From: a virus
Direction: 5' to 3' (one strand)
Virus record (IMG/VR): IMGVR_UViG_3300037010_000365
Span: 1-64,000 of that record
Length of the DNA stretch: 64,000 bases
Part shown: one piece after another, positions 1-64,000 of the stretch
How positions within the stretch are numbered: position 1 is the stretch's first letter
Layout: each line of letters opens with the position of its first letter
Position numbers and translations under genes: made by a program
The notes under the pieces: generated by a model
The model's database searches: none
Told to the model about the DNA's origin: nothing
The model's input: only the letters and a program-made list of their open reading frames with translations

Positions 1-5
1 TGTAT

Positions 6-689
6 ATGTGTGTTCAACCAAGAGAATATAGAACATCGCCATATCTGCAACAGGACGTTAAGAACCAAATCCTAAAAAGTATTTCTACCAATTACATCGT
101 TGGCGGTATTAGACCTGTATTGCTTGATCCAATTTATTTGAAAATTAATCATATCATAACTATTTTTTATGATAAAGATAAACTAGATAGCGATATGGGG
201 GTTGTCAAGACTAACATAGTTGCTAATATTAAAGCGCTTTACGACTCAGAAATTATTCGGTTCAATACATATCTACCTATTTCGAGGATTCAGTCAACCG
301 TAGATAGCAGTGATCGTAGTATTGTAAGCAGTAGCGTAGGATTTAGCGTAACGTTGGATACACAATACTTAGGCGATCCGCTGTCGAAGATTGATATGAT
401 TGGTAATCAAATAAATGCTAACAGTATTACGTTTTCTGCTAATTGTGGAACTGTGTCTGTATCAGTTATCGGTAATATAGTTGAGTGCGGTTCGTCTGTT
501 TACGGTAATGGTTTTTGCTTTATTGATTGTTTAATCGGTACTGTTACATACAGCATTATTTCATATCCATTAAATAGCGGAGTTATATCGTTAACATTTA
601 CGACGGTAAGCCCATTTATTAAAACCAGTAACGAGTTGCTATTAATTGACTCTGACACGTACAGCTGGATCGAAACTCCTGTTAACTAG
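6..689 (+). CDS. Baseplate wedge subunit, T4 gp6-like, C-terminal part (gene probably starts before the window)
   Basis: PVLLDPIYLKINHIITIFYD and IIRFNTYLPISRIQSTVDSSDRSIVSS resemble the gp6 C-terminal half; lies upstream of other baseplate genes. Confidence 0.6.
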   Translation: MCVQPREYRTSPYLQQDVKNQILKSISTNYIVGGIRPVLLDPIYLKINHIITIFYDKDKLDSDMGVVKTNIVANIKALYDSEIIRFNTYLPISRIQSTVDSSDRSIVSSSVGFSVTLDTQYLGDPLSKIDMIGNQINANSITFSANCGTVSVSVIGNIVECGSSVYGNGFCFIDCLIGTVTYSIISYPLNSGVISLTFTTVSPFIKTSNELLLIDSDTYSWIETPVN

Positions 690-699
690 GTAGAAAATA

Positions 700-2262
700 G
701 TGAATTATTTGAATCAAATATCATCATTGGATCGGTTCATACCTGATTCGATAGTAGCGCAGTATCCAGAATTTACTGAGCTATTCAGACAGTATATCTT
801 GTTTATAAAGAGTACTTCTGCCTCTGACGTTATTTCACGTTTAGATTTAGATAATATCTCTGATCAATTCATTTATAACATAAAAAATGAAATTGCTTTT
901 GATATTCCAACAGCAAATCCAATTAAAACGTTATCTAAAGATGAAGTAGCTAATTTGTTGTTGACAGCTACTAACTTATATAAATCAAAAGGAACCATTC
1001 ATTCTATCAAGTACTTATTTCGTGTACTATACGGTTCTGAGTCTTTAGTTGAGTTAGGTAGATTAGGTGAATACATTGAATACAAACCAACAGCTCTTAG
1101 TATTGTTGAAATTGATTCAAGCGGTATCCATGTACCATCTCCAGATTATAACTTGTTTTCATATCAACAGTTCTATAAAGTTGGTACTACACATAGTATA
1201 ACAGCGCCGTATGTGATAGCTAGTTTTGAAGCTGTTTATAGCGGATCATGCGTAACATACTTTAATGACGGTGCAGATAAATTATGGGTTGAGATAACAA
1301 CGGATATAGCAATCGGTGATATTTTAATGTTCCCTGATATTGGTAGACGAGTTGTAGTATTGGGCTTTACCGGGCTTAGCCTTGACGGTTGGAATGCTAA
1401 AAATGAAAGATGGCGTGATCACGATGGGTTTTATATTCTTAATGAAATAAACCCACGAATTAATAATACATTTTATAAAGAAGTTAATGGTTTTAATATT
1501 ATAGAACCCGTCGATGCTGATAATATCAGATACACATTGGTTAATGGTGTTTTAAAGTTTATAAATCTATCAGGCGTTTCTTATGAGTTTATTAATATCC
1601 GTGTTTGTAGCACTGTAGGTGGTATTCAATATCGTACCGATATATGGTATACTATTGTTGATGGAGTATTAGTTTCCCTTACTGAAAATAACAATGACTT
1701 GCTTCCGCTATATAGCTCAACAGGCGTTATAATAGACGCATCAAGATTCTACGATATTAACGGTATTCAGTTAGTAACAGCAGCACGCCTTGAATCAACA
1801 AAGCAATTAATATCAATGTTTAGCATTTATTTTATGAATAATGTTAGGCCTGATATCTACATGGATACTATTAGAAAAACAGTTGTGCCTGCAGGATATA
1901 AAACTATTCATATTGATAGTAAACCCGAATTTGTTAGATACACAGGCGCGTTTTATGTTGTACCGCAAGGAACAAATAAAGTTAAATATGAATCAATAGT
2001 CAGATCAAATACTATTGTTACTCTAAATCAACTATTATCAAAAATTGATGATTTAGATAGTATTCATTATTATAAAGGCATGCTACCTATTATTGATAAC
2101 TTCAATATACTAGTGGACTACAATAATAATATTAATGCTGATAAATCATTCTATCTATCACTCGCTAATACTGTTGATTATAGCAGATCGTTATTATATG
2201 ACGGTGCTAAAACATACAATGGCTTAGTTAATTATAACTCGGTATCGCACATATTAGTATAA
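700..2262 (+). CDS. Baseplate wedge protein, gp7-like
   Basis: IPDSIVAQYPEFTELFRQY, LYKSKGTIHSIKYLFRVLYG and VVPAGY motifs typical of T4-like wedge proteins; follows gp6. Confidence 0.6.
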   Translation: MNYLNQISSLDRFIPDSIVAQYPEFTELFRQYILFIKSTSASDVISRLDLDNISDQFIYNIKNEIAFDIPTANPIKTLSKDEVANLLLTATNLYKSKGTIHSIKYLFRVLYGSESLVELGRLGEYIEYKPTALSIVEIDSSGIHVPSPDYNLFSYQQFYKVGTTHSITAPYVIASFEAVYSGSCVTYFNDGADKLWVEITTDIAIGDILMFPDIGRRVVVLGFTGLSLDGWNAKNERWRDHDGFYILNEINPRINNTFYKEVNGFNIIEPVDADNIRYTLVNGVLKFINLSGVSYEFINIRVCSTVGGIQYRTDIWYTIVDGVLVSLTENNNDLLPLYSSTGVIIDASRFYDINGIQLVTAARLESTKQLISMFSIYFMNNVRPDIYMDTIRKTVVPAGYKTIHIDSKPEFVRYTGAFYVVPQGTNKVKYESIVRSNTIVTLNQLLSKIDDLDSIHYYKGMLPIIDNFNILVDYNNNINADKSFYLSLANTVDYSRSLLYDGAKTYNGLVNYNSVSHILV

Positions 2263-2287
2263 TAATAAAATATAAAGGGTTTAAATA

Positions 2288-2758
2288 ATGGCTTATTTAC
2301 CAGAAACCGCTACCTACGAAGCAGGTATATATCAACTTGAAATAACTGATCCAGTTATAGGTGGAGCAGGCGGGAAATCGAACATCCAAGGTAACCAATT
2401 AGCTAATAGGACATCATATCTAAAGCAACAAGTTGAGTTGAAAGTTGATAAAGATTCTAATACTGGTGCAGCGTTATTACCTGCAGGTACGTCAACGCAA
2501 CGTCCTACGGCAAGTCCAGGTAAACTACGTTTTAATACTGATCTTGCTAAATTTGAAGGTTACAATGGTAGTGCTTGGGGTTCATTAGGCGGCGCAACTG
2601 GTGGTGCTGATGACACAGTGTTCTATACTAATAGTCAAACCGTAACAGCAAACTATACTATCCCTGTAGGTCAAAACGCTATGACAGTAGGACCTATTAC
2701 TGTTAATGAAAATGTAGAAATTGGTATATCTGTAGGTAGTGTATGGATCATATTTTAA
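2288..2758 (+). CDS. Short tail/virion structural protein
   Basis: GIYQLEITDPVIGG..QLANRTSYLK fibre-anchor N-terminus; LPAGTSTQRP..GKLRFNTDLAKFEGYNGSAW repeat common in phage structural proteins. Confidence 0.55.
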   Translation: MAYLPETATYEAGIYQLEITDPVIGGAGGKSNIQGNQLANRTSYLKQQVELKVDKDSNTGAALLPAGTSTQRPTASPGKLRFNTDLAKFEGYNGSAWGSLGGATGGADDTVFYTNSQTVTANYTIPVGQNAMTVGPITVNENVEIGISVGSVWIIF

Positions 2759-3112
2759 TTCAGGTTATAGAATTAGTAGATTAGAGTAAACATTAAACGG
2801 TCAACTAGTGTTTAGCAAGAATTTTGATGTGATGAATAATACTACATACTTTACTTAGAGTATTACTAAATTATACTATCAAGATATAGAATTAATAGTT
2901 GTTTCTAACTATTAAAATAGAAGAAATTATAGTAATCAATTGTTATTAACTACTTACCAAGTCTCAATTAGTCAGTATAGTAGTTACAATAATATTTGTA
3001 GTAGACAAGGAAGTATACTATTATCATAGTAAAGAGTCACGTACGTTATATGGCTTAGATCTGACAGTCATTATTGTTTATGCATTATTAACAATAAAGT
3101 TATATTAGTTGA

Positions 3113-3120
3113 TATAAATA
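3113..3120 (+). promoter_or_regulatory. T4-type late promoter TATAAATA
   Basis: Exact gp55 consensus about 50 nt upstream of the 3171 ORF. Confidence 0.7.
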
Positions 3121-3170
3121 GTACAAGCAGTTATGATAATTAAAATTAAACCTTAAATAAGGATTGTGTA

Positions 3171-5186
3171 ATGGCAAAGTTTAGAATTACAAATACTAAT
3201 GATAATTCGGTAGAGTTAGCGTTAGATAGTACAGTATTAGCCAATGTTAAGCAAGGCGAGTTCATTGCTAAGACAGTAGCTACAGTAGCAAATTTAATGA
3301 GTACACCAACAGTAGGCGCGTTGAATGTATTGAACTACTATTCAGGCAGTGAAGGTGGTGGGGTATTTTACTGGGATAGTAATAAGTTAAAAAGTGAACA
3401 TAACGGTGGTACTGTTATTGATCCTACTAAAGTATTTCCTAGTGACTGGAATGATCAAGTACAATTGACTAACTGGTTTACTTGTAATACTGCTGGTAGT
3501 GGTTGTTGGGTAAGGCAACATCAGAACAAATTAGACACAGCTTGGTTTGGTTTAACCAGCAGTACACCTGCTATTGCTGTAAAGATAGGGTTTGAAAAAA
3601 TGTTATCTGTTTGTGCACAGGATAATGGTATTTGGTATGACCCTAAATACAGTATATTTGTATCACAAAATCTGAATACAACAGGGGTTACTATTATATT
3701 ACCACCTATTGGTGCTAATAGAAATGGGTTGACAATTACAGGAAAAGGGTTTGGTGGGTTTAATAAATCCGATAATACTTTTATGTTCGATGCTCAACAG
3801 GATAATTCTGGAAACCTTACATTTGATAGTCTGACATTTAAGGGTGTTAACAATGCACCAGTAGCTAATAGACCTAAAATTTTTAATGGTAATAGAATTA
3901 TTAATACTTTAACGCAAAACTGTATATTTATGTTTGTAGGTAAAATATGGGAAGCATTACCACTTCCTCAAGAACTAACTACAAGTGGTTATTTGCAATC
4001 TATCACATCAATTAATGATTGGGTACTACAAAATTCTGACATAGCCATTCATGCTGGAGCGCTATATAATTGCGCTTGGACAAGATTGTCTATGGAAGAG
4101 GCTAGTAGTGCTGATTGTGCTTTTATGAAAATTGAAGGTGGTCCTTACTACAATAGTACAAATATGACAGTTATTAGAGATAGCTTGATAGAAGGACTTA
4201 ACTACCAAGGTTTACCTTTTAGTAATAGTGTAATCTATATTGGCTCAAATGGTGGAATGTTAAGTATTGAAAACTTATACACTGAAAAAAATACCTCTAA
4301 TGACATTACAATTGCTCATCCTACTCAAATTATAAAAATTTCGGGATTAAACTTTGGAAATGGAGATTTTGTTGCTGCTCCAAGAATACGTATACTTGGT
4401 AACCTCGGTAATATAAGTATTACAGGTTGCAGAGGTAATACAGCGCCTGTAGTTGATTTAACAGAGGTAACACAACCTGGTGACGCAGTCTACGAATGTA
4501 ATATTAAAAATAATTATTCGCTGACAAAATACATCAATATAGTAAGCATAAGCAATGATACTGTTAACGGTATTTTAACATTCAATCTTGACCCAACATC
4601 TGTAGATTTTATAGGTAACTTTAGGGTTGGCGAATATATTTCTGTAGATAGTTTGAACAACTTTGCATCAATTAACAATAGAGCTGTAATTGTTGATAGT
4701 GTAGGTGATACATTTTTTACAGCAAAGGTTATTACAACTGATGTTTACTCATCTGGTGGACGTGTTAGTAAGTTATTTCCGTGGGTAATATCCTATCAAA
4801 CACCGCCAGTAACTGCTGGGATGATGACAGGGTATTTCCCGTTTGAAGATAAAAATGCGGCTTCTGTTATAGTTTATAAAGATGTTAAATTTTACATGCA
4901 GCAATATAGGACTGGGTTTGTCTACACAAGCAACGCTTACTACAACTTACCTCCTGGGGCTGTTCAAACAGTTACATTTGTTATGCCGTTTGAAACATAC
5001 CAGAGTGACCAGTACGCTGCATATATAACTAACCCAAATAACAGAGAGATTATAAGCATTGATAATGTAGGGATTACTAACAGGGTTGCATCGGTTGTAC
5101 TTCGGAATACTTCTGCTTCTTTGACGGCAGGTGGTTCAATTACTACTTCTTTGACTAAAGAATCGGCTCTTACTATAACAGGTTAA
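3171..5186 (+). CDS. Tailspike / putative beta-helix polysaccharide depolymerase
   Basis: GGGVFYWD..HNGGTVIDP..GSGCWVR tailspike N-domain followed by an Asn/Gly/Ile-rich beta-helix-like body. Confidence 0.6.
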   Translation: MAKFRITNTNDNSVELALDSTVLANVKQGEFIAKTVATVANLMSTPTVGALNVLNYYSGSEGGGVFYWDSNKLKSEHNGGTVIDPTKVFPSDWNDQVQLTNWFTCNTAGSGCWVRQHQNKLDTAWFGLTSSTPAIAVKIGFEKMLSVCAQDNGIWYDPKYSIFVSQNLNTTGVTIILPPIGANRNGLTITGKGFGGFNKSDNTFMFDAQQDNSGNLTFDSLTFKGVNNAPVANRPKIFNGNRIINTLTQNCIFMFVGKIWEALPLPQELTTSGYLQSITSINDWVLQNSDIAIHAGALYNCAWTRLSMEEASSADCAFMKIEGGPYYNSTNMTVIRDSLIEGLNYQGLPFSNSVIYIGSNGGMLSIENLYTEKNTSNDITIAHPTQIIKISGLNFGNGDFVAAPRIRILGNLGNISITGCRGNTAPVVDLTEVTQPGDAVYECNIKNNYSLTKYINIVSISNDTVNGILTFNLDPTSVDFIGNFRVGEYISVDSLNNFASINNRAVIVDSVGDTFFTAKVITTDVYSSGGRVSKLFPWVISYQTPPVTAGMMTGYFPFEDKNAASVIVYKDVKFYMQQYRTGFVYTSNAYYNLPPGAVQTVTFVMPFETYQSDQYAAYITNPNNREIISIDNVGITNRVASVVLRNTSASLTAGGSITTSLTKESALTITG

Positions 5187-5331
5187 TTTATGATTTTTTA
5201 TCATTCATGCTATATACAAAGCTTATTTCACTTATTAGCTGATTTTAACAATCCAGCTGCAAAGTATGCAGCTGGGAGCAGTTTCGTAAGTATGTATAAA
5301 ATCTTTACAAGATAAATTTGGTGGTTGAGAT

Positions 5332-5766
5332 ATGACATTTCCATATTTAACTATTTACACTGATAATCTACCTCCAAACGCAAATGGTAGTACCAATGCA
5401 TTTGTAGTAAGAATCCGATCTGCATATAAAGATGATATCGGTGTTCATAACCATGAGTACACACATGTTAAACAATGGTATAAAATGTTAACTATTTGGT
5501 TGATGTTTTCTGCGTTACTAGTTGCAAGTACCTATGAAAGCTTAGGCTATGCTTTAGCACCAGCAGCTGTTGCTGGTATTGGATTACATAGTTTATTATA
5601 TCTATTCATACGTAGTTATAGACTAGAAGCTGAAGCTCAGGCTTATGCTGAACAAGTTAAAGCAGGTGCTAGCTTAGATGATATGGCAAATGATCTTGCA
5701 GGGGATTCCTACAAACTTGGTATCACGCAAGAACAAGCCAAAGAGGAGATTCAACGATGGTTGTAA
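5332..5766 (+). CDS. Membrane protein with HExxH motif (paralog of 9625-10065)
   Basis: HNHEYTHVKQW, two hydrophobic segments, LEAEAQAY. Confidence 0.55.
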   Translation: MTFPYLTIYTDNLPPNANGSTNAFVVRIRSAYKDDIGVHNHEYTHVKQWYKMLTIWLMFSALLVASTYESLGYALAPAAVAGIGLHSLLYLFIRSYRLEAEAQAYAEQVKAGASLDDMANDLAGDSYKLGITQEQAKEEIQRWL

Positions 5767-6364
5767 CATTGTTGGTTATGCCAGCAATTGCTGTATTAGT
5801 GTTTATACACAACGCAAACATGGCATAAAGAAATGTTTAATACTAAATATGCAGACGTAAGTCGCGCTTATGTCACTGATATTACAATTGATAAACTAGT
5901 ATTAGCCTCCATCGGGTACAGATGCAAAGCAGTTGTAGCTAGCTGCTTTGGCTTATGACGATTTATCGGCTGATGCCAATGTATACCAAAAGTTGCAAAA
6001 TGTGCTGATTATCCAATAAGGACAAAAGCGGATCTTTCATCAGTGAATCTGCGCAAATAGTCACGAGCGGTAACATACCCAACGTGTGTTTAAACGTCAG
6101 CGCAACAGTATTAATAGTGTTAAGCACACCCGTAATGACTACGATTGTCTAGTTTATTTCAATTACGGATAAGCAATCAATCGAACGTTTATAAAACATA
6201 ACATTAGCTTATGCAAATAATGGCGATCTATATGTTTGCGGTTATAGCGAGCGGGTAAGTCTGATATATATATAGTTATGATATGTCAGTTAGAGTATCG
6301 GTTCAAGCGGAAATACCAAAAGCTAAACTAATAAATACACAATAAGATAACATAAGGGATATTC

Positions 6365-7156
6365 ATGTCAGCAGTATTAACCAACGAATTCCAAGCTAAT
6401 ATTCTATCATCGTTTATTAGTACATACCTATCAGCAACAAGTGGTAACGTAACGTACTTATTTTTTGGTAAAGCCTCAAGCTGGCCTGCTGACGTTAACG
6501 GCAAAGCAGAAACCGATACTGGGTTTCTGCTTCCTATAGTAAACCCGTTAACAGCGCCTGCTGATTTTAGAGCAAATACACCAATTGCAGGCGTTAAGAT
6601 TAATAGCGCTGATGTTTCGCCTGCTATTCCTCGTGTTAACTGGGCAACAAACATGACGTATCCAAAAGGTCAAGTTGTTATTACGAATGAGTGGAATGTT
6701 TACTTAGCAACAACTAATATTGTGTCAAACACAATACCAACATCGACTGATTATACGCAAACTTTAAATGGATGGAAGTTTCAATATAAAATTGCAGATT
6801 CTGATTGGTTTACAAAATTCGTCACTAGTGCATGGATTCCTGTTCCGTTAACGCTCATATCTGTTCCAGATACAAACCCAAATCCGAATGCGTTATATGA
6901 ATGTAATGCATCTAGTATTATAATTTATAAAGTATTCAATGCTACTTCAGTTTCTCTTTCAACTTTGTCTACATACAGACAAATAGCGTTATGGGGATCT
7001 ATTAAATCACCATCAGCTGCAAATGTTACCGCTGATTTAGTAACATTGGCTGATATCAACCCGAGCACAGGTACAATTATATATTGTGATAATAGACATG
7101 AAACTGAGCGATATGAAGGTGTTGATGAAGAATTTAAAATTGTGATAGGTATCTAA
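6365..7156 (+). CDS. Baseplate wedge subunit, gp8-like
   Basis: YLFFGKASSW, AIPRVNW, WKFQYKI, FVTSAWIPVP, YRQIAL, GTIIYCDNR, EEFKIVI match gp8 motifs. Confidence 0.75.
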   Translation: MSAVLTNEFQANILSSFISTYLSATSGNVTYLFFGKASSWPADVNGKAETDTGFLLPIVNPLTAPADFRANTPIAGVKINSADVSPAIPRVNWATNMTYPKGQVVITNEWNVYLATTNIVSNTIPTSTDYTQTLNGWKFQYKIADSDWFTKFVTSAWIPVPLTLISVPDTNPNPNALYECNASSIIIYKVFNATSVSLSTLSTYRQIALWGSIKSPSAANVTADLVTLADINPSTGTIIYCDNRHETERYEGVDEEFKIVIGI

Positions 7157-7157
7157 T

Positions 7158-8828
7158 ATGGAATTTACTTTCGACAGAGCAGATTATCAAGTTGACGGGA
7201 CAGTTGAGTCTATTGTTGCTTGGAAGAATAAATACAACTCATTTTTAGATAAAATGGGAAATATTGTTGATGACACTGATATTACGTTTGTTAAACCAGT
7301 ATTAGCGCCTACGGCAGCCGCAGGCACAAATACAACTCAGTTAGCAACTACTGCTTTTGTAACAACTTCACCAGTATTCACTGGTACACCTACAGCGCCA
7401 ACTGCAGCTGCTGGTACTAGTACAACTCAGTTAGCAACAACTGCTTTTGTTACAGCAGCTGATAACCTATCTGTTAAAAAAGGTGATTTTTTACTTGGCG
7501 CAACCGCCCCTTACATTTCTGATGCCAATGTAATTACAACTACACAGTGGAACTCAGTTGGTGCCGTATGGAATGGTTCTCCATTTTCAGGAACAGTTGG
7601 TTCTAACCAAGGATACTTATTTACACAAGTGTGGGAAAACGTCAACTATAGGTTGCAGACATTCTACAATGTTAACTACAGCTTTGTATCAGCTTGGCGT
7701 AGAATGGATAACGGTGCGTGGTCTTCTTGGGTGTTTGACTGGACATATGGCACTTCAAACGGTCACGTCCTAATCGGCACTACTACAGATAATGGTGTTG
7801 ATAAGTTGCAGGTTAACGGTAGTATTAGTGCTGCAACAGCCTCTGCTGGGACAAACACTACACAGTTAGCCACAACTGCATTTGTTGTAGGTGAGAAAGG
7901 TGGTAGACGAAACTACTTAATCAATGGTAACTTCGATAAGTGGGATTATGGTGCAAGCCAGACTGTGACTGGGTACTATTCTGATAATAGATGGATGAGT
8001 TACTCTACAGGCTCAACAAAGACGCATTCACAAGTGGTATGCGGTGATACAGAAAGAGCATTATTTAATGCAGTGTACTTTAGTAGAACAATTGTCAATA
8101 GTGTAGCTGGTTCAAGTAATTATACTTGTAAAGTACAACGAATTGAGAACGTTGCGCTATTAGCTGGAAAAACTGTAACTTTATCGTTTTGGGCAAAAGC
8201 TGACGGTAATAAGAATATTGCTATCCAAATTGGTCAAGGGTTAGGATCAGGTGGAACCCCTTCTGGAGGTGGTGGTACTGCTATTTCGATAGTACCGTTA
8301 ACTACAACTTGGCAGAAGAATACTGTTACCATGACTCTTCCATCTATTGTAGGTAAAACGTTAGGTACTGACGGTATACAGACTACTTTTAGTATACTGT
8401 ATTTTTTCTTTGAGGCAGCGTTTATATCAACTCTTGGCCAACAATCAGGCATGTTCGATATCGCTCAAGTAAAACTTGAAGACGGTTCAGTTGCTACTAA
8501 TGGTTGGCATCCTTATGATGGTGAGTTTGGTGGAGAAGTTGAGGCTTGTGCGAGATACCTAAACAAGTTTACTGGTTTAAGTGGTAACTTTGGTGCTTAT
8601 GCTCAAGGTGCATACATGACTTATCAATTGAGTTACCCAACAATGAGGACAGTACCAAGTATAACTTCTAGTTTGTCTAATACTACTTACGCCAGTGCTG
8701 AGAATCTTCACTTGGATACGCAAACTACCAATACAGCCAGATTAGTCTTTGATGCAACAGCAGCAGCTACTAATGCAAACTTTGTTATGGGTTCAGGTGA
8801 CTACTTTATGCTTTCAGCAGAACTATAA
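7158..8828 (+). CDS. Tail fibre protein with C-terminal carbohydrate-binding-like domain
   Basis: APTAAAGTNTTQLATTAFV shaft repeats; NYLINGNFDKW..TLSFWAKAD..QVKLEDGSVAT domain. Confidence 0.75.
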   Translation: MEFTFDRADYQVDGTVESIVAWKNKYNSFLDKMGNIVDDTDITFVKPVLAPTAAAGTNTTQLATTAFVTTSPVFTGTPTAPTAAAGTSTTQLATTAFVTAADNLSVKKGDFLLGATAPYISDANVITTTQWNSVGAVWNGSPFSGTVGSNQGYLFTQVWENVNYRLQTFYNVNYSFVSAWRRMDNGAWSSWVFDWTYGTSNGHVLIGTTTDNGVDKLQVNGSISAATASAGTNTTQLATTAFVVGEKGGRRNYLINGNFDKWDYGASQTVTGYYSDNRWMSYSTGSTKTHSQVVCGDTERALFNAVYFSRTIVNSVAGSSNYTCKVQRIENVALLAGKTVTLSFWAKADGNKNIAIQIGQGLGSGGTPSGGGGTAISIVPLTTTWQKNTVTMTLPSIVGKTLGTDGIQTTFSILYFFFEAAFISTLGQQSGMFDIAQVKLEDGSVATNGWHPYDGEFGGEVEACARYLNKFTGLSGNFGAYAQGAYMTYQLSYPTMRTVPSITSSLSNTTYASAENLHLDTQTTNTARLVFDATAAATNANFVMGSGDYFMLSAEL

Positions 8829-8841
8829 AAAGGACTAAATA

Positions 8842-9258
8842 ATGTTAAATACAATTGAAATCATATCAGTTAAAATCCAACCTAAGGGTTGGATTCTGAA
8901 CGGAAGTACATTAGTTCCTGATGCTCCAGGTAATAGTGAAAGAGAAGCTATTCTAAATTGGATTAAAGAGGGTAATACACCTGAATCAGACGCGCCTACA
9001 CCAGTGCAACTTGCTCAACAGGCTAAGGCGGCTATTTACGGGCTACTCGATGAAACAGCGCAAAAGTACGACTACCGTACTTTTGCTGAAGTAGCGCAAT
9101 TCGTAGATAGTACAACGTGGAAAGCAGAAGCAGACGGCTTGCTAGTATGGCAAGACAGTGTCTGGCTTAAAGCTTATGAATTGTTAAAAGCACCTATCAC
9201 AAGCGTCGATGATTTTGTGGTACAACTACCTGAGTACATACCATCTAGTGGGTCTTAA
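8842..9258 (+). CDS. Tail fibre assembly/chaperone-like protein
   Basis: Directly follows the fibre; VPDAPGNSE..WIKEGNTP and LDETAQKYDY..WQDSVW motifs; paralog of 15490-15918. Confidence 0.6.
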   Translation: MLNTIEIISVKIQPKGWILNGSTLVPDAPGNSEREAILNWIKEGNTPESDAPTPVQLAQQAKAAIYGLLDETAQKYDYRTFAEVAQFVDSTTWKAEADGLLVWQDSVWLKAYELLKAPITSVDDFVVQLPEYIPSSGS

Positions 9259-9316
9259 AATTTAGTAGACCAATTCTCTAATTTTTATTAATGTTTAAGA
9301 CTAAGGAGTAAATAAT

Positions 9317-9628
9317 ATGTCTATTCAAACAACTTACAATTTATATAATGTACAAATTCCTAATGCAATCATTCATATTGATCGCTTATGGGGTTCATCG
9401 AAAGAGGGCTGGACCGCTTTAGTTGGTGTTTATACAACGGAAACTGTTCCTGCTGTAGCAGCAGTTGGTGAAGAAGGCGAAGAAGTCTATGTGCCAGCAG
9501 TGCCAGAAACAACTCGCATAAACAAGATCACTGAGTTTAACCACTCAGCGACATACGTTGCTGACGAACGCGGTTACGTAAGCGTGTACAAGTCGTTACA
9601 AGACAAATTCGATGGGGTCGAGGTATGA
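9317..9628 (+). CDS. Hypothetical protein (tail-module associated)
   Basis: 103 aa ORF with AAGGAG RBS. Confidence 0.55.
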   Translation: MSIQTTYNLYNVQIPNAIIHIDRLWGSSKEGWTALVGVYTTETVPAVAAVGEEGEEVYVPAVPETTRINKITEFNHSATYVADERGYVSVYKSLQDKFDGVEV

Positions 9629-10065
9629 CCCTTCCACATTTAACTATTTACGCTGATAACCTGCCACCTAATGTTGGCGGTACGGCTCAAGGCCCCTTAG
9701 TCAAGATTCGACCTAAGTACAAAAACGATGAGAGTATTCATGCCCATGAGTATATGCATGTCAAGCAGTGGTACAAAGTATTAGCCGCTTGGGCATTGTT
9801 CTCTGTACTATTGGTTGTGGGAACTTATGATAGCTTAGGTTATTCCTTAGCTCCTTTAATTTTTGCTGGTATTGGTGTGGATGGATTACTTTATAAGTTT
9901 GTGCGTAGCTACCGATTAGAGATGGAAGCACAGGCATATGCTGAACAAGTTAAAGCAGGTGCTAGCTTAGATGATATGGCATATAGATTAATTGCAAATG
10001 ATTACTACAAACTAGGTATCACGCAAGAACAAGCCAAAGAGGAGATTCAACGATGGTTGAATTGA
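9625..10065 (+). CDS. Membrane protein with HExxH motif (paralog of 5332-5766)
   Basis: HAHEYMHVKQW, two hydrophobic segments; 3' end nearly identical in DNA to the 5332 gene. Confidence 0.55.
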   Translation: MTLPHLTIYADNLPPNVGGTAQGPLVKIRPKYKNDESIHAHEYMHVKQWYKVLAAWALFSVLLVVGTYDSLGYSLAPLIFAGIGVDGLLYKFVRSYRLEMEAQAYAEQVKAGASLDDMAYRLIANDYYKLGITQEQAKEEIQRWLN

Positions 10066-10091
10066 TGCGCCAAGCATTTGATGTAATCGAA

Positions 10092-10240
10092 ATGAAGGTG
10101 TTGATGAAGAATTTAGAATTATAATAGGTAAATATAATATACAAATTACTTTTGACAAAGCATATTATTAAGTATACTGGACCGTTGATTGGAAGAATAA
10201 ATACAATGAGTTTATTAGATAAAATGGAAAATATTATTGT
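10092..10240 (+). pseudogene. Degenerate copy of the gp8 3' end / tail fibre 5' start (7113-7270)
   Basis: ATGAAGGTGTTGATGAAGAATTTA..TTGGAAGAATAAATACAA..TTAGATAAAATGG matches 7113-7260, with stops and deletions. Confidence 0.7.
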
Positions 10241-10335
10241 TGTTATTAATTACAATAATATTGCGCTTCCAAATGATAATGGTAGTTATGATTTAATGAT
10301 AACGCCTACTATACCAAACTAAACAGGTGCAATAA

Positions 10336-11316
10336 ATGAGTACTCAGATCATAACAAGAACAGATAAAGGCGCAGAGCTAACCTTTACTGAAATGGATAG
10401 CAATTTTTTAAATTTAAAAGATGCTATCGATAATATTAGTCCTAATACTATTTTATCTGCGATTAGAACAGTCGGCGGGGTTGGTAGCGGTTTAAACGCT
10501 GAGTTCTTAGATGGTGTGCCGTTAACAAGCCTTCAACCGCATACAGTATCAGGTAATAATGTTGTAATCACACAATTGAATAGCTCGAAATGGATGTTCA
10601 ATCAAGATGAAACATTAACTGGTTTAATCAAAATCAATATAGCTAGCTTGTATGCTAAGACTTTGTCTGGTGGTATGTGTGTGCGCATAACTCAAAATAG
10701 TACATCTGATGGGGTATACCCGGACTTTAACCTTTATATTTCAGGTAATTGGAGCAGCTCAGATCATGCTTGGCATAATACAGAAGCTATTAATCATAAC
10801 GCAGCAGGTCAAAGCTTAAGTGTTAGATTTGCAACTGACGGGTTAGACGCTTTTATTTTAATTGGTAATACTAATACTGTTTGGAATTATCCAAGAGTTG
10901 TTATTGAAAATATAACTTCGAATGCAATTATTGTTGATTATACTCCTGATTTTAGCATCTCAGCCATTACGGATCTTACTGGTATAACGACTAGTAGCTC
11001 AATTAACGTTGCATCTGTTACGTCGAGCGCACCTGTTACAGTTACTGTTAGCAAGTATGCTGTTGGCGCTTTTGATAAGTATATTATCAATAACAATACT
11101 GGTACTGTTACCGTTACATTACCAGACGCAACTAACCATTCTGGTAGAGAATTGCATTTTAAAAATGTGCAAGCGCAATCAATTGTATCTAACGCTTCGA
11201 ATGTTTGTAGTATTTCGTACATCACACCAGCTACTAGCATCTTGGCCGCTGTGTTAGGTAAGTGGGCAGTTATGGTTTCTGACGGTACTAACTGGATTAT
11301 TATGAATGCCAACTAA
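10336..11316 (+). CDS. Tail-associated structural protein
   Basis: RTDKGAELTFTEMDSNF N-terminus, GSGLNAEFLDG motif, C-terminal VTVTLPDA..VSDGTNW domain. Confidence 0.6.
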   Translation: MSTQIITRTDKGAELTFTEMDSNFLNLKDAIDNISPNTILSAIRTVGGVGSGLNAEFLDGVPLTSLQPHTVSGNNVVITQLNSSKWMFNQDETLTGLIKINIASLYAKTLSGGMCVRITQNSTSDGVYPDFNLYISGNWSSSDHAWHNTEAINHNAAGQSLSVRFATDGLDAFILIGNTNTVWNYPRVVIENITSNAIIVDYTPDFSISAITDLTGITTSSSINVASVTSSAPVTVTVSKYAVGAFDKYIINNNTGTVTVTLPDATNHSGRELHFKNVQAQSIVSNASNVCSISYITPATSILAAVLGKWAVMVSDGTNWIIMNAN

Positions 11317-11337
11317 TGAATATGATAAAGATGGTTA

Positions 11338-11553
11338 ATGAATAACCCTCAATGTAGATGGCATGATGCTGATACTATTGTTGGTGCTGAACATGAGATC
11401 AACACTGATGGCGCCTTAAAGTTAGATAGAAAAGCTGATTTAGTTAATAGTAACCATATTTTAAAGTATTACATGAATTACGATCAAGATAATACTCAAA
11501 TTATCGTGCAGAGATTCGAGTGGCGCAATGAAATAAGAGAATTAACTGATTAA
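11338..11553 (+). CDS. Hypothetical protein
   Basis: 71 aa ORF in operon context. Confidence 0.4.
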   Translation: MNNPQCRWHDADTIVGAEHEINTDGALKLDRKADLVNSNHILKYYMNYDQDNTQIIVQRFEWRNEIRELTD

Positions 11554-11561
11554 ATAATTCT

Positions 11562-11569
11562 TATAAATA
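11562..11569 (+). promoter_or_regulatory. T4-type late promoter TATAAATA
   Basis: Exact consensus upstream of the 11616 ORF. Confidence 0.7.
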
Positions 11570-11615
11570 CAAATGTAACATAACACAATAAACATAACAA
11601 ATAAAGGAAATTATA

Positions 11616-12014
11616 ATGGCAACTTCTAATGCGTTTAGCGATTATGCAGAAAATGCTGTACTAAATCACGTATTTGGTGCAACAGCGTTTGTGCAACCGG
11701 TTAGATACCTAGGTTTATTCACTGCGGCTCCAACTGATGCAGCTGGTTCTGGTACTGAGATTCTTACAGGTTCATGGTACGTTCGAAAGATTATCACTTT
11801 TGATCCTGCGGTAAATGGAACGGTATCTAACAGTGCGACTATTGATTATGGTCAAGTAACTGGTTCAGCTGTTACTATCACTAACTGGGCCATCTTTGAT
11901 GCAGTTACTGGTGGTAATATGATTGCTTACGGCGACTTCGGTGGCGGCCAAACGGCTTCTCCAGGTAACAACGTAGTTATTAAAAACAACACCATCTCTT
12001 TCACACTTAACTAA
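11616..12014 (+). CDS. Phage structural (tail-associated) protein
   Basis: FSDYAENAVLNH..YLGLFTAAPTD..GTE..ITNWAIFDAVTGGNMIAYG, a widespread phage virion family. Confidence 0.6.
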   Translation: MATSNAFSDYAENAVLNHVFGATAFVQPVRYLGLFTAAPTDAAGSGTEILTGSWYVRKIITFDPAVNGTVSNSATIDYGQVTGSAVTITNWAIFDAVTGGNMIAYGDFGGGQTASPGNNVVIKNNTISFTLN

Positions 12015-12031
12015 AATAAGCTGTTAGTTAT

Positions 12032-13192
12032 ATGATACTCAACGGATCCACTCTAAACCAGGCAACACTTAACGGTTTGAGTGGGTCTTTTGTTTTAGAA
12101 TTAATATCTCAAAATACGTCAGCCGATTTAATATCTGAAGCTTCGTTGTATGTTGCGACAGTGTTACATGGAACCGCTCCAGCTACACTTTCATCTTCAG
12201 GTATATTATATATATCAACTAACTTGAGATCGTTAAGCCGTGCGACTCTTGTTTCATCAGGCGAATGGTCAACAGTATCAAGGCTATCAGGTAGTTCATC
12301 AGCGTCATTAACTTCTTATGGTTCATTGCGTGTTGAAGCTGCACTTTCTGGTTCGTCCTTAAGCAATCTATCGTCTACCGGTAAGTTGGAAGTTAATACA
12401 AGACTATCAAGCAGATCAACCGCGTCATTAACATCTTCAGCTTCATTGAAAGTCGGGGTGGAGTTGGTAGCTAGAGATGCTCAAGGATCATTAACTTCTT
12501 CGGGTTCGTTGAGAGTTGAATCAAGACTATCAGGCATAAGTTCTGCTAGATTAGATAGCAATGGTGCTATTATCACTGTTGCTTATCCACAAGCAACGGT
12601 GTCTTACGCTGAATTAGGCTCTTCTGGCGTTGTAACGATGAACGCTAACCTAATATCTAATCCAATAGCGTCTCTATCTAGTAGCGCATCTCTGAGTGTT
12701 GAATCAAGACTATCAGGTAGTTCAATATCTTCATTAACTTCTTCAAGTTTTATAACTATTGAAGAAAGATTGGTAGCTATCGATGTTCAAGGATCATTAA
12801 CTTCTTCGGGTTCGTTGAGAGTTGAAACTGCGCTTTCTGGTTCATCTTTCAGCAATATATCATCTACAGGTAAGTTAGCGGTTGAATCAAGACTATCAGG
12901 TGCGAGTTCATCTAGATTGGACAGTAATGGTATTGTATGCATAAAGGTTGCGTTATCAGGCCATTCTAGTTCTATCCTGGATTCAATCGGGGGTATTGGT
13001 GTTTACACTGTTTTGAATGCAACACCAACTAATATTAGCTTGGACAGTTCATGCGAATTATTAGTATATACAAATCTTGAAGCAGGATTATCTACATTAA
13101 ATATAACAAGTGAAGGTAGGTTCGGTGTGCTTAACCAATCATTATCTGATATCGTAATAATAGTTAATAAAAAAGAGGATATATATTGGTAA
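12032..13192 (+). CDS. Ser-rich repeat structural protein
   Basis: Recurring LSGSSxxxLTSSGSLRVE units; exact 39-nt repeat at about 12482 and 12788. Confidence 0.55.
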   Translation: MILNGSTLNQATLNGLSGSFVLELISQNTSADLISEASLYVATVLHGTAPATLSSSGILYISTNLRSLSRATLVSSGEWSTVSRLSGSSSASLTSYGSLRVEAALSGSSLSNLSSTGKLEVNTRLSSRSTASLTSSASLKVGVELVARDAQGSLTSSGSLRVESRLSGISSARLDSNGAIITVAYPQATVSYAELGSSGVVTMNANLISNPIASLSSSASLSVESRLSGSSISSLTSSSFITIEERLVAIDVQGSLTSSGSLRVETALSGSSFSNISSTGKLAVESRLSGASSSRLDSNGIVCIKVALSGHSSSILDSIGGIGVYTVLNATPTNISLDSSCELLVYTNLEAGLSTLNITSEGRFGVLNQSLSDIVIIVNKKEDIYW

Positions 13193-13461
13193 TCGCAAAC
13201 ATAACTCAGCAACCTATAGAGAAGCAAGATTACGATGTTAACTACAAGCTGTGGTTAGCCCCAGGCGATGCTATACTTACAGCAACAGCTAATGTGAATG
13301 TTGCTGGTTTAACTATCGACATTCTACCTCTTGATTCAAGAGTCAAGTTATGGATATACGGTGGGGTGAATGGCGCAAAATATAAGATCGAGTTGACAGT
13401 TACTACGGTTGGTGGTAGAGTTAAGCAAGACGAAATTAATGTTAGGATTAGGGAAGTATAA
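13186..13461 (+). CDS. Small phage structural/adaptor protein
   Basis: QQPIEKQDYDVNY..WL..VKLWIYGG..YKIELTVTTVGGRVKQDE family motif. Confidence 0.55.
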   Translation: MVIANITQQPIEKQDYDVNYKLWLAPGDAILTATANVNVAGLTIDILPLDSRVKLWIYGGVNGAKYKIELTVTTVGGRVKQDEINVRIREV

Positions 13462-15476
13462 TGAAATCACTTTTTACGAATAATGTATCAACTACACTAT
13501 TATCGCATATATCACAAACAGACACAACCATAGCTGTTTTAAATGCAGATAATATGCCTCAGCCTGGGTCGGATACTAATTTCTTCTTAACCATTGTTGA
13601 AGTTACCTATGGGTTGGAAACTAACTGGGAGATCGTTGAGGTTGTTTCGCGCTCTGGTGCAACTTTAACTGTAAATCGTGGTGTGGAAGGTACTTTAGCT
13701 AGAGCTTGGGATGCAGGCACTAAAGTTGAATTACGGCTGACTGCGGGTGTTGTTAATTACATTAATCAGCAGTTATTGTTAAAACAACCGGTTGAGTCTG
13801 GTTTAACAAGTATTTCTAGCTTACCTAACATAGTTGGTTTGGTAAAGAAAGCAACTGACGGTTCGTTTGTTCTAGATACAACTCTGTATACAGTAAATCA
13901 ATCGGATTCATACCTGTTGGCTAGAGAAAACCATACTGGTGTACAACCAATATCATCTGTTTCATCGCTACAAGGAGCGCTTGACACCTTAGCGGCTAAT
14001 GACAACTTAAAAGCCCCGCTGGCGTCACCTGCTTTAACAGGTACACCAACAGCGCCTACAGCTACAGCAGGTACAAATACAACTCAACTGGCTACTACTG
14101 AATTTGTGACTGCAGCAGATAACTTGCTATTATCAAACCACGTTAGCGCAGCAGACCCTCACCCGCAATACACCACTGCTGCGGAACTTGAGACTCGAAT
14201 AGCTGCGCTAGTAGCGTCTGCCCCAGCTGAGTTAGACACGCTTAACGAGATTGCAGTCGCAATTGGCAATGACCCTAATTTTGCAACAACTATGACTAAT
14301 GCCCTAGCTACAAAAGCGCCGCTGGCGTCACCTGCTTTAACAGGTACACCAACAGCGCCTACAGCTACAGCAGGTACAAATACAACTCAACTGGCTACTA
14401 CTGAATTTGTAACAACTGCTGACAACTTAAAAGCGCCGCTGGCGTCACCTGCTTTAACAGGTACGCCTACAGCGCCTACAGCTACAGCAGGTACAAGCAC
14501 CACACAACTAGCTACTACTGCTTTTGTTGTAGGCGAAAAAGGTGGTAGATTAAATTATTTAATTAACGGTAACTTTGATAAATGGGATTACGCTACAAGC
14601 CAGACTTCTACAGGATATAATTCGGATAATAGATGGCAAAACGGTCATAGTGGCTCAACAAAAACGCATTCGCAACAAACATGTGGTGATACAGAAAGAG
14701 CATTGTTCAATGCTATGTATTTTAGTAGAACATCAGTATCTAGTGTAGCAGGTACAGGGAATTGGGTTTCTAAGTGGCAAAGTATTGAGGACGTTAATAT
14801 ATTAGCGCGTAAAACTATAACGGTGTCATTCTGGGCTAAAGCAGACGCTAGTAGGAATATGGCTATTGAGTTTTTACAGGGATTTGGTACTGGAGGAAGT
14901 CCAAGTGCATCGGTTTTAAGTATTGGCTCTCAACTAGTAGCTTTAACTACAACGTGGCAGAAGAAAACCATTACAGTTGCTATTCCGTCTATTGTTGGTA
15001 AAACGATTGGAACAGCTGGTGTGCAAACTACAAATACCGGATTAGTATTTTGGTTTGATGCTGGTAGTGACCTTAATTCTCGTACAGCTAACTTGGGACA
15101 ACAGTCTGGCACATTCGATATTGCTCAAGTCAAGATTGAAGACGGTTCAGTTGCAACCAATGGTTGGCACCCATACGATGGTATATTTGGTGGAGAAATT
15201 ACAGCGTGTCAAAGATATTATGAAATAACACAAGTTGGTATTTTAGCAGCATTAACTGCGAACGGCTCTGCTTTTGGCGGAATTTGTAACTACACACGAA
15301 AAAGAATTGTACCGACAGTTACTTATTTAGCTGATGTAAATACATACAATTTCGCAACGGGCGCAGCAAATATTGATATTGTTGGAGTCACTTCATTAAG
15401 GGCATATAAGACAACGACTGCTGCTACCGGCCAGGGCTATTGGGAATCTAGTATATCTGTATCGGCAGAATTATAA
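13461..15476 (+). CDS. Tail fibre protein (paralog of 7158-8828)
   Basis: WEIVEV..LTVNRGVEGTLARAW N-domain; KAPLASPALTGTPTAPTA repeats; HVSAADPHPQY; APAELDTLNEIA; shared CBM-like domain. Confidence 0.8.
   Translation: MKSLFTNNVSTTLLSHISQTDTTIAVLNADNMPQPGSDTNFFLTIVEVTYGLETNWEIVEVVSRSGATLTVNRGVEGTLARAWDAGTKVELRLTAGVVNYINQQLLLKQPVESGLTSISSLPNIVGLVKKATDGSFVLDTTLYTVNQSDSYLLARENHTGVQPISSVSSLQGALDTLAANDNLKAPLASPALTGTPTAPTATAGTNTTQLATTEFVTAADNLLLSNHVSAADPHPQYTTAAELETRIAALVASAPAELDTLNEIAVAIGNDPNFATTMTNALATKAPLASPALTGTPTAPTATAGTNTTQLATTEFVTTADNLKAPLASPALTGTPTAPTATAGTSTTQLATTAFVVGEKGGRLNYLINGNFDKWDYATSQTSTGYNSDNRWQNGHSGSTKTHSQQTCGDTERALFNAMYFSRTSVSSVAGTGNWVSKWQSIEDVNILARKTITVSFWAKADASRNMAIEFLQGFGTGGSPSASVLSIGSQLVALTTTWQKKTITVAIPSIVGKTIGTAGVQTTNTGLVFWFDAGSDLNSRTANLGQQSGTFDIAQVKIEDGSVATNGWHPYDGIFGGEITACQRYYEITQVGILAALTANGSAFGGICNYTRKRIVPTVTYLADVNTYNFATGAANIDIVGVTSLRAYKTTTAATGQGYWESSISVSAEL
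14010..14530 (+). repeat. Three near-identical ~90-nt coding repeats in the tail fibre shaft
   Basis: AAAGC(C/G)CCGCTGGCGTCACCTGCTTTAACAGGTAC..GCTACTACTG at about 14010, 14312 and 14430. Confidence 0.85.
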
Positions 15477-15489
15477 AAAGGATTAAACA

Positions 15490-15918
15490 ATGTTAAATGC
15501 AATTGAAATCACATCAGTTAAAATCCAACCTAACGGTTGGTTATTAAATGGGAATATGACAGTTCCTGACGTTGCTAGTAATAAAGAACGAGAAGCTATT
15601 ATGGTTTGGATTGCGGCAGGGAATACTCCTCTTCAGCCAGACGCGCCAACCCAAGACCAACTCATCCAACAAGCCAAGGGAGCTGTTTATGCTTTGCTTG
15701 ACAAAACTGCCAAGCAATACGACTACCGCGACTTCGCAGAGGTATCACAGTTTGTAAATAGTAATGTATGGAAAGCAGAAGCAGATGGATTACTAGCATG
15801 GCAAGATACGGTTTGGACTAACGCTTACAAGTTACTAAAAAAGCATATTACAAGTGTTGATGACTTTGTGGCACAGTTGCCGAAGTTTGTTTCTAAAGCA
15901 GCAAGTATCCAGCAGTAG
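15490..15918 (+). CDS. Tail fibre assembly/chaperone-like protein
   Basis: Paralog of 8842-9258, directly after the fibre. Confidence 0.6.
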   Translation: MLNAIEITSVKIQPNGWLLNGNMTVPDVASNKEREAIMVWIAAGNTPLQPDAPTQDQLIQQAKGAVYALLDKTAKQYDYRDFAEVSQFVNSNVWKAEADGLLAWQDTVWTNAYKLLKKHITSVDDFVAQLPKFVSKAASIQQ

Positions 15919-16095
15919 CCATCCGCTATCATAGGGTAAAGACGAGCCACCTTGCTAAACAGGGTGGTAACTGAAACGACAATAATAGTTAATATCTAAA
16001 CGGTAAAGAATAGCCACGTATTGGCTATTCTTACATGTGGATGTTAATATTAATTTGCTTACTATATGAGTAAATTAATATTGAATCGATGTATC

Positions 16096-16103
16096 TATAA
16101 ATA
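16096..16103 (+). promoter_or_regulatory. T4-type late promoter TATAAATA
   Basis: Exact consensus before the holin-like gene. Confidence 0.7.
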
Positions 16104-16126
16104 ATAAAATTACACGGAGAATGTAA

Positions 16127-16402
16127 ATGGATAAAAGATTACTATTGTTGCTTATACCTGCTATCGCTATATTAGCGTTTGATTTGCCAATCTTGTTGAC
16201 TCTTGGGTATTCAATGGCTGCTATGTTGTTGATCGCAGCTGTATCACATCTTACAAGAAAAATAATTTTCCCTTATGTTGATATGGGCGTTTTTGCAGAG
16301 AAAGCGCTTCAGACCGCTAATGGAGCTGGCTTCGTGTTTGTGGGTGTAAGCTTTATAATTGGTATGATGATTTTAGGCTCTGCAATATGGCTGTCGCACT
16401 AA
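16127..16402 (+). CDS. Putative holin
   Basis: 91 aa with about three hydrophobic segments; overlaps the endolysin start. Confidence 0.55.
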   Translation: MDKRLLLLLIPAIAILAFDLPILLTLGYSMAAMLLIAAVSHLTRKIIFPYVDMGVFAEKALQTANGAGFVFVGVSFIIGMMILGSAIWLSH

Positions 16403-17022
16403 TACCATTGTTGGCTATTACTTATCTACCTATTCTACACGAAGAGCAGATTAAGCAATGGCCAACAGCGCCTTCAATTTCGTATCTAGCTGCGCAGATC
16501 GAGCAAGAAACTTGTGTATCCCTAAAGTCGTCAGGTTGTTGGAATCCTAGAACTGAGCTAAAGACTGATCGTGAATATGGGTTCGGTTTGAGCCAGATAA
16601 CAGTAACCAGTAAGTTTAATAACTTCCTTGAAGCTAAAAAGTGGGATAAAGCTCTTGCTGATTGGCAGTGGGAAGATAGATACAATCCGCATTATCAAAC
16701 AAGAGCTTTAGTTGTGTATATGAGAAACCTTAACAATCAAGTTAATGGAGCTTATGATATAAATAATCAATACGCATTTGCATTATCTGCTTATAATGGC
16801 GGTATGGGTGGTGTTATTAAAGATAGATCGCTCTGTAAAATGACGACTGGATGTGATTCTAGTTTATGGTGGGGTAACGTTGAGAATACTAGTCTGAAAG
16901 CAAAAATTGCGGTTAATGGGTATGGTCAAAGTTTCTTTCAGATAAATAGAGGATATGTTGTAAATATAATGAATGTACGCTATAAAAAGTACGATGAATA
17001 CCTAAATATTAAAATAGAATGA
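16387..17022 (+). CDS. Endolysin, lytic transglycosylase (SLT-like)
   Basis: AAQIEQET (catalytic Glu), GFGLSQIT, ALSAYNGGMG, NRGYV motifs. Confidence 0.8.
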   Translation: MAVALIPLLAITYLPILHEEQIKQWPTAPSISYLAAQIEQETCVSLKSSGCWNPRTELKTDREYGFGLSQITVTSKFNNFLEAKKWDKALADWQWEDRYNPHYQTRALVVYMRNLNNQVNGAYDINNQYAFALSAYNGGMGGVIKDRSLCKMTTGCDSSLWWGNVENTSLKAKIAVNGYGQSFFQINRGYVVNIMNVRYKKYDEYLNIKIE

Positions 17023-17038
17023 CGAGAATAATAACAAT

Positions 17039-17407
17039 ATGTCAGAAACATTAATATCTGATCGAAGAGTCGCTTCTGACCCTTACTTAGTTAATCGGTT
17101 ATCAGAGCTTGAACGCCGCATAGATAAAATCGACTTTACTCAATCTAACGCAGTTAGAGATCTTGATGAGCATGATAAAGAAATTAAAGCAGTTACTCAA
17201 GTCGCTGTTGAGCTGAAGCATGTAGTTGAGGCTTTTAAATTGTTTATAGATTCTCAGAAAGAAACTAATAAAATAGTAACTGAAGGCCTTAAGAAGTCAA
17301 CAGACTTTCAAAGCAGGTTTATCGTAGGTGGATCAATCATGTTTGTAATGTGGCAGATGTTTGGCGCTAAGTTATTCACCCTATTTACTGTGGCAGTGGC
17401 TCATTAA
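17039..17407 (+). CDS. Coiled-coil protein with C-terminal transmembrane helix (holin/antiholin-like)
   Basis: Heptad pattern then hydrophobic FIVGGSIMFVMWQMFG; lysis context. Confidence 0.4.
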   Translation: MSETLISDRRVASDPYLVNRLSELERRIDKIDFTQSNAVRDLDEHDKEIKAVTQVAVELKHVVEAFKLFIDSQKETNKIVTEGLKKSTDFQSRFIVGGSIMFVMWQMFGAKLFTLFTVAVAH

Positions 17408-17409
17408 TT

Positions 17410-17982
17410 ATGGAAGGATGTAAAATAGATCGTAGCGTCCACGACCTAGAAAGATCCATAAAAATACAAAAGTGGTTAGGCATTGTATTAACCTGGATGT
17501 TCTTAATATCGTTTACAACAGCTGTAGGAGTAGTTACTTATTGGAAACTTGAACCGGATCCATTGACAGTAACAGATACTGGTTCATGTTATAGTGTTTG
17601 CACAGAACGTCAATTCTCTTTCAGTAGACATGTTAAATCAACAAAAGACTTAAAGATATACATACAAAATAGATGGCATGATACCGATGGGTTCATGGAT
17701 TCAAATGACATTCCAGGTGAATTAGCACTTTCAAGTCCTGATTTTTATCCGTTGGGAGCTGGATTTGAAAATATAACGACTTTCGATAAACAAGTGCCAC
17801 ACACAATTCCAGTTGGGAATTACACGTACATTCCAAGTGCAACATATGAAGTCAATCCGCTTAAAACCATAACTAGACCTTTGCCTGCACAAAGTATACA
17901 AGTAGTGTGTGTGTTCAATGGGATGTTAAACCAAAATGATAATTACAGTAATATACGTTTGTTTACACATTATGGTGGGTAA
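17410..17982 (+). CDS. Membrane-anchored hypothetical protein
   Basis: N-terminal TM helix followed by a beta-rich domain. Confidence 0.5.
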   Translation: MEGCKIDRSVHDLERSIKIQKWLGIVLTWMFLISFTTAVGVVTYWKLEPDPLTVTDTGSCYSVCTERQFSFSRHVKSTKDLKIYIQNRWHDTDGFMDSNDIPGELALSSPDFYPLGAGFENITTFDKQVPHTIPVGNYTYIPSATYEVNPLKTITRPLPAQSIQVVCVFNGMLNQNDNYSNIRLFTHYGG

Positions 17983-18423
17983 ATTTACCTATTCAAATTG
18001 TTATTGATAATAACACTCAAGCTGAGGTATATAATGCCTATTATGCAGTATGACAATAAACAATCAATTAATTTCATTGAGTATCAATACAACTCTTCGC
18101 TAGAGATGAATCCTGAGTGGTCTGGTAGTATTGCTGGGTGCATAATGCTATTGGCTATAAAACACTAATGGAAAAATACGCTGAAAATGCGTTAAGATGG
18201 GCTAGTCGGTTTAATGACATTGATCATAATAAAAATGATGAGTTGATGAACTATGACTGTTCTTATCCATTACGGTTAAAGTATAGAACTGCTAATGATT
18301 ACTATTGGCAATGTTCAGCTTATAGCGCTTGGCCGACATGTCAAGAGATCACCCTAACGTTGATTACATAACGATCTTAGGCATGTCACTTCCATTTGTT
18401 TTCTACCCAAATAGGTAATTTAA

Positions 18424-19086
18424 ATGTCAAAGCTTTTTGCTCCTAGAAATAGATATATTGACCAAATTGGTACCAGTGATGAACAAGATTTATACTTAAG
18501 TTTATCAGGTGAGATCATATCTACCTTTGGGTTTGATATGGTTTACTTCCCTAGAGACGTATTTCATACCGATGATTTACTAGGTAGAACTGATGCTCAG
18601 TTTGGTAGAAACGCTACTTTGGTAATGTTGATTGAAGATCCTGGTAATGATGCTGATATATCAGGTCAAGCGGAAATGTATAATAAGTTTGGTGTAAAGT
18701 ACGAATACGATATTTCAGTGTCTGTAACTCAACAAGCGCTTTGGGAATGTTTTGGTGATGGATATACACCGACGAAGGGTGATGTGTTTCTAGTTAAGAA
18801 TCCAGATGACGTAAACAAAAACCTTAATATTCCGTTCACAGTAATGGATGTCGATTATATAAACTTAGAACAGTTCGGCGGTGTAAACGGTGTCTTTAAA
18901 CTCTCAGCAAAACCTTATGAATCAACTAATGAAGAGTTTGTGACCAATGATCCTCAATTACAAGAGCTGAAGAATTCATTCGATGCACAAGGCACATCAA
19001 GCTATAACGAATCTGATATTATTTCTGATTTAATGAAAGATATTAAGACGTTCAATCCAGATAATCCGTTTGCAAAAAGTTTTTAA
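18424..19086 (+). CDS. gp14: Neck protein gp14
   Basis: EIISTFGFDMVYFPR..DDLLG..YNKFG..PTKGD..NPDNPF. Confidence 0.8.
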   Translation: MSKLFAPRNRYIDQIGTSDEQDLYLSLSGEIISTFGFDMVYFPRDVFHTDDLLGRTDAQFGRNATLVMLIEDPGNDADISGQAEMYNKFGVKYEYDISVSVTQQALWECFGDGYTPTKGDVFLVKNPDDVNKNLNIPFTVMDVDYINLEQFGGVNGVFKLSAKPYESTNEEFVTNDPQLQELKNSFDAQGTSSYNESDIISDLMKDIKTFNPDNPFAKSF

Positions 19087-19097
19087 GGTAATAAATT

Positions 19098-19799
19098 ATG
19101 TTAGGTTTTGATTACTTCTATAATGAATCAATTAAGAATATGATTGTTACATTTGGATCGTTGTTTAATGAAGTATATATTTCAAGAGCAAGAAAAGATA
19201 CTAATTCAGTGTTGATTAAAGTTCCGTTGCACTACGGTGATCAATCTAAAGTATATATGTATAGTAAATCTGGTAACAACCCATTTAATTCAATTTGGCC
19301 TAGAATGGCGTTTGATTATGGTATCGGTGCAGTTGATGATCAACGTAAAACTAGCAGAACGATTATACATAACTTTGGCAAATCGGTTAATAACACTGGT
19401 GAATGGTCGTCACGAAACTTCATTCCGTATGATTTTACATTCAATTTGTATATTGGTGCAAGTGATATCCAGGACGGATTGCAAATTGTTGAGCAAGTAC
19501 TACCATTCTTTCAACCAGAATTAACTGTTAAGATCAGACCACTAAAAGATTTTCCAGATTTTATCGCAGATGTTCCTATTGAATTGCTAAGCGTTACTAC
19601 TGATTATGAAGCTGACGGTGAAATTGAAGCCAGGGAATATTATAACTGGACTCTTAGTTTTAATCTAAAGGGGTTCCTATTTAGTCCAGTCATTAAGGAT
19701 GCTTATAAAGTAATTGATGCTTATGACATTAACCTTAAAGACTTCAACTTACTACAACAGGATGCTAAGGATATGGTTGCTAAGAGTGGTATAATTTAA
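19098..19799 (+). CDS. gp15: Tail sheath stabiliser / tail terminator gp15
   Basis: YFYNESIK..FGSLFN..IKVPLHYG..PRMAF..PYDFTFNL..DGLQIVEQVLPFFQP. Confidence 0.9.
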   Translation: MLGFDYFYNESIKNMIVTFGSLFNEVYISRARKDTNSVLIKVPLHYGDQSKVYMYSKSGNNPFNSIWPRMAFDYGIGAVDDQRKTSRTIIHNFGKSVNNTGEWSSRNFIPYDFTFNLYIGASDIQDGLQIVEQVLPFFQPELTVKIRPLKDFPDFIADVPIELLSVTTDYEADGEIEAREYYNWTLSFNLKGFLFSPVIKDAYKVIDAYDINLKDFNLLQQDAKDMVAKSGII

Positions 19800-20182
19800 T
19801 GAATTTATTAATGTTTAGAATTCCGTTATGGATTGTTGGAGTTGTCTTTATAGCAATGTCGACACAGATAGTATCTCTTACATACGATCTAAACAGAGCA
19901 GCAGATAAATTAGATAAAGTCAATGAGATGTACACAACAGCTAAGAATAATAATGAGGTGTTAGTTGCTTCAATATCTGATCAAAATACTGCTATTGATA
20001 AGCTTAAGCAGTTGAGTGCGCTGCAACAAAAAGAATTAGATGCGAGAGTGCTAGAAGCTAATAGATTAATGGATCTTAATAACAAGGCCGTTAACACAAT
20101 TAATAATGTCAAGGTCGATACGACAGGTGAAGGGAGTATTAAATGGCTATCAGAACAGTCGCGTTCATTATCTCAATGGTAA
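19799..20182 (+). CDS. Inner-membrane spanin (Rz-like)
   Basis: N-terminal TM plus coiled coil; overlaps a downstream lipoprotein gene. Confidence 0.7.
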   Translation: MNLLMFRIPLWIVGVVFIAMSTQIVSLTYDLNRAADKLDKVNEMYTTAKNNNEVLVASISDQNTAIDKLKQLSALQQKELDARVLEANRLMDLNNKAVNTINNVKVDTTGEGSIKWLSEQSRSLSQW

Positions 20183-20430
20183 TAGCATTGCTGCTTTTGT
20201 CTGGATGCACCACTCAGCGTGAACCAGTGATTCGGGGTGTTAGAGTTGATGTACCTATCGCTGTTGAATCTCCGAGTGTCCCTGACAGACCTCTACCAAC
20301 ATTGCCAATAAGTGATATAACAGATGGCTCACCGAATGATGTTGTTGTTAAAAAGTATGCAACTAGCATTGTTATCTTAAAGAATGAGATAAATTGGTAT
20401 AGGTCTGTGATCTACAAGGATAAGCATTAA
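20143..20430 (+). CDS. Outer-membrane spanin lipoprotein (Rz1-like)
   Basis: Signal peptide with LLSGC lipobox; Pro-rich mature region. Confidence 0.7.
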   Translation: MAIRTVAFIISMVIALLLLSGCTTQREPVIRGVRVDVPIAVESPSVPDRPLPTLPISDITDGSPNDVVVKKYATSIVILKNEINWYRSVIYKDKH

Positions 20431-20804
20431 TGTTTGGATCCTTACAACAACGGTTTAACGCAGAACCTATGGAATACACAATATTACCAAGCAAAACTAG
20501 CAATAAAGTTGCAGTATCAACTGAAGTAGTTGATACTTATATTGAAGATGAGCTTAAAGATACAGTAACACAGATTAATGATGCAGCGGATAAAATACTA
20601 AACTTGGCAAAGACAAGTGAGCAACCTAAAGCCTATGAGGTTTATGGTACGCTACTAAAGACTAAAATTGACGCGTTAAAAGAACTAAATAATATCAGAA
20701 AAGGTACTGAAAAGCAGGTTGCTGGCGTTATTAATAATACGCAGATAAATGCGTCAGGTACCAATATCAACGAAATATTAAAGGCGATGCGAACACAACA
20801 ATGA
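20430..20804 (+). CDS. gp16: Terminase small subunit gp16
   Basis: LAKTSEQPKAYEVYGTL motif; directly before the large subunit. Confidence 0.8.
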   Translation: MFGSLQQRFNAEPMEYTILPSKTSNKVAVSTEVVDTYIEDELKDTVTQINDAADKILNLAKTSEQPKAYEVYGTLLKTKIDALKELNNIRKGTEKQVAGVINNTQINASGTNINEILKAMRTQQ

Positions 20805-21292
20805 GTAAAAAAGACATACCCTGGGGTAAATTTGATTTAGCATCAAAGCCAGATGATTCTGTGCTGAACATAGAACCTGATCAAGAAGGGTATTACCATG
20901 ACGCTGCAGGTGAACGGTTTTCATTCAATGGAAATAGAACGCTTAGACCTGCTCATGTTAGAATGCACTTAAATGAATATCATATACAGGAAATCGCTAA
21001 GTGCGCAGAAGATATGAGATATTTCATTTTTAATTATTGTAAAGTACTAACAAGTCGCGGATGGCGTACACCAGATCTCAGAGATTATCAAGAAACATAC
21101 CTAAAAACAGCGCTAACAGATAATAGAATTGTGCTACTCCAAGGCCGGCAATCAGGTAAATGCCAAAATTATAACACGATTATAAATATTCGTAATAAAC
21201 ACACCGGAGAAGTTGAAGCACTCTCTGTTGGTGAATTTCATGAACGAATAAGGAACAAAAATAGTGATCAAACTAAAGAAGTCGATTGTTAA
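20801..21292 (+). CDS. gp17: Terminase large subunit N-fragment fused to the N-half of a split intein
   Basis: FNGNRTL..EIAKCAEDMRYFIFNYC..LRDYQ..GRQSGK, then intein-like CQNYNTIINIR. Confidence 0.85.
   Translation: MSKKDIPWGKFDLASKPDDSVLNIEPDQEGYYHDAAGERFSFNGNRTLRPAHVRMHLNEYHIQEIAKCAEDMRYFIFNYCKVLTSRGWRTPDLRDYQETYLKTALTDNRIVLLQGRQSGKCQNYNTIINIRNKHTGEVEALSVGEFHERIRNKNSDQTKEVDC
21161..21289 (+). mobile_element. Split intein N-fragment (43 aa) at the Walker A site
   Basis: Cys1 immediately after GRQSGK; block-A-like CQNYNTIINIRNKHTGEVEALSVGEFHERI. Confidence 0.8.
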
Positions 21293-21413
21293 AACATTTA
21301 AAATAATATCAGCACCGATTAAACCGTATGATATTATTCCACAAGAAGTTGATTATATATCGCTATGGGTTTAATACTACAGATTGCGTTTGACATTAGT
21401 TCGAGTATAGTAA

Positions 21414-21773
21414 ATGAATTTATCTGATAACACTTACCGTAAATTCACTGAAGTATATGATGTTAGTGATTATGAAGTCCTATCTCATAACGGTTGGGTA
21501 GATATAACACAATCAAATCAGACTGTAGAGTATGAGGTGTACTTATTAGAATTAGAAAATGGTTTATCTCTAGAATGTGCTGATACCCATATTTTGATGA
21601 CTAATGATCTAACCGAAGTATATGCAAAAGACAGTTTGGGTTCGTTGATATACACTAAATCAGGTCCGTCTAAGGTAATATCGGTTAGCAACCTAGGCTA
21701 CTCTGAGCGTATGTATGACCTATCTGTAGGTGGTGATCATACGTATTTCACAAATGATATATTGTCACATAAT
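21414..21773 (+). mobile_element. Split intein C-fragment (120 aa)
   Basis: Block B-like LECADTH, block F MYDLSV, terminal ILSHN followed by Thr+1. Confidence 0.85.
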
Positions 21774-23522
21774 ACAGTTGCGACTGCTCTTTATTTTGTT
21801 TGGGCTGCTACATTTCACAACGACGTTAAAATTGGTATCAGCTCAAACGTAGAGAAAGGTGCTATTGAAGTACTTGATAAAGTTAAAAAGATCTACGGAT
21901 CTTTACCTATTTGGTTGCAACAAGGCGTTGAAAAGTGGAACGTAAAGACCGTCATTTTAGAAAATAAATCCAGTATTATCACATCAGCTACTAACGGAGA
22001 TGCGTTTCGTGGATTCTCGTTTGTAGGCGGTGAAGGATATTCTACATTATATGTAGATGAGTGTGTTGAATATAATACTAAGATTAAAATTCTATCAAGT
22101 ACTACAAAAATATTCGAAGAAGTAAGTATCGGTGATTTATACCGAAGATTTAACACTGACAGTGTTGTGTATGTTTCTGATCTATCCGTGATGACGCAGA
22201 CCGGCATGAGATCTTTTGATGGGATTAAGCGAACTGTTAGATCTGACGGGATTAAGATTAAAACAGCTTCAGGTGAGTTGATCTGTACACCAGAACATTT
22301 ACTGAAAATCGAGAATGGCTTCATTGAAGCTAAAGATTCATTCAATAAATTCATTGATAGCAGTTCGGGCCTTGAATTGGTGACTAGCATAGAGCCGTAT
22401 AACGTTGAATCTGAATACTTCGACCTTATTAATGTTAAAGGCGGTCATACATACTTAACAAATAATATTGTTTCACACAACTGTGCATTTGTTCATGACT
22501 GGCAAGCATTTTCAGACTCGGTATTACCTACCGTATCATCTGACCCTAATGCAAATATTATTTTGACATCCACAGCAAATGGTATGAATCATTTTTATGA
22601 AATGGTTAAACTAGCAAGAGCTAAAATATCTGAATACACACTAATAGAAACGCCATGGAATTGTCTACCAGAGAGAAACGAAGAATGGAAGCAGAAGATA
22701 ATTGCAACTAACGGCATTCAATACTTTAATCAGAACTATGGTAATCAGTTTTTGGGTTCATCATATACGCTTATTAACAGCGAAGGTCTTGAAAAACTTA
22801 TTTCACGCACGCCAATCCAATCAAATGATAATCTTACAATTTATCAAAAACCAATAAAAGGTGCTAAGTATATCATATTAGGTGATCTTGCGTCTGGAGC
22901 TGGTGAAGATTTTTCAGTTTTACAAGTGATTAAACTGAGTAAGCGTAAATTTGAACAAGTTGCGATTTTTAGATCTAAAGATACTCCAGTTCTTAGTATG
23001 CCTTTGGTTATTCAAGAAATTGGTAAAAAATATAATGATGCGTTTGTGTTTATGGAAATCAACTTCGGTGAAGAAGCTGCTAGCAGACTATATCACGACT
23101 TAGAGTATGAAAATCTTTTAACAATTGCGGTTCATAATGGAAAACAAAAGCTACAAGGCTTCCGCGGTAAGATGCAAACAGGTCTTCGGGTTGATGTTAA
23201 AATTAAGCAGACACAACTTAGCTCATTAAAAACGTTAATTGAATCAAATAAGCTTGTAATTAATGACAATACTACTATCTCTGAATTTTATTCATTCGTT
23301 CAGCATGGCATTTCATTCGCTGCAGAAGCAAATAAGCATGATGATTGTGTTATGGCGTTGGCACTATTAGGATGGCTAGTAACTCAGCCTGTATTTTCTG
23401 AAATTATTGATTATGATTACATTGCTGACTATGAGAGTGAAAAATCTGAAGAATTATCAGATTTAATACCTGCCGCGTTTTTTGGGTATAACGACCCAGA
23501 TGAATGGGAAGTTTTTGAATAG
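21414..23522 (+). CDS. gp17: Terminase large subunit C-fragment preceded by the split intein C-half and containing a second intein
   Basis: LPIWLQQGV..WN, AFRGFS, LYVDE/CAFV, IILTSTANGMNHFY, DLASGAGEDFS, HDDCVMAL. Confidence 0.9.
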   Translation: MNLSDNTYRKFTEVYDVSDYEVLSHNGWVDITQSNQTVEYEVYLLELENGLSLECADTHILMTNDLTEVYAKDSLGSLIYTKSGPSKVISVSNLGYSERMYDLSVGGDHTYFTNDILSHNTVATALYFVWAATFHNDVKIGISSNVEKGAIEVLDKVKKIYGSLPIWLQQGVEKWNVKTVILENKSSIITSATNGDAFRGFSFVGGEGYSTLYVDECVEYNTKIKILSSTTKIFEEVSIGDLYRRFNTDSVVYVSDLSVMTQTGMRSFDGIKRTVRSDGIKIKTASGELICTPEHLLKIENGFIEAKDSFNKFIDSSSGLELVTSIEPYNVESEYFDLINVKGGHTYLTNNIVSHNCAFVHDWQAFSDSVLPTVSSDPNANIILTSTANGMNHFYEMVKLARAKISEYTLIETPWNCLPERNEEWKQKIIATNGIQYFNQNYGNQFLGSSYTLINSEGLEKLISRTPIQSNDNLTIYQKPIKGAKYIILGDLASGAGEDFSVLQVIKLSKRKFEQVAIFRSKDTPVLSMPLVIQEIGKKYNDAFVFMEINFGEEAASRLYHDLEYENLLTIAVHNGKQKLQGFRGKMQTGLRVDVKIKQTQLSSLKTLIESNKLVINDNTTISEFYSFVQHGISFAAEANKHDDCVMALALLGWLVTQPVFSEIIDYDYIADYESEKSEELSDLIPAAFFGYNDPDEWEVFE
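22062..22481 (+). mobile_element. Contiguous mini-intein (140 aa, no endonuclease) at the Walker B site
   Basis: CVEYNT start, CTPEH block B, YFDLINV block F, VSHN/C end; removal restores LYVDECAFV. Confidence 0.9.
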
Positions 23523-23530
23523 TATAAATA
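23523..23530 (+). promoter_or_regulatory. T4-type late promoter TATAAATA
   Basis: Exact consensus before the portal gene. Confidence 0.75.
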
Positions 23531-23555
23531 CATAATACGTTAAAGATGGTAGAAT

Positions 23556-25019
23556 ATGAATCTTTTTAATTGGCTTGGTACAACCGAGAAAAAACAAAAA
23601 ATAAAGGATAATGTAGCTCCTGCTGCGTCTCCTGTTATGCCAGATGATCCAAGCGTCCAGGTTATGTCTGGTTTTGGTATGTTTCATACTGGGTATAATT
23701 TTGGTACAAGCAGTGCACAAAATATTGAGAAATCCGTATTATACCGTCGCGAAATGGCTAATCAACCAGAAGTTGAGTTTGCCATTGACGAAGTTGTGAA
23801 TGAAATGGTTGATTTTTCATTAGAGATCCCGTTTGAAATAAACTTTGCTGAAGAATCACAATTAAGCGCTGCAGTTAAAGATAAAATCGCTGAATCATTT
23901 AAGACAGTTAGTTCATTGTATAGCGCTAACCTTGGTGATGATATTCGCAGTTGGTATATCGATGGTATAAGAGCATGGTTTATTCAGCTATCAAAAGATA
24001 GAAAAAATATAATTGCGCTTAAACCTATTGAACCATGGATGATTAAAAAGGTAACACCAACCCGGATTGAACTAGTTGATGACGTTAATACTTATATTGA
24101 AGATGAACCTTACTACGCGTATTCCCAAGACGGTAATTTAGAAGGTTCAAAGATTGTTAAACTTGTATACGATTCTGTATTATACATAGACTCAGGTAAG
24201 TATGATGCTAATAATAATGCGGTATCTTATCTAGATGCAGCTATCAAACCGTTAAACGATTTACTATCTCTTGAAAATGCAACAATCATTTACAGATTGA
24301 CTCGTGCACCGGAAAAACGAGCATTCTATGTTGATACAGGTCAGTTACCTACCAATAAAGCTGAAGAATATGTAAATGCTTTGATGAAACGGTTTAAGAC
24401 TAAGCTAGACTATGATTCTAAAACTGGCGCGGTTAAAACATCGAACCAGAATACTATTTCAGCAACAGTTGACTATTGGTTGCCTCGTCGTGAAGGCTCA
24501 ACCAGTACAGAAATTAACCAGATCTCTGAGACAAGTAATGCGATCTCTAATATTTCAGAGGATATTAACTACTTTAAACGTAAAGCGTTTAGAGCATTAA
24601 AAATCCCTGAATCACGTGTTGGTGATAACCCTACGTTTAACTTAGGTCAGAGTGGTACCATCACAAGAGAAGAAGTTAAGTTTAGTCAGTTTATTGATAG
24701 ACTACATAACATATATGTAAGCCCTTTATTTCAATTAATTAAAGTTGATTTAATGATTAAAGGTATTATGTCTGCTCAAGAATTTGATGATATTGCTGAT
24801 GATATTAAAATCAAATTAATAAATAATGATTATTTTGCTGAGACAAAACGTATTGAGTTATTAACGGAGAAAATTGCGGTAATAGATGCAATTTCGCCTC
24901 ACATAGGTAAATACTTTACATCTGAATTTGTATTCAAGGATATTTTAGGATTATCTGATGAAAAAATTGAACAGATTAAAGCGAAGATAGATAAAGAGCC
25001 TAAGGTTCAAGAAGAGTAA
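23556..25019 (+). CDS. gp20: Portal vertex protein gp20
   Basis: PEVEFAIDEVVNE, WYIDG, IYRLTRAPEKRAFYVDTGQLP, DYWLPRREG, ITREEVKF. Confidence 0.95.
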   Translation: MNLFNWLGTTEKKQKIKDNVAPAASPVMPDDPSVQVMSGFGMFHTGYNFGTSSAQNIEKSVLYRREMANQPEVEFAIDEVVNEMVDFSLEIPFEINFAEESQLSAAVKDKIAESFKTVSSLYSANLGDDIRSWYIDGIRAWFIQLSKDRKNIIALKPIEPWMIKKVTPTRIELVDDVNTYIEDEPYYAYSQDGNLEGSKIVKLVYDSVLYIDSGKYDANNNAVSYLDAAIKPLNDLLSLENATIIYRLTRAPEKRAFYVDTGQLPTNKAEEYVNALMKRFKTKLDYDSKTGAVKTSNQNTISATVDYWLPRREGSTSTEINQISETSNAISNISEDINYFKRKAFRALKIPESRVGDNPTFNLGQSGTITREEVKFSQFIDRLHNIYVSPLFQLIKVDLMIKGIMSAQEFDDIADDIKIKLINNDYFAETKRIELLTEKIAVIDAISPHIGKYFTSEFVFKDILGLSDEKIEQIKAKIDKEPKVQEE

Positions 25020-25029
25020 ATTGTGTTTT

Positions 25030-25037
25030 TATAAATA
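25030..25037 (+). promoter_or_regulatory. T4-type late promoter TATAAATA
   Basis: Exact consensus before the prohead core genes. Confidence 0.7.
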
Positions 25038-25083
25038 CATAAATAGAATTGTGAACATTTAAAAAATAAATTGGAGACTTATA

Positions 25084-25269
25084 ATGAGTTTAAAAGACGA
25101 AATGTTGAAAGAGCTTAGCGGTAAACTTGAAGCAATTGCAGAATCATTTTCAGCTTATGTTGAATATGTATTGAACGAAAAGAAAGTAGAGCTTGATGAT
25201 GAAAAAACGGTTGGTGATGATCCTGAAGAGGACGACGTCAAGAAAGAAGATAAAGAAGATACTAAATAA
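25084..25269 (+). CDS. Small acidic prohead core protein, gp67-like
   Basis: Position after the portal, acidic tail, GGAG RBS. Confidence 0.5.
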   Translation: MSLKDEMLKELSGKLEAIAESFSAYVEYVLNEKKVELDDEKTVGDDPEEDDVKKEDKEDTK

Positions 25270-25288
25270 GTATTAATGGAGCCTTCTA

Positions 25289-25525
25289 ATGAAGAGAGTA
25301 ATACGTTTTAAAGCATCGGGGCAACGCGTTATTAAACGTAAATGTGCACCAGGACAAATCGTTAGAAATGGGTCGTGTACTGTTCAAACAGCTAGTGATG
25401 CGTTAAGGCGTAAGCGTTCAGCTAAGAAAATGGTTAAGACCAAAAATAGACAGCAAGCAAAAACATCTTTAGGTATCCGTGCCATGAAACGCGCGGTTGC
25501 TAAAAGACATGCAGCAGGTTACTAG
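25289..25525 (+). CDS. Basic prohead core protein, gp68-like
   Basis: Arg/Lys-rich, between portal and protease. Confidence 0.55.
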   Translation: MKRVIRFKASGQRVIKRKCAPGQIVRNGSCTVQTASDALRRKRSAKKMVKTKNRQQAKTSLGIRAMKRAVAKRHAAGY

Positions 25526-25534
25526 GAAATAATT

Positions 25535-26092
25535 ATGATTTTAATTGAACACCTACCTAAAACTGAAACGCTAACAGAGCAAACAGCTGAAGGTAAAAAT
25601 CTTTACATTGAAGGTATCTTTCTTCAAGCTGAAGTTAAGAATCGAAATGGTCGTGTTTACCCTAAAGGTATTCTTGAATCAGCATTAGATACTTATCAGA
25701 GAAACTTTATCAATGAGTGTCAAGCTATTGGTGAATTAAATCACCCGGAGAATAGAGCTCAACCAGATCCGGCTGAAGCATGTATTATCATTGAATCACT
25801 GTCTTGGCATGGTAATGATATTATTGGTAAAGCAAAAGTATTAAATACGCCAAAAGGCTTAGTCGTTAAAGGTTTGCTTGAAGGCGGATGGCGTGCTGGT
25901 GTATCTTCTCGTGCAACAGGTTCAGTTAAGTTGAGAGAGGGTACTAACTTTGTTCAGCCTGATCTTATGCTTTATGCTGTTGACGTGGTTAATAATCCAA
26001 GTGCGCCTGATGCATATGTTAAGTCGTTATATGAACAAAATCAGAATGTAACTAAATGCATTCTAGAATATATTAAATCATTAAAACTCTAA
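25535..26092 (+). CDS. gp21: Prohead protease gp21
   Basis: LYIEGIFLQAEVKNRNGRVYP, GELNHP, GVSSRATGS, DVVNNPSAPDAYV. Confidence 0.95.
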   Translation: MILIEHLPKTETLTEQTAEGKNLYIEGIFLQAEVKNRNGRVYPKGILESALDTYQRNFINECQAIGELNHPENRAQPDPAEACIIIESLSWHGNDIIGKAKVLNTPKGLVVKGLLEGGWRAGVSSRATGSVKLREGTNFVQPDLMLYAVDVVNNPSAPDAYVKSLYEQNQNVTKCILEYIKSLKL

Positions 26093-26104
26093 AGGAGAGC
26101 TACT

Positions 26105-27007
26105 TTGAATTTATTAGTAGAAAAGCTTAAAGAGTTTGGTGTTGCTGAAACTGATGTTGCTTTAGTTGAGGCTGCGTTTAAAGCGCAGGTTGATGAAGCA
26201 GCTGAAACTCGTGCACAAGAGTTGCTTGAGACAGAACGCCAAACAATGAAAGAGGGAGTTGATTCTGTTGTTTCAGAATTTGCTGCTAAATATGAAACGT
26301 TAAAAGAATCTATTGATACTCAGATTGATGCTAAGCTTAGCGCTTTAGTTAAAACTGAACGTGAAGTTACTGTAAACGCTATCGATGCATTTGTCGAAGA
26401 TCACACAGCAAAGCTTAGCGAATATGCTGCTACCGTTGTTGAATCAGTGGAAGCTAAGTACAAAGAAGCATTTGAATCAGAAGCAGCTGCAATCATCGAA
26501 AGCTTTACTGAAAAGCTTGATTCTTACTCTGGTTATGTTACTGAATCAATTAAGACTAAAGCTCAGTCACAGTCAGATTTGAAGGTTGCAATGGCTGAAG
26601 AATTGCTTGAATCAATTCGCAGCATTTATGCAGAATACAATGTAACTATGCCTGAATCAGTTGACTTTACTGCTCAGTTTGAAGATCACTTGAAAGAATC
26701 TGAAAAACTTGAAACAGAAAATAAGCGATTGAAAGCTAAATTAACTGAAAAGTCTAAAGCTGAAGTTATTACTCAAGTTACTGAAGGCATGACGTTAATA
26801 CAGAAAGAAGATTTTACTTCTTTAACTGAATCAGTTCTTTTTGTATCTGAAGAATTGTACACAAAACGTTTACATGAAATGAAGGATCGCTTCTTATCAG
26901 GTAAGCAAACAGCGCAAGAAGTCTCAAAACCAGCCGCAACTGCTATTGTAACTGAAGGCACTACTGTTCCAAAAGTTGATGTATCGAAGTACCTCGGTCG
27001 TCGTTAA
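26105..27007 (+). CDS. gp22: Prohead scaffold protein gp22 (TTG start)
   Basis: Acidic coiled-coil protein between gp21 and gp23; AAGGAG RBS. Confidence 0.8.
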   Translation: MNLLVEKLKEFGVAETDVALVEAAFKAQVDEAAETRAQELLETERQTMKEGVDSVVSEFAAKYETLKESIDTQIDAKLSALVKTEREVTVNAIDAFVEDHTAKLSEYAATVVESVEAKYKEAFESEAAAIIESFTEKLDSYSGYVTESIKTKAQSQSDLKVAMAEELLESIRSIYAEYNVTMPESVDFTAQFEDHLKESEKLETENKRLKAKLTEKSKAEVITQVTEGMTLIQKEDFTSLTESVLFVSEELYTKRLHEMKDRFLSGKQTAQEVSKPAATAIVTEGTTVPKVDVSKYLGRR

Positions 27008-27017
27008 TTTTAAAAAC

Positions 27018-27043
27018 TATAAATACATTTGAAACTATAAATA
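27018..27043 (+). promoter_or_regulatory. Tandem late promoters TATAAATA (27018 and 27036)
   Basis: Two exact consensus copies before the major capsid gene. Confidence 0.75.
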
Positions 27044-27072
27044 TAGATGTATTATTAAGGAGATTACAATAA

Positions 27073-28359
27073 ATGTCTAATACTTTGTTAGAAACTTGGG
27101 GTGACGTGATCGAAGCTAAAGAATTAGGTTCTATCGCTCCACAACACAAATCAACTGTAGCAGTAATGCTAGAACAGCAAGCTAAACATATTAATGAAGA
27201 TCTTGCTAACGTTACTGGTGGTGTTGCTAAATGGGATCCAGTCTTGATTGGCATGGTTCGTCGTTCAATTCCAAAAATGTTAGCGTTTGATTTGGTTGGT
27301 GTACAGCCTATGACTATGCCTTCAGGCATCGTTTTCGCAATGCGTTCACGTTATACTGCCCAGTCTGGTACAGAAGCGTTATACCATGAAGCAAATGCAG
27401 CTTTCTCAGGTAACGGTGTAGCTGAAACTGGTTCTATCTTCTCTGGCGACTTTGGCGGTACTGGTGCAACCGATCCTGCGGCAATCACAGCTATGTTAAC
27501 AGCTATCGGTGAAAACTTGGGTGTTGCTGGTTCTGCTAAAGACTTCAATGAAATGGCGTTCTCTATCGAGAAGAGCTCAGTAATTGCTAAGACACGTGGT
27601 TTACGCGCTCAGTGGTCAACAGAATTAGAACAGGATTTGAAAGCAGTTCACGGCATGAATGCTGATGAAGAAATGATCAACATTCTTTCTATGGAAATCA
27701 CAAACGAAATCAACCGTGAATTGCTTCGTAAGATGTACTTCTTCGCTAAGTTAGGTGCTCAGAACTGTACAGTTCCTGGTGTGTTCGACTTGACAGCTGA
27801 TTCTAACGGTCGTTGGTTAGTAGAAACTTTCAAAGGTTTGTTATTCCAGATCGAAATGGAAGCTAACAAGATTGCAACTGATACTCGTATGGGTAAAGGC
27901 AACTTCGTAGTTTGTTCTAGCAACATCGCTTCTGCTTTGGCTATGACTGGTTTGTTGGACAACGTTCCTTCATCTAAGTTAGATACTGGTGCTCAAGTCG
28001 ATCCTACTAGCTCAACTTATGTTGGTACTATCTTGAACGGTATGGCAGTTTATGTTGATCCGTATGGTTATGAAGCTTCAGCTGGTGCTGAGTTTGTTCT
28101 AGTTGGCTACAAAGGTGCTAGTTCTACTCAAGCTGGTATGATCTATGCTCCATACCAACCGTTAACTCTTGCTAAGACTGTTAACCCAACAAGCTTCCAA
28201 CCAGCTGCTGGTTTCAAAACTCGCTACGGTCTAACAGTGAACCCGTTCGCTTATGCTACTCCATTGGCTAACGCCGATATGACTAGCACTGCAGACTTTA
28301 CAGCTGCTTATCGTGGTAACATGTTCTATCGCATCATGAAAGTAACTGGTTTGTTGTAA
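27073..28359 (+). CDS. gp23: Major capsid protein gp23
   Basis: DPVLIGMVRR..AFDLVGVQPM, EMAFSIEK, ELEQDLKAVHG, EINRE, SFQPAAGFKTRYG. Confidence 0.97.
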   Translation: MSNTLLETWGDVIEAKELGSIAPQHKSTVAVMLEQQAKHINEDLANVTGGVAKWDPVLIGMVRRSIPKMLAFDLVGVQPMTMPSGIVFAMRSRYTAQSGTEALYHEANAAFSGNGVAETGSIFSGDFGGTGATDPAAITAMLTAIGENLGVAGSAKDFNEMAFSIEKSSVIAKTRGLRAQWSTELEQDLKAVHGMNADEEMINILSMEITNEINRELLRKMYFFAKLGAQNCTVPGVFDLTADSNGRWLVETFKGLLFQIEMEANKIATDTRMGKGNFVVCSSNIASALAMTGLLDNVPSSKLDTGAQVDPTSSTYVGTILNGMAVYVDPYGYEASAGAEFVLVGYKGASSTQAGMIYAPYQPLTLAKTVNPTSFQPAAGFKTRYGLTVNPFAYATPLANADMTSTADFTAAYRGNMFYRIMKVTGLL

Positions 28360-28379
28360 AACGATCAGTTAGTTTTAAT

Positions 28380-28404
28380 AAAAGGAGACTTCGGTCTCCT
28401 TTTT
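28380..28404. terminator. Intrinsic terminator, probably bidirectional
   Basis: AAAAGGAGAC-TTCG-GTCTCCTTTTT between convergent genes. Confidence 0.9.
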
Positions 28405-28409
28405 GTTTA

Positions 28410-28982
28410 TTAAGCAACTAATAATTTAAGTACTTCGCTATCGCTAATACCTGTTAATAATTCTTTTAATGCATTATGTTGTCTAAACGTGTTAATTTGA
28501 AATTCATATGATTTATCTATTTCATCCAGTGTAGTTAAGCAGTTAGATTTGCTTAACGATAATAACAGGTCATTATAAAGAATTAACCCTATTCTGTTGA
28601 AATTTATCGGTAGTACACAGCTTTGTTCAAGTGACCAAAATCCGCTCTTGTAATCAGTTTTGTGTTCTAATGAAACACCAAATAAAAATTGTATTGTTTC
28701 ATCGTTTAGCTGTATGAAGTATGGAACTCTAACTAATTTAATATCATTAACTGTGCAGTATTCGGATAACAATGTGTCTCGCAATTGTGTTTTTGCCGAT
28801 GTGTAGTGATGATACCCGTCAAATTCAATCAGAGTATCTATTTTACCATCAACTATCACAGCGTAATCAATTATCATCCGTTTATTCTTAAACTTAATAG
28901 AATATTGAGACTCAATAACGCATTGGCGGTATAGTTTAATAAGAATAAGCGCTAACGATTCCTCAGTAAGGTAATCTTTCAT
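28410..28982 (-). CDS. Free-standing PD-(D/E)xK / Vsr-like endonuclease (putative homing endonuclease)
   Basis: IIDYA..LIEFDGYHHY..RD..YCTVNDIKLVRVPY; the only sizeable - strand gene. Confidence 0.65.
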   Translation of the reverse strand: MKDYLTEESLALILIKLYRQCVIESQYSIKFKNKRMIIDYAVIVDGKIDTLIEFDGYHHYTSAKTQLRDTLLSEYCTVNDIKLVRVPYFIQLNDETIQFLFGVSLEHKTDYKSGFWSLEQSCVLPINFNRIGLILYNDLLLSLSKSNCLTTLDEIDKSYEFQINTFRQHNALKELLTGISDSEVLKLLVA

Positions 28983-29066
28983 TTTACCATCCTCAATTTA
29001 TTATTCTTAATATGTAATATTATAACATATAACTTAAAATAAATAAACCAAAAGGAACTAACTATC

Positions 29067-29501
29067 ATGGATCTTACACTCGATCAAATCTTATCTGAGT
29101 CTGAAAAAGACTTATATGTCGATCACTTAGGTGACATCGGAAAACAAGTTGCTCAGCAGTCTAACATATTCTCTAAATGGCTAAGAATTACAAAAAAAGA
29201 AACCCTAAAGCTTAGAGCTCTTGATATTGAAATGGAAGCGCTAAAAGCTGAGTTGTGGTTGTATTATACAGGTAAGGCAGATCCTAGCGTGTATCGTGAC
29301 CATCCAATGGATACGAGATTCTTGAAGTCTGAATCAAAAGAAGCAATTAATGCAGATCCAAGATATAAAAAGCTAAACATTAAAATAACTGTTCAATCTG
29401 AAACAGTTGATACATTGGAAAAAATTCTAGATCGTGTTAAATCAAGAGACTTCCAATTAAAGAATATTATTGAATGGAAGCGTTTTGAGTCTGGCGTATA
29501 A
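29067..29501 (+). CDS. uvsY: Recombination mediator UvsY
   Basis: FSKWL..LWLYYTGKADP..INADP..RDFQLKNIIEWKRFESG. Confidence 0.9.
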   Translation: MDLTLDQILSESEKDLYVDHLGDIGKQVAQQSNIFSKWLRITKKETLKLRALDIEMEALKAELWLYYTGKADPSVYRDHPMDTRFLKSESKEAINADPRYKKLNIKITVQSETVDTLEKILDRVKSRDFQLKNIIEWKRFESGV

Positions 29502-29528
29502 ATATCGAACAACACTTAGGTAAAAATA

Positions 29529-30554
29529 ATGTTATTAATTAACTCAGCAAAAGAAATTAACTGGTTAGCTAGCTTTCAAGTTAGATCGCCAACGGGTAAG
29601 CACATTGATATATCACAGTATATTCAACAAGTTAACATTCCATCTATTTCGTTGATGCCGTTGGATACAGCTGCTCCTAGAGGTATTACTAAATTCTACG
29701 GGACACAGACTCAATACGGTTCTTTTGATGTTCAGTTTTTAATGGATGAAAACTGGGAAATCTATACGTTGCTTTTATCATTTCTATTTAACATGTCTAG
29801 ATCAAGCAAACCTAATGAAGTTTTTGGGTCAGTAACTGTTATTGCCGTTGATTCGTATCAGGTACCTAAATTTAGAATTGAGTTTGATAATCTAGTGCTT
29901 AGTTCTATAACAGATATTCAATTGCAGACGTCTAACACAAATCAGCCGTTAATTGTTAACTGTCAATTTGATTTTAGCATGATTAAGTTTAGAAAAATAT
30001 CAACTGCAGGTGATTTAGGTATTGGTGCAGGTATTAATACTAATGGATATTACCTTGAAGATGGTTCATGGACTGGGATTGATTCAAGTTTAATAAGAAA
30101 CAAATATTTAACATATGAAGGTAGATTAATTAACTCGGCTACAGGTGCTGCTCAATGGTCAGTTGATTTGTTAGAACAAGATAGCTATACGGTATTTATC
30201 CCAAAAAATACAGTTAAATTTGTAGAAGGTTTAACTGAAATTGAAATAGCTTGCGGAGTTGTTGTTACTGTCAATAATATACCTAAAAATAATGGATTGT
30301 TCAGTCGAACTGTTACTGTTCTTAAAGGCGGTGTAAAAGTTTTAACCAATAACTTCATATTAGAGTCATGTGTAGATATAAATACATTTAATAAAAAATA
30401 TTCATCCGCTGATGGTGTTATTATTGAATTCACTTACACATTAGATCCAGCTGGGTACTCGATTAGCTTCAATATACACGATCAGTTTAATCCTAATATG
30501 ACATCAGGCGCTGAATATATTCAAAGCAATATAATTGATGGTTGTGTTAAATAA
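29529..30554 (+). CDS. Tail completion protein gp3-like with long C-terminal extension
   Basis: QQVNIPSISL..YGSFDVQFLMDENWEIY in the first ~155 aa; late promoter at 29497. Confidence 0.55.
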   Translation: MLLINSAKEINWLASFQVRSPTGKHIDISQYIQQVNIPSISLMPLDTAAPRGITKFYGTQTQYGSFDVQFLMDENWEIYTLLLSFLFNMSRSSKPNEVFGSVTVIAVDSYQVPKFRIEFDNLVLSSITDIQLQTSNTNQPLIVNCQFDFSMIKFRKISTAGDLGIGAGINTNGYYLEDGSWTGIDSSLIRNKYLTYEGRLINSATGAAQWSVDLLEQDSYTVFIPKNTVKFVEGLTEIEIACGVVVTVNNIPKNNGLFSRTVTVLKGGVKVLTNNFILESCVDINTFNKKYSSADGVIIEFTYTLDPAGYSISFNIHDQFNPNMTSGAEYIQSNIIDGCVK

Positions 30555-30624
30555 AAATTCTATAAATACATTTAGGAGTTTGGGTTAATTCCTAAACACA
30601 TTAAACAATTAATTGGAGAAGAAT

Positions 30625-31140
30625 ATGGCAGATTTTGGCATAGATTCATTTATTGGTAGTATGACACATGGCGGGGCACGTGGTAACTTATATACGGTTA
30701 CGCTAAACTCGCCTTATGGTTCCACTGATGATCTTACATTTAGATGTAAAGCTGCAAGCTTACCAGCAGCTACTGTTGGCGTTATTGAAGTGCCGTATAT
30801 GGGCCAGATTAGTAAGTGGCCAGGTAACACGACATACGAAGAGTGGAATGTTACTATTTTGATGGATGAAGGTTTAGAATCGCGCGCCGCTATTGAAGTT
30901 TGGCAAGATGCTATCAACGGACGCGTATCAAATATCACTCAAGATAATACTACTCGTAATCATTTCATCGATGCAATTGTAACACAATATAACAAAGATG
31001 GTTCTGTTGGTGCAGAGTACACAATTCATGGCATGTGGCCTACCAGTTTAGGTGCAGTTGAAATGTCATGGGAAGCGGCTTCGGCTGTGTTAGAGTTTCA
31101 ATGTAGTTTTGCTGTGCAATACTGGACTCGTAACGTATAA
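30625..31140 (+). CDS. gp19: Tail tube protein gp19
   Basis: GGARGNLY, FRCKAASLP, IEVPYMG, YEEWNVT, GMWPT; ATG at 30625 after GGAG; late promoter at 30561. Confidence 0.92.
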   Translation: MADFGIDSFIGSMTHGGARGNLYTVTLNSPYGSTDDLTFRCKAASLPAATVGVIEVPYMGQISKWPGNTTYEEWNVTILMDEGLESRAAIEVWQDAINGRVSNITQDNTTRNHFIDAIVTQYNKDGSVGAEYTIHGMWPTSLGAVEMSWEAASAVLEFQCSFAVQYWTRNV

Positions 31141-31161
31141 TATTAAAATAAGGAAATTATA

Positions 31162-33081
31162 ATGGCATATTTAGATTCTCCTGGTATTGCTATAAAAGAA
31201 GTTGATAAATCTTCTTATGTTGGCGGTAACAGTTCTACTACTGGTGGTTATGCTGGTGCGTTTGGTTGGGGTCCTGTATTAGTACCTACCATCATATCAA
31301 ATCAAACAGATTTGATTCGCACATTTGGTGGCCCTGTTACTGGTTACAATCAGCAAGATTTTTACTCTGTTGCTTACTTTTTAAAGTATTCTAATGCTTG
31401 TTATGTTACTCGTGTAACAGGACCAGACGCTAAGAACGCGGTAGCAATGAAAGATAATTCAACAACTGTTGGTAAAGAAGTTGTGATTAACTCATCTCAA
31501 GCTTTTGAGACCACTTTCACTAACTCAACTAGCGTTGACTTTGCTGCTAGATACCCTGGCTCTTTAGGTAATGGTATTGAAATTATCATCATTGATTCAA
31601 TTTCATTTACATCATCCAAATACAAGAACTTGTTCACAGGTGCACCTACTGGTACTGAACTTCACGTATTATTATTGAAGAATGGTTCTGTTCTTGAAAA
31701 GTACGAATATTTGAATGCTTTACCTGGTACTAAAAAATCAGATGGCACAGTTGCATACTATGTTGAAGTAATTAATACCCAATCTAATTACATTTACGTC
31801 TTGAAAGAAACAGGCGCTTGTGATTGCATACTGTCTGGCGGTACGCTAGGTGCAACTTTTGCTACATATAAAATATCATCTGTTACATATGCGGCAAGTA
31901 TTTACCCCGGTATTGGTAATAACACTGTAATTTACTTAGTTGATAGTGCAAACTACGCTGCTTTGAGTACTGATGTTAAGTCACATTTGGTTGGCGCGCC
32001 TGCAGTTGATCAGTGCGCTGTGGTTGTTTATACTAATGGTTTCTTCACTGAAGTATTTGAAGCTTTGGACAAGTTATCTACATCTGCTAACTATTACGTA
32101 ACCCAGTTTAACGCTCAATCATCTACAGCGCATTTAATGTCACCTGTTGACTTCACAGTAGCTGCTCAAACAGTTATGACATTAACTGGCGCAGTTGGTG
32201 ATGTTCCAGTTGGTGATTCAGTTGTTAACGGTTATAACATTATGGCTGATGCTGATACTTATGATATTAGCTTGATGTTTGCTGGATCAAATACTACAGT
32301 GTGTCAAACTGCTGTTGTTTCTATTGCAGAATCTCGCAAGTTTACAGTTGGTTTTGTCAGCCCTCAGTTTAGTTCATGTAAGTTAGGCGGTTCTGCTGCT
32401 TTAACTGCAGTGTTAGCTGATCGTCAAGCAATTTACTCTTCAAGTTATGGATTCATGGATTCTAACTGGGGTAAGGTTTACGATCCAATCAATAAGAACT
32501 CTTTCTGGATGGCTATGAATCCTGTATCTGCTGGTCTTCAAGCACAGGTTGAAAATCAGCGTGAAGCTTGGTATGTTGGTATGGGTACCACTTATGGTAG
32601 AATCTCAGGCATTCAAGCGTTAGCATGGGAACAGAGTCAAGTTATTCGTGATGCTTTGTACAAGTCTCAAATCAATCCATTATGCACGTTTAAAAACGAA
32701 GGCATTTTGTTATTTGGTTCTAAGACATTACAAGTTAAGCCTAGCGCATTTGATCGTTTGAATGTACGTCGTTTATTCATTGTAATTGAAAAAGCTGTTG
32801 GTAAAACTGCTAGAGCTCTTATTGGTGAACTTAACACTGATCAAACTCAGCGTTCTGTAGTTAACTCGATTACACCGTTTATGCGTGATATCAAAGCTAA
32901 GCAAGGTTGTTATGATTTTGCTATTGTTTGTGATGCCACGAATAACACGCCACAAGTTATTAACACTAATGGTATTGCAATTGGTTTGTACATCAAGCCT
33001 ACTAAAAACATTGACTTTGTTTATGTTGATATGGTTGCAGTTAGCTCTGGTGTTTCTTTCCAAGAGATCATCGGCAAATAA
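31162..33081 (+). CDS. gp18: Tail sheath protein gp18
   Basis: SPGIAIKEVD, FGWGP, ARYPGSLGN, RDALYKSQINP, SAFDRLNVRRLF, CDATNNTPQVI. Confidence 0.95.
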   Translation: MAYLDSPGIAIKEVDKSSYVGGNSSTTGGYAGAFGWGPVLVPTIISNQTDLIRTFGGPVTGYNQQDFYSVAYFLKYSNACYVTRVTGPDAKNAVAMKDNSTTVGKEVVINSSQAFETTFTNSTSVDFAARYPGSLGNGIEIIIIDSISFTSSKYKNLFTGAPTGTELHVLLLKNGSVLEKYEYLNALPGTKKSDGTVAYYVEVINTQSNYIYVLKETGACDCILSGGTLGATFATYKISSVTYAASIYPGIGNNTVIYLVDSANYAALSTDVKSHLVGAPAVDQCAVVVYTNGFFTEVFEALDKLSTSANYYVTQFNAQSSTAHLMSPVDFTVAAQTVMTLTGAVGDVPVGDSVVNGYNIMADADTYDISLMFAGSNTTVCQTAVVSIAESRKFTVGFVSPQFSSCKLGGSAALTAVLADRQAIYSSSYGFMDSNWGKVYDPINKNSFWMAMNPVSAGLQAQVENQREAWYVGMGTTYGRISGIQALAWEQSQVIRDALYKSQINPLCTFKNEGILLFGSKTLQVKPSAFDRLNVRRLFIVIEKAVGKTARALIGELNTDQTQRSVVNSITPFMRDIKAKQGCYDFAIVCDATNNTPQVINTNGIAIGLYIKPTKNIDFVYVDMVAVSSGVSFQEIIGK

Positions 33082-33099
33082 ATCTATATTCGATTATGA

Positions 33100-33126
33100 A
33101 AAATGGGAGCATACGCTCCCATTTTT
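33100..33126 (+). terminator. Intrinsic terminator after gp18
   Basis: AAAATGGGAGC-ATAC-GCTCCCATTTTT. Confidence 0.85.
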
Positions 33127-33174
33127 GTTATTCGTTAACTAATCTATAGTGTTATAATTAGCTCTTGTGTATCT

Positions 33175-33252
33175 AGAAGTTCACTGGTTTAATTCAAAAA
33201 GAAAAGATATAGATTTTATCATATATTTTGTTTGGATTAAACCTGAGTGATT
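33175..33252 (+). repeat. Dispersed ~75-nt element, copy 1 (core AAAAAGAAAAGATATAGATT inside inverted repeats)
   Basis: Near-identical to 35674-35752 and to the reverse complement of 55631-55710. Confidence 0.85.
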
Positions 33253-33940
33253 CAGATAATTTTAACAGTTCGGCCATTATATACCGGTGTGGCCTTGCGA
33301 GAAAGTTTCAATGATGTTCTGTACATTGTCGGATTACGAATACATCTACTCCCTTTTCTTTCCGCTGGATAATGAACCGGTTATTAATTAAAGTAATAAT
33401 AAACAGATAACGCTGTTGAAAATTAATCTAATTAATAATTCGGTATTAATCCAGTTACCTCTAGTAAAAGGTAATCGCAGAAGCGAAGGAAATACTCAGT
33501 TTCTTTTAGTGATTAAACACTACCAGTTCATTCCCGTAGAACTGTCTTTCCTGATAACTTTTTAAGGCGTTATCACCAAATCAATATTAATTTCATGTAA
33601 GTCCATTACACTACTCATAACATCAACAGTAAAGAATACGTATACTCAATACATGAAACTACGACTATCTTAGGTATTCGTTTCATTGGGCTGTCTACCC
33701 GAACCATCCTGTCTTACTAGGATATCCATCGTCGCTGGGTGCAAAGGGGAGCAGTGCCAGCATTTTATTTTTAAGTTTTGGTCTACAATAGAAGTATGTT
33801 TAATTTAGATAAAGGGATATAGAATCCTGCATTATCAGAGTTCTAGACGTATCATAGCATAGTCAGATAGTAACTCAACCGTATGGATTGGTGTTTAACG
33901 GTTCCTAATTTGCATTTAACTTGGGTATGTTGTTTGTATT
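33250..33940 (-). ncRNA. Candidate large structured non-coding RNA (or promoter-primed replication origin)
   Basis: No ORF of 60 aa or more; many hairpins; leftward early and late promoters immediately upstream. Confidence 0.45.
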
Positions 33941-33943
33941 TTC

Positions 33944-34110
33944 TATTTATAGAATTCTATTTATAACACATATCAGTCTAAAAGTAAACAACTAAATGAT
34001 AAAAAGTTAAAATAAACTTGTTGTTCGGTTGACACAACTATAGAGTAATAAATAATTAATGAATAGAATCTTATTTATACATTATAACATGAATTAGACT
34101 AAAAGTAAAC
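33944..34110 (-). promoter_or_regulatory. Leftward promoter cluster: two early-type TTTACT-N17-TATAA(A/T) and three TATAAATA late boxes
   Basis: TATTTATA at 33944, 33958 and 34072; AGTAAA at 33983 and 34104, each 17 nt from a -10 hexamer; lies in a ~55-nt tandem duplication. Confidence 0.7.
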
Positions 34111-34138
34111 AACTAAATTATAAAAAGTTAAAAATAAA

Positions 34139-35653
34139 ATGCCAGACATCATAATACACTACTATGACTCAACCTACATAAAGCTGGAGTTTCCTAATCG
34201 GTATTCCATAGCAGATGAGGTGCATCAGAACTTTAGTTTTTTCGCAGAAGGATACAAGTTTCATCCAAAGTACAAGATGAAAGTATGGGACGGAAAGATA
34301 AAGTTGTTTGATAAAGGTAGATCTCTGTTGCCGTATGGATTGCTTAGCGATCTAGTTTCATTTGCTGCTAAACAAAATTATACGGTTAAAGTACCTAAAG
34401 AATTAACACTACAGTCTAAAGTAACAGTAGAAGTTCTTGAAGAATTCTGTAGGTCAATTCTAAAGCTACCATTTGAGCCTAGAGATTATCAGTTAGAAGC
34501 AGCAGTACAGTGTATCAGAAATGGAAGACGTTTAGTTGTAAGTCCTACCGGGTCTGGTAAGAGTGTGATTCAGTATATCATTATTCAATATCTAACATTA
34601 GTTGAAGGTTTTGATCGAATATTGCTTACTGTACCTACGACAGGGTTAGTAACTCAGATCTATAATGATTTTAAAGACTATGCTCAGAACGTAGAATTTA
34701 ATGAAGCTGATTATCTGACAATTCCAAACAAACAGAATATTAAGTTTAAAGCTGACGCTAAAGTTATTATATCTACCTGGCAATCAATACAAAAACAAGA
34801 TATCGAATATTTTGAAAATTTTGATGTACTGATGTGTGATGAAGTGCATACTATGGCAGCAGATGTTAGTCAACAAATATCGTTAAAATCAAAAAACGTA
34901 TCTGTAAAATTAGGTATGACAGCAACTTTGTCTAATACTAAGTTGGGTGAAATGCCGTTGATTGGTCTTTTTGGACCTATCTTCAAAACAACAACAACTG
35001 CAGACTTGATAGGACAAGGAATGTTAGCTAAGATAGAAATCAAAGCTATCCAGATGTCATTTCCTAATATATCTAATAGAGCTAGAATTATTGACTATGC
35101 TGAAGAGATCAGTATATTAACAAATTCAGTAGAACGAACCGAGTTTATTGCTAAATTAGCTGGAAAGTTAAAAGGAAATACATTAGTACTGTTTAATCAT
35201 ATTGAACATGGTACGTCTATATTCAATAACATTAAAAAGCTATATCCTGAAAAGAAAGTATTCTATATAGCCGGATCAAGTTCAAAACAAGAAAGAGAAG
35301 ATGTTAGAGTAGTTGCAGAAAAAAACGATGACGTGATAATTGTAGCTGGATATGCTGTATTCAGTACTGGTGTTAACATTAAAAATCTACATAACTTAAT
35401 GTTTGCAGCACCAAGCAAGTCTATGATTAGAATATTACAGTCAATCGGTCGAGTATTAAGATTACATAATGGTAAAGACTGCGCTGTTGTATATGACTTG
35501 TACGACATATTTGGCGATGATCAAGCTAAAGCTAAAAACTATGGGTTTAAACACTTTATTGAAAGATACAAAATTTATAATGATGTAAAAATGGAATGCT
35601 CTATCGTAGAAGGACCTAAGTTTATTACAACTGATCCAGGTATTAGCGACTAG
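34139..35653 (+). CDS. uvsW: UvsW RNA-DNA helicase
   Basis: FSFFAEGYKFHPKYK..WDGKI, PRDYQ, SPTGSGKS, DEVH, FSTGVNIKNLHN, LQSIGRVLR. Confidence 0.95.
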   Translation: MPDIIIHYYDSTYIKLEFPNRYSIADEVHQNFSFFAEGYKFHPKYKMKVWDGKIKLFDKGRSLLPYGLLSDLVSFAAKQNYTVKVPKELTLQSKVTVEVLEEFCRSILKLPFEPRDYQLEAAVQCIRNGRRLVVSPTGSGKSVIQYIIIQYLTLVEGFDRILLTVPTTGLVTQIYNDFKDYAQNVEFNEADYLTIPNKQNIKFKADAKVIISTWQSIQKQDIEYFENFDVLMCDEVHTMAADVSQQISLKSKNVSVKLGMTATLSNTKLGEMPLIGLFGPIFKTTTTADLIGQGMLAKIEIKAIQMSFPNISNRARIIDYAEEISILTNSVERTEFIAKLAGKLKGNTLVLFNHIEHGTSIFNNIKKLYPEKKVFYIAGSSSKQEREDVRVVAEKNDDVIIVAGYAVFSTGVNIKNLHNLMFAAPSKSMIRILQSIGRVLRLHNGKDCAVVYDLYDIFGDDQAKAKNYGFKHFIERYKIYNDVKMECSIVEGPKFITTDPGISD

Positions 35654-35673
35654 TAATACATCTGACAGTGTAC

Positions 35674-35752
35674 AGAAGTTCACAGGTTTAATCCAAAAAG
35701 AAAAGATATAGATTTTATCATCTAGTGTGATTATAATTAAACCTGAGTGATT
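35674..35752 (+). repeat. Dispersed ~75-nt element, copy 2
   Basis: AGAAGTTCACAGGTTTAATCCAAAAAGAAAAGATATAGATTTTATCA..ATTAAACCTGAGTGATT. Confidence 0.85.
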
Positions 35753-35770
35753 TTAAAAAATAATGAAAAC

Positions 35771-35801
35771 ATGTTTACTTTTATATAAAACTATGTTATA
35801 A
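35771..35801 (+). promoter_or_regulatory. Early-type promoter GTTTACTT-N-TATAAT
   Basis: TTTACT, 17-nt spacer, TATAAT before gp55. Confidence 0.65.
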
Positions 35802-35833
35802 TAGAATAATTACACATGTAAGGAATAGATTTT

Positions 35834-36400
35834 ATGATTGAAATTACCGCGAAACCGTATGATGTTAGATTCGCAAAGCGTAAAGCTAGAAATAAAGATG
35901 CAGCCGATTATATCAATAATTCTTTGTTGTACGAAGAAATGGTAAGATGGAAGGAATCTGGAGAAGAGAAAGTATCTGCTGAACTTGGTAGAATGTTTTT
36001 ATTATTAGCAAAAAAAGTAACATCACATCGCCATTTTTCTAGATATCCAATTGAATTAAAAGAAGAAATGGTAAACGAAAGCGTTATAACCTTATTAAAA
36101 GGCGCTAGCAAGTTTAATCTTGAATTTAAAAATCCATTTGCATATTTTACACAATTCTGTTTCAACGCAAATATTGGTGTTATTAAAAAGTACTACGCTG
36201 AGAATGCTGGGACAATTCAATACTTTTTAGCAAACACACAAGAAATTGATGTCACTGATGGTCATACATTAGCAGTTATTGAGCAAGCAAAGATGTATTC
36301 AGATTCTAGAGCAAATTCTAGCAAAAAAACAAAATCAAATAAAGCAGTTAGACCAACATTATTTGATTTTGATGAATTCGTAAAAGAACTTGTTGATTAA
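35834..36400 (+). CDS. gp55: Late transcription sigma factor gp55
   Basis: YINN..LYEEM, FSRYP..KEEMV, KNPFAYFTQFCFNA. Confidence 0.9.
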   Translation: MIEITAKPYDVRFAKRKARNKDAADYINNSLLYEEMVRWKESGEEKVSAELGRMFLLLAKKVTSHRHFSRYPIELKEEMVNESVITLLKGASKFNLEFKNPFAYFTQFCFNANIGVIKKYYAENAGTIQYFLANTQEIDVTDGHTLAVIEQAKMYSDSRANSSKKTKSNKAVRPTLFDFDEFVKELVD

Positions 36401-36438
36401 ATATTATCATATAATAGGAACAGGAATTATGAATTTTA

Positions 36439-37494
36439 ATGTATGCTTTAATTACAGACACTCACTTTGGGACACGTGGTGAATCCCAAATCTTCTTAGA
36501 TGCTCACACAGCACTTCTAAAATCATTCTTCGAGTTTATCGATAAAAATAAAATCAAAAAGATTATTCATACTGGTGATCTTTTTGATTCACGCAAAGCT
36601 GTATCTTCTAAATTACTGAATTGGGTTAGAGTCAATTGGATTGAACCAATAGTAAAAAGAAAGATAGAGTGTATTGTTATCGCAGGTAACCATGATACAC
36701 ATTTTAGATCGACTAATACTCCAAACTCAGTAAGAGAAGTTCTTTCTCCTTACTCAAAAAACTTTATAGTTGTCGATGAAGCACCGCTGTACTTGTCATC
36801 GGGTATTAATAGGTTTGCTCTATTTCCATGGATTAATCCAAACTTAGAACAAACAATAACCGAAGACCTCAGTAAAAATACGTATGATATTGTATTTGGC
36901 CACTTTGATATTATCGGTGCAATTATGCAAGGCAATCAACTGTCTGAGCATGGACTTACTATGGACATGTTAAAACATCATGGTAAGGTAATATCAGGAC
37001 ACTATCATAAAAGATCTATCACAAACAATATCCATTATCTTGGCAATCCAGTAGCTACTTCATGGATGGAGTATTTTGATCAACACGGATGGTATACTTT
37101 AGATTCTGATACTTTAGATCTTAAATTTTACGAATTTGATTACCCGCTATATGACAGGATCTATGTTAACAGTGAAACTGAAATATTGTACGAGTGGTCT
37201 GGCGCTAAATTTATTAAAATCGATATCGATCAAAAGTCTGAATTCTGGTTTCAAAAACTGCTAACCTATCTAAGATCAATCCCTGAGATCATCCAGATTC
37301 AAATAAATGATAATACAATAGAAACATTAGGTGATAGCGTAACTATTTCAGAGGATGAACTTAAAGATGATCTGGTCACCATTATGAATAGAGCTATTGA
37401 TGAATCTGCAGATTTAGCTAGCATATCAAATGAAATGAAGAAGTTAATTGCCGAATTACACGAAGAAATATCTGGAAAGGGAATAATTAAGTGA
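36439..37494 (+). CDS. gp47: Recombination endonuclease subunit gp47 (Mre11/SbcD-like)
   Basis: DTHFG, GDLFD, GNHD, GHF, SGHYH metallophosphoesterase motifs. Confidence 0.93.
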   Translation: MYALITDTHFGTRGESQIFLDAHTALLKSFFEFIDKNKIKKIIHTGDLFDSRKAVSSKLLNWVRVNWIEPIVKRKIECIVIAGNHDTHFRSTNTPNSVREVLSPYSKNFIVVDEAPLYLSSGINRFALFPWINPNLEQTITEDLSKNTYDIVFGHFDIIGAIMQGNQLSEHGLTMDMLKHHGKVISGHYHKRSITNNIHYLGNPVATSWMEYFDQHGWYTLDSDTLDLKFYEFDYPLYDRIYVNSETEILYEWSGAKFIKIDIDQKSEFWFQKLLTYLRSIPEIIQIQINDNTIETLGDSVTISEDELKDDLVTIMNRAIDESADLASISNEMKKLIAELHEEISGKGIIK

Positions 37495-39215
37495 AAATTA
37501 TTAAAATAACAGCTAAGAATTTCTTATCCTTTGGTAATAACACAGAAGAACTGAACATTGATCTTAACGAATTAGTTCTATTGCAAGGTCGTAATGGTGC
37601 AGGTAAGAGTAGCATTTCAGAGACTATTACCTATGCGCTGTACGGTAAAACGTTAAGAAACGTAAAGAAGTCAGATTTAGTTAATAAGGTAAACCGAAAA
37701 GAATGCATTGTTACTATTGAGTTCGAACAACACGGTTTTAACTATCTGGTTCGCCGAGGCATTTCACCCAACATTTTTGAAATCTTTAAGAACGGAGAAC
37801 TGGTTAATCAATCATCTTCTGTGTTAGACTATCAAACTATTTTAGAAACTGAAATACTTAAAATGTCTTATAACATGTTTAGACAGTTAGTTATTTTAAG
37901 TCCTAGCTCATTTACTTCGTTCTTTGAGATGAGCGCTTCAAATAGACGAGGTTTGTTAGAAGAGTTATTAGGGTTGACCGAAATCTCTATGATGCTAAAC
38001 GTGCTAAATGGTAAAATTGTAGATGTTAAATCTAAACAAAACACGACCAAAGCTACGTCAGACGAATTAACAAATACGATTAAAACGTTAAATGATAGTT
38101 TGAAAAAATCGCGTGAGTCATCTGATGAGTTATCTTCACAAATTCAATCAAAAATAGATAAGCTAAAATTAAACTTAGACCACGCTAGACAGGCAATGGA
38201 TGATAAGATTCAATGTTTAACTGAATTACAAGTTGAATCGGTAAAAGCAAGCGCATCAACAATAGATTCGACGATAAATCAGCTACAACATGGCATCACG
38301 GAAATTAATGCAATTATATCTCAGCTGAATAAGGAAGTTCAGTTTTTAGAATCTAACGATAACTGCCCTACCTGTCACCAAGACATCACACAAGAACACA
38401 AGACTGAACTAATTAATAAGAATAACACTAAAAAAGAATCGGTTGCGCCTAAGTTAGATACAGTGAGATCAAAGATTGAATCATTAAGCTTAGAAAAATC
38501 ATCGCTAACTGAGGTAATTGCCAAAGCGAATGAACTTACATCAGATATTAGAAATCTTTCTAACGTGATTAAACAAGTTCAAACGCAAATAGACGATAAT
38601 ACATCTATTATATTAGAGGTTAGCACTCGAGACGATATTCAATTTATTAGTGATAAGGTTAATGACACTAAGAATCGATTAATTGAGACACTTACATTAT
38701 TACAAGATATTGGGACACAGCTGAATTTATACACGTCGACTAAAATGTTTTTAAGCGATGATGGTATTAGAAAGCATATTATTCAAAAGTACATTCCGTT
38801 TATTGTTAATAAAGTTAACGAATGGTTAGAGCTGCTTGACTTTTTTGCTGTATTGGAAATCAATGATGATTTTGATGAAGTTATTAAAGTAAGAGGTTTT
38901 GATCCAACCAAGTACGGTAATCTTTCGTCAGGAGAACGTGCTAAATTAACTCTTGCATTAGTTATGACTTTTAGAGAACTATTATCTATTCGTAACAATT
39001 CAACCTGGAATTTATTATCATTGGATGAAATACTTGAAACCATCGACGCCGAGTCAAAAAACAAGTTATTCTGGAGTCTGCGCAATATATCAGAAAAAGA
39101 ACAAATGTCTATCATGGTTGTGAGTCATGGTACTAGCGTTACTGATCAATTTCATAAAGTTATGGAAGTTAACAAGATTGGTAATTTTACAAAGATAACA
39201 AACATGGAATTGTAA
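37491..39215 (+). CDS. gp46: Recombination ATPase gp46 (Rad50/SbcC-like)
   Basis: KNFLSFGN, GRNGAGKS, CPTC zinc hook, LSSGE, LSLDE, VVSH. Confidence 0.95.
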   Translation: MKIIKITAKNFLSFGNNTEELNIDLNELVLLQGRNGAGKSSISETITYALYGKTLRNVKKSDLVNKVNRKECIVTIEFEQHGFNYLVRRGISPNIFEIFKNGELVNQSSSVLDYQTILETEILKMSYNMFRQLVILSPSSFTSFFEMSASNRRGLLEELLGLTEISMMLNVLNGKIVDVKSKQNTTKATSDELTNTIKTLNDSLKKSRESSDELSSQIQSKIDKLKLNLDHARQAMDDKIQCLTELQVESVKASASTIDSTINQLQHGITEINAIISQLNKEVQFLESNDNCPTCHQDITQEHKTELINKNNTKKESVAPKLDTVRSKIESLSLEKSSLTEVIAKANELTSDIRNLSNVIKQVQTQIDDNTSIILEVSTRDDIQFISDKVNDTKNRLIETLTLLQDIGTQLNLYTSTKMFLSDDGIRKHIIQKYIPFIVNKVNEWLELLDFFAVLEINDDFDEVIKVRGFDPTKYGNLSSGERAKLTLALVMTFRELLSIRNNSTWNLLSLDEILETIDAESKNKLFWSLRNISEKEQMSIMVVSHGTSVTDQFHKVMEVNKIGNFTKITNMEL

Positions 39216-39274
39216 TTAGATTTTATATAATCTAAACTGAAATAAATAATACATTAATCAAAGGAACAATCTAT

Positions 39275-40324
39275 ATGAGTCTATTATCAAAATTCAAAGC
39301 AAACAAAAACATTTCAGAATTCATTCTTTCTGAAGAAAATCAAGTAGACAAAGGATTTATCTCAACCGGGTGTATGTCGTTAAACATTCTATTTTCTGGC
39401 AGATTGGATGGCGGTATTCCTATTGGTAAAATTAGCCAGGTTGCTGCTCCATCTGCCCTAGGTAAAAGCTTTATTGGGATGAAAGTAGCTAAGAACGCCC
39501 AAAAGAAAGGTCTGGAAGTAGTTTATATCGATACAGAGTTTGCGTTTGACTTTGGATTTGCTGAATCTATCGGTCTCGACAACGATAAGCTTATGGTTAT
39601 TCAAGATAATCAAATCGAAAGTGTACAGAAAACTATTATGCAAATGCTAGAAGGTATTGACAAGAAAGAACGTGATCGTTTGCTTATTCTTATCGATTCT
39701 TGGGGTGGTTTGGTAACGAGCAAGACTACTACAGACGCGCTAGATGGTAAAGACGTTAGCGATATGACTGTTAGTAAGAAAAAGAATATGCTGTCTCGAT
39801 TATTAATGGGCGGACCTACAGTGTTTGTCATCAACCAGGTGTACGATACATTTGACCAGTATAATCCTTTAGCAATTGCAGGCGGTCGCGGATTATATTT
39901 TGCTTCAAGCTCTATTGTATTAGGTTCGTCAAAAGCTAGAGAAAAAGATTCAGACGGCGATATTTCAGGCGCTATCGTAACAGCTGTAACAAAAAAATCA
40001 AGATCTTCAAAAGAAAATACGAAATTAAAGTACCTAATTCGATATGACGGTGGTATTCATCCAGTGTATGGTATTTTAGAAGATGCTATGGAGTGTGGTG
40101 TTGTTGAGAAGCCATCTATGGGTTGGTACACAAGACCTGACGTAGAAAATGATAGAAAATGGCGTGAGAAGGAAGTATGGAATACCTGGGAAGTGTTTTG
40201 GGCTCCTATTTTAAAATCAGCCAAGTTTAAAAAGTTCATTGAAGACAAATATAGCTTTAAGGAATCAAAGATTATTGATGAGAACTTTGATTTTGACGAT
40301 TCTTCAACTGATAGAGAAGAGTAA
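39275..40324 (+). CDS. uvsX: RecA-like recombinase UvsX
   Basis: ISTG..LNILFSG..GGIP, APSALGKS, YIDTEF, LIDSWG, VINQVY, GGRGLYF. Confidence 0.92.
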   Translation: MSLLSKFKANKNISEFILSEENQVDKGFISTGCMSLNILFSGRLDGGIPIGKISQVAAPSALGKSFIGMKVAKNAQKKGLEVVYIDTEFAFDFGFAESIGLDNDKLMVIQDNQIESVQKTIMQMLEGIDKKERDRLLILIDSWGGLVTSKTTTDALDGKDVSDMTVSKKKNMLSRLLMGGPTVFVINQVYDTFDQYNPLAIAGGRGLYFASSSIVLGSSKAREKDSDGDISGAIVTAVTKKSRSSKENTKLKYLIRYDGGIHPVYGILEDAMECGVVEKPSMGWYTRPDVENDRKWREKEVWNTWEVFWAPILKSAKFKKFIEDKYSFKESKIIDENFDFDDSSTDREE

Positions 40325-40351
40325 CGTTTGTTTATAAAACAAGTTTGAATG

Positions 40352-40373
40352 AAAAGGAGCTTCGGCTCCTTTT
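40352..40373 (+). terminator. Intrinsic terminator after uvsX
   Basis: AAAAGGAGC-TTCG-GCTCCTTTT. Confidence 0.9.
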
Positions 40374-40393
40374 AATTTATAAGGTTTATCATA

Positions 40394-41086
40394 TTGAAAA
40401 CGTTTAAATAATTCTTACCGGAAAATCCAATAAATTTTCCGGATTATAATCGAACAAATTATAAAAATTTATGGCAAGCAGAATATTCTACGTACTTTCA
40501 TACTAAGAAAGATAATAAACTTGTAAAACTTAGCGATGAATTTTATCGATTAGATATAGACCCTAATAGAAAACAGATTATGGTTTATTTCGTTCGTGGC
40601 GATAATCTTATTGGAATAGTTGGACTTGTGAAGGTCAATTTGCACACTGGTGCATACATGGAAAGATTAATTATTAAGAATCCAGAGTACTCTGAATTTA
40701 AAGGATTAGCCGAGAAAATGTATAAATTTATTAGCAGTTATATTGTTAACGGGCTAATACTGTCAGACGAAGAGCATTCAGATACTAATAAAGCAATTTG
40801 GTTGAAATGGTTTAAACAAGGAAAAGCTGTTGCCTTTAATTTGCAAACCAGAAGCATTGTATCAGACGAGAAAGAAATATATGGTAAAGATAAACGACAT
40901 ATTATTTTGGTATTGGACATTAACAAACAATTCGATAATTTAACTGAATGCTTCGCTAATGTGCACGAATATAATATAAGCGTTCAATCTATGTTAGATC
41001 AGAGTCTGAACTATGATAATAATATAGATAGCATTGGTAAGTCTACTGAAGAATTTATTTTAAAAATTAGACAAAATACGTTATGA
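40394..41086 (+). pseudogene. Capsid-targeting-sequence protein with GNAT-like C-domain, interrupted by TAA at codon 6
   Basis: TTG AAA ACG TTT AAA TAA TTC TTA CCG GAA (MKTFK*FLPE), in frame with ORF 40580-41086. Confidence 0.55.
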
Positions 41087-41105
41087 TATACTAAACATAA
41101 ACCAA

Positions 41106-41984
41106 ATGAACAATACCGTGCATATCTTTGAAACCGCTATGTCCCCTTCAATAAATAAAGATGTCATTTATAAAAAATATAAGGAACAAATCAAGATGTA
41201 TACACCAGCTAAAACTAAGTTAATTTCACGCGCTGATGACTATGAAGAAAAGTCAATCACTGTAGCAGAAGATTCGTCTCGTGATATCTGTTTACTATAC
41301 ATCAGAGGACCTATTGAAGAGGTTGAGACTTATAGTAAAGAGCTAATTGAACTTGATCGTTTGTCAAGCAAGTATGATAGAATCGAGATTGTTATTAATA
41401 CGCCAGGCGGTGCGCTGACAACTACAATTGATCTTATTAATATAATTCGTAAATTCAAATATGTTACTACATTTGGCGTAGGCGAAATCTGCTCAGCTGG
41501 TTTTATTCTATGGGCTCTTGGTGATGTTAAGGTTGTTGCTCCTTACTCACTATACATGTCGCACAGGGAATCGTACGGGACATATGGTAAAACACTAGAA
41601 CATAAGCGTATGGCGTTAATCAACGAGCAGATTAACGGTAGGTTATATGATGAAATTGTTATCCCGTTACTAACATCAGAAGAGATTAGCGTTATTGGTT
41701 TAAGTGAATGCTGGATTGATGGGCAAAGTCTTGTTGATCGTGGTGTTGCTATCACAGAAGAAACATACAACAATCCAAAAACAGTAGCTAGAGTAGATAT
41801 ATATAGTATTGACGGCCAAATGTTTGTATGGAATGAAGAAAGCAAAGTATTCTTTGAAGTTGACACAATTTCCATCACAAATCGATATGTTGAAGATTTA
41901 AACCAGTACGCTCTTGGTTTATCTGATGTACTATGTGATATTGATGATAGTCAAGAAGGAGATGATACCGGACCTCATTACTAA
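41106..41984 (+). CDS. ClpP-like serine protease
   Basis: LYIRGPI, INTPGG, ICSAG (Ser), YMSH (His). Confidence 0.75.
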   Translation: MNNTVHIFETAMSPSINKDVIYKKYKEQIKMYTPAKTKLISRADDYEEKSITVAEDSSRDICLLYIRGPIEEVETYSKELIELDRLSSKYDRIEIVINTPGGALTTTIDLINIIRKFKYVTTFGVGEICSAGFILWALGDVKVVAPYSLYMSHRESYGTYGKTLEHKRMALINEQINGRLYDEIVIPLLTSEEISVIGLSECWIDGQSLVDRGVAITEETYNNPKTVARVDIYSIDGQMFVWNEESKVFFEVDTISITNRYVEDLNQYALGLSDVLCDIDDSQEGDDTGPHY

Positions 41985-42032
41985 CGAATAACGTATGCGA
42001 CTGAACATTAAAAATAAAAATAAAGGATTATA

Positions 42033-43418
42033 ATGTCTAATAAAATTTACTGTCTGGATACTAATGTTTTATTATCTGATCCAACGGCGATTTACAACTT
42101 CGATGAACACCAAGTCTATATTCCTTTTATAGTTTTAAGCGAATTGGATAGTAAGAAAGTAGGACATACCGATTTAAACCGTAATGCTCGTGAAGCTACT
42201 CGGCAGTTAGAAATTATAATGCAGACTGAGGTTTCCAATAATCTCTATAAAATAAACGAAGCTGGTGGAACATTATCTTTCACCACTCAAGATCTAAAAA
42301 CATCCATCAGCGGTGAAATGACAAATGACGATATTATCATTGCAGAAGTTAGCAAATTAAGCGAAACTATTAAAGACAAGCAGGTTATTCTAGTTTCAGC
42401 TGATATTAACATGAGAGTTAAGGCCAAGTCACTATTGCTATTAGTAGAAGCTTATAAACACAATCAAGTTAACATAGCTGATTCTGACGTCGTAGGCCTT
42501 GGTTATAAGCTTGCTCACGATCATTTTTCTCAAAACACTATTGATCGTTTAGTTCAAGTATTTCATTCTAGTAAGGACACGATTACAGTACCTTACACTG
42601 GTGATGAACTAGAGCCTTTTACTATCAATGGTTACATTGCTGTATCTGATAATGTTCAATTTGCTGTGATTGATCAAGATGAGCTAAAAGTAACTCTAGC
42701 CCCTGTTACACAATACAATGGTAGAGCTAATGTTTGGGGTATTAGAGCTAAGAACGCTGAACAGAATATTGCGTTAAACATGTTAATGGATAAGAATAAG
42801 CACCTGGTTGTAGTCGGTGGGCAAGCAGGGTCAGGTAAAACTATTATCGCATTGGCAGCTGCGTTAGAATTAGTAATTGAGCAGAAGCTTTACGAACGAA
42901 TTGTTTTCATGCGGGAGACTGTAGTTGCAGCTGGTGCTGAGGAGATTGGTTTCTTACCAGGTACGTTAGATGATAAGATGATTCCATATTTAGGCGCGCT
43001 AACAGAAAACCTAAAGCAACTGACTGGTTTTGCTGAACAACCTAAAACTTCAAAGAAACAAACAACTCCTGAAAAAATTACTAGCCCTTTAGGTCAGTTT
43101 GAAGATATAATTGAGATTAATAGTATCGGACTCATGCGCGGCACAAGCATTCCTAATGCTATTATCATTATTGATGAGTCACAAAACTTGACTAAAGATA
43201 TGGTAAAGATGTTACTCACACGAGCAGGTGAAGGTACTAAAATCATAATGCTAGGTAACATGAATCAGATTGATAATGTATATTTGTCAAAGAACAATAA
43301 TGGTATGGCGATTGTTGTAGACAAGTTCAAAGATTGTGATATTTTTGGATATACTATTCTTCAGCAGACTGTTAGATCTAAGCTTGCTGAAGAAGCAGTA
43401 AATAGACTAGTTGGTTGA
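42033..43418 (+). CDS. phoH: PIN-PhoH family ATPase
   Basis: LDTNVLL PIN domain, GQAGSGKT, IGFLPG, MRGTS, IIDESQN, LTRAGEG. Confidence 0.92.
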   Translation: MSNKIYCLDTNVLLSDPTAIYNFDEHQVYIPFIVLSELDSKKVGHTDLNRNAREATRQLEIIMQTEVSNNLYKINEAGGTLSFTTQDLKTSISGEMTNDDIIIAEVSKLSETIKDKQVILVSADINMRVKAKSLLLLVEAYKHNQVNIADSDVVGLGYKLAHDHFSQNTIDRLVQVFHSSKDTITVPYTGDELEPFTINGYIAVSDNVQFAVIDQDELKVTLAPVTQYNGRANVWGIRAKNAEQNIALNMLMDKNKHLVVVGGQAGSGKTIIALAAALELVIEQKLYERIVFMRETVVAAGAEEIGFLPGTLDDKMIPYLGALTENLKQLTGFAEQPKTSKKQTTPEKITSPLGQFEDIIEINSIGLMRGTSIPNAIIIIDESQNLTKDMVKMLLTRAGEGTKIIMLGNMNQIDNVYLSKNNNGMAIVVDKFKDCDIFGYTILQQTVRSKLAEEAVNRLVG

Positions 43419-43474
43419 TTTTAAATGATATTCATACTTATTTTGATTTATTTTGAAATAAGTATGAAATAACA

Positions 43475-43505
43475 GTTTACTTCTTAGCAAGATGTAGTAT
43501 ATAAT
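43475..43505 (+). promoter_or_regulatory. Early-type promoter
   Basis: GTTTACTT..TAGTATATAAT, same family as the 44423/45482/46876 copies. Confidence 0.7.
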
Positions 43506-43557
43506 TATCACAAGTTAAGAAGTTAACGATTTTAAATAAATGTAATAGGCGAATATC

Positions 43558-43737
43558 ATGGATCAGAAAGAATTTGTAACAATCAACGGTACAATTGTTG
43601 AAGCGGAAATGACTTTTGAAGAGATTGCTAAAGAATTAGGTATCACCGTTCAAGGCGCTCGCGCATTATATTGTCGCGCCATTATCAAGTTGCAAAAACA
43701 AGCTAAGCGCTTAGGGTTAGACGTATATCTATCGTAA
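43558..43737 (+). CDS. 59-aa stand-alone sigma-70 region-4-like HTH protein (not in the ORF track)
   Basis: Own translation: MDQKEFVTINGTIVEAEMTFEEIAKELGITVQGARALYCRAIIKLQKQAKRLGLDVYLS. Confidence 0.65.
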   Translation: MDQKEFVTINGTIVEAEMTFEEIAKELGITVQGARALYCRAIIKLQKQAKRLGLDVYLS

Positions 43738-43766
43738 TAATTTTTACATCATTTGAGTATACAGAC

Positions 43767-44423
43767 ATGCAAACATTTAATGAGTATCTATTTGAAATGT
43801 CTATAGCTATGTTAGGCGATTGGAAAGATGGGTATGCGAATCTAACGCCAATTAGTAAACTAGTAACAGATAAAAACTGGGAACTAATTACAACTATAGA
43901 AATATCAGGCGATGTATACGAACTAAGAAAACTCAAAGAAAAAGAAGTATATATCTTGGGTAAATTTGTTGAAGCTGAAGACTTGGAATTAACTACCAAT
44001 GAATTAGTTACTAAATTCAACGTCGTATTTCAAATCAACCTAGGTAGAGATTATAAAGTCGAATCACAATTATCGCGTATTGGTGGTAATTATACACGCA
44101 TTGCTAATGTAAATGGTGTTGTTGTTGACACATCTATGCAAGGTAAGGGAATTGCTCTAACAATTTATAAATGGTTAGTAAATGATCAGGGTTTTGTAAT
44201 AATGGGTGATTCTAAACAATACTTTGGCGCAAGAAAACTATGGTCAAAACTAAGTAAGCAACATGATATAGTTGTTGATTTGGTTGATATTAAGCGAGGA
44301 AAGCTAATAGAATCTCATGTTAAACTACATCAAGGCGATCATGAAACTGACTTTGACGCTCGCTTATGGTCATTAGGTAAAGAAAAGAAAAACATTAGAC
44401 CTGTTCTACGAAAAATATTGTAA
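43767..44423 (+). CDS. Capsid-targeting-sequence protein with GNAT-like domain
   Basis: MQTFNEYLFE N-terminus; VVVDTSMQGKGIALTIY..GARKLWSKL acetyl-CoA-binding-like motif. Confidence 0.55.
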   Translation: MQTFNEYLFEMSIAMLGDWKDGYANLTPISKLVTDKNWELITTIEISGDVYELRKLKEKEVYILGKFVEAEDLELTTNELVTKFNVVFQINLGRDYKVESQLSRIGGNYTRIANVNGVVVDTSMQGKGIALTIYKWLVNDQGFVIMGDSKQYFGARKLWSKLSKQHDIVVDLVDIKRGKLIESHVKLHQGDHETDFDARLWSLGKEKKNIRPVLRKIL

Positions 44424-44522
44424 ATAATTGTTTACTTTCTAATAAGATAGTATATAATTATTACAAGTTAAGGAAGCTAACCGCATAAATTAAAATACTT
44501 TGATTTAATTAAATGCTTCCTG
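44423..44522 (+). repeat. Early promoter + stem-loop cassette, family A copy 1
   Basis: AATAATTGTTTACTTT..TATATAATTATTACAAGTTAAGGAAGCTAAC..AATGCTTCCTG. Confidence 0.85.
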
Positions 44523-44530
44523 TTAAACTT

Positions 44531-44556
44531 AGGACTGTAGCTCAGTTGGTGAGCAA
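44531..44556 (+). pseudogene. 5' fragment of a tRNA (acceptor 5' strand + D arm)
   Basis: AGGACTG-TA-GCTCAGTTGGTGAGC; complementary to the CAGTCCT-A-CCA end at 45646. Confidence 0.5.
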
Positions 44557-44654
44557 CAGTTTGTCATCATTGATAAGCCTTTACGCGGCGATGATATAAG
44601 TAAACATTTATTTGTTGAAACTAATTATCAAAAAATTAGCGACTAGCTAAAACT

Positions 44655-44730
44655 CCTCCGGTAGCTCAACTAGTAGAGCAGTTCTCTCATAAAGGACCGG
44701 TTGCAGGGGCAGAGCCTGCCTGGAGGACCA
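44655..44730 (+). tRNA. tRNA-CAT, probably Ile2 (lysidine substrate); atypical T loop GGCAGAG
   Basis: CCTCCGG/CTGGAGG acceptor, GTTCT-CTCATAA-AGGAC, GCAGG/CCTGC T stem, ACCA end; next to tilS. Confidence 0.8.
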
Positions 44731-44870
44731 ATTATGTGTTATGATGCATTGTACGAATATATTGATATTCTCCTGTCGATAGAAAGCAATACATTCAGCT
44801 ACCAATCGTTTAGCTGTTTACCTGACTGCTGATCAGAATTTGGTTTATATAAAATTCAAAGGACTGTATA

Positions 44871-45476
44871 ATGAGACTAGCTTGCAAACTACCTCATGAT
44901 TGTTATATTGCGTTTAGCGGGGGTTCTGATTCATCTGCTCTAACACATTTCGCTTTATCACATCCTAAGCGCAAAGTTGCGTTAGTATATGTTGTTTATC
45001 AAGACTTCAACCACGTAGATTCTGAACTGGCGTATGTAACAACTGCAGCTAAAGAATATAATCTAGATTTGATTTTATACTATGCTGAATTAAATCCAGG
45101 TAACCTAACAAAAGAGCAGCATTGGTCTATTCAACGCAACAAGTTCTTTAACACTCTTGATAAACCAGTATTAACCGGTCATAATTTAGATGATGCGTTA
45201 GAGTGGTTTATGATGACATCAACAAGAGGGAATATGATTGGTAAGTTAATGCCAATTATTAACAAAAATGTTCAGCGACCTTTGTTATTCACTAACAAAC
45301 AAACTGTAATGAAATATATCGATAAACACGATATTAAATACTTTTACGATATAACTAATAGCGACACCAGCATTGCTCGCAATGAGATTAGGCACAACGT
45401 AATTCCTAGTCTGGTTAAGATTAACCCTGGAGTTTACAGGTCACTTATTAGACGGTACGGTAACATACCGGGCTAA
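44871..45476 (+). CDS. tilS: tRNA(Ile)-lysidine synthetase, minimal PP-loop form
   Basis: AFSGGSDS, TGHNLDDALE, RPLL, DITNSD..RNEIRH. Confidence 0.85.
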   Translation: MRLACKLPHDCYIAFSGGSDSSALTHFALSHPKRKVALVYVVYQDFNHVDSELAYVTTAAKEYNLDLILYYAELNPGNLTKEQHWSIQRNKFFNTLDKPVLTGHNLDDALEWFMMTSTRGNMIGKLMPIINKNVQRPLLFTNKQTVMKYIDKHDIKYFYDITNSDTSIARNEIRHNVIPSLVKINPGVYRSLIRRYGNIPG

Positions 45477-45481
45477 GTTGA

Positions 45482-45579
45482 AATAATTGTTTACTTTCAA
45501 TCAATATAAGTATATAATTATTACAAGTTAAGGAAGCTAACAGCATAAATTAGAAATTGCTTTAATTTAATGCTTCCTG
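45482..45579 (+). repeat. Early promoter + stem-loop cassette, family A copy 2
   Basis: Near-identical to 44423-44522. Confidence 0.85.
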
Positions 45580-45587
45580 TTAAATTT

Positions 45588-45674
45588 GGTACTGTATCTT
45601 AGTTGGTCAGAGTGGTAGATACATGGTCGTTGGTTCAAGCCCAACCAGTCCTACCAGTCCTACCAGTCCTACCA
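45588..45674 (+). pseudogene. Degenerate tRNA (Ile-GAT-like) ending in a triple CCAGTCCTA tandem repeat
   Basis: T arm GTTGG-TTCAAGC-CCAAC; collapsed anticodon arm; CCAGTCCTA x3 at 45645-45671. Confidence 0.55.
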
Positions 45675-45712
45675 TATAAATATAATTTTATTAATAAATT
45701 GAGGTAACCGAT

Positions 45713-46072
45713 ATGAAAACGTTTTTAGAGTTCTTAAATGAAAGTAATAACAAATTAACTAGTAACCCTTCTAAGAAATTCATCGATATGATGCCGACGA
45801 TCATAGATTCGATTTTCGATAGCTGGTTCAAAGCTAATGGGGTGAATATATTGAGTTCGAAAGTTGTTAACGGTAATCGTGCATATTTTGGTTCAAAGGG
45901 TGATAAATATTATAAGTTCTCTTTCTATTTAGGTCGTTCTTTCTCTACTGTTAAATTTTCAATGTTGAGTGAAGATAATATTAAAATTCTAACAAAAAGA
46001 CCTGATACTGATCCAGCAGAAATTATGGACGTTAGTCAATTTAAGTTTATCGATGATATTTTAACTTTGTAA
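45713..46072 (+). CDS. Putative internal head protein (capsid-targeting N-terminus)
   Basis: MKTFLEFLNE; TATAAATA at 45675; GAGG RBS. Confidence 0.6.
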   Translation: MKTFLEFLNESNNKLTSNPSKKFIDMMPTIIDSIFDSWFKANGVNILSSKVVNGNRAYFGSKGDKYYKFSFYLGRSFSTVKFSMLSEDNIKILTKRPDTDPAEIMDVSQFKFIDDILTL

Positions 46073-46099
46073 TCAGCTATAAAGGCAAAAGATTAACAA

Positions 46100-46865
46100 T
46101 AAACAGTCGATTCGATTGATATTATATTATTAATCAAATCGACACTCTCGAGATAATGCAACCTTTACGAGGTTCGAGAGATAAAGTAGCACAATCCATG
46201 ACGTGTCTTATGGTATAGTAGAAGAGTTTAATTCTCTTTCTAGTTTCGGTGACAGACATAATGACAAACGTTTCAAGCCTGGAGTTGCGCGAAAACTAAT
46301 AGCATAGAGTTTGGATGCCTCGATAGGTGCTCGTAACACCGGTTACGTGAAAATTGTGATACTCCGACCCGAAGTATATCTAATCTATGATGTTTATTTG
46401 TTTTTCAGGGAAATCCAGAAAAACATTAAATGGCGCAAGGAAATAACAGCTACTGCTGTCGCCGAATAAACTTCTTATCAGATATATAGATACTAGTGAA
46501 GATGGATTTGATCACCATCAACGCCGGAAGGGTGCATAGTTCAAAATCGCGAGATTACGAAAAAACTTGTTGTATAGTAAATGCTGTATAGAAACGTTAG
46601 ACCCACAGTCTAAAAGTCTGCTTTAGCAACAGTTTCATGGCGACGGTTATGAAATAGTTTAACCAAAATACAACAGTCAACTGGAAAGACTTAGAAAATA
46701 GTACCAGCGTGAAATGCGAATGTTGCAGACGAAACGTGCAAGCTGGAGACATAACCAGCATCAACATGAAAGAGTAGGACATGAGGTATACTCATGAGAT
46801 ACGCATAAATTAATGAAGATAGCGCTAAAGCGTTCTTCGAGTATGTTTGTAATAACTTCAAAACC
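46100..46865 (+). ncRNA. Candidate giant structured ncRNA in the tRNA region (GOLLD/ROOL size class)
   Basis: About 770 nt with no + strand ORF; more than 15 visible hairpins, several nested; strand inferred from context. Confidence 0.5.
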
Positions 46866-46875
46866 AATAACATAA

Positions 46876-46978
46876 AATAATTGTTTACTTTTCCATCAAG
46901 ATAGTATATAATTATTACAAGTTAAGGAAGCTAACAGCATAAATTAGAAATTATTTTGGTTTAATTAAATGCTTCCTG
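46876..46978 (+). repeat. Early promoter + stem-loop cassette, family A copy 3
   Basis: Near-identical to 44423-44522. Confidence 0.85.
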
Positions 46979-46984
46979 TATAAG

Positions 46985-47082
46985 TTAACTTTGTCGGCTA
47001 GTATCTCAACCGCCTTCTAAGCGGTCGTTAATCGAGTAATTGGAGTATGTAGGTTCGAACCCTATCTAGCCGACAAAGTTAA
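46985..47082 (+). ncRNA. D-armless tRNA-Arg(TCT)-like RNA with a 17-bp terminal stem
   Basis: TTAACTTTGTCGGCTAG/CTAGCCGACAAAGTTAA; ACCGC-CTTCTAA-GCGGT; GTAGG-TTCGAAC-CCTAT. Confidence 0.65.
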
Positions 47083-47248
47083 TTTGAAATGAAAATATGA
47101 GAATTATACGGGATATTGTGGCTATATTAGCGATAGATAACCGAATATTATTTCATAAACCCATTTGATTCTCACACAACTCTAGTTATAATGATTACAC
47201 ACTGCGGTGCCACTCGAAAATCTACTAATCCTGAAAGGAACCTATATC

Positions 47249-48692
47249 ATGACAACATTTACACAAGCGGTTGAATCAGCAAACAAGAAAGGTCACACAA
47301 AGACAGAAAATGGAATGAAGACCCGTAAATCTTCATTAAGTTCGGTTGTAGACTTTTTCTATGGAGTTGGTGGTAATCGAGCTAATCCAGAAAATTCATT
47401 GAAACTTTTTACAGCAGCATTACAAGAAGATGTTGATTTGGCAATTCGTGTGTTATTGTGGTCTCGCGATGTTCGTGCTGGTGCAGGGGAACGTAACCAA
47501 TTTCGAATCATGTTGCAATATTTGGCGATGAATGAATTCGATCTAGGTAAGCGGGTTTTAACAAAAATTCCTGAACTCGGGCGGTGGGATGACATTCTAA
47601 CTTTAATCGGAACACCATTAGAACATGAAGCATTGGAAATGATTTCTTCTGCTCTGAATGCTGGTAATGGATTGTGTGCTAAGCGGATGCCTAGAGAGAA
47701 GTCTGCTCATAAATCTACAGCATTGAAGATTATGAAGTATATGGATCTAAAACCAACTCAATATCGTAAATTATTGTCACAAAATACGGAAGTTGTTGAA
47801 CAATTAATGTGTGCTAACGAATGGCCGGTAATTAACTATTCTCATGTTCCATCTATAGCAGCTAAGATGTATTCTAAAGCATTTGCGAAACGAGATTCAT
47901 TACGATACGAAGAATACTTGACAAAGTTGATAAAGGGTGATACTGATGTCAAGATTAACGCTGGTGCGATTTTCCCCCACGATGTTATTTCTTCAATTTG
48001 GGATCATACGACTAAATCAGAAGAAATGCGAGTTCAGGCTCAGCGGGATGCGTTACCAAACTTTATGGAAGGTAAGGAATATACTATATTACCCCTGGTT
48101 GATGTTTCTGGTTCGATGGGATTCAACCTCAGTAAATCGAATACAACTGCGCTACAGGTTGCCGTGTCGCTTGGGCTGTATATTTCAACGAAAATCAGGG
48201 TGCCTTCAATGGTTTAATTTGTACATTTAGCACAGCTCCGAAGTTACATAAGATTTATTCTAACGGTATTAAGCAACAGTTGGAAGAAGTCAAACGTTTG
48301 GATTGGGGATGGAGACGAATATTGAAGCTGCATTTTCAGAAATACTGAAAGTTGCTACTAAAAATTCTGTACCACCATCAGAAATGCCAAACGTTATTTT
48401 GATTTTGTCTGATATGCAGTTCGATGAATGTATTAACAGCGGAGATTCGCTGAGCGCAAATTCAATGATTCGTGAAAAATACAAAGAAGCAGGATATGAA
48501 GTTCCAAATATTGTTTTCTGGAATCTGAAGACTTCTAACGGTGTACCTGTTAAGATGGGTACGAGCGGCACCGCTTTGGTGTTAGGGTTCAGTCCATCTA
48601 TTCTGAAATCGGTATTAACATCTATAGAAGATATGACACCAGTTGGTGTGATGATGAAGACTATTATGAAAGATTGTTATTCAATTGTTTGA
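47249..48692 (+). pseudogene. DUF2828-type TROVE/vWA-like protein with two frameshifts
   Basis: TENG, RDVRAGAGER, IPELGRWDD, INYSHVPS, DVSGSM (MIDAS), ILSDMQFD, IVFWNL, GFSP; frame breaks near 48191 and 48305. Confidence 0.75.
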
Positions 48693-48902
48693 AATAAAAT
48701 AATATAAAATAATCATTTACTTTTATCGGTCGAATGATTATAATGAACACGTTAAGGAAACTAACAGTAATAACATCCAACGTGTTATCTAGGTTGAGCC
48801 TTTATGAGTCGATTATATAAGTATTTGGTTAAATTGAAACTACTTCAAATCAACTAAGCACACTATATAAATATAGTTTTAATAAACTTTAGGATATGCT
48901 AA

Positions 48903-49348
48903 ATGAAAACAGTTAAAGAATACTGGTAAACAAGCTCAGAAACCCAACTCATAGAAGCGGTTGTTGTAAATGAGGGAACCCTTGGATCGTGTTTAATGAT
49001 GTTGCGAAATGACCAAAAGGTTGTTGACTATTGTGAAAGCATCGCACGACAGAAGTTTAATCCAAAGTTACTAGAATTTAATTTTATGACTAATGGTTAT
49101 GACCCACAACACCGCCCCCAATTCCATATACTCCTTCTGATACTAATTCAGTAACTCGGTATGATATGTTGATTGAGAGTGGAAATATTGGAACAGTAGA
49201 AGTCCATTATGGCGATACCACATTAATTGATAGAAAAGAATTAAGAAGAATTTTCACTTATTATGATGGTACGTTTCAATTCATATCGAAAGAATTGTCT
49301 ATGATAGGAAATATTGAAAAATACTTCTTTACATTTCTGATGTGTTAG
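48903..49348 (+). pseudogene. Decayed capsid-targeting-sequence gene
   Basis: MKTVKEYW*TSSETQLIE, apparent frameshift near 49120 into ORF 49166-49348; TATAAATA at 48866. Confidence 0.5.
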
Positions 49349-49390
49349 TTTATAATGAACTAAATGAGGTTAAGAATCTCAACATATAAA
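49266..49390 (+). repeat. Direct repeat family B copy 1 (gene tail + early promoter)
   Basis: ATGGTACGTTTCAATTCATATCG..CTTTACATTTCTGATGTGTTAGTTTATAATGAACTAAAT. Confidence 0.85.
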
Positions 49391-49425
49391 TATAATTTTA
49401 ACAATTAATGAAGAGCGCGGGTAGT

Positions 49426-50091
49426 ATGAAATCATTTAAAGAATTCTTGAAAGTTGATAGTGAACCACAGTTAACTAATTTAGTTGAAGGGTTTAACTAT
49501 AAAAATCCATTATTTCATCCTGATAATAGTTTATTAGGGAATGCTTGCTTTTACAGAGATAATTTCTATCTTATTATTGAAGCGAATAGAACTCCTGATG
49601 ACCTGTTATTTTGTATGGTGGATAGCGATAATAACTTTAAACCGTTTATATCACCGACAATTGAAAAAGCCAGAGACTCCGATAGTGTCGGTCCAATTGT
49701 ATCAGCAACAGGTGGTAGAACTATTGTAGCGTTTGATACAAACGGAATGGTTGGTGGAGTTATTGGGTCAATAGTTGAAAAATCCATTAACGGATATGGT
49801 GTGAAGGGATTTACCTTTGATGACATGATATATTCTAATCGCAACATGAAAGACGGCGATTTTAGATATACTTGGGATTCAATTGCATTTTCGATTGAAT
49901 CTTTTAAAGGAAAAGATGTTCTTTTGAAACAAAAAGAATTTACAGACTTTGAAGTGAATCTAATTAAAAAATTAGCGTTTGCCTCATCGAAAAAGGTGAA
50001 ATTTGGTAAAGTTAAATCAGATGAAATAGTTTATTTCTCAAAAAATAAACTAGAAGCAAGTCCAACACTATATTACGTACAGTTTTCGTAA
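49426..50091 (+). CDS. Putative internal head protein (capsid-targeting N-terminus)
   Basis: MKSFKEFLKVDSE from the ATG at 49426; TATAAATA at 49385. Confidence 0.55.
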   Translation: MKSFKEFLKVDSEPQLTNLVEGFNYKNPLFHPDNSLLGNACFYRDNFYLIIEANRTPDDLLFCMVDSDNNFKPFISPTIEKARDSDSVGPIVSATGGRTIVAFDTNGMVGGVIGSIVEKSINGYGVKGFTFDDMIYSNRNMKDGDFRYTWDSIAFSIESFKGKDVLLKQKEFTDFEVNLIKKLAFASSKKVKFGKVKSDEIVYFSKNKLEASPTLYYVQFS

Positions 50092-50100
50092 TATATATAT

Positions 50101-50261
50101 ATGGTACGTTTCAATTCATATCGAAAGAATTGTCTATGATAGGAAATATTGAAAAATACTTCTTTACTTTTCTGATGTGTTAGTTTATAATGAACTAAAT
50201 AAAGGTTGAGGATCTCAACTTCATATAAATTTTAGGTAATAACGTGACGTTGGTTCGAATC
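50101..50261 (+). repeat. Direct repeat family B copy 2
   Basis: Matches 49266-49390 and 50789-50899. Confidence 0.85.
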
Positions 50262-50281
50262 CGATATTACGATCCAAATTT

Positions 50282-50358
50282 GGTGATTTAGCTCAGTTGG
50301 TTAGAGCGTCGGATTCATAACCCGAAGGTCGATAGTTCAATTCTATCATTCACCACCA
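50282..50358 (+). tRNA. tRNA-Met (CAT)
   Basis: Cloverleaf, TCGGA-TTCATAA-CCCGA, GATAG-TTCAATT-CTATC, ACCA. Confidence 0.8.
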
Positions 50359-50459
50359 GACGTGTTGTCCGCTTGTAGAAATCTGATAATTTCTACACAG
50401 ACACCTTTCAGTCATGATTGAATGGCTACGTTGGTGATCTATACGTTAATCACTTTAAT

Positions 50460-50544
50460 GCGAGTGTAGGAAAATTGGTAACCCCAGTGGATTGTAAATC
50501 CGTCGCCCATGGCACTGTTAGTTCGACTCTAACCACTCGCACCA
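50460..50544 (+). tRNA. tRNA-Tyr (GTA)
   Basis: GCGAGTG/CACTCGC, GTGGA-TTGTAAA-TCCGT, long variable arm, ACCA. Confidence 0.85.
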
Positions 50545-50788
50545 CTTTGGAAATATAGTATTTGCCTTGACGTGGCGCCAAAGCTGAGTAGTTCTTTGAA
50601 CGAAACTAAATGATACTCTTTAGATCTTTAACAGTTAGATTGAAAAATCACGTTATGTAGTATTACGGTAGAGGCTGATATCCGATTAATAGAAGTTCAA
50701 TTCTTCTTGGAACGACAGAATTTAAGAGAACATATAATGTGAATGTTAATACGACAAAACTGTTCCCCTGTTTATTTTAGGAAAAAGT

Positions 50789-50899
50789 GAAAATACTTCT
50801 TTACTTTTCTGATGTGTTAGTTTATAATGAACTAAATAAAGGTTGAGGATCTCAACTTCATATAAATTTTAGGTAATAACGTGACGTTGGTTCGAATCC
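50789..50899 (+). repeat. Direct repeat family B copy 3 (promoter, GTTGAG/CTCAAC hairpin, orphan T arm)
   Basis: Essentially identical to 50152-50261. Confidence 0.85.
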
Positions 50900-50915
50900 A
50901 ACTCAGTCATTTATT

Positions 50916-50990
50916 TGGCAAGTAGCTCAGTGGTAGAGCAGTTGGCTGTTAACCAATTGGTCGCAGGTTCGAATCCTGCCTTGCCAGCCA
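50916..50990 (+). tRNA. tRNA-Asn (GTT)
   Basis: TGGCAAG/CTTGCCA, GTTGG-CTGTTAA-CCAAT, GCAGG-TTCGAAT-CCTGC, GCCA. Confidence 0.92.
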
Positions 50991-50995
50991 ATTAT

Positions 50996-51070
50996 GCACC
51001 TATCGTCTAGCGGTTGGGACTCATGGTTTTCATCCATGCAACAGCAGTTCGATTCTGCTTAGGTGTACCA
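50996..51070 (+). tRNA. tRNA-Glu (TTC)
   Basis: GCACCTA/TAGGTGT, CATGG-TTTTCAT-CCATG, ACCA. Confidence 0.88.
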
Positions 51071-51347
51071 AACATCGGTATCAGCTACCTACAGCTGCGA
51101 GACCTGACTTGAGACTCAGGGTAGGGAGTAGTCTCCGAATAGATTACCTGATTGTGGAACAGTTATCACCATACGCTGTAGTATGCAAGCGTTACCAAGT
51201 ATACCAAGAGACTGCTCTTGTTAATAAGAGTCTCATGTTAGATACATTGGTGATGCTTTGTAGTCTAACTTTCTCGAGAGATAGTGATATACCTTTTCGT
51301 GGTGCTCGAGATAAGTAGGAAATTTCCGAAACTAAATATCATTCAAA

Positions 51348-51421
51348 CGGTCTGTAGTATAGAGGTAATACCCTAGTTTTGGGAACTAGAATCGAATGTT
51401 CAATTCATTCCAGACCGACCA
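51348..51421 (+). tRNA. tRNA-Pro (TGG)
   Basis: CGGTCTG/CAGACCG, CTAGT-TTTGGGA-ACTAG, ACCA. Confidence 0.88.
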
Positions 51422-51431
51422 AATTTAATCA

Positions 51432-51510
51432 TGCAATGTTAGCTTTTGTAGTTGTTTGCTAAACAGTCGAGGTAACATCTACACTGGTTCGAATCCAGTA
51501 CATTTCGTCA
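51432..51510 (+). pseudogene. Degenerate tRNA-Ser (GCT)
   Basis: TGT-TTGCTAA-ACA loop, long variable region, ACTGG-TTCGAAT-CCAGT; damaged D arm and acceptor stem. Confidence 0.5.
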
Positions 51511-51607
51511 AATTACAGGACTTAGCTAAGTTAGCAGAGTACCTTGCTTTACGCTAATGAGGTAAACTCTCCTAGTTTCCACAAAATAAAGTGATAATCA
51601 TAATATT

Positions 51608-51630
51608 AAGGGAGCCGCAGCTCCCTTTTT
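51608..51630 (+). terminator. Intrinsic terminator ending the tRNA cluster
   Basis: AAGGGAGC-CGCA-GCTCCCTTTTT. Confidence 0.85.
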
Positions 51631-51651
51631 CATTTATTTTTCATAAAACGT

Positions 51652-51744
51652 TTTACTTTTATCACGACTTAGGTTATAATAATTACAAGTTGATGGAAAC
51701 CTAAAATTTTTAACTACTAATCCTGATGAGGAAACCAAAATGAA
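51652..51744 (+). repeat. Early promoter + leader + RBS cassette, family C copy 1
   Basis: TTTACTTT..TATAATAATTACAAGTTGATGGAAAC..AACTACTAATCCTGAT(G/A)AGGAAACCAAAATGAA; repeated at 53674. Confidence 0.85.
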
Positions 51745-52084
51745 TACATGTCTTGTAAAATCTGGCAGCTTGTGTGTATCAACTACAGCTATCATTGAAG
51801 TGAAAATGTCTCATATCCATGGTAAGAGTAAGTTCCATCGCGAAAATGCAGCAAAACATGGACCAAAGAAACTCCGCAGATCGTTTGTTAAGGATGAAGG
51901 TGATATTCCAACTGCGTGTACCTTATTAGTTAATGGCACTCAGCAAGTTTCTGGTTGGGTATCTCCTGAAGCAGTAGTCCTACCCGTCGTTAACACCCGT
52001 GGTATGGGGTATGCTCATCGTAATGCAAAGCGTTATCGTGTAGGCAAGTTATTAGCTAAAAAGTATTCTTGGGTGTTGATATGA
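51740..52084 (+). CDS. Hypothetical early protein (basic)
   Basis: Directly behind a family C promoter/RBS. Confidence 0.6.
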   Translation: MNTCLVKSGSLCVSTTAIIEVKMSHIHGKSKFHRENAAKHGPKKLRRSFVKDEGDIPTACTLLVNGTQQVSGWVSPEAVVLPVVNTRGMGYAHRNAKRYRVGKLLAKKYSWVLI

Positions 52085-52239
52085 TGTTGTTACAACTTTT
52101 CTCCACGGTTATCATGATATTTGCTGTTGCTGGAGCTTCGATTTGGTTGCTACAATCTGACATCGTGGCTATGCAAAATAACGCTAGTTCTAACGAACCT
52201 CTAATCGATATCCACCTTCGAGAGAATGTCTATAAATGA
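52081..52239 (+). CDS. Small membrane protein (52 aa, not in the ORF track)
   Basis: MMLLQLFSTVIMIFAVAGASIWLLQ..; ATGA overlaps with both neighbours. Confidence 0.5.
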   Translation: MMLLQLFSTVIMIFAVAGASIWLLQSDIVAMQNNASSNEPLIDIHLRENVYK

Positions 52240-53030
52240 AAACAGCAATCATATATGATAGCGCATACGACGTAGAATCACAGCGCGAGGTTTATCTAAT
52301 CGAAAATCTTGATGACTTAATTGAGTACCAAACATATATTCAAGCGGAAGGAGCTCATGCTGCTAATAAAATGTTGAAAGACATTGCAGACGGATATCCG
52401 ACAAGTAGACTAATTCATTACTGCTATGGGCTAGACTTAATCGATTCGCTAGTCGTCTTAGCAGTTAGTATGGGTAGGAATCCTTTTTGGTCGATTGGTG
52501 AAGAAATTAATGGTATGCTCAAAATATTCTATGATCATGTTGTTAATGAAAATCAGACAATCATCCTAAACAAGAATTTATCTTGGAGAATATTCTGTGT
52601 TGGTGAAGATGAGATTGTAGAAAAATACGATTCACTACTCGGAGAAAAACTCGAGATTGTTGATGGCTGTAGTAATGTTATTCAATTAGAGAATGATTCA
52701 GAGTTAGATGTTGGCTGGATTGACGCATTCTCAGCTAGACATAATTGTTTATACCCAACCGTTATACCAAAGTTACGATCTTGGAGCCATTCGGAATTAT
52801 TGTCAACATTAACTAATTGGGTGAAATCAACGCCAGAAGAAAAGATTCTTTGCCAATATACTACTGGGACAGACGTACCGCAAATGCACCAATATCTTGA
52901 AATTTGTATAAAAGCTGGTATTAAGAAGGCGGAGTTCATGTTCGGCGCAGGTTATAGTTCAGAGTTACGAATTTTCATAGATTCTTATCATGTAAACGAT
53001 AAAATTAAAGTCACTTGCATCAACTCATAG
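52236..53030 (+). CDS. Hypothetical protein
   Basis: 264 aa ORF, translationally coupled to the upstream gene. Confidence 0.65.
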   Translation: MKTAIIYDSAYDVESQREVYLIENLDDLIEYQTYIQAEGAHAANKMLKDIADGYPTSRLIHYCYGLDLIDSLVVLAVSMGRNPFWSIGEEINGMLKIFYDHVVNENQTIILNKNLSWRIFCVGEDEIVEKYDSLLGEKLEIVDGCSNVIQLENDSELDVGWIDAFSARHNCLYPTVIPKLRSWSHSELLSTLTNWVKSTPEEKILCQYTTGTDVPQMHQYLEICIKAGIKKAEFMFGAGYSSELRIFIDSYHVNDKIKVTCINS

Positions 53031-53247
53031 CATATTGGAGATTAACAATGTATAAATTAGACAACTCAATGATAAGCATATCGTCCGACACTGGTAGATT
53101 CATGAACTTTAACATTTCTAGAAAACAGAGTGATGACCTAGAACAGTACGACCAATGGTGAAACCTGGACATTAGAAGAAGCCAAGCAAGCCGAAGCTGG
53201 GATTCTTTTGGTTGTTAATAAAATCTTAAACACAGGACAGTGATATT

Positions 53248-53646
53248 ATGAACGTTGGTTATATGAAAGAACAGAATCCGAATGACATTGATGTCATTCT
53301 CGCTAGACTGAAATGTATCAGCATCGGGGTTCAATTTAGTTTGTGCAATGGTACTGGTGAAATTAAACGAAGTGAAATTAATCGTGAGCTTGCAGAGATA
53401 GACGAATTAGTTTCAGACGTTGAGAAAATGAGGGATGAAGAAATTAACCAAACATACAACATCGATCAAGAAAGAATTGATTCTTGTTCTTACTTACCAG
53501 TTGCATACCAAAGTAGAATGCGGATGGATGAAGATGGCTATGTTTTCGGTGACTGGTATGATGTCAGCAAGGGAACGCACGAAGATCACCTACGAGTTCC
53601 GATCAATTCTGGTTGGGAATATGAAACTCGCGCTCTATATACATAA
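53248..53646 (+). CDS. Hypothetical protein
   Basis: 132 aa ORF; PVAYQ..W..YETRALY tail seen in phage early proteins. Confidence 0.55.
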   Translation: MNVGYMKEQNPNDIDVILARLKCISIGVQFSLCNGTGEIKRSEINRELAEIDELVSDVEKMRDEEINQTYNIDQERIDSCSYLPVAYQSRMRMDEDGYVFGDWYDVSKGTHEDHLRVPINSGWEYETRALYT

Positions 53647-53673
53647 AGCAAGTAAAATATTTTCATAAATCCA

Positions 53674-53764
53674 TTTACTTTTCTCCTGACTTTAGTTATA
53701 ATAATTACAAGTTGATGGAAACATTAAATTTAACTACTAATCCTGATAAGGAAACCAAAATGAA
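53674..53764 (+). repeat. Early promoter + leader + RBS cassette, family C copy 2
   Basis: Matches 51652-51744. Confidence 0.85.
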
Positions 53765-54287
53765 AATCGAAAATCCTATCATCGCAGCCTTAAACGCTAA
53801 TCTTGAATCGGTGTTGCATGTTGTGGATACCAACTACAGATCTTATCTACAAACGATTATATATCGTGTTGCTGAGTGCACTGGTAATATCGATAAAGCG
53901 TTTCCATCTCCTTCAGCAAATTTAAGTCATAATGAATATCACGCTAAATCTGTTCTGCGTCATTTAGCTAGAGAAATTCACATTTTACCTCCAGTTTATC
54001 TGTCAGACTTACATTTACTTTCTGAGGGAGTTGATCAAAATGGGGTAGACTTCTTGGTTAAACGTCATCAGAAAGATACGATAGAAAGATACGAACAATA
54101 TGTCAATAAATTGATCAATAAAGTTGGCGATTGTGACTCTGTTACTGTCGCTGGTGACCTATGGAACTATAGTATTTTAACTATCACCAATGGCGCTGTT
54201 GTAGAACGTTGGAAAACTTCCATGATTCTAAATGTTAGTAAAAATGGTAAAGTCTTCAACCAATTCCCAACTCGTAAGATTATGTGA
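53760..54287 (+). CDS. Hypothetical early protein
   Basis: Start reassigned to ATG 53760 from the cassette RBS; ends NVSKNGKVFNQFPTRK. Confidence 0.65.
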   Translation: MKIENPIIAALNANLESVLHVVDTNYRSYLQTIIYRVAECTGNIDKAFPSPSANLSHNEYHAKSVLRHLAREIHILPPVYLSDLHLLSEGVDQNGVDFLVKRHQKDTIERYEQYVNKLINKVGDCDSVTVAGDLWNYSILTITNGAVVERWKTSMILNVSKNGKVFNQFPTRKIM

Positions 54288-54297
54288 GAGCGAGTTT

Positions 54298-54570
54298 ATG
54301 AGCACCGATGGGTTACACCGTAGAATGATGGACACACTTTCAGATTATGTGGAAACTCTACAACATATAGGAAAGTCTTCTGGTTATACCGAGTACTATT
54401 ACACGATTGACTCTAGATATATGTCGAAATATACTTGGTTGTGTTTTATCGTGTATGCCCCAAATATTCAAATAGCGACGCACATAGCAAGTCGACGGTT
54501 CTTAGAGTTAATATCATACGGAGAAAGGAGTCTTAGAAAAATTCAATTAGTTGATACTTTGTGTAAATAA
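54298..54570 (+). CDS. Hypothetical protein
   Basis: C-terminal part of ORF 54232-54570; start uncertain. Confidence 0.4.
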   Translation: MSTDGLHRRMMDTLSDYVETLQHIGKSSGYTEYYYTIDSRYMSKYTWLCFIVYAPNIQIATHIASRRFLELISYGERSLRKIQLVDTLCK

Positions 54571-54687
54571 TTTATCAAACTCATTTACTTTTTAGATAAC
54601 TTAGATTATAATAATTATAAATTGATCCTAACAAAATTTGTTGTAATACTTACATTTAGGAACATTTTATTAGTGCTACCAAATAAC

Positions 54688-54765
54688 GCATCAGTGGCGG
54701 AGAGGTCCATCGCACCGGATTGCAAATCCGAACAACCGCCAGTTCGAATCTGGCCTGATGCTCCA
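54688..54765 (+). tRNA. tRNA-Cys (GCA)
   Basis: GCATCAG/CTGATGC, CCGGA-TTGCAAA-TCCGA, GCCAG-TTCGAAT-CTGGC, U73 discriminator, CCA. Confidence 0.88.
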
Positions 54766-54778
54766 AATTAGGATTTAT

Positions 54779-55033
54779 ATGAATTTTGATATAAATAAAC
54801 ATGTTCAAGAAGCTAGAACCCGATATTATGACATGATGATTTTGTTTCAGAATAAAGAATACAAATTAATAAAATCTAAATGCAAACAAATCGCAAGCTT
54901 ACATGGTATTGATTTTGCCGACGAAACTATTTTAGATGAATACAAAAGTAGAATTAGTCATGAATATACTATTAAAGATTTAAGTTTCAATCAACGTAGC
55001 ATTATCGGACCATTAATTAAACCATTAGTATAG
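54779..55033 (+). CDS. Hypothetical protein
   Basis: ATG after AGGA, clear of the tRNA-Cys end. Confidence 0.5.
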   Translation: MNFDINKHVQEARTRYYDMMILFQNKEYKLIKSKCKQIASLHGIDFADETILDEYKSRISHEYTIKDLSFNQRSIIGPLIKPLV

Positions 55034-55263
55034 AAACCTGCGATATTTTGGATTATCAGTTCAATCGCTACAAGGATCATTTAGCATGGTCGATATTTCA
55101 GCTATGGACACGATGGCTGTCTTAGACTACTCTATATCAATTTTGTTTTGATGGTTGCAATCTCAATCCACAAATGCCGTATCTTCCAAACAGCTTCAAA
55201 AATACATGTTTACTTTCATAATAATCTAGTGTATAATAATTCTATCTTAAATGGAGTTATTAT

Positions 55264-55503
55264 ATGATTGTCTATCACGTAACGTGCTTAAGCAAATTAA
55301 ACAAATATCTTGAATCAGGTCATATTCGACCTCCAGTACGCGCTTGGGAAAACATTGAACAAGCTAAAAGAATGAGTTTGTCTACAGGACGTAGAATCAT
55401 CCTTAGACTTAAGTTCCCAGATAATGCCGATAAGTTAGAAGGGCATTTTAATCAAGCACTGGTGTTACAAACACCATATAAAATGGAACCAGGTCATTAC
55501 TAA
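55264..55503 (+). CDS. Hypothetical early protein
   Basis: Early promoter at about 55210-55238; GGAG RBS. Confidence 0.6.
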   Translation: MIVYHVTCLSKLNKYLESGHIRPPVRAWENIEQAKRMSLSTGRRIILRLKFPDNADKLEGHFNQALVLQTPYKMEPGHY

Positions 55504-55630
55504 TATAGCTGGAGTATTTGAAGCTATTTTAGACCGTGCAGTCAAGTACAAAGTACCAGAAGTAGACGTGTCTAAAGTTCTATTGATTTTAATCGATATG
55601 ACTATTATCAGGATTATCATTACTAAATAA

Positions 55631-55710
55631 CCAGCAATCCCGGCTTAATCCAATCAAATTAGATAATAGAATCTATATCTTTTCTTTTTTGGTTAAGCCA
55701 GAGTGCTAGA
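55631..55710 (-). repeat. Dispersed ~75-nt element, copy 3 (inverted)
   Basis: Reverse complement contains GGCTTAACC-AAAAAAGAAAAGATATAGATT-..GGATTAAGCC. Confidence 0.75.
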
Positions 55711-55869
55711 AATGAATTAAAATGTTGTTTATAATATTTCAATAATGTGATATTATGATTATTAGAAGTTAAATCTTCTACATCGCAGTGATTTTACTGC
55801 TTAACCTTGTCCTAATCTCAGCATTAACCTGCCGAGCCAATGACAAAAAACTGAAATAAGGGAGACTAT

Positions 55870-57159
55870 ATGTCTAAAATTAAAGTAGCTATTGTAGGTG
55901 TTGGTAACTGTGCCAAATCATTAGTAGAAGGAATTCAATACTATAACGAAAATCCAAATGATACTGTCGGATTAATGTATCCTGATATTGGCGGCTATAA
56001 ATCTAGCGATATCGAATTTGTTGCTGGTTTTGACGTTGATATTCGTAAAGTTAATAAACCTCTAATTGAAGCTTTGCGAGCTAGTCCAAATTGTGCTATG
56101 GATCACGTTATTGAAATTACTGATAGCGAAATGACATCTTGTGTAACAAAGGGCGCCATGGTTTATTCAGGTCCAACCATGGATGGCGTTGCTCCATACA
56201 TGCTAGACTTTCCAGAAGAAGTATCTTTTCGTATCGGCGCTATTCCAGCAGAACCATTCGATCGAGTTGTCGAATTATTGAAATACCACAAAGTCGATGT
56301 AGTTATTAATTATCTACCAGTCGGGTCTGAAGAAGCTTCTAAGTTTTATATTGACGCAGCTATTAAAGCAAAATGCCACGTTGTTAACTGTATTCCTACA
56401 TTAATTTCAACAGCTGATACTATGGAATATGAACAAAAGTTTATTGATGCTGGGTTGACTATTGTTGGTTCTGATATGCGTTCTGCTTGGGGTGCTAGCC
56501 GATTATCTGAAGTGCTACAGGGTGCTATGCTAGATGCTGGTCTGCTAGTAACACAACATATCCAAATGAATATGGCAGCAGGCACTACGCAAGGTCAAGA
56601 AACCATTAGAACTGGCCGTACGGCAAACACTGATTTTTTAAACATGATTAGCAAGGATCGTTTACACAGCAAACATGTGTCGAAGGAAAATGTCTTGCGT
56701 GGCCAAAATTCCGTTCGAGACGTTGACACTGCTGGCATGACATTATATGCAGGTCCTTCGTTAACGGTTTTACAAAAGCCAGGTGGCCAATACGTTGGTT
56801 CAGATAATAAAATTGCTAATTTGGATCTAGTTGCTTACGGTTTCGGTGGAGCTCGATACGAATTAACTGCACGATTATCTGTACAAGACAGTCCTAATTC
56901 TGGCGGTGTAGTTGTATCAGCTATTCGTTTCTGTAAAGTAGCTAGTGAAATGGGTATTGTTGGATTTTTACGTGGACCTAGCGCTTATACCCAAAAGACA
57001 CCGCCATTACAGCTAAGCTCATCTGATTCAAAATTTGAATGTGACGCTTTGTCTCGTCGTGTGTTAACATCGTTAACAGAACCTCAACTTAAGATTAATA
57101 ACCCAGTCGCAACGGATTTGCCATATACGTTCCAATCAAGTAAAACTGATTATGAATAA
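55870..57159 (+). CDS. ino1: myo-Inositol-1(3)-phosphate synthase, bacterial type
   Basis: KVAIVGVGNCAKSLVEGIQYY, FVAGFDVD, NYLPVGSEEA, NTDFLNM, SKHVSK, DNKIA, DSPNSGG, QKTPP align with actinobacterial Ino1 motifs. Confidence 0.88.
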   Translation: MSKIKVAIVGVGNCAKSLVEGIQYYNENPNDTVGLMYPDIGGYKSSDIEFVAGFDVDIRKVNKPLIEALRASPNCAMDHVIEITDSEMTSCVTKGAMVYSGPTMDGVAPYMLDFPEEVSFRIGAIPAEPFDRVVELLKYHKVDVVINYLPVGSEEASKFYIDAAIKAKCHVVNCIPTLISTADTMEYEQKFIDAGLTIVGSDMRSAWGASRLSEVLQGAMLDAGLLVTQHIQMNMAAGTTQGQETIRTGRTANTDFLNMISKDRLHSKHVSKENVLRGQNSVRDVDTAGMTLYAGPSLTVLQKPGGQYVGSDNKIANLDLVAYGFGGARYELTARLSVQDSPNSGGVVVSAIRFCKVASEMGIVGFLRGPSAYTQKTPPLQLSSSDSKFECDALSRRVLTSLTEPQLKINNPVATDLPYTFQSSKTDYE

Positions 57160-57178
57160 TTGAAGTGGTTTAACAATA

Positions 57179-57568
57179 ATGAATCAAATTTATTCATACG
57201 ACATTGATGGAGTTATTAATTTAGATACTGGACGAATTGGTATTCGTCCAGGGTCTGTTAATGACGTTATTATTTCTGGTAGGTCTACTGACGAACTTAC
57301 TGACACTATAAAGTTTCTTCGAGATAACGGCATTGGTAACTACGTTTATCTTAATCCTATTCCATTCGAAGAAAAGACACGTGTTTTATCAGGTATTCAT
57401 AAAGGTAATACTATTTTAGCTTTGCGTGAATTAGGGTTGAATATCGTGACACATTATGAAGATGATGTAGTTCAAATTGAGCAGATAATGAAGATTGTCC
57501 CAGATTTAATAATTATTCACGTCAATCATAATGGAATTGTAAATTATGAAAACGTTAAAAGAGGTTAA
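57179..57568 (+). CDS. Minimal HAD-superfamily phosphatase
   Basis: YDIDGVI (motif I), ISGR (II), HK (III), YEDD (IV). Confidence 0.75.
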   Translation: MNQIYSYDIDGVINLDTGRIGIRPGSVNDVIISGRSTDELTDTIKFLRDNGIGNYVYLNPIPFEEKTRVLSGIHKGNTILALRELGLNIVTHYEDDVVQIEQIMKIVPDLIIIHVNHNGIVNYENVKRG

Positions 57569-57571
57569 ATA

Positions 57572-58624
57572 ATGAATTACGTATATGGAATCTTAGGTTC
57601 TATACCTAAACTTAAATTCTCTCATAATTCAGCTTATGCAAAAATATGGGCAAACGTTAGTAAATCTTGTATTACTGATGATTTAGATTCTGTTACATCT
57701 TCAGACAATGTTTTGCTGTATTTTGGTGTAGGGTTTAATGGTAAATTATTAAACCTTTTTGACGGTGCTAATTCTAAGTTGTTTAACAGACTTAATGCTT
57801 TCTTATCTTGTCAAGCTGAATTTACTAGTATTGATTTTGATATGCCAGACATTGGAGCTATGCTAACAATTAGAATTGGTAATAATACTACTGATCCGAG
57901 ATTTACTAAAGAGTTTCTTGATAAAATTAGTGATAAGTGTAAAACTGTTAAGCAAATTAACATGAAAGATTTTATTAATGACACTATTGTTATCGGTGAT
58001 TCACATAGTCTTTCAATGACTCCGCTAAATGCACCAGTAATTTATATGACAGGCAAAACAATGTTTGGTATTACTAAATCTGGATTATCAGAAATCGTTG
58101 ATTTGAATAATATCAATAAATTAACTTTATCGTTTGGTAGTATCGATATTCGACATCATTTATTCAGACAGACAAATCCTAATGTAGCTGCTACTAAACT
58201 GGTTACAGATTATCTGAATATGATTACTTTACTGTTAGACTCGCATCTGCAGATTAATATTGAATTATGTTCTACTGTTCCTGTTGAATTCGAAGGTAGA
58301 AAATTGCCAAAAACTGGCTATTATAAAGGTACCCCATTTGCTGGTAACAGACAACAGCGATTAGATGTAACGTTGATGATTAATAACATGCTTAGCGAAT
58401 TTGCAAATATGACAAATAGAGTTTCGTACATGTCATTTCCATTGGAATGGTATGAAATGGATCCTAAACTGTTTGCTGATACTATCATGGAAAGACCTAA
58501 ATCTGTTCATATCGGTTACCCGTTTTATAGACTAAATGATTTTGGTAAAGTAGAGCAGTTCAACGATGAAGAACCAGAGAATAATACAGAAAAACCTATG
58601 TTTTCTGGTCCTACTTTATTCTGA
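57572..58624 (+). CDS. SGNH/GDSL-like protein
   Basis: IVIGDSHS, SFGSIDIRHH, C-terminal SVH; ends in SGPTLF. Confidence 0.5.
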   Translation: MNYVYGILGSIPKLKFSHNSAYAKIWANVSKSCITDDLDSVTSSDNVLLYFGVGFNGKLLNLFDGANSKLFNRLNAFLSCQAEFTSIDFDMPDIGAMLTIRIGNNTTDPRFTKEFLDKISDKCKTVKQINMKDFINDTIVIGDSHSLSMTPLNAPVIYMTGKTMFGITKSGLSEIVDLNNINKLTLSFGSIDIRHHLFRQTNPNVAATKLVTDYLNMITLLLDSHLQINIELCSTVPVEFEGRKLPKTGYYKGTPFAGNRQQRLDVTLMINNMLSEFANMTNRVSYMSFPLEWYEMDPKLFADTIMERPKSVHIGYPFYRLNDFGKVEQFNDEEPENNTEKPMFSGPTLF

Positions 58625-58813
58625 TACTTATTATGGAAATACCATCGAATACACCGTTGAATTTAACCCATGTTAATACTTAATAATTTTGGATTGCTAT
58701 CATCAAGCGCTCCAAAATTATTCTAAACGGTTACAAAATTCTATTAACTAAAATGAGGGGGATATTAAATCATTAAAACACCAAATATTATTTCACATCC
58801 AGATTTTCCAATT

Positions 58814-60076
58814 ATGATGGACCATTGTTTTGTTGGCAAACCTCAAGAACCTGATTTTGATTATACACCAGATTCTTGGTATGATTCTTCTAAAGGGTTC
58901 GATAAAAATATCAATTATTCAAAATTAAGAGTGATTACACCAAAAGTTTCTAAAATATTATGGGAATCCGTTGACAAGGATTTTCTGCATGAAATGCGTA
59001 TGTTTACACATAATGTTCAAAGAACATGGGAAATCCATTATGGTGTAAGACCAGTTGAACATTATATTGCACCAAATCCTGCTCTTGCCCTTGACGTTGA
59101 ATATTTCGGGTTTTGGGTAACCGCAGACGACCGTTTAAGATATATTGCTGAAAATATAACAACTAATCCAGACTTACCATTAATAGACCAGATTGGCAAT
59201 GGTTTAGCATCACATTTTTACGGAGCAAGAAACGTACATAAAGCTATGAATGGCATTGATGATCCTAAAACAGCGTTAGTAAACTACAGTAAATTAGCAG
59301 AAGAACAAATTGAGTTTAAGACGTCTGGTATTATTGGGGAATACACCTTGCATATGAGATCCTTTCTTGAAGAACAGAAGAAGAAAGGTGAAAAACTCTG
59401 GGGAACTACTGAGCTACACACGTCTATCCAAACTGCTGGGCGTCGCTGGTTAAACGAGTGGTATAACGATGATAGACTACATCAAAATAAAGGTTCATCA
59501 AATAACGTTAATGAATGGATTGCTTCGTTTAAGAATTCTGGTTTGCTAGATAAAATGGTAGCTAATTCTGGATTAAAGTCAATGTGTGATATTCTTGGGT
59601 CTGAATGGGGTATCGGCGATTATTACCGGTTTCACGGTGGTTCTGATTTATCATTATGTCCTGAATTAAACGCATATATTGATGAACGATATGTGGTACC
59701 TGGTCCTGGAGCAACATGGACATTAAAAAATCTATATCCAGATTTATCAACTAAAGACGTTTCTCTTGCTGATAGAGTTATTTGGTTTAGAGAAAACCAA
59801 TCATATTTGCTAGGTCTTCCTGAGATTAATCCGTTTTTTCATAAACTGGAAGTCAATGGCATTAACATTTTTCCTGAACCGATTAATGAAATCAAAACAA
59901 CTCAAGCTGAAGTATGTCATTGCCAGTTCGGAATTTATGTAGATTTGCGAGACAATCCACATAAAATCGATAAACGAAAAGTAGCAAGAAACGATAATGC
60001 TACTTGCGCGATTGATAGCGTGCAATCACCGAATAAACGAAAAGCAGAAATTTATTCTGGACCTACTCTATTTTAA
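58814..60076 (+). CDS. aGPT-PPlase / amino acid:DNA transferase-like protein (HhH glycosylase-like fold)
   Basis: GIGDYYRFH..DL, YVVPGPGA, EVCHCQFGIY resemble motifs of the base-hypermodifying transferases; ends in SGPTLF. Confidence 0.6.
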   Translation: MMDHCFVGKPQEPDFDYTPDSWYDSSKGFDKNINYSKLRVITPKVSKILWESVDKDFLHEMRMFTHNVQRTWEIHYGVRPVEHYIAPNPALALDVEYFGFWVTADDRLRYIAENITTNPDLPLIDQIGNGLASHFYGARNVHKAMNGIDDPKTALVNYSKLAEEQIEFKTSGIIGEYTLHMRSFLEEQKKKGEKLWGTTELHTSIQTAGRRWLNEWYNDDRLHQNKGSSNNVNEWIASFKNSGLLDKMVANSGLKSMCDILGSEWGIGDYYRFHGGSDLSLCPELNAYIDERYVVPGPGATWTLKNLYPDLSTKDVSLADRVIWFRENQSYLLGLPEINPFFHKLEVNGINIFPEPINEIKTTQAEVCHCQFGIYVDLRDNPHKIDKRKVARNDNATCAIDSVQSPNKRKAEIYSGPTLF

Positions 60077-60089
60077 TAAAAGGAATTAA

Positions 60090-60584
60090 ATGATAGTTAT
60101 TATTGAAGGACCTGATCGGGTCGGTAAAGATTCACTATTATCTCAAGGGGTTTTTACAGAGTACGAACAGATTCATTGCGGATCACCAAAGCTAAAAACC
60201 AAAGATTATTACTATGGATATTATACTGGTTTATATCAATCATTAAATCAATTGAATACCCGTGTTGTATTAAATCGAAGTTCAATAGGTGAATATGTTT
60301 ATGGACATTTATATCGCAACAACGAATATGAATTGTTAGATATAGTAGATCCTCATCAAATTATTGCAAATCATGAAGTTAGAATAATCACATTAATCGA
60401 TTCAGCTGAAACTTTATTGTCTAGAGAAGACGGTGAATCATTTGGAAAAACGTTACAAGCAAAAAAAGATGAAATTGACCGGTTTATTAAAGTCACCGAA
60501 TTTTTTAATGGGTCAGTTATTAATTGCGCAGGTAAAACTTCTAATGAAGTATACGAAGAAGTTGTAGGAGTTATGTATGGATAG
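60090..60584 (+). CDS. P-loop dNMP (thymidylate-like) kinase
   Basis: IIEGPDRVGKD, LNRSSIGEYVYG. Confidence 0.75.
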   Translation: MIVIIEGPDRVGKDSLLSQGVFTEYEQIHCGSPKLKTKDYYYGYYTGLYQSLNQLNTRVVLNRSSIGEYVYGHLYRNNEYELLDIVDPHQIIANHEVRIITLIDSAETLLSREDGESFGKTLQAKKDEIDRFIKVTEFFNGSVINCAGKTSNEVYEEVVGVMYG

Positions 60585-61269
60585 AGTAAGCGATATTAGA
60601 AATCAGTTGGTAAACCAATATAACACAGGCGATTTTGTTATTGATAAGACTGGTGCAAAAATGGTAGAACTTATCGGCGCTACATTTATCGCTGATGAAG
60701 ATTGGATTATTAGAAAACCAAATATGGAATATGTTAAGCATGAGTTAGATTGGTACGAATCACAAAGCTTGAATGTTTATGATATACCTGGAGTTGTTCC
60801 AGAAATTTGGAAACAGATCGCAGACATGTATGGTAACATTAACTCTAATTATGGTTGGTGTATCTATTCTGATGAAAATTCAGCTCAATTCCAGAAATGC
60901 TTAAACGAATTACTAGCTAATAAATTTAGTCGACGATCAACTATGATTTATAATAGACCGTCTATGCATGAAGACTATAAAGAAAATGGTAAAAATGATT
61001 TTATTTGCACCTACGCTAATCAGTTTTTTATTAGAGACAACAAATTAGTTTCTCATTACATAATGCGGTCAAATGACTCGGTATTTGGGTATTGTAATGA
61101 TTATCAGTGGGCTAAATATGTACAGCAACATATGCTTTCTGAATTGCTATTAGACTATCCAGGTCTTGAGTTAGGCGATATCATATGGACAGCATCAAGT
61201 CTTCATGTATATGAACGACATTTTAAATTTATTGAAGAATATAAAGGAACACAAAATGGCAGTATTTAA
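60577..61269 (+). CDS. gp42: dCMP hydroxymethylase (T4 gp42-like thymidylate synthase homolog)
   Basis: ELDWYESQS, INSNYGW, IYNRPSM, DFICT, MRSNDSVFGYCNDY (Asp at the dCMP specificity position), SLHVYERHF. Confidence 0.88.
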   Translation: MDRVSDIRNQLVNQYNTGDFVIDKTGAKMVELIGATFIADEDWIIRKPNMEYVKHELDWYESQSLNVYDIPGVVPEIWKQIADMYGNINSNYGWCIYSDENSAQFQKCLNELLANKFSRRSTMIYNRPSMHEDYKENGKNDFICTYANQFFIRDNKLVSHYIMRSNDSVFGYCNDYQWAKYVQQHMLSELLLDYPGLELGDIIWTASSLHVYERHFKFIEEYKGTQNGSI

Positions 61270-61792
61270 TCAATGCTCACACTTAGTAAATGAAGAATCA
61301 TTAGCGCAAGTTCGTAACGCGGTGAACTTGTCTAAACATGTAGGTAATAACCCATTTCAATTAGTGCTAGACACTCAATTGAAATTGCAAAAAGAATTAG
61401 CTGCTAAGTTACCAGAAAATGGTAACATTGATCCTGAAAATATGGCCGATTGGGCTACTTGCGGTCAGATGGTAGATTATATGCGTGAACAGAAAGATTC
61501 ACTAGACGACGAGTTCCGTGAATTGCTTACATCATTCGGTGGGATGTCTAACGGTGAAAAATCAGCTACATCAGTCTGGAAGAAGTGGAAAAAAGATAAC
61601 CAGTCTAGACGTAACACTTTATTTTCTGAATTGTCAGAAGAAGATAAATTAGAAGTTTATATGGAATTAATCGATGCTGTTCATTTCTTTGCTAATAAAA
61701 TCAATGCATTAGGTTTAACAGCTGACGATGTTTGTGAGTTGTATCTCATTAAAAATGCTGAAAATTTTAATAGGTATAACGCTGGTTATTAA
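61256..61792 (+). CDS. gp56: dCTPase/dUTPase (T4 gp56-like)
   Basis: FNQCSHL, DEFRELL, WKKWK, MELIDAVHF, LYLIKNAENFNR..GY; ATG at 61256 after AAGGA. Confidence 0.88.
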   Translation: MAVFNQCSHLVNEESLAQVRNAVNLSKHVGNNPFQLVLDTQLKLQKELAAKLPENGNIDPENMADWATCGQMVDYMREQKDSLDDEFRELLTSFGGMSNGEKSATSVWKKWKKDNQSRRNTLFSELSEEDKLEVYMELIDAVHFFANKINALGLTADDVCELYLIKNAENFNRYNAGY

Positions 61793-61876
61793 TTTTATAC
61801 AAAACCGTTTAGTTTTACATCTAAACGGTTTACAAATCATTCGTGATGTAATATAATAATCAAAAAGGAGTACACC

Positions 61877-62510
61877 ATGCAAGATCATACACTGTCAGCT
61901 ATCTATAAAATCATTACAGGTAAAGACGAAGACTTAAAAGTAGACAACTCAGAATTAAACCAGATTGGTACTTAGCACTTTTGATTTAAATCAACTCACT
62001 GTAAACTTGCTCGCAAGCGATGGTAATCTTTATCCGTTTACATACAATTTAAGCAAGGTGGTAAACGGCGATGTTCTGGCATCAGCAACGACTAATATGC
62101 TAATCAAACGCAAATCAAAACAATCGCCAACCAGTATTCGATTTAACGATGTTGCTGTTTGGAATGCACGTGCAAAGATTAACGAAAAGCTTAATACGCT
62201 ACGACGTGAACTAACTAAGAAGTATATTGAACTAAAGCAACAGAAGAATATTCAAGATTATACTCACGAGCAAAAACAATTATATCTGAAGCTTTTAGAG
62301 TTCGAACAGCTTAGCGAAAAGGCTAAAGTTGAGTACGCATCCACATACTTTAAGAATAGCGGTATTAATTTAGATAGCTCTAATGATTATCAGGTTTCAA
62401 TTAACGGTTATACCCAGACATGGAAACACGGCAACCATCAAGAAGTATCTGTAGCTAAATTCGATTGGCATAATATGACCACCCATAATATTCACGGATA
62501 CTCGAATTAA
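61877..62510 (+). pseudogene. Hypothetical gene with an apparent frameshift near 61965
   Basis: AAGGAG RBS and ATG at 61877 give 32 codons then TAG; coding continues in another frame as ORF 61965-62510. Confidence 0.45.
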
Positions 62511-62737
62511 TGGGAAGAGTAGTACACAAATTTTACAGTCTATCCCACACTGATGCTGTCAAGATTATTAAAAAAATTAAAATGCGTAAGAATAAAACGT
62601 TATTTCCTAACGCTTCTTTTGTGTATGAAGAGCTGTCGTCTCTAGATTATGAAAGAACTAGTAATGGATCGACAAATTTGGTACGACCAAATAAAAAAGA
62701 TAGATGCGCTTTGACTGTTGAGTGGGATAAACTATGA
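62510..62737 (+). CDS. Hypothetical protein
   Basis: Translationally coupled ORF. Confidence 0.55.
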   Translation: MGRVVHKFYSLSHTDAVKIIKKIKMRKNKTLFPNASFVYEELSSLDYERTSNGSTNLVRPNKKDRCALTVEWDKL

Positions 62738-63018
62738 AATTAACTGGAATTGTAACAACTCAGAAAGAGTTTGATGTTAGTTTTAATAGTGTTTTACAGT
62801 CAATAAGCAAAGAGTTAACGGGCAGCACAGATTGGCGTGTAGATTATAATGAAGCAACAGGTCAACATCAATACCGTGTATACGAACGTGTATCATGGGA
62901 TGAGTATGATTACGTAACCAAAAGACTAGCAACAGATGAAGAGCAGAAAATCTTTTATGCTATTAACACACTGAAGGAGGTTTATCTTGCAAGAGAGTCT
63001 AACAAAGCACTTAGATGA
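62734..63018 (+). CDS. Hypothetical protein
   Basis: ATGA-coupled ORF. Confidence 0.6.
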   Translation: MKLTGIVTTQKEFDVSFNSVLQSISKELTGSTDWRVDYNEATGQHQYRVYERVSWDEYDYVTKRLATDEEQKIFYAINTLKEVYLARESNKALR

Positions 63019-63451
63019 TGTTGAAATTCCAACATCTTGCAGTTTTGAATATTCAATGTCAAACGGTAATGACCGGCACTACAAGGTAACACTTGGCTGG
63101 TTTGGGTATACAGACAATAAACCTTATTTAAAACGTAAGCTAGTTTACGATATTGTTATTCATATAAAGAGTTTTAACGAGTATTTTGTTTATATTATCG
63201 ATAGCTCGTTTACTGCAACTACATTAATACGAGTTCATATCACCGACGATTATTTTGGCGATGTTAGCGACTTAACTGAAGATGAAAAGATTCAGGTTAA
63301 AGGTTCTATAGGGATGGACATAGTTAAGACTAAAACTATTGCAATGTTAGGGCGGTGTAACATCAAGTACGCGCATATGCTATATGAGATTCATAAATCT
63401 GTTGAAGATCTTGAACAATCAGAACGCCAACAAAATAAAATAATTCATTAA
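62987..63451 (+). CDS. Hypothetical protein
   Basis: AAGGAGG RBS before a TTG start. Confidence 0.55.
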   Translation: MQESLTKHLDDVEIPTSCSFEYSMSNGNDRHYKVTLGWFGYTDNKPYLKRKLVYDIVIHIKSFNEYFVYIIDSSFTATTLIRVHITDDYFGDVSDLTEDEKIQVKGSIGMDIVKTKTIAMLGRCNIKYAHMLYEIHKSVEDLEQSERQQNKIIH

Positions 63452-63474
63452 ACGGTTTACAAATTAACAAAGGT

Positions 63475-63681
63475 GTGGTTACAATGGAAAATAATCAAGA
63501 TAGATTAACACTAGATTGCATTTGTAATCTGTTTATTGATAATTCAGTAGTGTTTATTGATAAGTTTGATATCAAAACCAAAGAGGATGTCTTAACTCTT
63601 GTGTTAAGACATCCAGATATCGCAACAAATTATATCTGGTGCGGATTAAAACATATAGTAAACGGAATACAAGATGTGTAA
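63475..63681 (+). CDS. Hypothetical protein
   Basis: 68 aa ORF in operon context. Confidence 0.45.
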   Translation: MVTMENNQDRLTLDCICNLFIDNSVVFIDKFDIKTKEDVLTLVLRHPDIATNYIWCGLKHIVNGIQDV

Positions 63682-64000
63682 TATTCAAAACTTATCAATG
63701 CTTCAATACTTAGAACGGAAATACACAGCTGATCGTTGTGTTATGATTCGTATCTTCGACAATACGTTTGATAAAGATTTATACCCAACTGCTGTATTCG
63801 ATGGTAGAGATGAGTTAGTTCGAGTGTATACGTTTGACGATGCTGACCGCGGTGAACCGAATACTCTTACTTTGGAAACGGCCAGCGATATTATCGCTGA
63901 TTTAAAATATGCGAAGGAATTGAACAAAGACGTTCGTGTTCATTGCCTAGCAGGCTTATCAAGATCGGGCGCAGTTACTCAGTTTGCAATAGACTATCTT
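63674..64000 (+). CDS. Protein tyrosine / dual-specificity phosphatase, truncated by the window end (not in the ORF track)
   Basis: Own translation contains FDD and VHCLAGLSRSGAV (CX5R motif). Confidence 0.8.
   Translation, partial: MCNIQNLSMLQYLERKYTADRCVMIRIFDNTFDKDLYPTAVFDGRDELVRVYTFDDADRGEPNTLTLETASDIIADLKYAKELNKDVRVHCLAGLSRSGAVTQFAIDYL

Follow-up and report, generated by a model that had tools for sequence, protein, structure and literature searches.

The gap between the tail sheath gene and the helicase gene uvsW of the virus studied here is more plausibly a regulatory RNA locus than an ornate RNA. Our preferred reading, to which we give a probability of roughly 0.4, is that it is a leftward non-coding transcription unit that would double as a control region for uvsW, placed between the late tail genes and the uvsW/55/47/46 block, and that an untranslated leftward RNA of ~0.85-0.97 kb, made early and late, would act with a helix masking the uvsW start codon to control that gene. 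The strongest non-random feature of the gap, missed in the preliminary description of this DNA, is a 20-nt segment of which 19 bases are complementary to the uvsW start region.

Gene setting of the gap

The window analysed here is a 64,000-nt stretch from the beginning of an IMG/VR virus contig of 82 kb, whose completeness is estimated at ~46%. Judged by gene content and order, the source phage is a distant T4-like myovirus. The T4-like gene set in the window includes a gp19-like tube gene and the tail sheath gene, together with a putative gp55-like late sigma factor gene, whose sole basis is an NPFAYFTQ motif (Pfam returned no family for it), and candidate gp47 and gp46 ORFs assigned from ORF length and order. 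The best uvsW match among cultured phages was ~40% identical and came from cyanophages. From the sheath stop to the uvsW start the gap measures 1,057 bp, and uvsW adjoins the ORF-free tract just as the preliminary description had it. The accompanying statement that nearly everything else in the window is transcribed rightward holds in general, with one exception, a leftward 190-aa gene. The borders of the gap and this gene are as follows.

28410-28982, minus strand: 190-aa gene, the sole clear leftward protein gene in the window
31162-33081, plus strand: tail sheath gene
33099-33126, both strands: bidirectional intrinsic terminator, 12-bp stem with T-runs on either side
33127..33953, minus strand: ORF-free body of the predicted leftward transcript, with no Pfam family, convincing PHROG or called protein
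34139-35653, plus strand: uvsW helicase gene, 504 aa

The 190-aa protein has a weak DUF2726 nuclease-like match (E 0.021). Its gene lies between the bidirectional terminator of the major capsid gene and the next late gene and has a promoter near 29048-29019 (GTTTATTTAT-N14-TATAAT); it resembles an inserted cassette and is possibly a mobile nuclease gene.

Early-type and late-type promoters point leftward into the gap

We scanned the contig for early promoters with a consensus derived from the phage's own DNA (TT[TG]AC[TA]-N16-18-TA[TG]AA[TA]), which gave 21 sites in 82 kb and an extended consensus of GTTTACTTTT-N13/14-TATAAT. Nineteen of these sites lie on the plus strand, 5' of genes or tRNAs, and the two on the minus strand both fall in the gap. 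The latter are exactly the pair already picked out in the preliminary description, and both carry a perfect 10/10 core GTTTACTTTT. The three minus-strand late boxes (TATAAATA) reported with them are likewise present in the gap and are the only copies on that strand of the contig, compared with 16 on the plus strand that mostly stand 30-60 nt before late-gene start codons.

34109..34081, minus strand: P2, early-type promoter, TTTACT (34109-34104), N17, TATAAT (34086-34081), putative start near 34074
34079-34072, minus strand: TATAAATA late-type box, 1 base downstream of the P2 -10
33988..33960, minus strand: P1, early-type promoter and tandem paralogue of P2, TTTACT-N17-TATAAA, putative start near 33953
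33965-33958, minus strand: TATAAATA late-type box that doubles as the P1 -10
33951-33944, minus strand: TATAAATA late-type box, 14 nt from the box at 33965-33958

These five leftward elements are not independent, as P1 and P2 stem from a tandem duplication at a distance of 121 bp (52 nt, 88% identical) and one copy of the late box from a local duplication of 14 nt. When P1 and P2 are aligned, hardly any differences fall in the -35, the -10 or the ~30 nt upstream, and the spacer differs at 5 of 12 positions, which is the pattern expected if both have been kept as working promoters. A third copy of the promoter unit, inverted and decayed, is found at 33798 (GTTTAATTTA-N12-TAGAAT).

The terminator at 33099-33126 lies ~850 nt downstream of the leftward promoters and is predicted to end both the sheath operon and the leftward transcript; its position relative to the promoters gives predicted leftward RNA lengths of ~854 nt for a start at P1 and ~975 nt for one at P2. 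The strong leftward promoters almost certainly transcribe the gap, and the promoter sequences provide good support for an untranslated leftward RNA made from early-type and late-type promoters. We infer that both strands are transcribed.

The coding capacity of the gap is negligible. An absence of ORFs of 60 aa or more had been claimed, and indeed the longest ORF in the gap has 49 aa. Stop codons number ~25 per frame on both strands, a random density in all six frames. Six small gap ORFs were absent from a collection of 15 billion proteins, and gene callers placed no protein in the gap. A hidden or broken gene was rejected on this stop density and on a six-frame Pfam search, with stops read as X, that returned 0 families; a search of PHROGs gave one weak hit (E 0.0099), which spans stops and was treated as noise.

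A distant complement of the uvsW start region

The features that bear on the uvsW start are the two arms of a potential helix and a promoter-like site between them.

33760-33779, plus strand: anti-start arm, GCATTTTATTTTTAAGTTTT, a 19/20 complement of the uvsW start
34029-34056, plus strand: proximal rightward promoter-like site, TTGACA-N16-AATAAT
34123-34142, plus strand: uvsW translation initiation region, AAAAGTTAAAAATAAAATGC, ATG at 34139; doubles as the upstream region of P2

In dinucleotide shuffles of the region, none of 200 reached 19/20 for any inverted repeat, and none of 3000 gave a complement of the uvsW start region above 17/20. Even when up to 3 mismatches are allowed, the 20-mer is found at just two places in the 64 kb. 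Among the 110 gene starts of the contig, uvsW alone has a complement of more than 15/20 within 615 nt upstream. At 54 other uvsW loci the complement reached at most 13/20, so that the helix is absent from distant relatives.

Folding of the plus-strand RNA yields the helix in the minimum-energy structure and in the centroid structure alike, across an arm spacing of 343 nt. Its predicted pair probability is ~1.0 in plus-strand contexts of 431, 701 and 1,071 nt, with 15 of the 20 pairs predicted at probabilities of 0.9-1.0 in three sequence contexts, and the uvsW start region is mostly open in a transcript that starts at 34063. In these computed folds the start codon falls within the helix in long transcripts and not in short ones, as in a structure that sequesters a start site, and the helix is predicted to mask the uvsW start codon in long rightward transcripts.

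The arm sits in the decayed inverted promoter copy, and it matches the 20-mer of P2 at 19/20 positions compared with ~16/20 for the well-kept P1 copy. That an arm within a decayed copy should match P2 better than P1 does suggests that selection acts on the arm-start pairing itself. The 19/20 complement appears to tie the tract to regulation of uvsW on the plus strand. The uvsW gene has no Shine-Dalgarno sequence and only an A-rich leader; AAGGA- or AGGAG-type sites stand 6-10 nt before the start of most genes in the contig.

The proximal promoter-like site is overlapped by a near-late box, AATAAATA, at 34047-34054. It faces P2, and since the putative starts of the two are ~11 bp apart, polymerase footprints imply that P2 and the proximal promoter could not be occupied together and would be mutually exclusive. 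The box AATAAATA has 9 plus-strand copies and 0 on the minus strand, four of them 29-38 nt before start codons, and may be a working late-promoter variant or a mere reflection of the A-rich coding strand. Copies were noted at window positions 6330, 29038, 34047 and 39241 and at contig position 71642. Further upstream on the plus strand, right after the sheath terminator, TGTTATAAT at 33150-33158 resembles the extended -10 of the phage's early promoters, without a good -35. Rightward transcription across the tract could begin at this site; with 5 copies in the window compared with 3 expected, the motif shows no enrichment over chance.

Folding and homology of the predicted leftward RNA

The preliminary description called the gap hairpin-rich and proposed that it encodes a large ncRNA made throughout infection. 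The stems that it listed are all present, the short ones being of a kind common by chance, but the fold beats shuffled sequence only at the terminator, a dispersed repeat element and a palindrome.

33175-33252, plus strand: dispersed stem-loop element of ~75 bp, copy 1, which beats shuffles
35674-35752, plus strand: copy 2 of the same element
55642-55701, minus strand: copy 3 of the same element
33365-33454: AT-rich imperfect palindrome, 42-nt arms 71% complementary around a 6-nt centre
33684-33763, minus strand: GC-rich island, 55% GC compared with 35% for the genome, in the top 0.15% of windows

Compared with dinucleotide shuffles, 150-nt windows were significant only at 33100-33300 and 33350-33499 (z -3 to -6.5), and those across 33500-33950 had z between -2.4 and +1; the palindrome is the sole strongly shuffle-beating fold inside the tract. 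For the 700-nt tract, folding of the minus strand lies at -1.6 SD relative to genome windows of the same size, and that of the plus strand at +0.3 SD. The whole leftward transcript reached z -3.7 (20 shuffles), a value that it owes to the terminator, the repeat element and the palindrome.

The three copies of the stem-loop share a conserved loop core, AAAAGAAAAGATATAGATT(T/C)TAT, and copy 3 carries a compensatory change from GGTTTAA/TTAAACC to GGCTTAA/TTAAGCC. Copy 2 is directly followed by the early promoter of the gp55-like gene, in a PeSL-cassette-like layout.

An Rfam search, proposed with the ncRNA, of positions 32500-34700 at E values up to 10 produced no family match. The best matches were terminator look-alikes (27.7 bits compared with a cutoff of 50), nothing was found in 33250-33950, and no family of Rfam 15, GOLLD, ROOL, group I and II introns, tRNA, tmRNA and 6S included, matched the tract. 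At the gathering score the whole-window search likewise gave nothing in the tract, and ARAGORN found no tRNA or tmRNA there. Elsewhere in the window, tRNA-like genes at 44655-44727 and 46995-47073 scored 42 and 34 bits with the Rfam tRNA model and went unreported by ARAGORN; both sit 3' of repeated units of early promoter plus leader. The tract was without a match in blastn and megablast searches of 50,697 phage records and in exact-pattern scans of IMG/VR and GTDB genomes; blastn and nhmmer searches of fetched loci gave just chance A-rich matches inside gp55 genes. It also shows no similarity to the phage's other ORF-free region (46073-47206). Of the proposed large ncRNA, then, the untranslated leftward transcript stands on its promoter sequences, and the large structured RNA finds no support in Rfam or in folding.

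These results bear on the possibility that the locus makes a stand-alone, trans-acting ncRNA of ~850-975 nt throughout infection, the plus-strand link to uvsW being secondary, which we regard as possible though doubtful. Such an RNA could act as a sponge or decoy in which the single-stranded copy of the uvsW start, AUG included, titrates a translational repressor or ribosomal protein S1; alternatively, it could encode a 22-aa peptide. Beyond the strong early and late promoters and the terminator, it is favoured by the phage's habit of placing the same promoters before RNA genes such as tRNAs, and by the GC island, the sole non-tRNA GC peak in non-coding DNA. On the minus strand of the island a 22-codon ORF (33763..33695) follows the copy of the uvsW start region, which is unpaired in the minus-strand fold, and the minus strand of the tract folds 10 kcal/mol better than the plus strand, opposite to the genome trend. 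However, folding is near background across most of the tract, no Rfam family matches, no homologue was found in the collections searched, and relatives with 51-64% protein identity lack the tract. The 22-codon ORF lacks a Shine-Dalgarno sequence, and its GC-ending codons appear by eye atypical for the phage. A tRNA-like fold of the island was ruled out, the segment forming three small hairpins (z ~ -1).

Stability of the promoter DNA and a possible replication origin

UvsW is the antagonist of the R-loops at T4 origins and switches T4 from origin-dependent to recombination-dependent replication, and the preliminary description offered an R-loop origin as its alternative. The P2/P1 RNA would form a persistent R-loop in AT-rich DNA and prime a leftward leading strand, and UvsW, silenced early by the helix and by promoter occlusion, would later remove the R-loops. 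The DNA of the promoter cluster fits this proposal. Of the whole 82-kb contig, the 100 bp of lowest stability (34039-34138) and the 200 bp richest in AT (33939-34138) both lie here, and the 100 bp downstream of P2 (-108.6 kcal; genome mean -123.3, SD 6.7) are the least stable of the 21 early promoters. Two tandem promoters with an AT-rich region also make up the primary origin of T7. T4 oriE, too, works from an early promoter (PMC3016281).

In other respects the origin fared less well, and we consider it unlikely. Stacked promoters are AT-rich in any case, and the DNA downstream of P1 is of average stability. The GC-skew check suggested for the origin went against it, cumulative skew being monotone with no inflection, and no iterons, tandem repeats or direct-repeat arrays were found at the tract. 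The leftward late boxes are at odds with an origin shut off late. Compared with T4 oriF and oriG, the gap shares promoters followed by very AT-rich DNA and a local switch of the transcribed strand, with tandem promoters as in T7, but its promoters are early-type and not MotA middle-type, it has late boxes and no skew signal, it shows no homology, and the tract covers 1 kb where ~100 bp suffice for a minimal T4 origin.

The sheath-uvsW junction in relatives

Proteins identical to this uvsW product at 85% (P0001) and 97% (P0002) are present in metagenomes; a scan of metagenome contigs returned relatives at no more than 40% identity. In L085, which carries a 51% uvsW relative, three plus-strand genes (144, 229 and 298 aa) separate the sheath gene from uvsW downstream of it, the first two being paralogues of window genes at 29067-30554 and the third gp23-like. 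In L134 and L135, whose sheath is 64% identical, the genes lying between sheath and uvsW are, in this order, one of 512 aa, a gp19-like one and a DUF7487/Mom-like one of 606 aa. The differing genes indicate that the junction is a variable region, in which the tract appears to be the cargo specific to this lineage. The relatives' junctions (L134 5857-9948; L085 3740-6386) hold extra structural paralogues with the gp19-like tube and gp23-like capsid fold.

L085 has repeat families of its own (4170-4570, 5250-5495, 6380-6570 and 8055-8260): AAGATCTTTGAGTTTTTGCAC... occurs after two genes, and TATAGATGTATGTTTTATCATAGT before two genes as well as inverted inside a hairpin after uvsW. No TATAAATA was found on either strand in 16 kb of L085, so the late-promoter motif may differ there.

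A variable junction could also hold the relic of a decayed leftward gene, for example a free-standing nuclease or homing endonuclease, whose promoters have persisted fortuitously or because of a minor effect in cis. The random stop density and the lineage-specific cargo agree with such a relic, as does the layout shared with the 190-aa gene (late gene, bidirectional terminator, leftward cargo, leftward early-type promoter, rightward gene), but it is quite improbable, given that no residual protein similarity was found in any frame with Pfam, PHROGs, tblastn (using the leftward 190-aa protein and the relatives' junction genes) or tblastx (against 183 loci), that phage genomes tend to lose unused DNA, and that two perfect-core promoters, duplicated and conserved while neutral spacer positions diverged, and a retained 19/20 arm argue against simple decay.

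A model for control of uvsW

The reading that we prefer, a leftward transcription unit that controls uvsW, would work as follows. Host RNA polymerase early in infection, and gp55-directed polymerase late, would initiate at P2 and P1 and transcribe leftward to the bidirectional terminator, giving an untranslated, weakly structured RNA of ~0.85-0.97 kb. In rightward transcripts entering from upstream, the arm at 33760-33779 would pair with the uvsW start and hide the AUG, rendering read-through from the late operon untranslatable for uvsW. The gene would be translated only from transcripts initiated between the arms, at the proximal promoter (34029-34056). Leftward polymerases would collide head-on with incoming rightward polymerases, occupancy of P2 would block the facing proximal promoter, and the leftward RNA would be a perfect antisense of the rightward leader. 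The net effect would be to uncouple UvsW synthesis from the heavily transcribed late operon and to set its timing, and it is this regulatory outcome at uvsW that we infer.

Several observations weigh against this model. Rightward read-through may be rare, given the efficient-looking terminator upstream, and the sole candidate for an upstream rightward promoter (TGTTATAAT, 33150) is not above chance. The sign of the effect is ambiguous, as antisense RNA on the arm would open and not close the uvsW start. The 343-nt spacing of the arms far exceeds the T4 examples, and the helix is missing in distant relatives. Moreover, 800 nt of DNA would be superfluous to the model, which leaves the GC island and the palindrome unexplained.

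A more ambitious version, which we hold to be a long shot, is a self-contained timing circuit in which leftward early transcription would prime an R-loop origin or make a decoy RNA of the uvsW start, while occlusion and the helix silence UvsW. If true, an origin or ncRNA would be coupled physically and logically to the gene of its own antagonist.

Comparison with known phage systems and implications

The closest parallels to control of uvsW from the gap are the T4 genes e, soc, 49 and I-TevI, whose start sites are hidden in long transcripts and which are translated from promoters inside the structure (PMC3014915). The gap shares with them a predicted AUG-hiding helix in RNA initiated upstream, a promoter-like site inside the structure, and a gene for which timing is important: in T4, a late promoter drives the synthesis of UvsW, the timing of which controls when origins are shut off (PMC3016281). 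Unlike the T4 leaders, the gap has arms 343 nt apart in place of a local hairpin, a loop that holds two strong opposing promoters and a target gene with no Shine-Dalgarno sequence, and its predicted helix is absent from the 54 other uvsW loci.

Another parallel is the PeSL cassettes of T4-like phages, which are repeated modules of stem-loop and early promoter at the borders of variable regions (PMC2839356, PMC4122927). By layout, the copy at 35674-35802 is alike in that the stem-loop is directly followed by an early promoter, and the tract itself lies between a stem-loop copy and early promoters. At the tract, however, stem-loop and promoters are ~700 bp apart and the promoters are inverted. 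Finally, the gap resembles GOLLD, ROOL and the T4 RNA C and RNA D as an ORF-free, promoter-driven phage locus of a length near that of GOLLD, but differs from them in having no Rfam match, low GC, near-background folding, no neighbouring tRNAs and no conserved family.

Taken together, the locus is real and clearly non-random, and we regard it as a variant of known phage regulatory architectures and not a new kind of system. As the phage is uncultured and the locus lineage-specific, its immediate reach is modest. Replication origins are, to our knowledge, unconserved even among close T4 relatives. According to a 2010 review, T4 had at that time no functionally characterised small regulatory RNA that acts in trans (PMC3014915), and a promoter-driven, gene-free kilobase beside uvsW is a concrete place to seek a T4-type regulatory RNA or origin. 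The most specific new lead is the helix predicted to hide the uvsW start codon, which offers a directly testable idea for how a T4-like phage may set the level or timing of UvsW.

What the first reader, a model, noticed from the sequence alone, without database searches (positions are those of the whole stretch)
46100..46865. Candidate giant ornate ncRNA (~770 nt) in the tRNA region
Seen: no + strand ORF and dense nested pairing: CTCTCGA/TCGAGAG enclosing AACCT/AGGTT, GGAGT/ACTCC, TATATCT/AGATATA enclosing GTTTATT/AATAAAC, TGTTTTTC/GAAAAACA, ACAGC/GCTGT, GATGG/CCATC, AATC-GCGA-GATT, TTAGAC/GTCTAA, TTTCAT/ATGAAA, GCTGG/CCAGC, CATGAG/CTCATG. Established: GOLLD and ROOL RNAs are of this size class and often sit near phage tRNA genes. 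Inference: a GOLLD/ROOL-like or new large RNA; I cannot assign the family by eye.
Basis: partly seen in the sequence, partly recalled or inferred. Interest (0 to 1): 0.75.

Follow-up and report, generated by a model that had tools for sequence, protein, structure and literature searches.

The report
Candidate structured RNA locus, T4-like phage
An 800-base stretch without genes in an uncultured T4-like phage folds into RNA hairpin domains far better than chance and matches no known RNA family, so it is a reasonable but unproven candidate for a new phage non-coding RNA next to a Ro60-like RNA-binding gene.

Summary
Window 46073-46875 has no credible ORF on either strand. Stop codons occur at random-sequence density in all six frames, and no Pfam or PHROG trace was found.

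The + strand folds far better than shuffles (z -5.2), while four coding controls of equal length give -1.05 to +1.0. The signal is uneven. The 5' hairpin pair and three roughly 110-130 nt stem-closed domains carry it. Two segments fold like shuffles, and the long-range helix that would close one giant fold is at chance level.

It is not GOLLD, ROOL, an intron, RNase P, tmRNA or YrlA: no Rfam hit appears even at E<=10.

No homologue was found in any collection I could read. Related contigs in four mat and sediment metagenomes carry the tract at about 90% identity. They show frame-breaking indels, one hairpin rebuilt with different paired letters, and wobble-preserving changes that fit only the + strand.

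The tract lies in a cassette bounded by early promoters, just upstream of a tRNA-like element and a Ro60-like DUF2828 gene. In other phages that gene is preceded by YrlA-like RNAs.

Verdict: plausible new multi-domain phage ncRNA, about 50% likely. There is no expression evidence and no proper covariation test.

The parts
46073..46875 (+). ORF-free tract between the stop of the 119-aa ORF and the next early-promoter cassette. This is the candidate RNA locus.
   Evidence: no frame; no Pfam/PHROG trace in 10 stop-to-stop frames; none of 7 small ORFs is in the 15-billion protein collection; z -5.18 on +, -3.43 on -.
46106..46143 (+). Hairpin H1 (7 + 8 bp, A/T-rich, no U-tract after it). Likely 5' boundary or processing hairpin.
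   Evidence: Pair probability 0.99. With H2, z -6.17. One X4 contig has a different 8-bp inner helix that is still fully paired, and C46108>U gives U.G (table 5c; refolded).
46145..46180 (+). Hairpin H2 (7-bp stem enclosing a 5-bp stem).
   Evidence: Pair probability 0.92-0.97. Unchanged in the X4 contig refolded.
46198..46217 (+). 5' strand of the predicted long-range helix. It pairs with 46787-46806 (19 bp with two bulges, 2 G.U).
   Evidence: Pair probability 0.90-0.97, but a helix of this score arises in 21 of 200 shuffles. An X1 contig skips or replaces 46189-46305. Treat as unproven.
46374..46487 (+). Domain D1: an 8-bp closing stem, a second 8-bp stem and two hairpins (three-way junction).
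   Evidence: z -4.51, 0 of 200 shuffles. In X1 contigs, 46376 A>G, 46378 A>G and 46380 C>U keep pairing as G.U on + only, and 46382 A>G turns an A.C into G-C.
46392..46564 (+). Block that further contigs share while their flanks differ (loose ends at 46392 and 46564).
   Evidence: table 7. Several X1 and X4 contigs begin or stop matching at these two places.
46567..46676 (+). Domain D2: a 9-bp closing stem enclosing two hairpin arms.
   Evidence: z -3.60, 1 of 200 shuffles. Inner hairpins have pair probability 0.93-0.96. The common variant 46606 C>T falls in a hairpin loop.
46677..46810 (+). 3' domain with hairpins 46742-46759 and 46781-46796 (or the 3' strand of the long-range helix).
   Evidence: z -3.19. 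One X4 contig lacks 51 nt between two ACCAGC direct repeats (46700-46751).
46815..46838 (+). Last hairpin before the next promoter. Weak terminator candidate.
   Evidence: Pair probability 0.98. Segment z only -1.47. Not called by the terminator scan.
45490..45518 (+). T4-type early promoter (TTTACT-17-TATAAT) of the repeated cassette. Probable start of the transcript that runs into the tract.
   Evidence: Copies at 43476, 44431, 45490, 46884 and 48716.
45588..45653 (+). tRNA-like element without an anticodon arm, first product of that transcript.
   Evidence: tRNA model, 33.3 bits. Not called by ARAGORN.
45713..46072 (+). 119-aa ORF with no known family. Absent from one related contig that keeps the tract.
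   Evidence: Joint 45656>46137 in X4.
46884..46976 (+). Next early promoter plus conserved leader hairpin (46926-46976). This is the 3' limit of the tract.
46995..47073 (+). tRNA-like element (Arg-type anticodon arm, no normal D-arm) in front of the Ro60-like gene.
   Evidence: tRNA model, 34.1 bits. Not called by ARAGORN.
47207..48692 (+). DUF2828 + DUF7788 (Ro60/TROVE-vWA-like 'RNA-binding protein') gene, split into two frames in this assembly.
   Evidence: Pfam E 1e-28 and 7e-30. 707 phage records carry homologues.

Best explanation
The tract is a non-coding RNA locus read on the + strand. It covers about 730 nt (roughly 46106-46840) and is built from a 5' pair of strong hairpins plus three stem-closed domains of about 110-130 nt, joined by loosely structured linkers. 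It belongs to no described RNA family.

The following steps are inferred, not shown. It has no convincing promoter of its own. It is therefore most likely made as the downstream part of the early transcript that starts at the promoter cassette at 45490. That transcript first yields a tRNA-like element, so tRNA-type processing and cleavage at hairpin H1 would free the RNA.

The proposed function is inferred only from position and from analogy. The locus sits directly upstream of a tRNA-like RNA and a Ro60-like DUF2828/vWA gene. I therefore propose that the RNA acts with that RNA-handling module as a bound scaffold, decoy or substrate mimic, in the way Y RNAs act with Ro60.
For: Non-coding. There is no frame on either strand, no protein-family trace, and no called or homologous small protein. 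Related contigs carry indels of 1-2 nt at 46304, 46419, 46474, 46478, 46481, 46519 and 46592.

Structured.
- z -5.18 against -1.05 to +1.01 for four coding controls and -1.14 for a non-coding neighbour.
- 46001-46250 is the lowest of 256 windows of 250 nt across the 64 kb.
- Domain z values are -3.2 to -6.2.

Strand.
- Excess stability is larger on + (vs 8; 74 vs 75).
- 26 G.U pairs occur in the MFE.
- Natural variants give G.U on + that would be A.C on -.

Natural variation. H1 is rebuilt with a different, fully paired 8-bp helix. Three changes in the D1 closing stem keep pairing, and one creates a pair.

Cassette logic. In three neighbouring cassettes the next promoter follows the ORF stop at once. 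Only this cassette carries 800 extra bases.

Context.
- One contig joins a tRNA-like 3' end to H1 and the tract without the 119-aa ORF.
- Two contigs skip about 3.73 kb (45696-49425 and 45748-49484) holding most or all of the 119-aa ORF, the tract, the tRNA-like element and the DUF2828 gene.
- In other phage lineages, ORF-free and tRNA-free gaps of 450-850 nt precede DUF2828. Sub-threshold YrlA hits lie in them.
Against: - No homologue was found outside near relatives: the phage collection, 160 DUF2828 loci, the nearest IMG/VR relatives, and a covariance model of D1. No proper covariation test was therefore possible.
- Two of seven segments fold like shuffles, and the two central 250-nt windows are unremarkable at z -1.2 and -1.6.
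- Domain boundaries were picked after folding.
- Some common variants do not respect the model. 46342 G>A opens a closing pair, and 46549 G>A changes a GCGA tetraloop.
- Parts of the tract are dispensable in single contigs: 117 nt replaced and 51 nt deleted.
- The variant evidence rests on a few low-depth contigs, one with only 29 nt on its shorter side.
- There is no own promoter and no clear terminator.
- The link to DUF2828 is positional only. A promoter lies between them, and the window lacks both a YrlA hit and the Y-like motif seen in other phages.
Confidence: 0.5

Rival explanations
1. Left-over or spacer DNA of a promoter-bounded cassette in a hyperplastic region, for example a long-dead ORF. 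Only the hairpins H1/H2 work, as 3'-end, stability or processing signals of the upstream transcript. The rest has no dedicated role.
For: - The strongest fold signal is in H1/H2, z -6.17.
- The central 250-nt windows are ordinary.
- Parts are replaced or deleted in relatives.
- Cassettes of this type shuffle ORFs of unknown function in T4-type phages (PMC2839356, PMC4122927).
- No homologue was found anywhere else.
Against: - The core without H1/H2 still gives z -3.31 on + against -1.46 on -.
- D1 and D2 reach z -4.5 and -3.6.
- A non-coding neighbour in the same module is not structured, z -1.14.
- No trace of a former frame is left, yet one related contig covering 46289-46627 keeps that part at about 90% identity, within the range of contigs on the coding flanks (table 8).
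- Changes in the D1 stem preserve pairing.
Confidence: 0.3
2. One integrated giant ornate RNA. A single tertiary fold is closed by 46198-46217/46787-46806, with the architecture of GOLLD or ROOL but in a new family.
For: - The whole-tract MFE nests all domains inside that helix with pair probability 0.9 or more.
- The size and the tRNA neighbourhood match the class (PMC7567579; 10.1101/2024.12.08.627333).
Against: - The closing helix is at chance level, 21 of 200 shuffles.
- An X1 contig skips or replaces its 5' strand.
- Contigs share the 46392-46564 block with unrelated flanks.
Confidence: 0.1
3. A DNA-level element such as a replication origin, recombination hotspot or packaging signal.
For: - Both strands fold better than shuffles.
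- The region is a hotspot of indels between repeated cassettes.
Against: - Excess stability is clearly larger on + and depends on G.U pairs.
- Variants keep pairing only at RNA level on +.
- There are no repeat arrays.
Confidence: 0.05
4. Small protein genes, or a gene read with another genetic code.
For: - Minus-strand ORFs of 60 and 61 aa with ATG starts exist.
- The 51-nt deletion is a multiple of three.
Against: - All three stop codons occur in every frame.
- There are no family hits.
- The ORFs are not called in the collection and have no homologues.
- All neighbouring genes and promoters read rightwards.
- Frame-breaking indels occur in relatives.
Confidence: 0.03
5. A diverged member of a described family (GOLLD, ROOL, group I/II intron, RNase P, tmRNA, YrlA).
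For: Only size and neighbourhood.
Against: - No Rfam hit at E<=10 with permissive filters on the tract alone.
- ARAGORN finds no tmRNA.
- The Y-like motif of other DUF2828 phages is absent.
Confidence: 0.02

Closest known systems
GOLLD and ROOL large ornate RNAs
   Same: - 600-800 nt, with no ORF.
- Located in phage genomes beside tRNA genes.
- Function unknown (PMC7567579; 10.1101/2024.12.08.627333).
   Different: - No match to either Rfam model, even at E<=10.
- No evidence for one integrated fold.
- Known only from one phage lineage.
Unclassified large ncRNAs of lytic phages: two lncRNAs of Staphylococcus phage K near its tRNA genes, and the ~800-nt RNA of Vibrio phage ICP1
   Same: - ORF-free tracts of similar length in virulent phages.
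- Phage K's lie by tRNA genes.
- No family assignment (PMC9241854, PMC7567579).
   Different: - Those RNAs are shown to be abundantly transcribed. Here there is no expression evidence.
- Sequence relatedness was not tested directly. A blastn search of the whole phage collection gave no match.
Y RNAs / YrlA with Ro60 (Rsr)
   Same: - Structured, stem-closed, partly tRNA-like RNAs encoded next to a Ro60-type gene.
- In other phages, YrlA-like hits lie in the gap just before DUF2828.
- The window has a tRNA-like element at that position.
   Different: - The 770-nt tract gives no YrlA hit and lacks the UUUAG...UUCAGCAA / CUGUU closing motif of those phages.
- It is separated from the gene by a promoter.
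Stable RNAs C and D of the phage T4 tRNA region (own knowledge)
   Same: Non-tRNA stable RNAs that are co-transcribed and co-processed with tRNAs in a T4-type phage.
   Different: About 120-140 nt each, against about 730 nt here. No sequence comparison was possible with the tools.
PeSL promoter/stem-loop cassettes of T4-type phages
   Same: - The tract is bounded by repeated early-promoter plus stem-loop elements.
- Relatives differ by cassette-sized indels (PMC2839356, PMC4122927).
   Different: PeSLs describe the borders, not the content. Described cassettes carry ORFs, whereas this one carries 800 nt without one.

Membership tests
GOLLD RNA | Match to the Rfam covariance model (conserved 3' half) | tested here: not met
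   No hit at gathering score or at E<=10.
GOLLD RNA | Size of about 800 nt, ORF-free, beside tRNA genes in a phage | tested here: met
ROOL RNA | Match to the Rfam covariance model | tested here: not met
   No hit at E<=10.
ROOL/GOLLD | Homo-oligomeric cage assembly | not testable with these tools
   Needs cryo-EM or native gels (10.1101/2024.12.08.627333).
Group I / group II intron, RNase P RNA, tmRNA | Match to the Rfam models; tmRNA call by ARAGORN | tested here: not met
Y RNA / YrlA | Match to Rfam YrlA | tested here: not met
   None in window 45500-47300 at E<=10. The same model hits L048, L145 and L052 just before their DUF2828 genes.
Y RNA / YrlA | Closing-helix motif of the DUF2828-linked modules in other phages (UUUAG-N5-S-UUCAGCAA) | tested here: not met
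   No match in 46073-47206 with up to 3 mismatches. Window-wide count is at chance.
Y RNA / YrlA | Encoded next to a Ro60-type gene | tested here: met
   The DUF2828 + DUF7788 gene starts about 340 nt after the tract. That DUF2828 is Ro60/TROVE-like rests on my own knowledge and on 'RNA-binding protein' annotations.
Structured ncRNA (generic) | Folds better than shuffled sequence, strand-specifically | tested here: met
Structured ncRNA (generic) | Significant covariation among homologues | tested here: inconclusive
   Only fragments of variants are visible. H1 is rebuilt and 4 changes in or beside the D1 stem are compatible, but 46342 and 46549 are not.
Structured ncRNA (generic) | A discrete stable transcript | not testable with these tools
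   No RNA run holds the stretch.
Protein-coding gene | Open frame, family match or conserved frame in relatives | tested here: not met

The most novel reading that the evidence does not exclude
A new family of roughly 700-nt multi-domain RNA that is the RNA partner of the phage Ro60-like DUF2828/vWA protein, in effect an oversized or multi-module Y-RNA analogue. It would be released from a tRNA-like precursor and used by T4-type phages for RNA surveillance, or against host tRNA-targeting defences.
Probability: 0.15. Interest if true: 0.75.

Novelty: new variant of a known kind. Interest (0 to 1): 0.45.

Why it matters
Large structured RNAs of phages (GOLLD, ROOL, and the abundant unclassified RNAs of phage K and ICP1) still have no known function.

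A further, unrelated example would show that the class is broader than the described families. This one sits in a T4-type early transcription unit beside a tRNA-like RNA and a Ro60-like gene. That position offers a concrete, testable partner: does the DUF2828 protein bind this RNA?

The side observation may be the more general lead. In other phages DUF2828 genes are preceded by arrays of YrlA-like modules.

Tried and rejected
**Homologue searches that found nothing**
- blastn of the tract against 50,697 phage records.
- nhmmer and blastn against 160 DUF2828 loci from IMG/VR and JGI metagenomes.
- The three nearest IMG/VR relatives by UvsX, at 59-66% identity. They also lack DUF2828.
- Exact peptide scans of IMG/VR with the 119-aa ORF, the PP-loop protein, DUF2828 and PhoH.
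- A degenerate 25-mer covering two known haplotypes, in IMG/VR and in GTDB genomes.
- DUF2828 peptides in GTDB genomes.
- A covariance model of D1 over 2 Mb of loci. The best foreign hit had E 0.25.
- Earlier-findings look-ups by place and by sequence.

**Tools and caps**
The contigs behind P0001 and P0002 and the Logan contigs could not be fetched.
- Read laying is capped at one call, and 712 further variant rows were not shown.

**Expression**
- No RNA holder is listed among the sequencing runs. This says nothing about expression.

**Other tests**
- A weak 44-nt blastn hit in L054, L064, L109 and L111 lies inside an ORF and is chance.
- RNA.duplexfold on 260-nt arms was uninformative. I replaced it with a local helix score.
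- The first whole-window z-scan timed out.
- Coding readings were rejected.
- Depth figures were not used to rank parts, as the tool warns.

Full report
**Setting.** The window is part of an 82-kb IMG/VR virus record, about 46% complete. Its replication and recombination genes are T4-type: SbcD/SbcC-like gp47/gp46, UvsX and PhoH.

Around the finding all genes read rightwards. They are separated by a repeated element of about 75-100 nt. The element holds a T4-type early promoter (TTTACT-17-TATAAT) followed by a conserved leader hairpin, at 43476, 44431, 45490, 46884 and 48716. This matches the promoter/stem-loop cassettes (PeSLs) described for hyperplastic regions of T4-type phages (PMC2839356, PMC4122927).

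Three of the cassettes are followed by aberrant tRNA-like elements: 44655-44727, 45588-45653 and 46995-47073. The tRNA covariance model scores them at 34-42 bits, and ARAGORN does not call them.

The gene after the finding is DUF2828 + DUF7788. It is a Ro60/TROVE-vWA-like 'RNA-binding protein' found in 707 phage records.

- Between the stop of a 119-aa ORF (46072) and the next promoter (46884), the longest ORF with a start codon is 52 aa on + and 61 aa on -.
- Stop codons of all three kinds occur in all six frames, 20-26 per + frame and 16-18 per - frame. By my own composition estimate this is about the density of random sequence, so neither a decayed frame nor a recoded stop is visible.
- Ten stop-to-stop frames give nothing in Pfam or PHROGs. 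The one exception is an AcrZ match at E 0.047 (13.7 bits against a cutoff of 26.2), which I treat as noise.
- None of seven small ORFs was ever called in the 15-billion protein collection. The longest - strand frame wholly inside the tract (64 aa, 46600-46791) has no homologue.

**Is the folding more than chance?**
- The 766-nt tract folds at -197.4 kcal/mol against -168.2 for shuffles, z -5.18. The reverse strand gives z -3.43.
- Four coding windows of the same length give z +0.81, -1.05, +1.01 and -0.09.
- An ORF-poor neighbour in the same module gives -1.14.
- In a scan of 256 windows of 250 nt (mean z -0.63, sd 1.35), 46001-46250 is the lowest of all at -4.53. The two central windows are ordinary at -1.2 and -1.6.
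- After removing the 5' hairpins, the core 46185-46810 keeps z -3.31 on + but only -1.46 on -.

By segment, with 200 shuffles each:
- H1-H2: -6.17
- D1 (46374-46487): -4.51
- D2 (46567-46676): -3.60
- 46677-46810: -3.19
- 46275-46373: -0.46
- 46488-46566: -0.65

These boundaries were taken from the fold itself, which flatters the numbers.

The MFE closes the whole core with a 19-bp helix, 46198-46217/46787-46806, at pair probability 0.9 or more. A helix of that score appears in 21 of 200 shuffles, so a single giant fold is not demonstrated.

**Known families.** Rfam 15 gives no hit in the tract at gathering score. It gives none at E<=10 either, both when the tract is searched in 1.8 kb and when it is searched alone with the most permissive filters. 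The only row is a chance CRISPR-repeat match at E 5.7. ARAGORN finds no tmRNA. GOLLD, ROOL, introns, RNase P, tmRNA and YrlA are therefore excluded as far as these models can see.

Four public runs from microbial-mat and sediment metagenomes do hold the stretch or close relatives. Laying their contigs on 43000-50000 gave the only comparative evidence.

- (a) Relatives carry indels of 1-2 nt at seven places between 46304 and 46592, so no frame is conserved.
- (b) One X4 contig joins a tRNA-like 3' end (only 29 nt on that side) through 34 other letters to 46137. Refolding it shows hairpin H1 rebuilt. The inner 8-bp helix has a wholly different sequence but is again fully paired, and C46108>U in the outer helix gives U.G. 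H2 is unchanged. That contig lacks the 119-aa ORF.
- (c) Two X1 contigs differ upstream of 46392. Within the D1 closing stem, 46376 A>G, 46378 A>G and 46380 C>U keep pairing as G.U, and 46382 A>G turns an A.C mismatch into G-C. All four would be mismatches on the - strand. About half of random transitions in a helix would preserve pairing, so this is suggestive, not proof.
- (d) The common variant 46366 G>A turns a U.G into U-A, and 46606 C>T lies in a loop. However, 46342 G>A opens a loop-closing pair, and 46549 G>A alters a GCGA tetraloop.
- (e) Parts behave as blocks. Several contigs share 46392-46564 with unrelated flanks. One skips or replaces 46189-46305. One lacks 51 nt between two ACCAGC direct repeats.
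- (f) Two contigs skip about 3.73 kb: 45696-49425 (shorter side 23 nt, below the tool's 30-nt caution) and 45748-49484 (side 35). The skips hold most or all of the 119-aa ORF, the tract, the tRNA-like element and the DUF2828 gene. They lie between two copies of a CATATAAATATAATTTTA repeat.

**Context in other phages.** Of 114 DUF2828 loci with enough upstream sequence, 31 have an ORF-free gap of at least 500 nt within 3.5 kb upstream. In several lineages 450-850 nt of it is not tRNA.

In L048 and L145 (identical gaps) and in L052, the Rfam YrlA (Y RNA-like) model gives sub-threshold hits immediately before the gene, at 42 and 34 bits. By eye the gaps read as arrays of modules. Each is closed by a covarying helix flanked by UUUAG...UUCAGCAA and CUGUU. 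The L048 gap of 737 nt folds at z -3.08.

The window's tract occupies an analogous position and has a similar size. It has neither a YrlA hit nor that motif, so the resemblance is positional, not a family relationship.

**Reading.** The best-supported view, about 0.5, is a + strand, multi-domain non-coding RNA locus of a new family.

It most probably forms the downstream part of the early transcript from the 45490 promoter and is processed at the tRNA-like element and at H1. Three observations lead to this:
- There is no convincing promoter of its own.
- The only terminator-like call, at 46104-46118, overlaps H1 and lacks a U-run.
- In neighbouring cassettes the next promoter follows the ORF stop at once, so the extra 800 nt are exceptional.

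A role with the adjacent tRNA-like RNA and the Ro60-like protein is inferred from position and from the analogy above, and I give it no more than about 0.3.

The main rival, 0.3, is that only H1/H2 work as transcript-end or processing hairpins and the rest is cassette debris. One integrated giant RNA (0.1), a DNA-level element (0.05), small proteins (0.03) and a known family (0.02) follow.

**Novelty and interest.** Large ORF-free RNAs near phage tRNA genes are a known kind: GOLLD and ROOL, the phage K lncRNAs (PMC9241854) and the ICP1 RNA (PMC7567579). This would be an unrelated new instance with a testable neighbour. Without expression data or a real covariation test it remains a candidate. 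Interest 0.45.

Noticed in passing
L048:3883-4619 (= L145:5572-6308); L052:8858-9500; also L058:8909-9753, L020:9333-9967, L141:2810-3496, L113:3681-4266: In other phage lineages the DUF2828 (Ro60-like) gene is preceded by ORF-free, tRNA-free gaps of 450-850 nt. In L048, L145 and L052 these hold sub-threshold YrlA (Y RNA-like) hits. By eye they read as arrays of modules, each closed by a covarying helix flanked by UUUAG...UUCAGCAA and CUGUU. This may be a DUF2828-linked Y-RNA array that is not annotated.
   Followed up: partly
window 45588-45690: The tRNA-like element lacks the anticodon arm (tRNA model, 33 bits). By eye its 9-nt 3' acceptor strand (CAGTCCTAC) stands in three tandem copies. 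It sits right after a TilS-like PP-loop ORF (44871-45476). Many metagenome contigs match only its 3' half and carry a normal CAU anticodon arm before it.
   Followed up: partly
window 47207-48692: The DUF2828/DUF7788 gene is split into two frames in this assembly (ORFs 47207-48217 and 48303-48692). Contigs in all four runs, most of the depth in three of them, carry an extra G after 48304, and some replace 48118-48324. This is either a frameshifted pseudogene or an assembly error.
   Followed up: partly
window 45676-45693 and 49384-49401: An 18-nt repeat containing a late-promoter-like TATAAATA precedes both the 119-aa ORF and the 227-aa ORF. Two metagenome contigs skip the 3.73 kb between the two copies, so the whole module (tract, tRNA-like element, DUF2828) is an indel among relatives.
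   Followed up: partly
window 33300-34065 (- strand): A second ORF-free tract, flagged by other first-stage notes, folds at z -3.43 on the - strand with 0 of 20 shuffles as stable. It may be another structured RNA.
   Followed up: partly
window 48693-49407: An ORF-poor stretch of about 700 nt follows the DUF7788 ORF and holds two promoter cassettes (48716, 49328). Its fold is not better than shuffles (z -1.14).
   Followed up: partly
window 43476, 44431, 45490, 46884, 48716: Five copies of a T4-type early promoter plus a conserved leader hairpin (PeSL-like). Unlike the described PeSLs, the conserved hairpin lies downstream of the promoter, and three copies are followed by tRNA-like elements.
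   Followed up: partly

Follow-up and report, generated by a model that had tools for sequence, protein, structure and literature searches.

Known hypermodification systems and the gene cluster

Phages M6, ViI, PaMx11 and PhiW-14 hypermodify thymidine by a route with a dUMP hydroxymethylase, a 5-hmdU DNA kinase and the amino-acid:DNA transferase aGPT-Pplase2 of family PF18724 (PMC5889632, PMC8989533, PMC11472151). Enzymes of the aGPT-Pplase type take free small-molecule nucleophiles, hydroxyl group included (PMC8989533). T4 fully replaces and decorates its cytosine with gp56, gp42, gp1 and the α- and β-glucosyltransferases. The Aeromonas phages 44RR (44RR2.8t) and 31 possess gene 42 and lack a glucosyltransferase (PMC2993671).

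The window analysed here is a stretch of 64,000 nucleotides from an uncultured, T4-like phage whose contig comprises 81,961 bases (∼46% complete). The ORF listing of the window confirmed an earlier note, made from the sequence alone, which had described seven co-oriented genes. They span 55870–61792 on the + strand; read 5'→3', the first four junctions are gaps of 19, 3, 189 and 13 nt and the last two are overlaps. The features are:

55870–57159, +, Ino1-like NAD-dependent cyclitol-phosphate synthase (MIPS family), 429 aa; 1GR0, 6K96, PF01658
57179–57568, +, minimal capless HAD-type phosphatase, 129 aa; conserved HAD motifs
57572–58624, +, p350, unassigned N-terminal α/β domain, SGNH/GDSL-fold domain and SGPTLF tail; model and fold matches
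58604–58621, +, SGPTLF tail of p350, putative sliding-clamp docking motif; tail motif
58814–60076, +, p420, helix-hairpin-helix (HhH) protein of DNA-glycosylase fold, PF18723, with E366-x3-C370 and SGPTLF tail; Pfam and model
60056–60073, +, SGPTLF tail of p420; tail motif
60090–60584, +, small P-loop NTPase or kinase, 164 aa; Walker A GPDRVGKD
60577–61269, +, gp42-type dCMP hydroxymethylase, 230 aa; T4 1B5E match and specificity Asp
61256–61792, +, gp56-type dCTP/dCDP pyrophosphatase (MazG-like); full-length dCTPase identity and phrog_173

Six of the seven gene assignments of the earlier note hold, the exception being its "dNMP kinase", a P-loop protein that matches no family. The overall interpretation as an inositol-linked cytosine modification is partly supported. 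As judged from sequence, with a probability of roughly 0.55, the cluster makes a cyclitol-decorated cytosine: a free cyclitol would be joined to the hydroxymethylcytosine of the DNA, with no nucleotide sugar as donor.

Such a pathway would share with thymidine hypermodification a hydroxymethylpyrimidine that is made as a nucleotide and elaborated on DNA, an HhH-fold transferase with an E-x3-C motif, the use of free small molecules as nucleophiles, a hydroxyl (serine in ViI) among them, and a small P-loop gene adjoining the PF18723 gene, as in gp54-gp55 of M6. It would differ in its base, which is cytosine and not uracil, and in using family PF18723 (clade 1) instead of PF18724. The window furthermore adds an SGNH-fold partner and nucleophile biosynthesis genes (Ino1, HAD), its enzymes bear putative clamp-docking tails and its P-loop protein is unlike PF18748.

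Hydroxymethylcytosine route

The gp42-like protein matches T4 dCMP hydroxymethylase (1B5E) with an E-value of 3e-68 and 233 bits. The Asp that had been claimed to mark dCMP specificity is present, as the last Asp of RSNDSVFGYCND (C-N-D motif) aligns with T4 Asp179, and the RSND..(F/Y)G..ND motif occurs in 47 of 50 gp42 homologues adjoining Ino1. The longest ORF of the gp56-like gene begins at 61205, its likely true start being 61256. The protein is 45–53% identical over its full length to dCTPases of T4-like phages and matches phrog_173 at 6e-27. With the 1B5E match and the dCTPase identity, the proposed gp42 and gp56 route to 5-hydroxymethylcytosine holds, and the phage almost certainly puts this base into its DNA.

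GT1, GT2, T4 α-GT, T4 β-GT and ADDT had no match in the 81,961-base contig (∼46% complete), in agreement with the earlier observation that no T4-type glucosyltransferase is visible. A GT1-family glycosyltransferase was found neither there nor in five related contigs (54–83% complete). The locus shares with T4 clear homologues of gp42 and gp56 and, by its predicted purpose, a cytosine that is fully replaced and decorated, but no glycosyltransferase was found in the contig and the decoration step would use unrelated folds. Lacking an anomeric carbon, a cyclitol cannot act as glycosyl donor, and a glycosyltransferase cannot deliver it from a nucleotide sugar.

Ino1-like synthase and HAD phosphatase

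The Ino1-like protein matches M. tuberculosis inositol-3-phosphate synthase (1GR0) over its full length with an E-value of 1.3e-58 and the five-membered cyclitol-phosphate synthase 6K96 at 9e-31. It scores 31.4 bits on PF01658 (cut-off 27), but only 237 bits on the NCBI equivalog TIGR03450, far under the cut-off of 638. All of 11 phage homologues keep the N-terminal G-x-G-x-x-A motif and the Lys/Asp columns that align with the active site of M. tuberculosis Ino1. A 15-residue insert at approx. residues 236–250 lies in the N-x-G-G-N-x-D active-site loop and is absent from Moby, Cr30, M. tuberculosis Ino1 and Ari2.

In the HAD-like protein, D8-x-D10-G-V, T33-G-R, K75 and E94-D95-D96 are fully or almost fully conserved among 10 homologues, and DxDGV is found in 81 of 81 HAD homologues adjoining Ino1; the sole profile match is weak (phrog_415, 1.2e-4). 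Compared to the known pair of Ino1 and inositol monophosphatase, full-length homology, NAD-binding motif and Lys/Asp columns are common, and both place the phosphatase after the synthase. The window differs by its sub-cut-off synthase with the loop insert, by a phosphatase that is a minimal HAD and not of IMPase fold, and by its context, which is DNA modification. Of the earlier proposal that both enzymes make myo-inositol or its phosphate, the MIPS-family and HAD identities stood, while the product may be another cyclitol because of the low equivalog score and the loop insert.

p350, p420 and the P-loop protein

The model of p420 has a pLDDT of 85.5, and the best 23 structures in a VIA comparison were all of HhH-glycosylase fold, including PaMx11 gp46 (8z2m, Z 8.4, 222 aligned). 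It scores 28 bits on PF18723 HMUDK_hel (cut-off 25), the former aGPT-Pplase clade 1, and this family is matched by 17 of 17 aligned homologues (best 1.6e-17). An assignment to the characterised amino-acid:DNA transferases of PF18724 was rejected, since p420 had no match to them at E ≤ 1 and belongs to clade 1 like M6 gp55 (hhalign E 2.4e-4; GxG, GPGA and E..C motifs aligned). The earlier note, which had called it aGPT-PPlase-like, was thus right on the kind of catalyst, one for free nucleophiles, but the clade is not the characterised one. M6 gp55 is dispensable for kinase and transferase activity in the in vitro M6 reaction, so PF18723 has no member of proven activity. By model and motifs, p420 looks catalytically competent: E366-x3-C370-Q-F corresponds to E243-x3-C247-K-W of M6 gp51, and the E-x3-C motif is common to this and other ADDT proteins. 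Both E243 and C247 are essential in M6 gp51 (PMC8989533; Cys247 in PMC11472151).

The model of p350 (pLDDT 84.3) has an SGNH/GDSL fold at residues 136–326, with VIA similarity to 7e16 (Z 14.4, rmsd 2.9, 165 aligned) and to OatA/PatB O-acetyltransferases (Z ∼11); Foldseek returned SGNH esterases with a probability of 1.00. G142-D-S-H145 and G189-N-I-D-I-R-H-H196 are invariant among homologues, and the protein matches phrog_13881 and, within phrog_17781, the N-terminal half. Among 78 further loci, 66 have p350 beside gp42 but lack Ino1, HAD and p420, and a weak PALP-type PLP enzyme often comes next. The function of p350 is therefore not tied to inositol, and p350 alone may make a different modification.

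Both proteins end in SGPTLF. A tail of L-x-x-F-[FLMI] type closes 47 of 53 p350 homologues (as T-L-E-E-F-F-like endings), 52 of 57 p420 homologues and likewise polymerase (25/25), TET (7/7) and DpdA (4/4). The motif occurs in 10 of 1045 other ORFs (1%) and in none of 87 Ino1, 76 HAD and 51 gp42 proteins. Polymerase and clamp genes are absent from the 82 kb contig of the window phage, and the match to the DNA polymerase tail was seen in related contigs only. The tails suggest that p350 and p420 are putative DNA-acting proteins.

The P-loop protein carries the Walker A motif GPDRVGKD, matches no Pfam, NCBIfam or PDB family nor PF18748, and one distant phage homologue was found. It could be a DNA base kinase rather than a dNMP kinase.

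Synteny across phages

The survey comprised 86 Ino1-bearing phage loci, 78 of them with enough flank. Sixty-four carry p420 and/or p350, ten TET/JBP and/or ADDT and four the 7-deazaguanine genes FolE/DpdA/QueC; in the remaining eight the downstream flank is ≤1.1 kb, and gp42 is present in six of these. The synteny of ino1 with modification genes, on which the earlier note had made its proposal depend, was accordingly found in 78 of 78 loci with enough flank, a co-location that is inflated because the clusters all lie in the variable region near replication genes (polymerase, UvsX, gp41) of T4-like genomes.

Ino1 and HAD are direct neighbours in the window and lie a short distance apart in almost every related locus. 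The neighbourhood is kept between lineages while gene order shifts, with interleaved orders such as FolE-Ino1-HAD-QueC, p350-Ino1-HAD-p420 and ADDT-Ino1-HAD-kinase. In TET-type loci, Ino1 directly adjoins the PF18724 ADDT, without p350; this ADDT is an experimentally defined nucleophile:DNA transferase family. Some Ino1 loci additionally encode an FkbM methyltransferase or a C5-methyltransferase-like protein. Ino1 identity amounts to 75–84%, compared to 23–40% for the neighbours. The DNA of RP13, a cultured Ino1 carrier, is reported to be heavily modified (PMC12686479).

Proposed pathway and alternatives

Going by the close T4 homologues, the gp56-type dCTPase would deplete dCTP and yield dCMP, which the gp42-type enzyme would turn into 5-hydroxymethyl-dCMP for conversion by kinases to the triphosphate and incorporation by the polymerase. 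The Ino1-like enzyme would produce a cyclitol phosphate by ring closure of a sugar phosphate, glucose-6-phosphate in the simplest case, and the HAD phosphatase would release the free cyclitol, either myo-inositol or a closely related compound. With their tails keeping them at the sliding clamp, p350 and p420 would then act on DNA: p420 would flip hydroxymethylcytosine out and Cys370, assisted by Glu366, would attack C6, so that the activated 5-CH2-O group is lost to give an exocyclic methylene. Addition of a cyclitol hydroxyl would result in ether-linked 5-(cyclityl-oxymethyl)cytosine. Clade 2 aGPT-Pplases run the same chemistry with free glycine, serine or putrescine. More speculatively, either p350, working as an SGNH-type acyl transferase, or the P-loop protein, as a base kinase, might provide the leaving group. 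The modified base, if true, would protect the DNA from restriction enzymes and other defences that target DNA. No description of a cyclitol-decorated DNA base was found in the literature. The recurrence of the linkage in dozens of other phage contigs points to such a base, while the presence of Ino1-HAD in 7-deazaguanine clusters, where the proposed chemistry is not obviously applicable, speaks against the proposal.

It is possible, if unlikely, that p350 and p420 put a non-cyclitol group, e.g. acyl or amino-acid-derived, on hydroxymethylcytosine, with Ino1-HAD serving late optional tailoring or another acceptor. The p350-gp42 loci without Ino1 argue for this, as do the SGNH fold, which is typical of acyl esterases and transferases, and the additional methyltransferases, which suggest multi-step tailoring. 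However, p420 in viral contigs is always beside Ino1-HAD, save for the Aeromonas fusion by a solute symporter, and the direct ADDT-Ino1 neighbourhood of the p350-free TET-type loci also points to the cyclitol. Quite doubtful is a reading of Ino1-HAD as auxiliary metabolic genes with no link to DNA (osmolyte, lipid head group or glucose-6-phosphate drain), which merely sit in this known variable region, where DNA-modification genes also gather. The far stronger conservation of Ino1 than of its neighbours would fit a free-standing metabolic enzyme, and neither Ino1 nor HAD has a clamp tail, but the latter is as expected for small-molecule enzymes. All 78 loci with enough flank place the pair in or beside DNA-modification genes of three unrelated kinds, often interleaved, and the adjacency outlasts repeated reshuffling of gene order.

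We consider it improbable that the product of the Ino1-like enzyme is a carbocycle other than inositol or that the phosphate is retained, so that the base carries a cyclitol phosphate or phosphodiester-linked group and HAD acts at another step. The similarity to the MIPS homologue Ari2 (6K96), which makes a five-membered cyclitol phosphate, the loop insert and the equivalog score are compatible with it, and hypermodifications that contain phosphate are found in Carin-5 and YerA41, phages of the RP13 type. The invariant Lys and Asp columns and the canonical loop in Moby and Cr30 argue against it, and the universal phosphatase pairing favours a dephosphorylated product.

For the preferred cyclitol-decorated cytosine, the Aeromonas phages 44RR2.8t and 31 offer a further comparison. 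Their ORF233c (795 aa, phrog_17781) fuses p350-like and p420-like halves and ends in the clamp-type tail SLDGLFAI, although its identity to the window proteins is merely 23–29%. Like the window, they have gene 42; they also lack a glucosyltransferase, none having been found in the contig of the window phage either, but they are without Ino1 or HAD. A sodium:solute symporter of sugar/polyol type adjoins the fusion instead, which is consistent with a nucleophile that is imported rather than made.

The gene cluster and its phage

Seven plus-strand open reading frames (ORFs) pack positions 55870-61792, with very short gaps except for 189 nt ahead of the fourth gene. The seven-gene cluster claimed in the earlier note was confirmed by gene calls and homology. 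Its members are:

First gene, plus strand: Ino1-like synthase
Second gene, plus strand: HAD-like protein of 129 residues
57572-58624, plus strand: p350, SGNH-fold protein
58814-60076, plus strand: p420, helix-hairpin-helix (HhH) protein of PF18723
Fifth gene, plus strand: P-loop protein of 164 residues
60577-61269, plus strand: gp42-like protein
Last gene, most likely start 61256, plus strand: gp56-like protein

The phage is a T4-superfamily myovirus. Its record comprises 81,961 bases, of which the window is the initial 64 kb, and has an estimated completeness of 46% (CheckV). Genes for portal, major head protein, sheath, large terminase, UvsW-like helicase, gp46-like nuclease and UvsX are present, and RNA ligases, polynucleotide kinase and NrdAB are found further downstream. 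The major head protein is ~48% identical to its counterparts in pelagimyophage HTVC008M, OM43 phage Melnitz and Pseudomonas phage pf16. No cultured phage matched the cluster in Megablast. The T4-type late box (TATAAATA) was not found in 54798-64000, while 12 of the 16 plus-strand late boxes sit in the structural region (3-31 kb), which fits early or middle expression of the cluster. Promoter and terminator signals in the cluster did not exceed the shuffled expectation.

Hydroxymethylcytosine genes

The gp42-like protein matched T4 dCMP hydroxymethylase (1B5E) with E 3e-68 and 233 bits, compared to ~34 bits for the next-best thymidylate synthases in the PDB. The Asp of its C-N-D motif aligns with T4 Asp179 (the Asn177 position of E. 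coli ThyA), which selects dCMP over dUMP; it is also found in certain thymidylate synthase homologues (RB69 gp48-type) whose product is instead 5-hydroxy-dCMP (PMC13326640). The latter activity was judged unlikely, given the much greater similarity of the protein to T4 gp42 than to PDB thymidylate synthases or CMP hydroxymethylase. The difference in score points to hydroxymethylation, and the enzyme likely makes 5-hydroxymethyl-dCMP. The gp56-like protein is 45-53% identical over residues 1-178 (full length) to gp56 dCTPases of T4-like phages.

The P-loop protein obtained no family assignment from Pfam, NCBIfam or PDB, and none of the related loci contained a homologue. A relationship to the 5-hmdU DNA kinases (PF18748) was considered and is unsupported, since the protein matched no Pfam family and showed no BLASTP similarity to the M6 kinase gp54. 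Searches of PDB sequences with the P-loop and gp56-like proteins returned nothing usable.

Ino1-like synthase and HAD-like phosphatase

Residues 3-386 of the Ino1-like protein matched inositol-3-phosphate synthase from M. tuberculosis (1GR0, E 1.3e-58), and the protein also matched the five-membered cyclitol-phosphate synthase 6K96. Its score exceeded the gathering cut-off of PF01658; on TIGR03450 it reached 237.4 bits, well under the NCBI equivalog cut-off of 638. Eleven residues (G10, G12, D202, S205, N253, D255, K272, D312, K314, D340 and K376) are invariant across 11 phage homologues and align with identical residues in 1GR0. The G-x-G-x-x-A motif and the conserved Lys and Asp columns correspond to the NAD-binding and active-site residues of MIPS. 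The N-x-G-G-N-x-D active-site loop is interrupted by a 15-residue insert (AAGTTQGQETIRTGR), which is absent from the homologues of the cultured phages Moby and Cr30 as well as from 1GR0 and 6K96. Judged by its sequence, the protein is a cyclitol-phosphate synthase whose cyclitol is probably inositol.

In the HAD-like protein, the four HAD motifs (D8-I-D10-G-V, T33-G-R, K75 and E94-D95-D96) show little or no variation. Its sole profile match was weak (phrog_415, 1.2e-4); there was none among Pfam, NCBIfam and PDB profiles, and a search of PDB sequences with its profile returned nothing usable.

p420 is a clade 1 aGPT-Pplase relative

p420 scored 28 bits on PF18723 (HMUDK_hel; cut-off 25), and all 17 aligned homologues matched this family, the best with 1.6e-17. 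The reference member M6 gp55, a clade 1 aGPT-Pplase that adjoins the M6 base kinase gp54, scores 189.9 bits. The model of p420 (pLDDT 85.5) aligned best to HhH glycosylase-fold proteins in the exhaustive aligner VIA: the first 23 rows all had this fold, after which Z falls to 4.1. Among them was the 5-PmdU glycinyltransferase PaMx11 gp46 (8z2m; Z 8.4, rmsd 4.3, 222 residues aligned). The fold was visible only with this aligner, as Foldseek against the PDB gave nothing at E<=0.001; the sequence search of PDB sequences gave nothing usable either. E366 and C370 are invariant and form an E-x3-C-x-aromatic motif near the C-terminus. E-x3-C is also present in M6 gp51 (E243/C247), M6 gp55 and three amino-acid:DNA transferases (ADDT). 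Both residues are essential in M6 gp51 (PMC8989533), and C247 is the proposed C6 nucleophile in PaMx11 gp46 (PMC11472151).

An assignment of p420 to the ADDT family itself (PF18724, clade 2) was rejected: none of the 17 members matched at E<=1, and hhalign to M6 gp51 gave a probability of 0.6%. The aGPT-PPlase-like enzyme proposed earlier is thus retained as to PF18723 clade 1, HhH fold and E-x3-C motif, but not as a match to ADDT.

p350 is a widespread SGNH-fold protein

Residues 136-326 of p350 adopt an SGNH/GDSL fold in the model (pLDDT 84) and are preceded by ~130 N-terminal residues without family match. VIA aligned 73 chains at Z>=8, with Z 14.4 for 7e16 and ~11 for the peptidoglycan O-acetyltransferases OatA and PatB, while a sequence search of PDB sequences gave nothing usable. 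Block I (G142-D-S-H) is invariant among the homologues. Other invariant residues, namely M306-E307-x-P-x-S-x-H313 and D192...H195-H196, differ from the canonical block V DxxH.

With at least 578 viral relatives, the family extends far beyond Ino1. Among 78 further loci, 66 have p350 adjoining gp42 without Ino1, HAD or p420, and p350 can therefore be regarded as a general hydroxymethylcytosine partner. p420 and Ino1-HAD would then be one among several modules that join it. p350 might catalyse the initial step shared by these modules, acting on the hydroxymethyl group, perhaps via acyl transfer, and would so fill the role that the base kinase has for thymidine; both suggestions are speculative.

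In the Ino1-free loci, the product of the next gene often shows a weak resemblance to PALP-type PLP enzymes. These genes were considered as divergent p420, which was rejected as the p420 HMM found none and weak PALP matches were obtained instead. The order is polymerase ... gp42-p350 followed by a weakly PALP-like protein of 294-324 residues (L091-L165, e.g. L102:5799-8831 and L147:6264-8877). This arrangement suggests a distinct hydroxymethylcytosine modification, as yet undescribed.

Clamp-type tails

p350 and p420 both end with SGPTLF. No other ORF of the contig has such an end, and this variant is present only on these two proteins. In T4 and RB69, the C-terminal tail of the DNA polymerase docks on the sliding clamp. 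The tail motif, counted over related loci as L-x-x-F-[FLMI] plus 0-2 residues, was distributed as follows.

Clamp-type C-terminal tails in related loci (ORFs with tail/ORFs)
DNA polymerase: 25/25
p420: 52/57
p350: 47/53
C5-methyltransferase-like: 29/34
TET/JBP: 7/7
DpdA: 4/4
Ino1: 0/87
HAD: 0/76
gp42: 0/51
Other ORFs: 10/1045 (background 1%)

The match of p350 and p420 tails to the DNA polymerase holds in related contigs; the contig contains neither the polymerase nor the clamp of this phage. From these termini we infer that p350 and p420 would be DNA-directed enzymes recruited to the clamp. The tails on p350, p420, TET, DpdA and the C5-methyltransferase-like protein suggest a general coupling of modification to replication.

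In Stenotrophomonas phage Moby, the terminus of DpdA (..SLDDLFG) resembles that of the DNA polymerase (..SLEDLFGW). A clamp-type tail is also present on a C5 cytosine DNA methyltransferase-like protein, which was found at L035:13724-14953 and in 39 other loci, but not in the contig of the window. In most of those marine loci that should lack unmodified C in their DNA, its gene adjoins p350, and the protein may do other chemistry at C5.

Ino1 lies beside DNA modification genes

A protein search found more than 6,700 Ino1 homologues at E<=1e-20, which is a lower bound. Viral contigs scanned with the Ino1 protein yielded 191 relatives (75-84% identity), 80 of which were kept; synteny was computed over 86 Ino1-bearing loci.

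Neighbours of Ino1 in 86 viral loci
p420 and/or p350: 64/86, with gp42 within reach in 44 of the 64
TET/JBP dioxygenase and/or PF18724 ADDT: 10/86, including cultured Cr30 and RP13
FolE/DpdA/QueC 7-deazaguanine genes: 4/86, including cultured Moby
No modification neighbour seen: 8/86, all with <=1.1 kb downstream flank; 6/8 have gp42

The synteny of ino1 with modification genes, which had been set as a test beforehand, clearly holds with 78 of 86 loci (64, 10 and 4). Nearly every locus pairs Ino1 with a small HAD gene, whose product invariably contains DxDGV. Gene order varies by lineage while the neighbourhood is kept, as in gp42-DUF6552-Ino1-HAD-p420-p350-C5-methyltransferase-like, p350-Ino1-HAD-p420, p350-Ino1-HAD-FkbM-p420 and TET-ADDT-Ino1-HAD-Ploopntkinase3. 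Cultured phages with Ino1 include Caulobacter phage Cr30, the Stenotrophomonas phages Moby and IME-SM1, and Ralstonia phage RP13. The DNA of RP13 was reported as heavily modified (PMC12686479).

A second cluster type (L016:5441-13550, L029:7319-12224 and L003, which is Cr30, :6732-12599) consists of TET/JBP dioxygenase, PF18724 ADDT, Ino1, HAD and a small P-loop kinase (PF18751 Ploopntkinase3). L016 has an extra GT4, and the Cr30 version reads ADDT-TAGT-like-Ino1. In Moby (L002:8207-13621) and at L006:6601-15718, Ino1-HAD is interleaved with the 7-deazaguanine genes FolE, DpdA, QueC and QueE. An FkbM-type methyltransferase is located between HAD and p420 at L086:9303-9986 and in ~14 other loci, and may O-methylate the cyclitol.

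In the Aeromonas phages 44RR2.8t and 31, the p350-like and p420-like halves are fused to one protein of 795 residues with a clamp-type tail, and the fusion adjoins a sodium:solute symporter of sugar/polyol (YidK-like) type. These phages and phage 25 contain gene 42 and gene 56 and no glucosyltransferase (PMC2993671). Fusion and neighbouring symporter, together with the missing glucosyltransferase, fit import rather than synthesis of the attached group.

Proposed chemistry and significance

There is a strong genomic case for a predicted modification that links a cyclitol to hydroxymethylcytosine in DNA. It partly supports the inositol-linked cytosine modification proposed in the earlier note; the steps beyond hydroxymethylcytosine are inferred. 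A cyclitol has no anomeric carbon and so cannot be delivered by a glycosyltransferase. In the aGPT-Pplase mechanism, the base is activated and a free nucleophile is accepted, including a hydroxyl (serine in ViI) (PMC8989533). A free cyclitol requires just this kind of chemistry, and this is considered the strongest argument. The cyclitol would accordingly be attached by such a route, from an activated base and a free cyclitol hydroxyl.

In the most far-reaching reading, to which we assign a probability of roughly 45%, Ino1-HAD would be a portable nucleophile module that provides free cyclitol to clamp-tethered DNA transferases and, without a nucleotide-activated donor, gives rise to cyclitol-ether pyrimidines, in this phage 5-(inosityl-oxymethyl)cytosine. 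It would be plugged into at least three systems (gp42 with PF18723/SGNH, TET/JBP with ADDT, and 7-deazaguanine) and be abundant in uncultured T4-like phages. The proposed chemistry would be a case of post-replicative hydroxymethylpyrimidine elaboration by HhH-fold transferases. The product would be isobaric with glucosyl-hmdC (257 + 180 - 18 = 419 Da, calculated); as an inositol ether it would resist glycosidases, and mass-spectrometry surveys may already have misread it.

No description of an inositol- or cyclitol-bearing DNA base was found in the literature searched on phage DNA modification, Ino1 and aGPT-Pplase. If the chemistry holds, it would be the first carbocyclic polyol on a DNA base. 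It would likewise extend the kinase/aGPT-Pplase route, known for thymidine alone, to cytosine for the first time, and it would provide a function for PF18723, no member of which has a proven activity, and for the very large phage SGNH family. Furthermore, it would show what stands in for glucosylation in the many gene-42 phages without glucosyltransferases, a question that goes back to at least 2010 (PMC2993671). Given the size and high conservation of the Ino1 family in metagenomes, the base could be common in nature.

Other features of the contig

Within the window, the ORF at 47207-48217 matches phrog_850 (RNA-binding protein, E 6e-84). In the 702-residue ORF at 21414-23522, residues 116-248 and 357-658 match the terminase large subunit, and a separate ORF of 163 residues lies immediately upstream of it (both within 20801-23522). 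Beyond the window, contig positions 64604-69911 (L004:2604-7911) encode an RNA repair set of two RNA ligases, phosphoesterase, polynucleotide kinase and tRNA nucleotidyltransferase. At 71680-75415 (L004:9680-13415), two ORFs with a homing-endonuclease gene between them encode the large subunit of ribonucleotide reductase.
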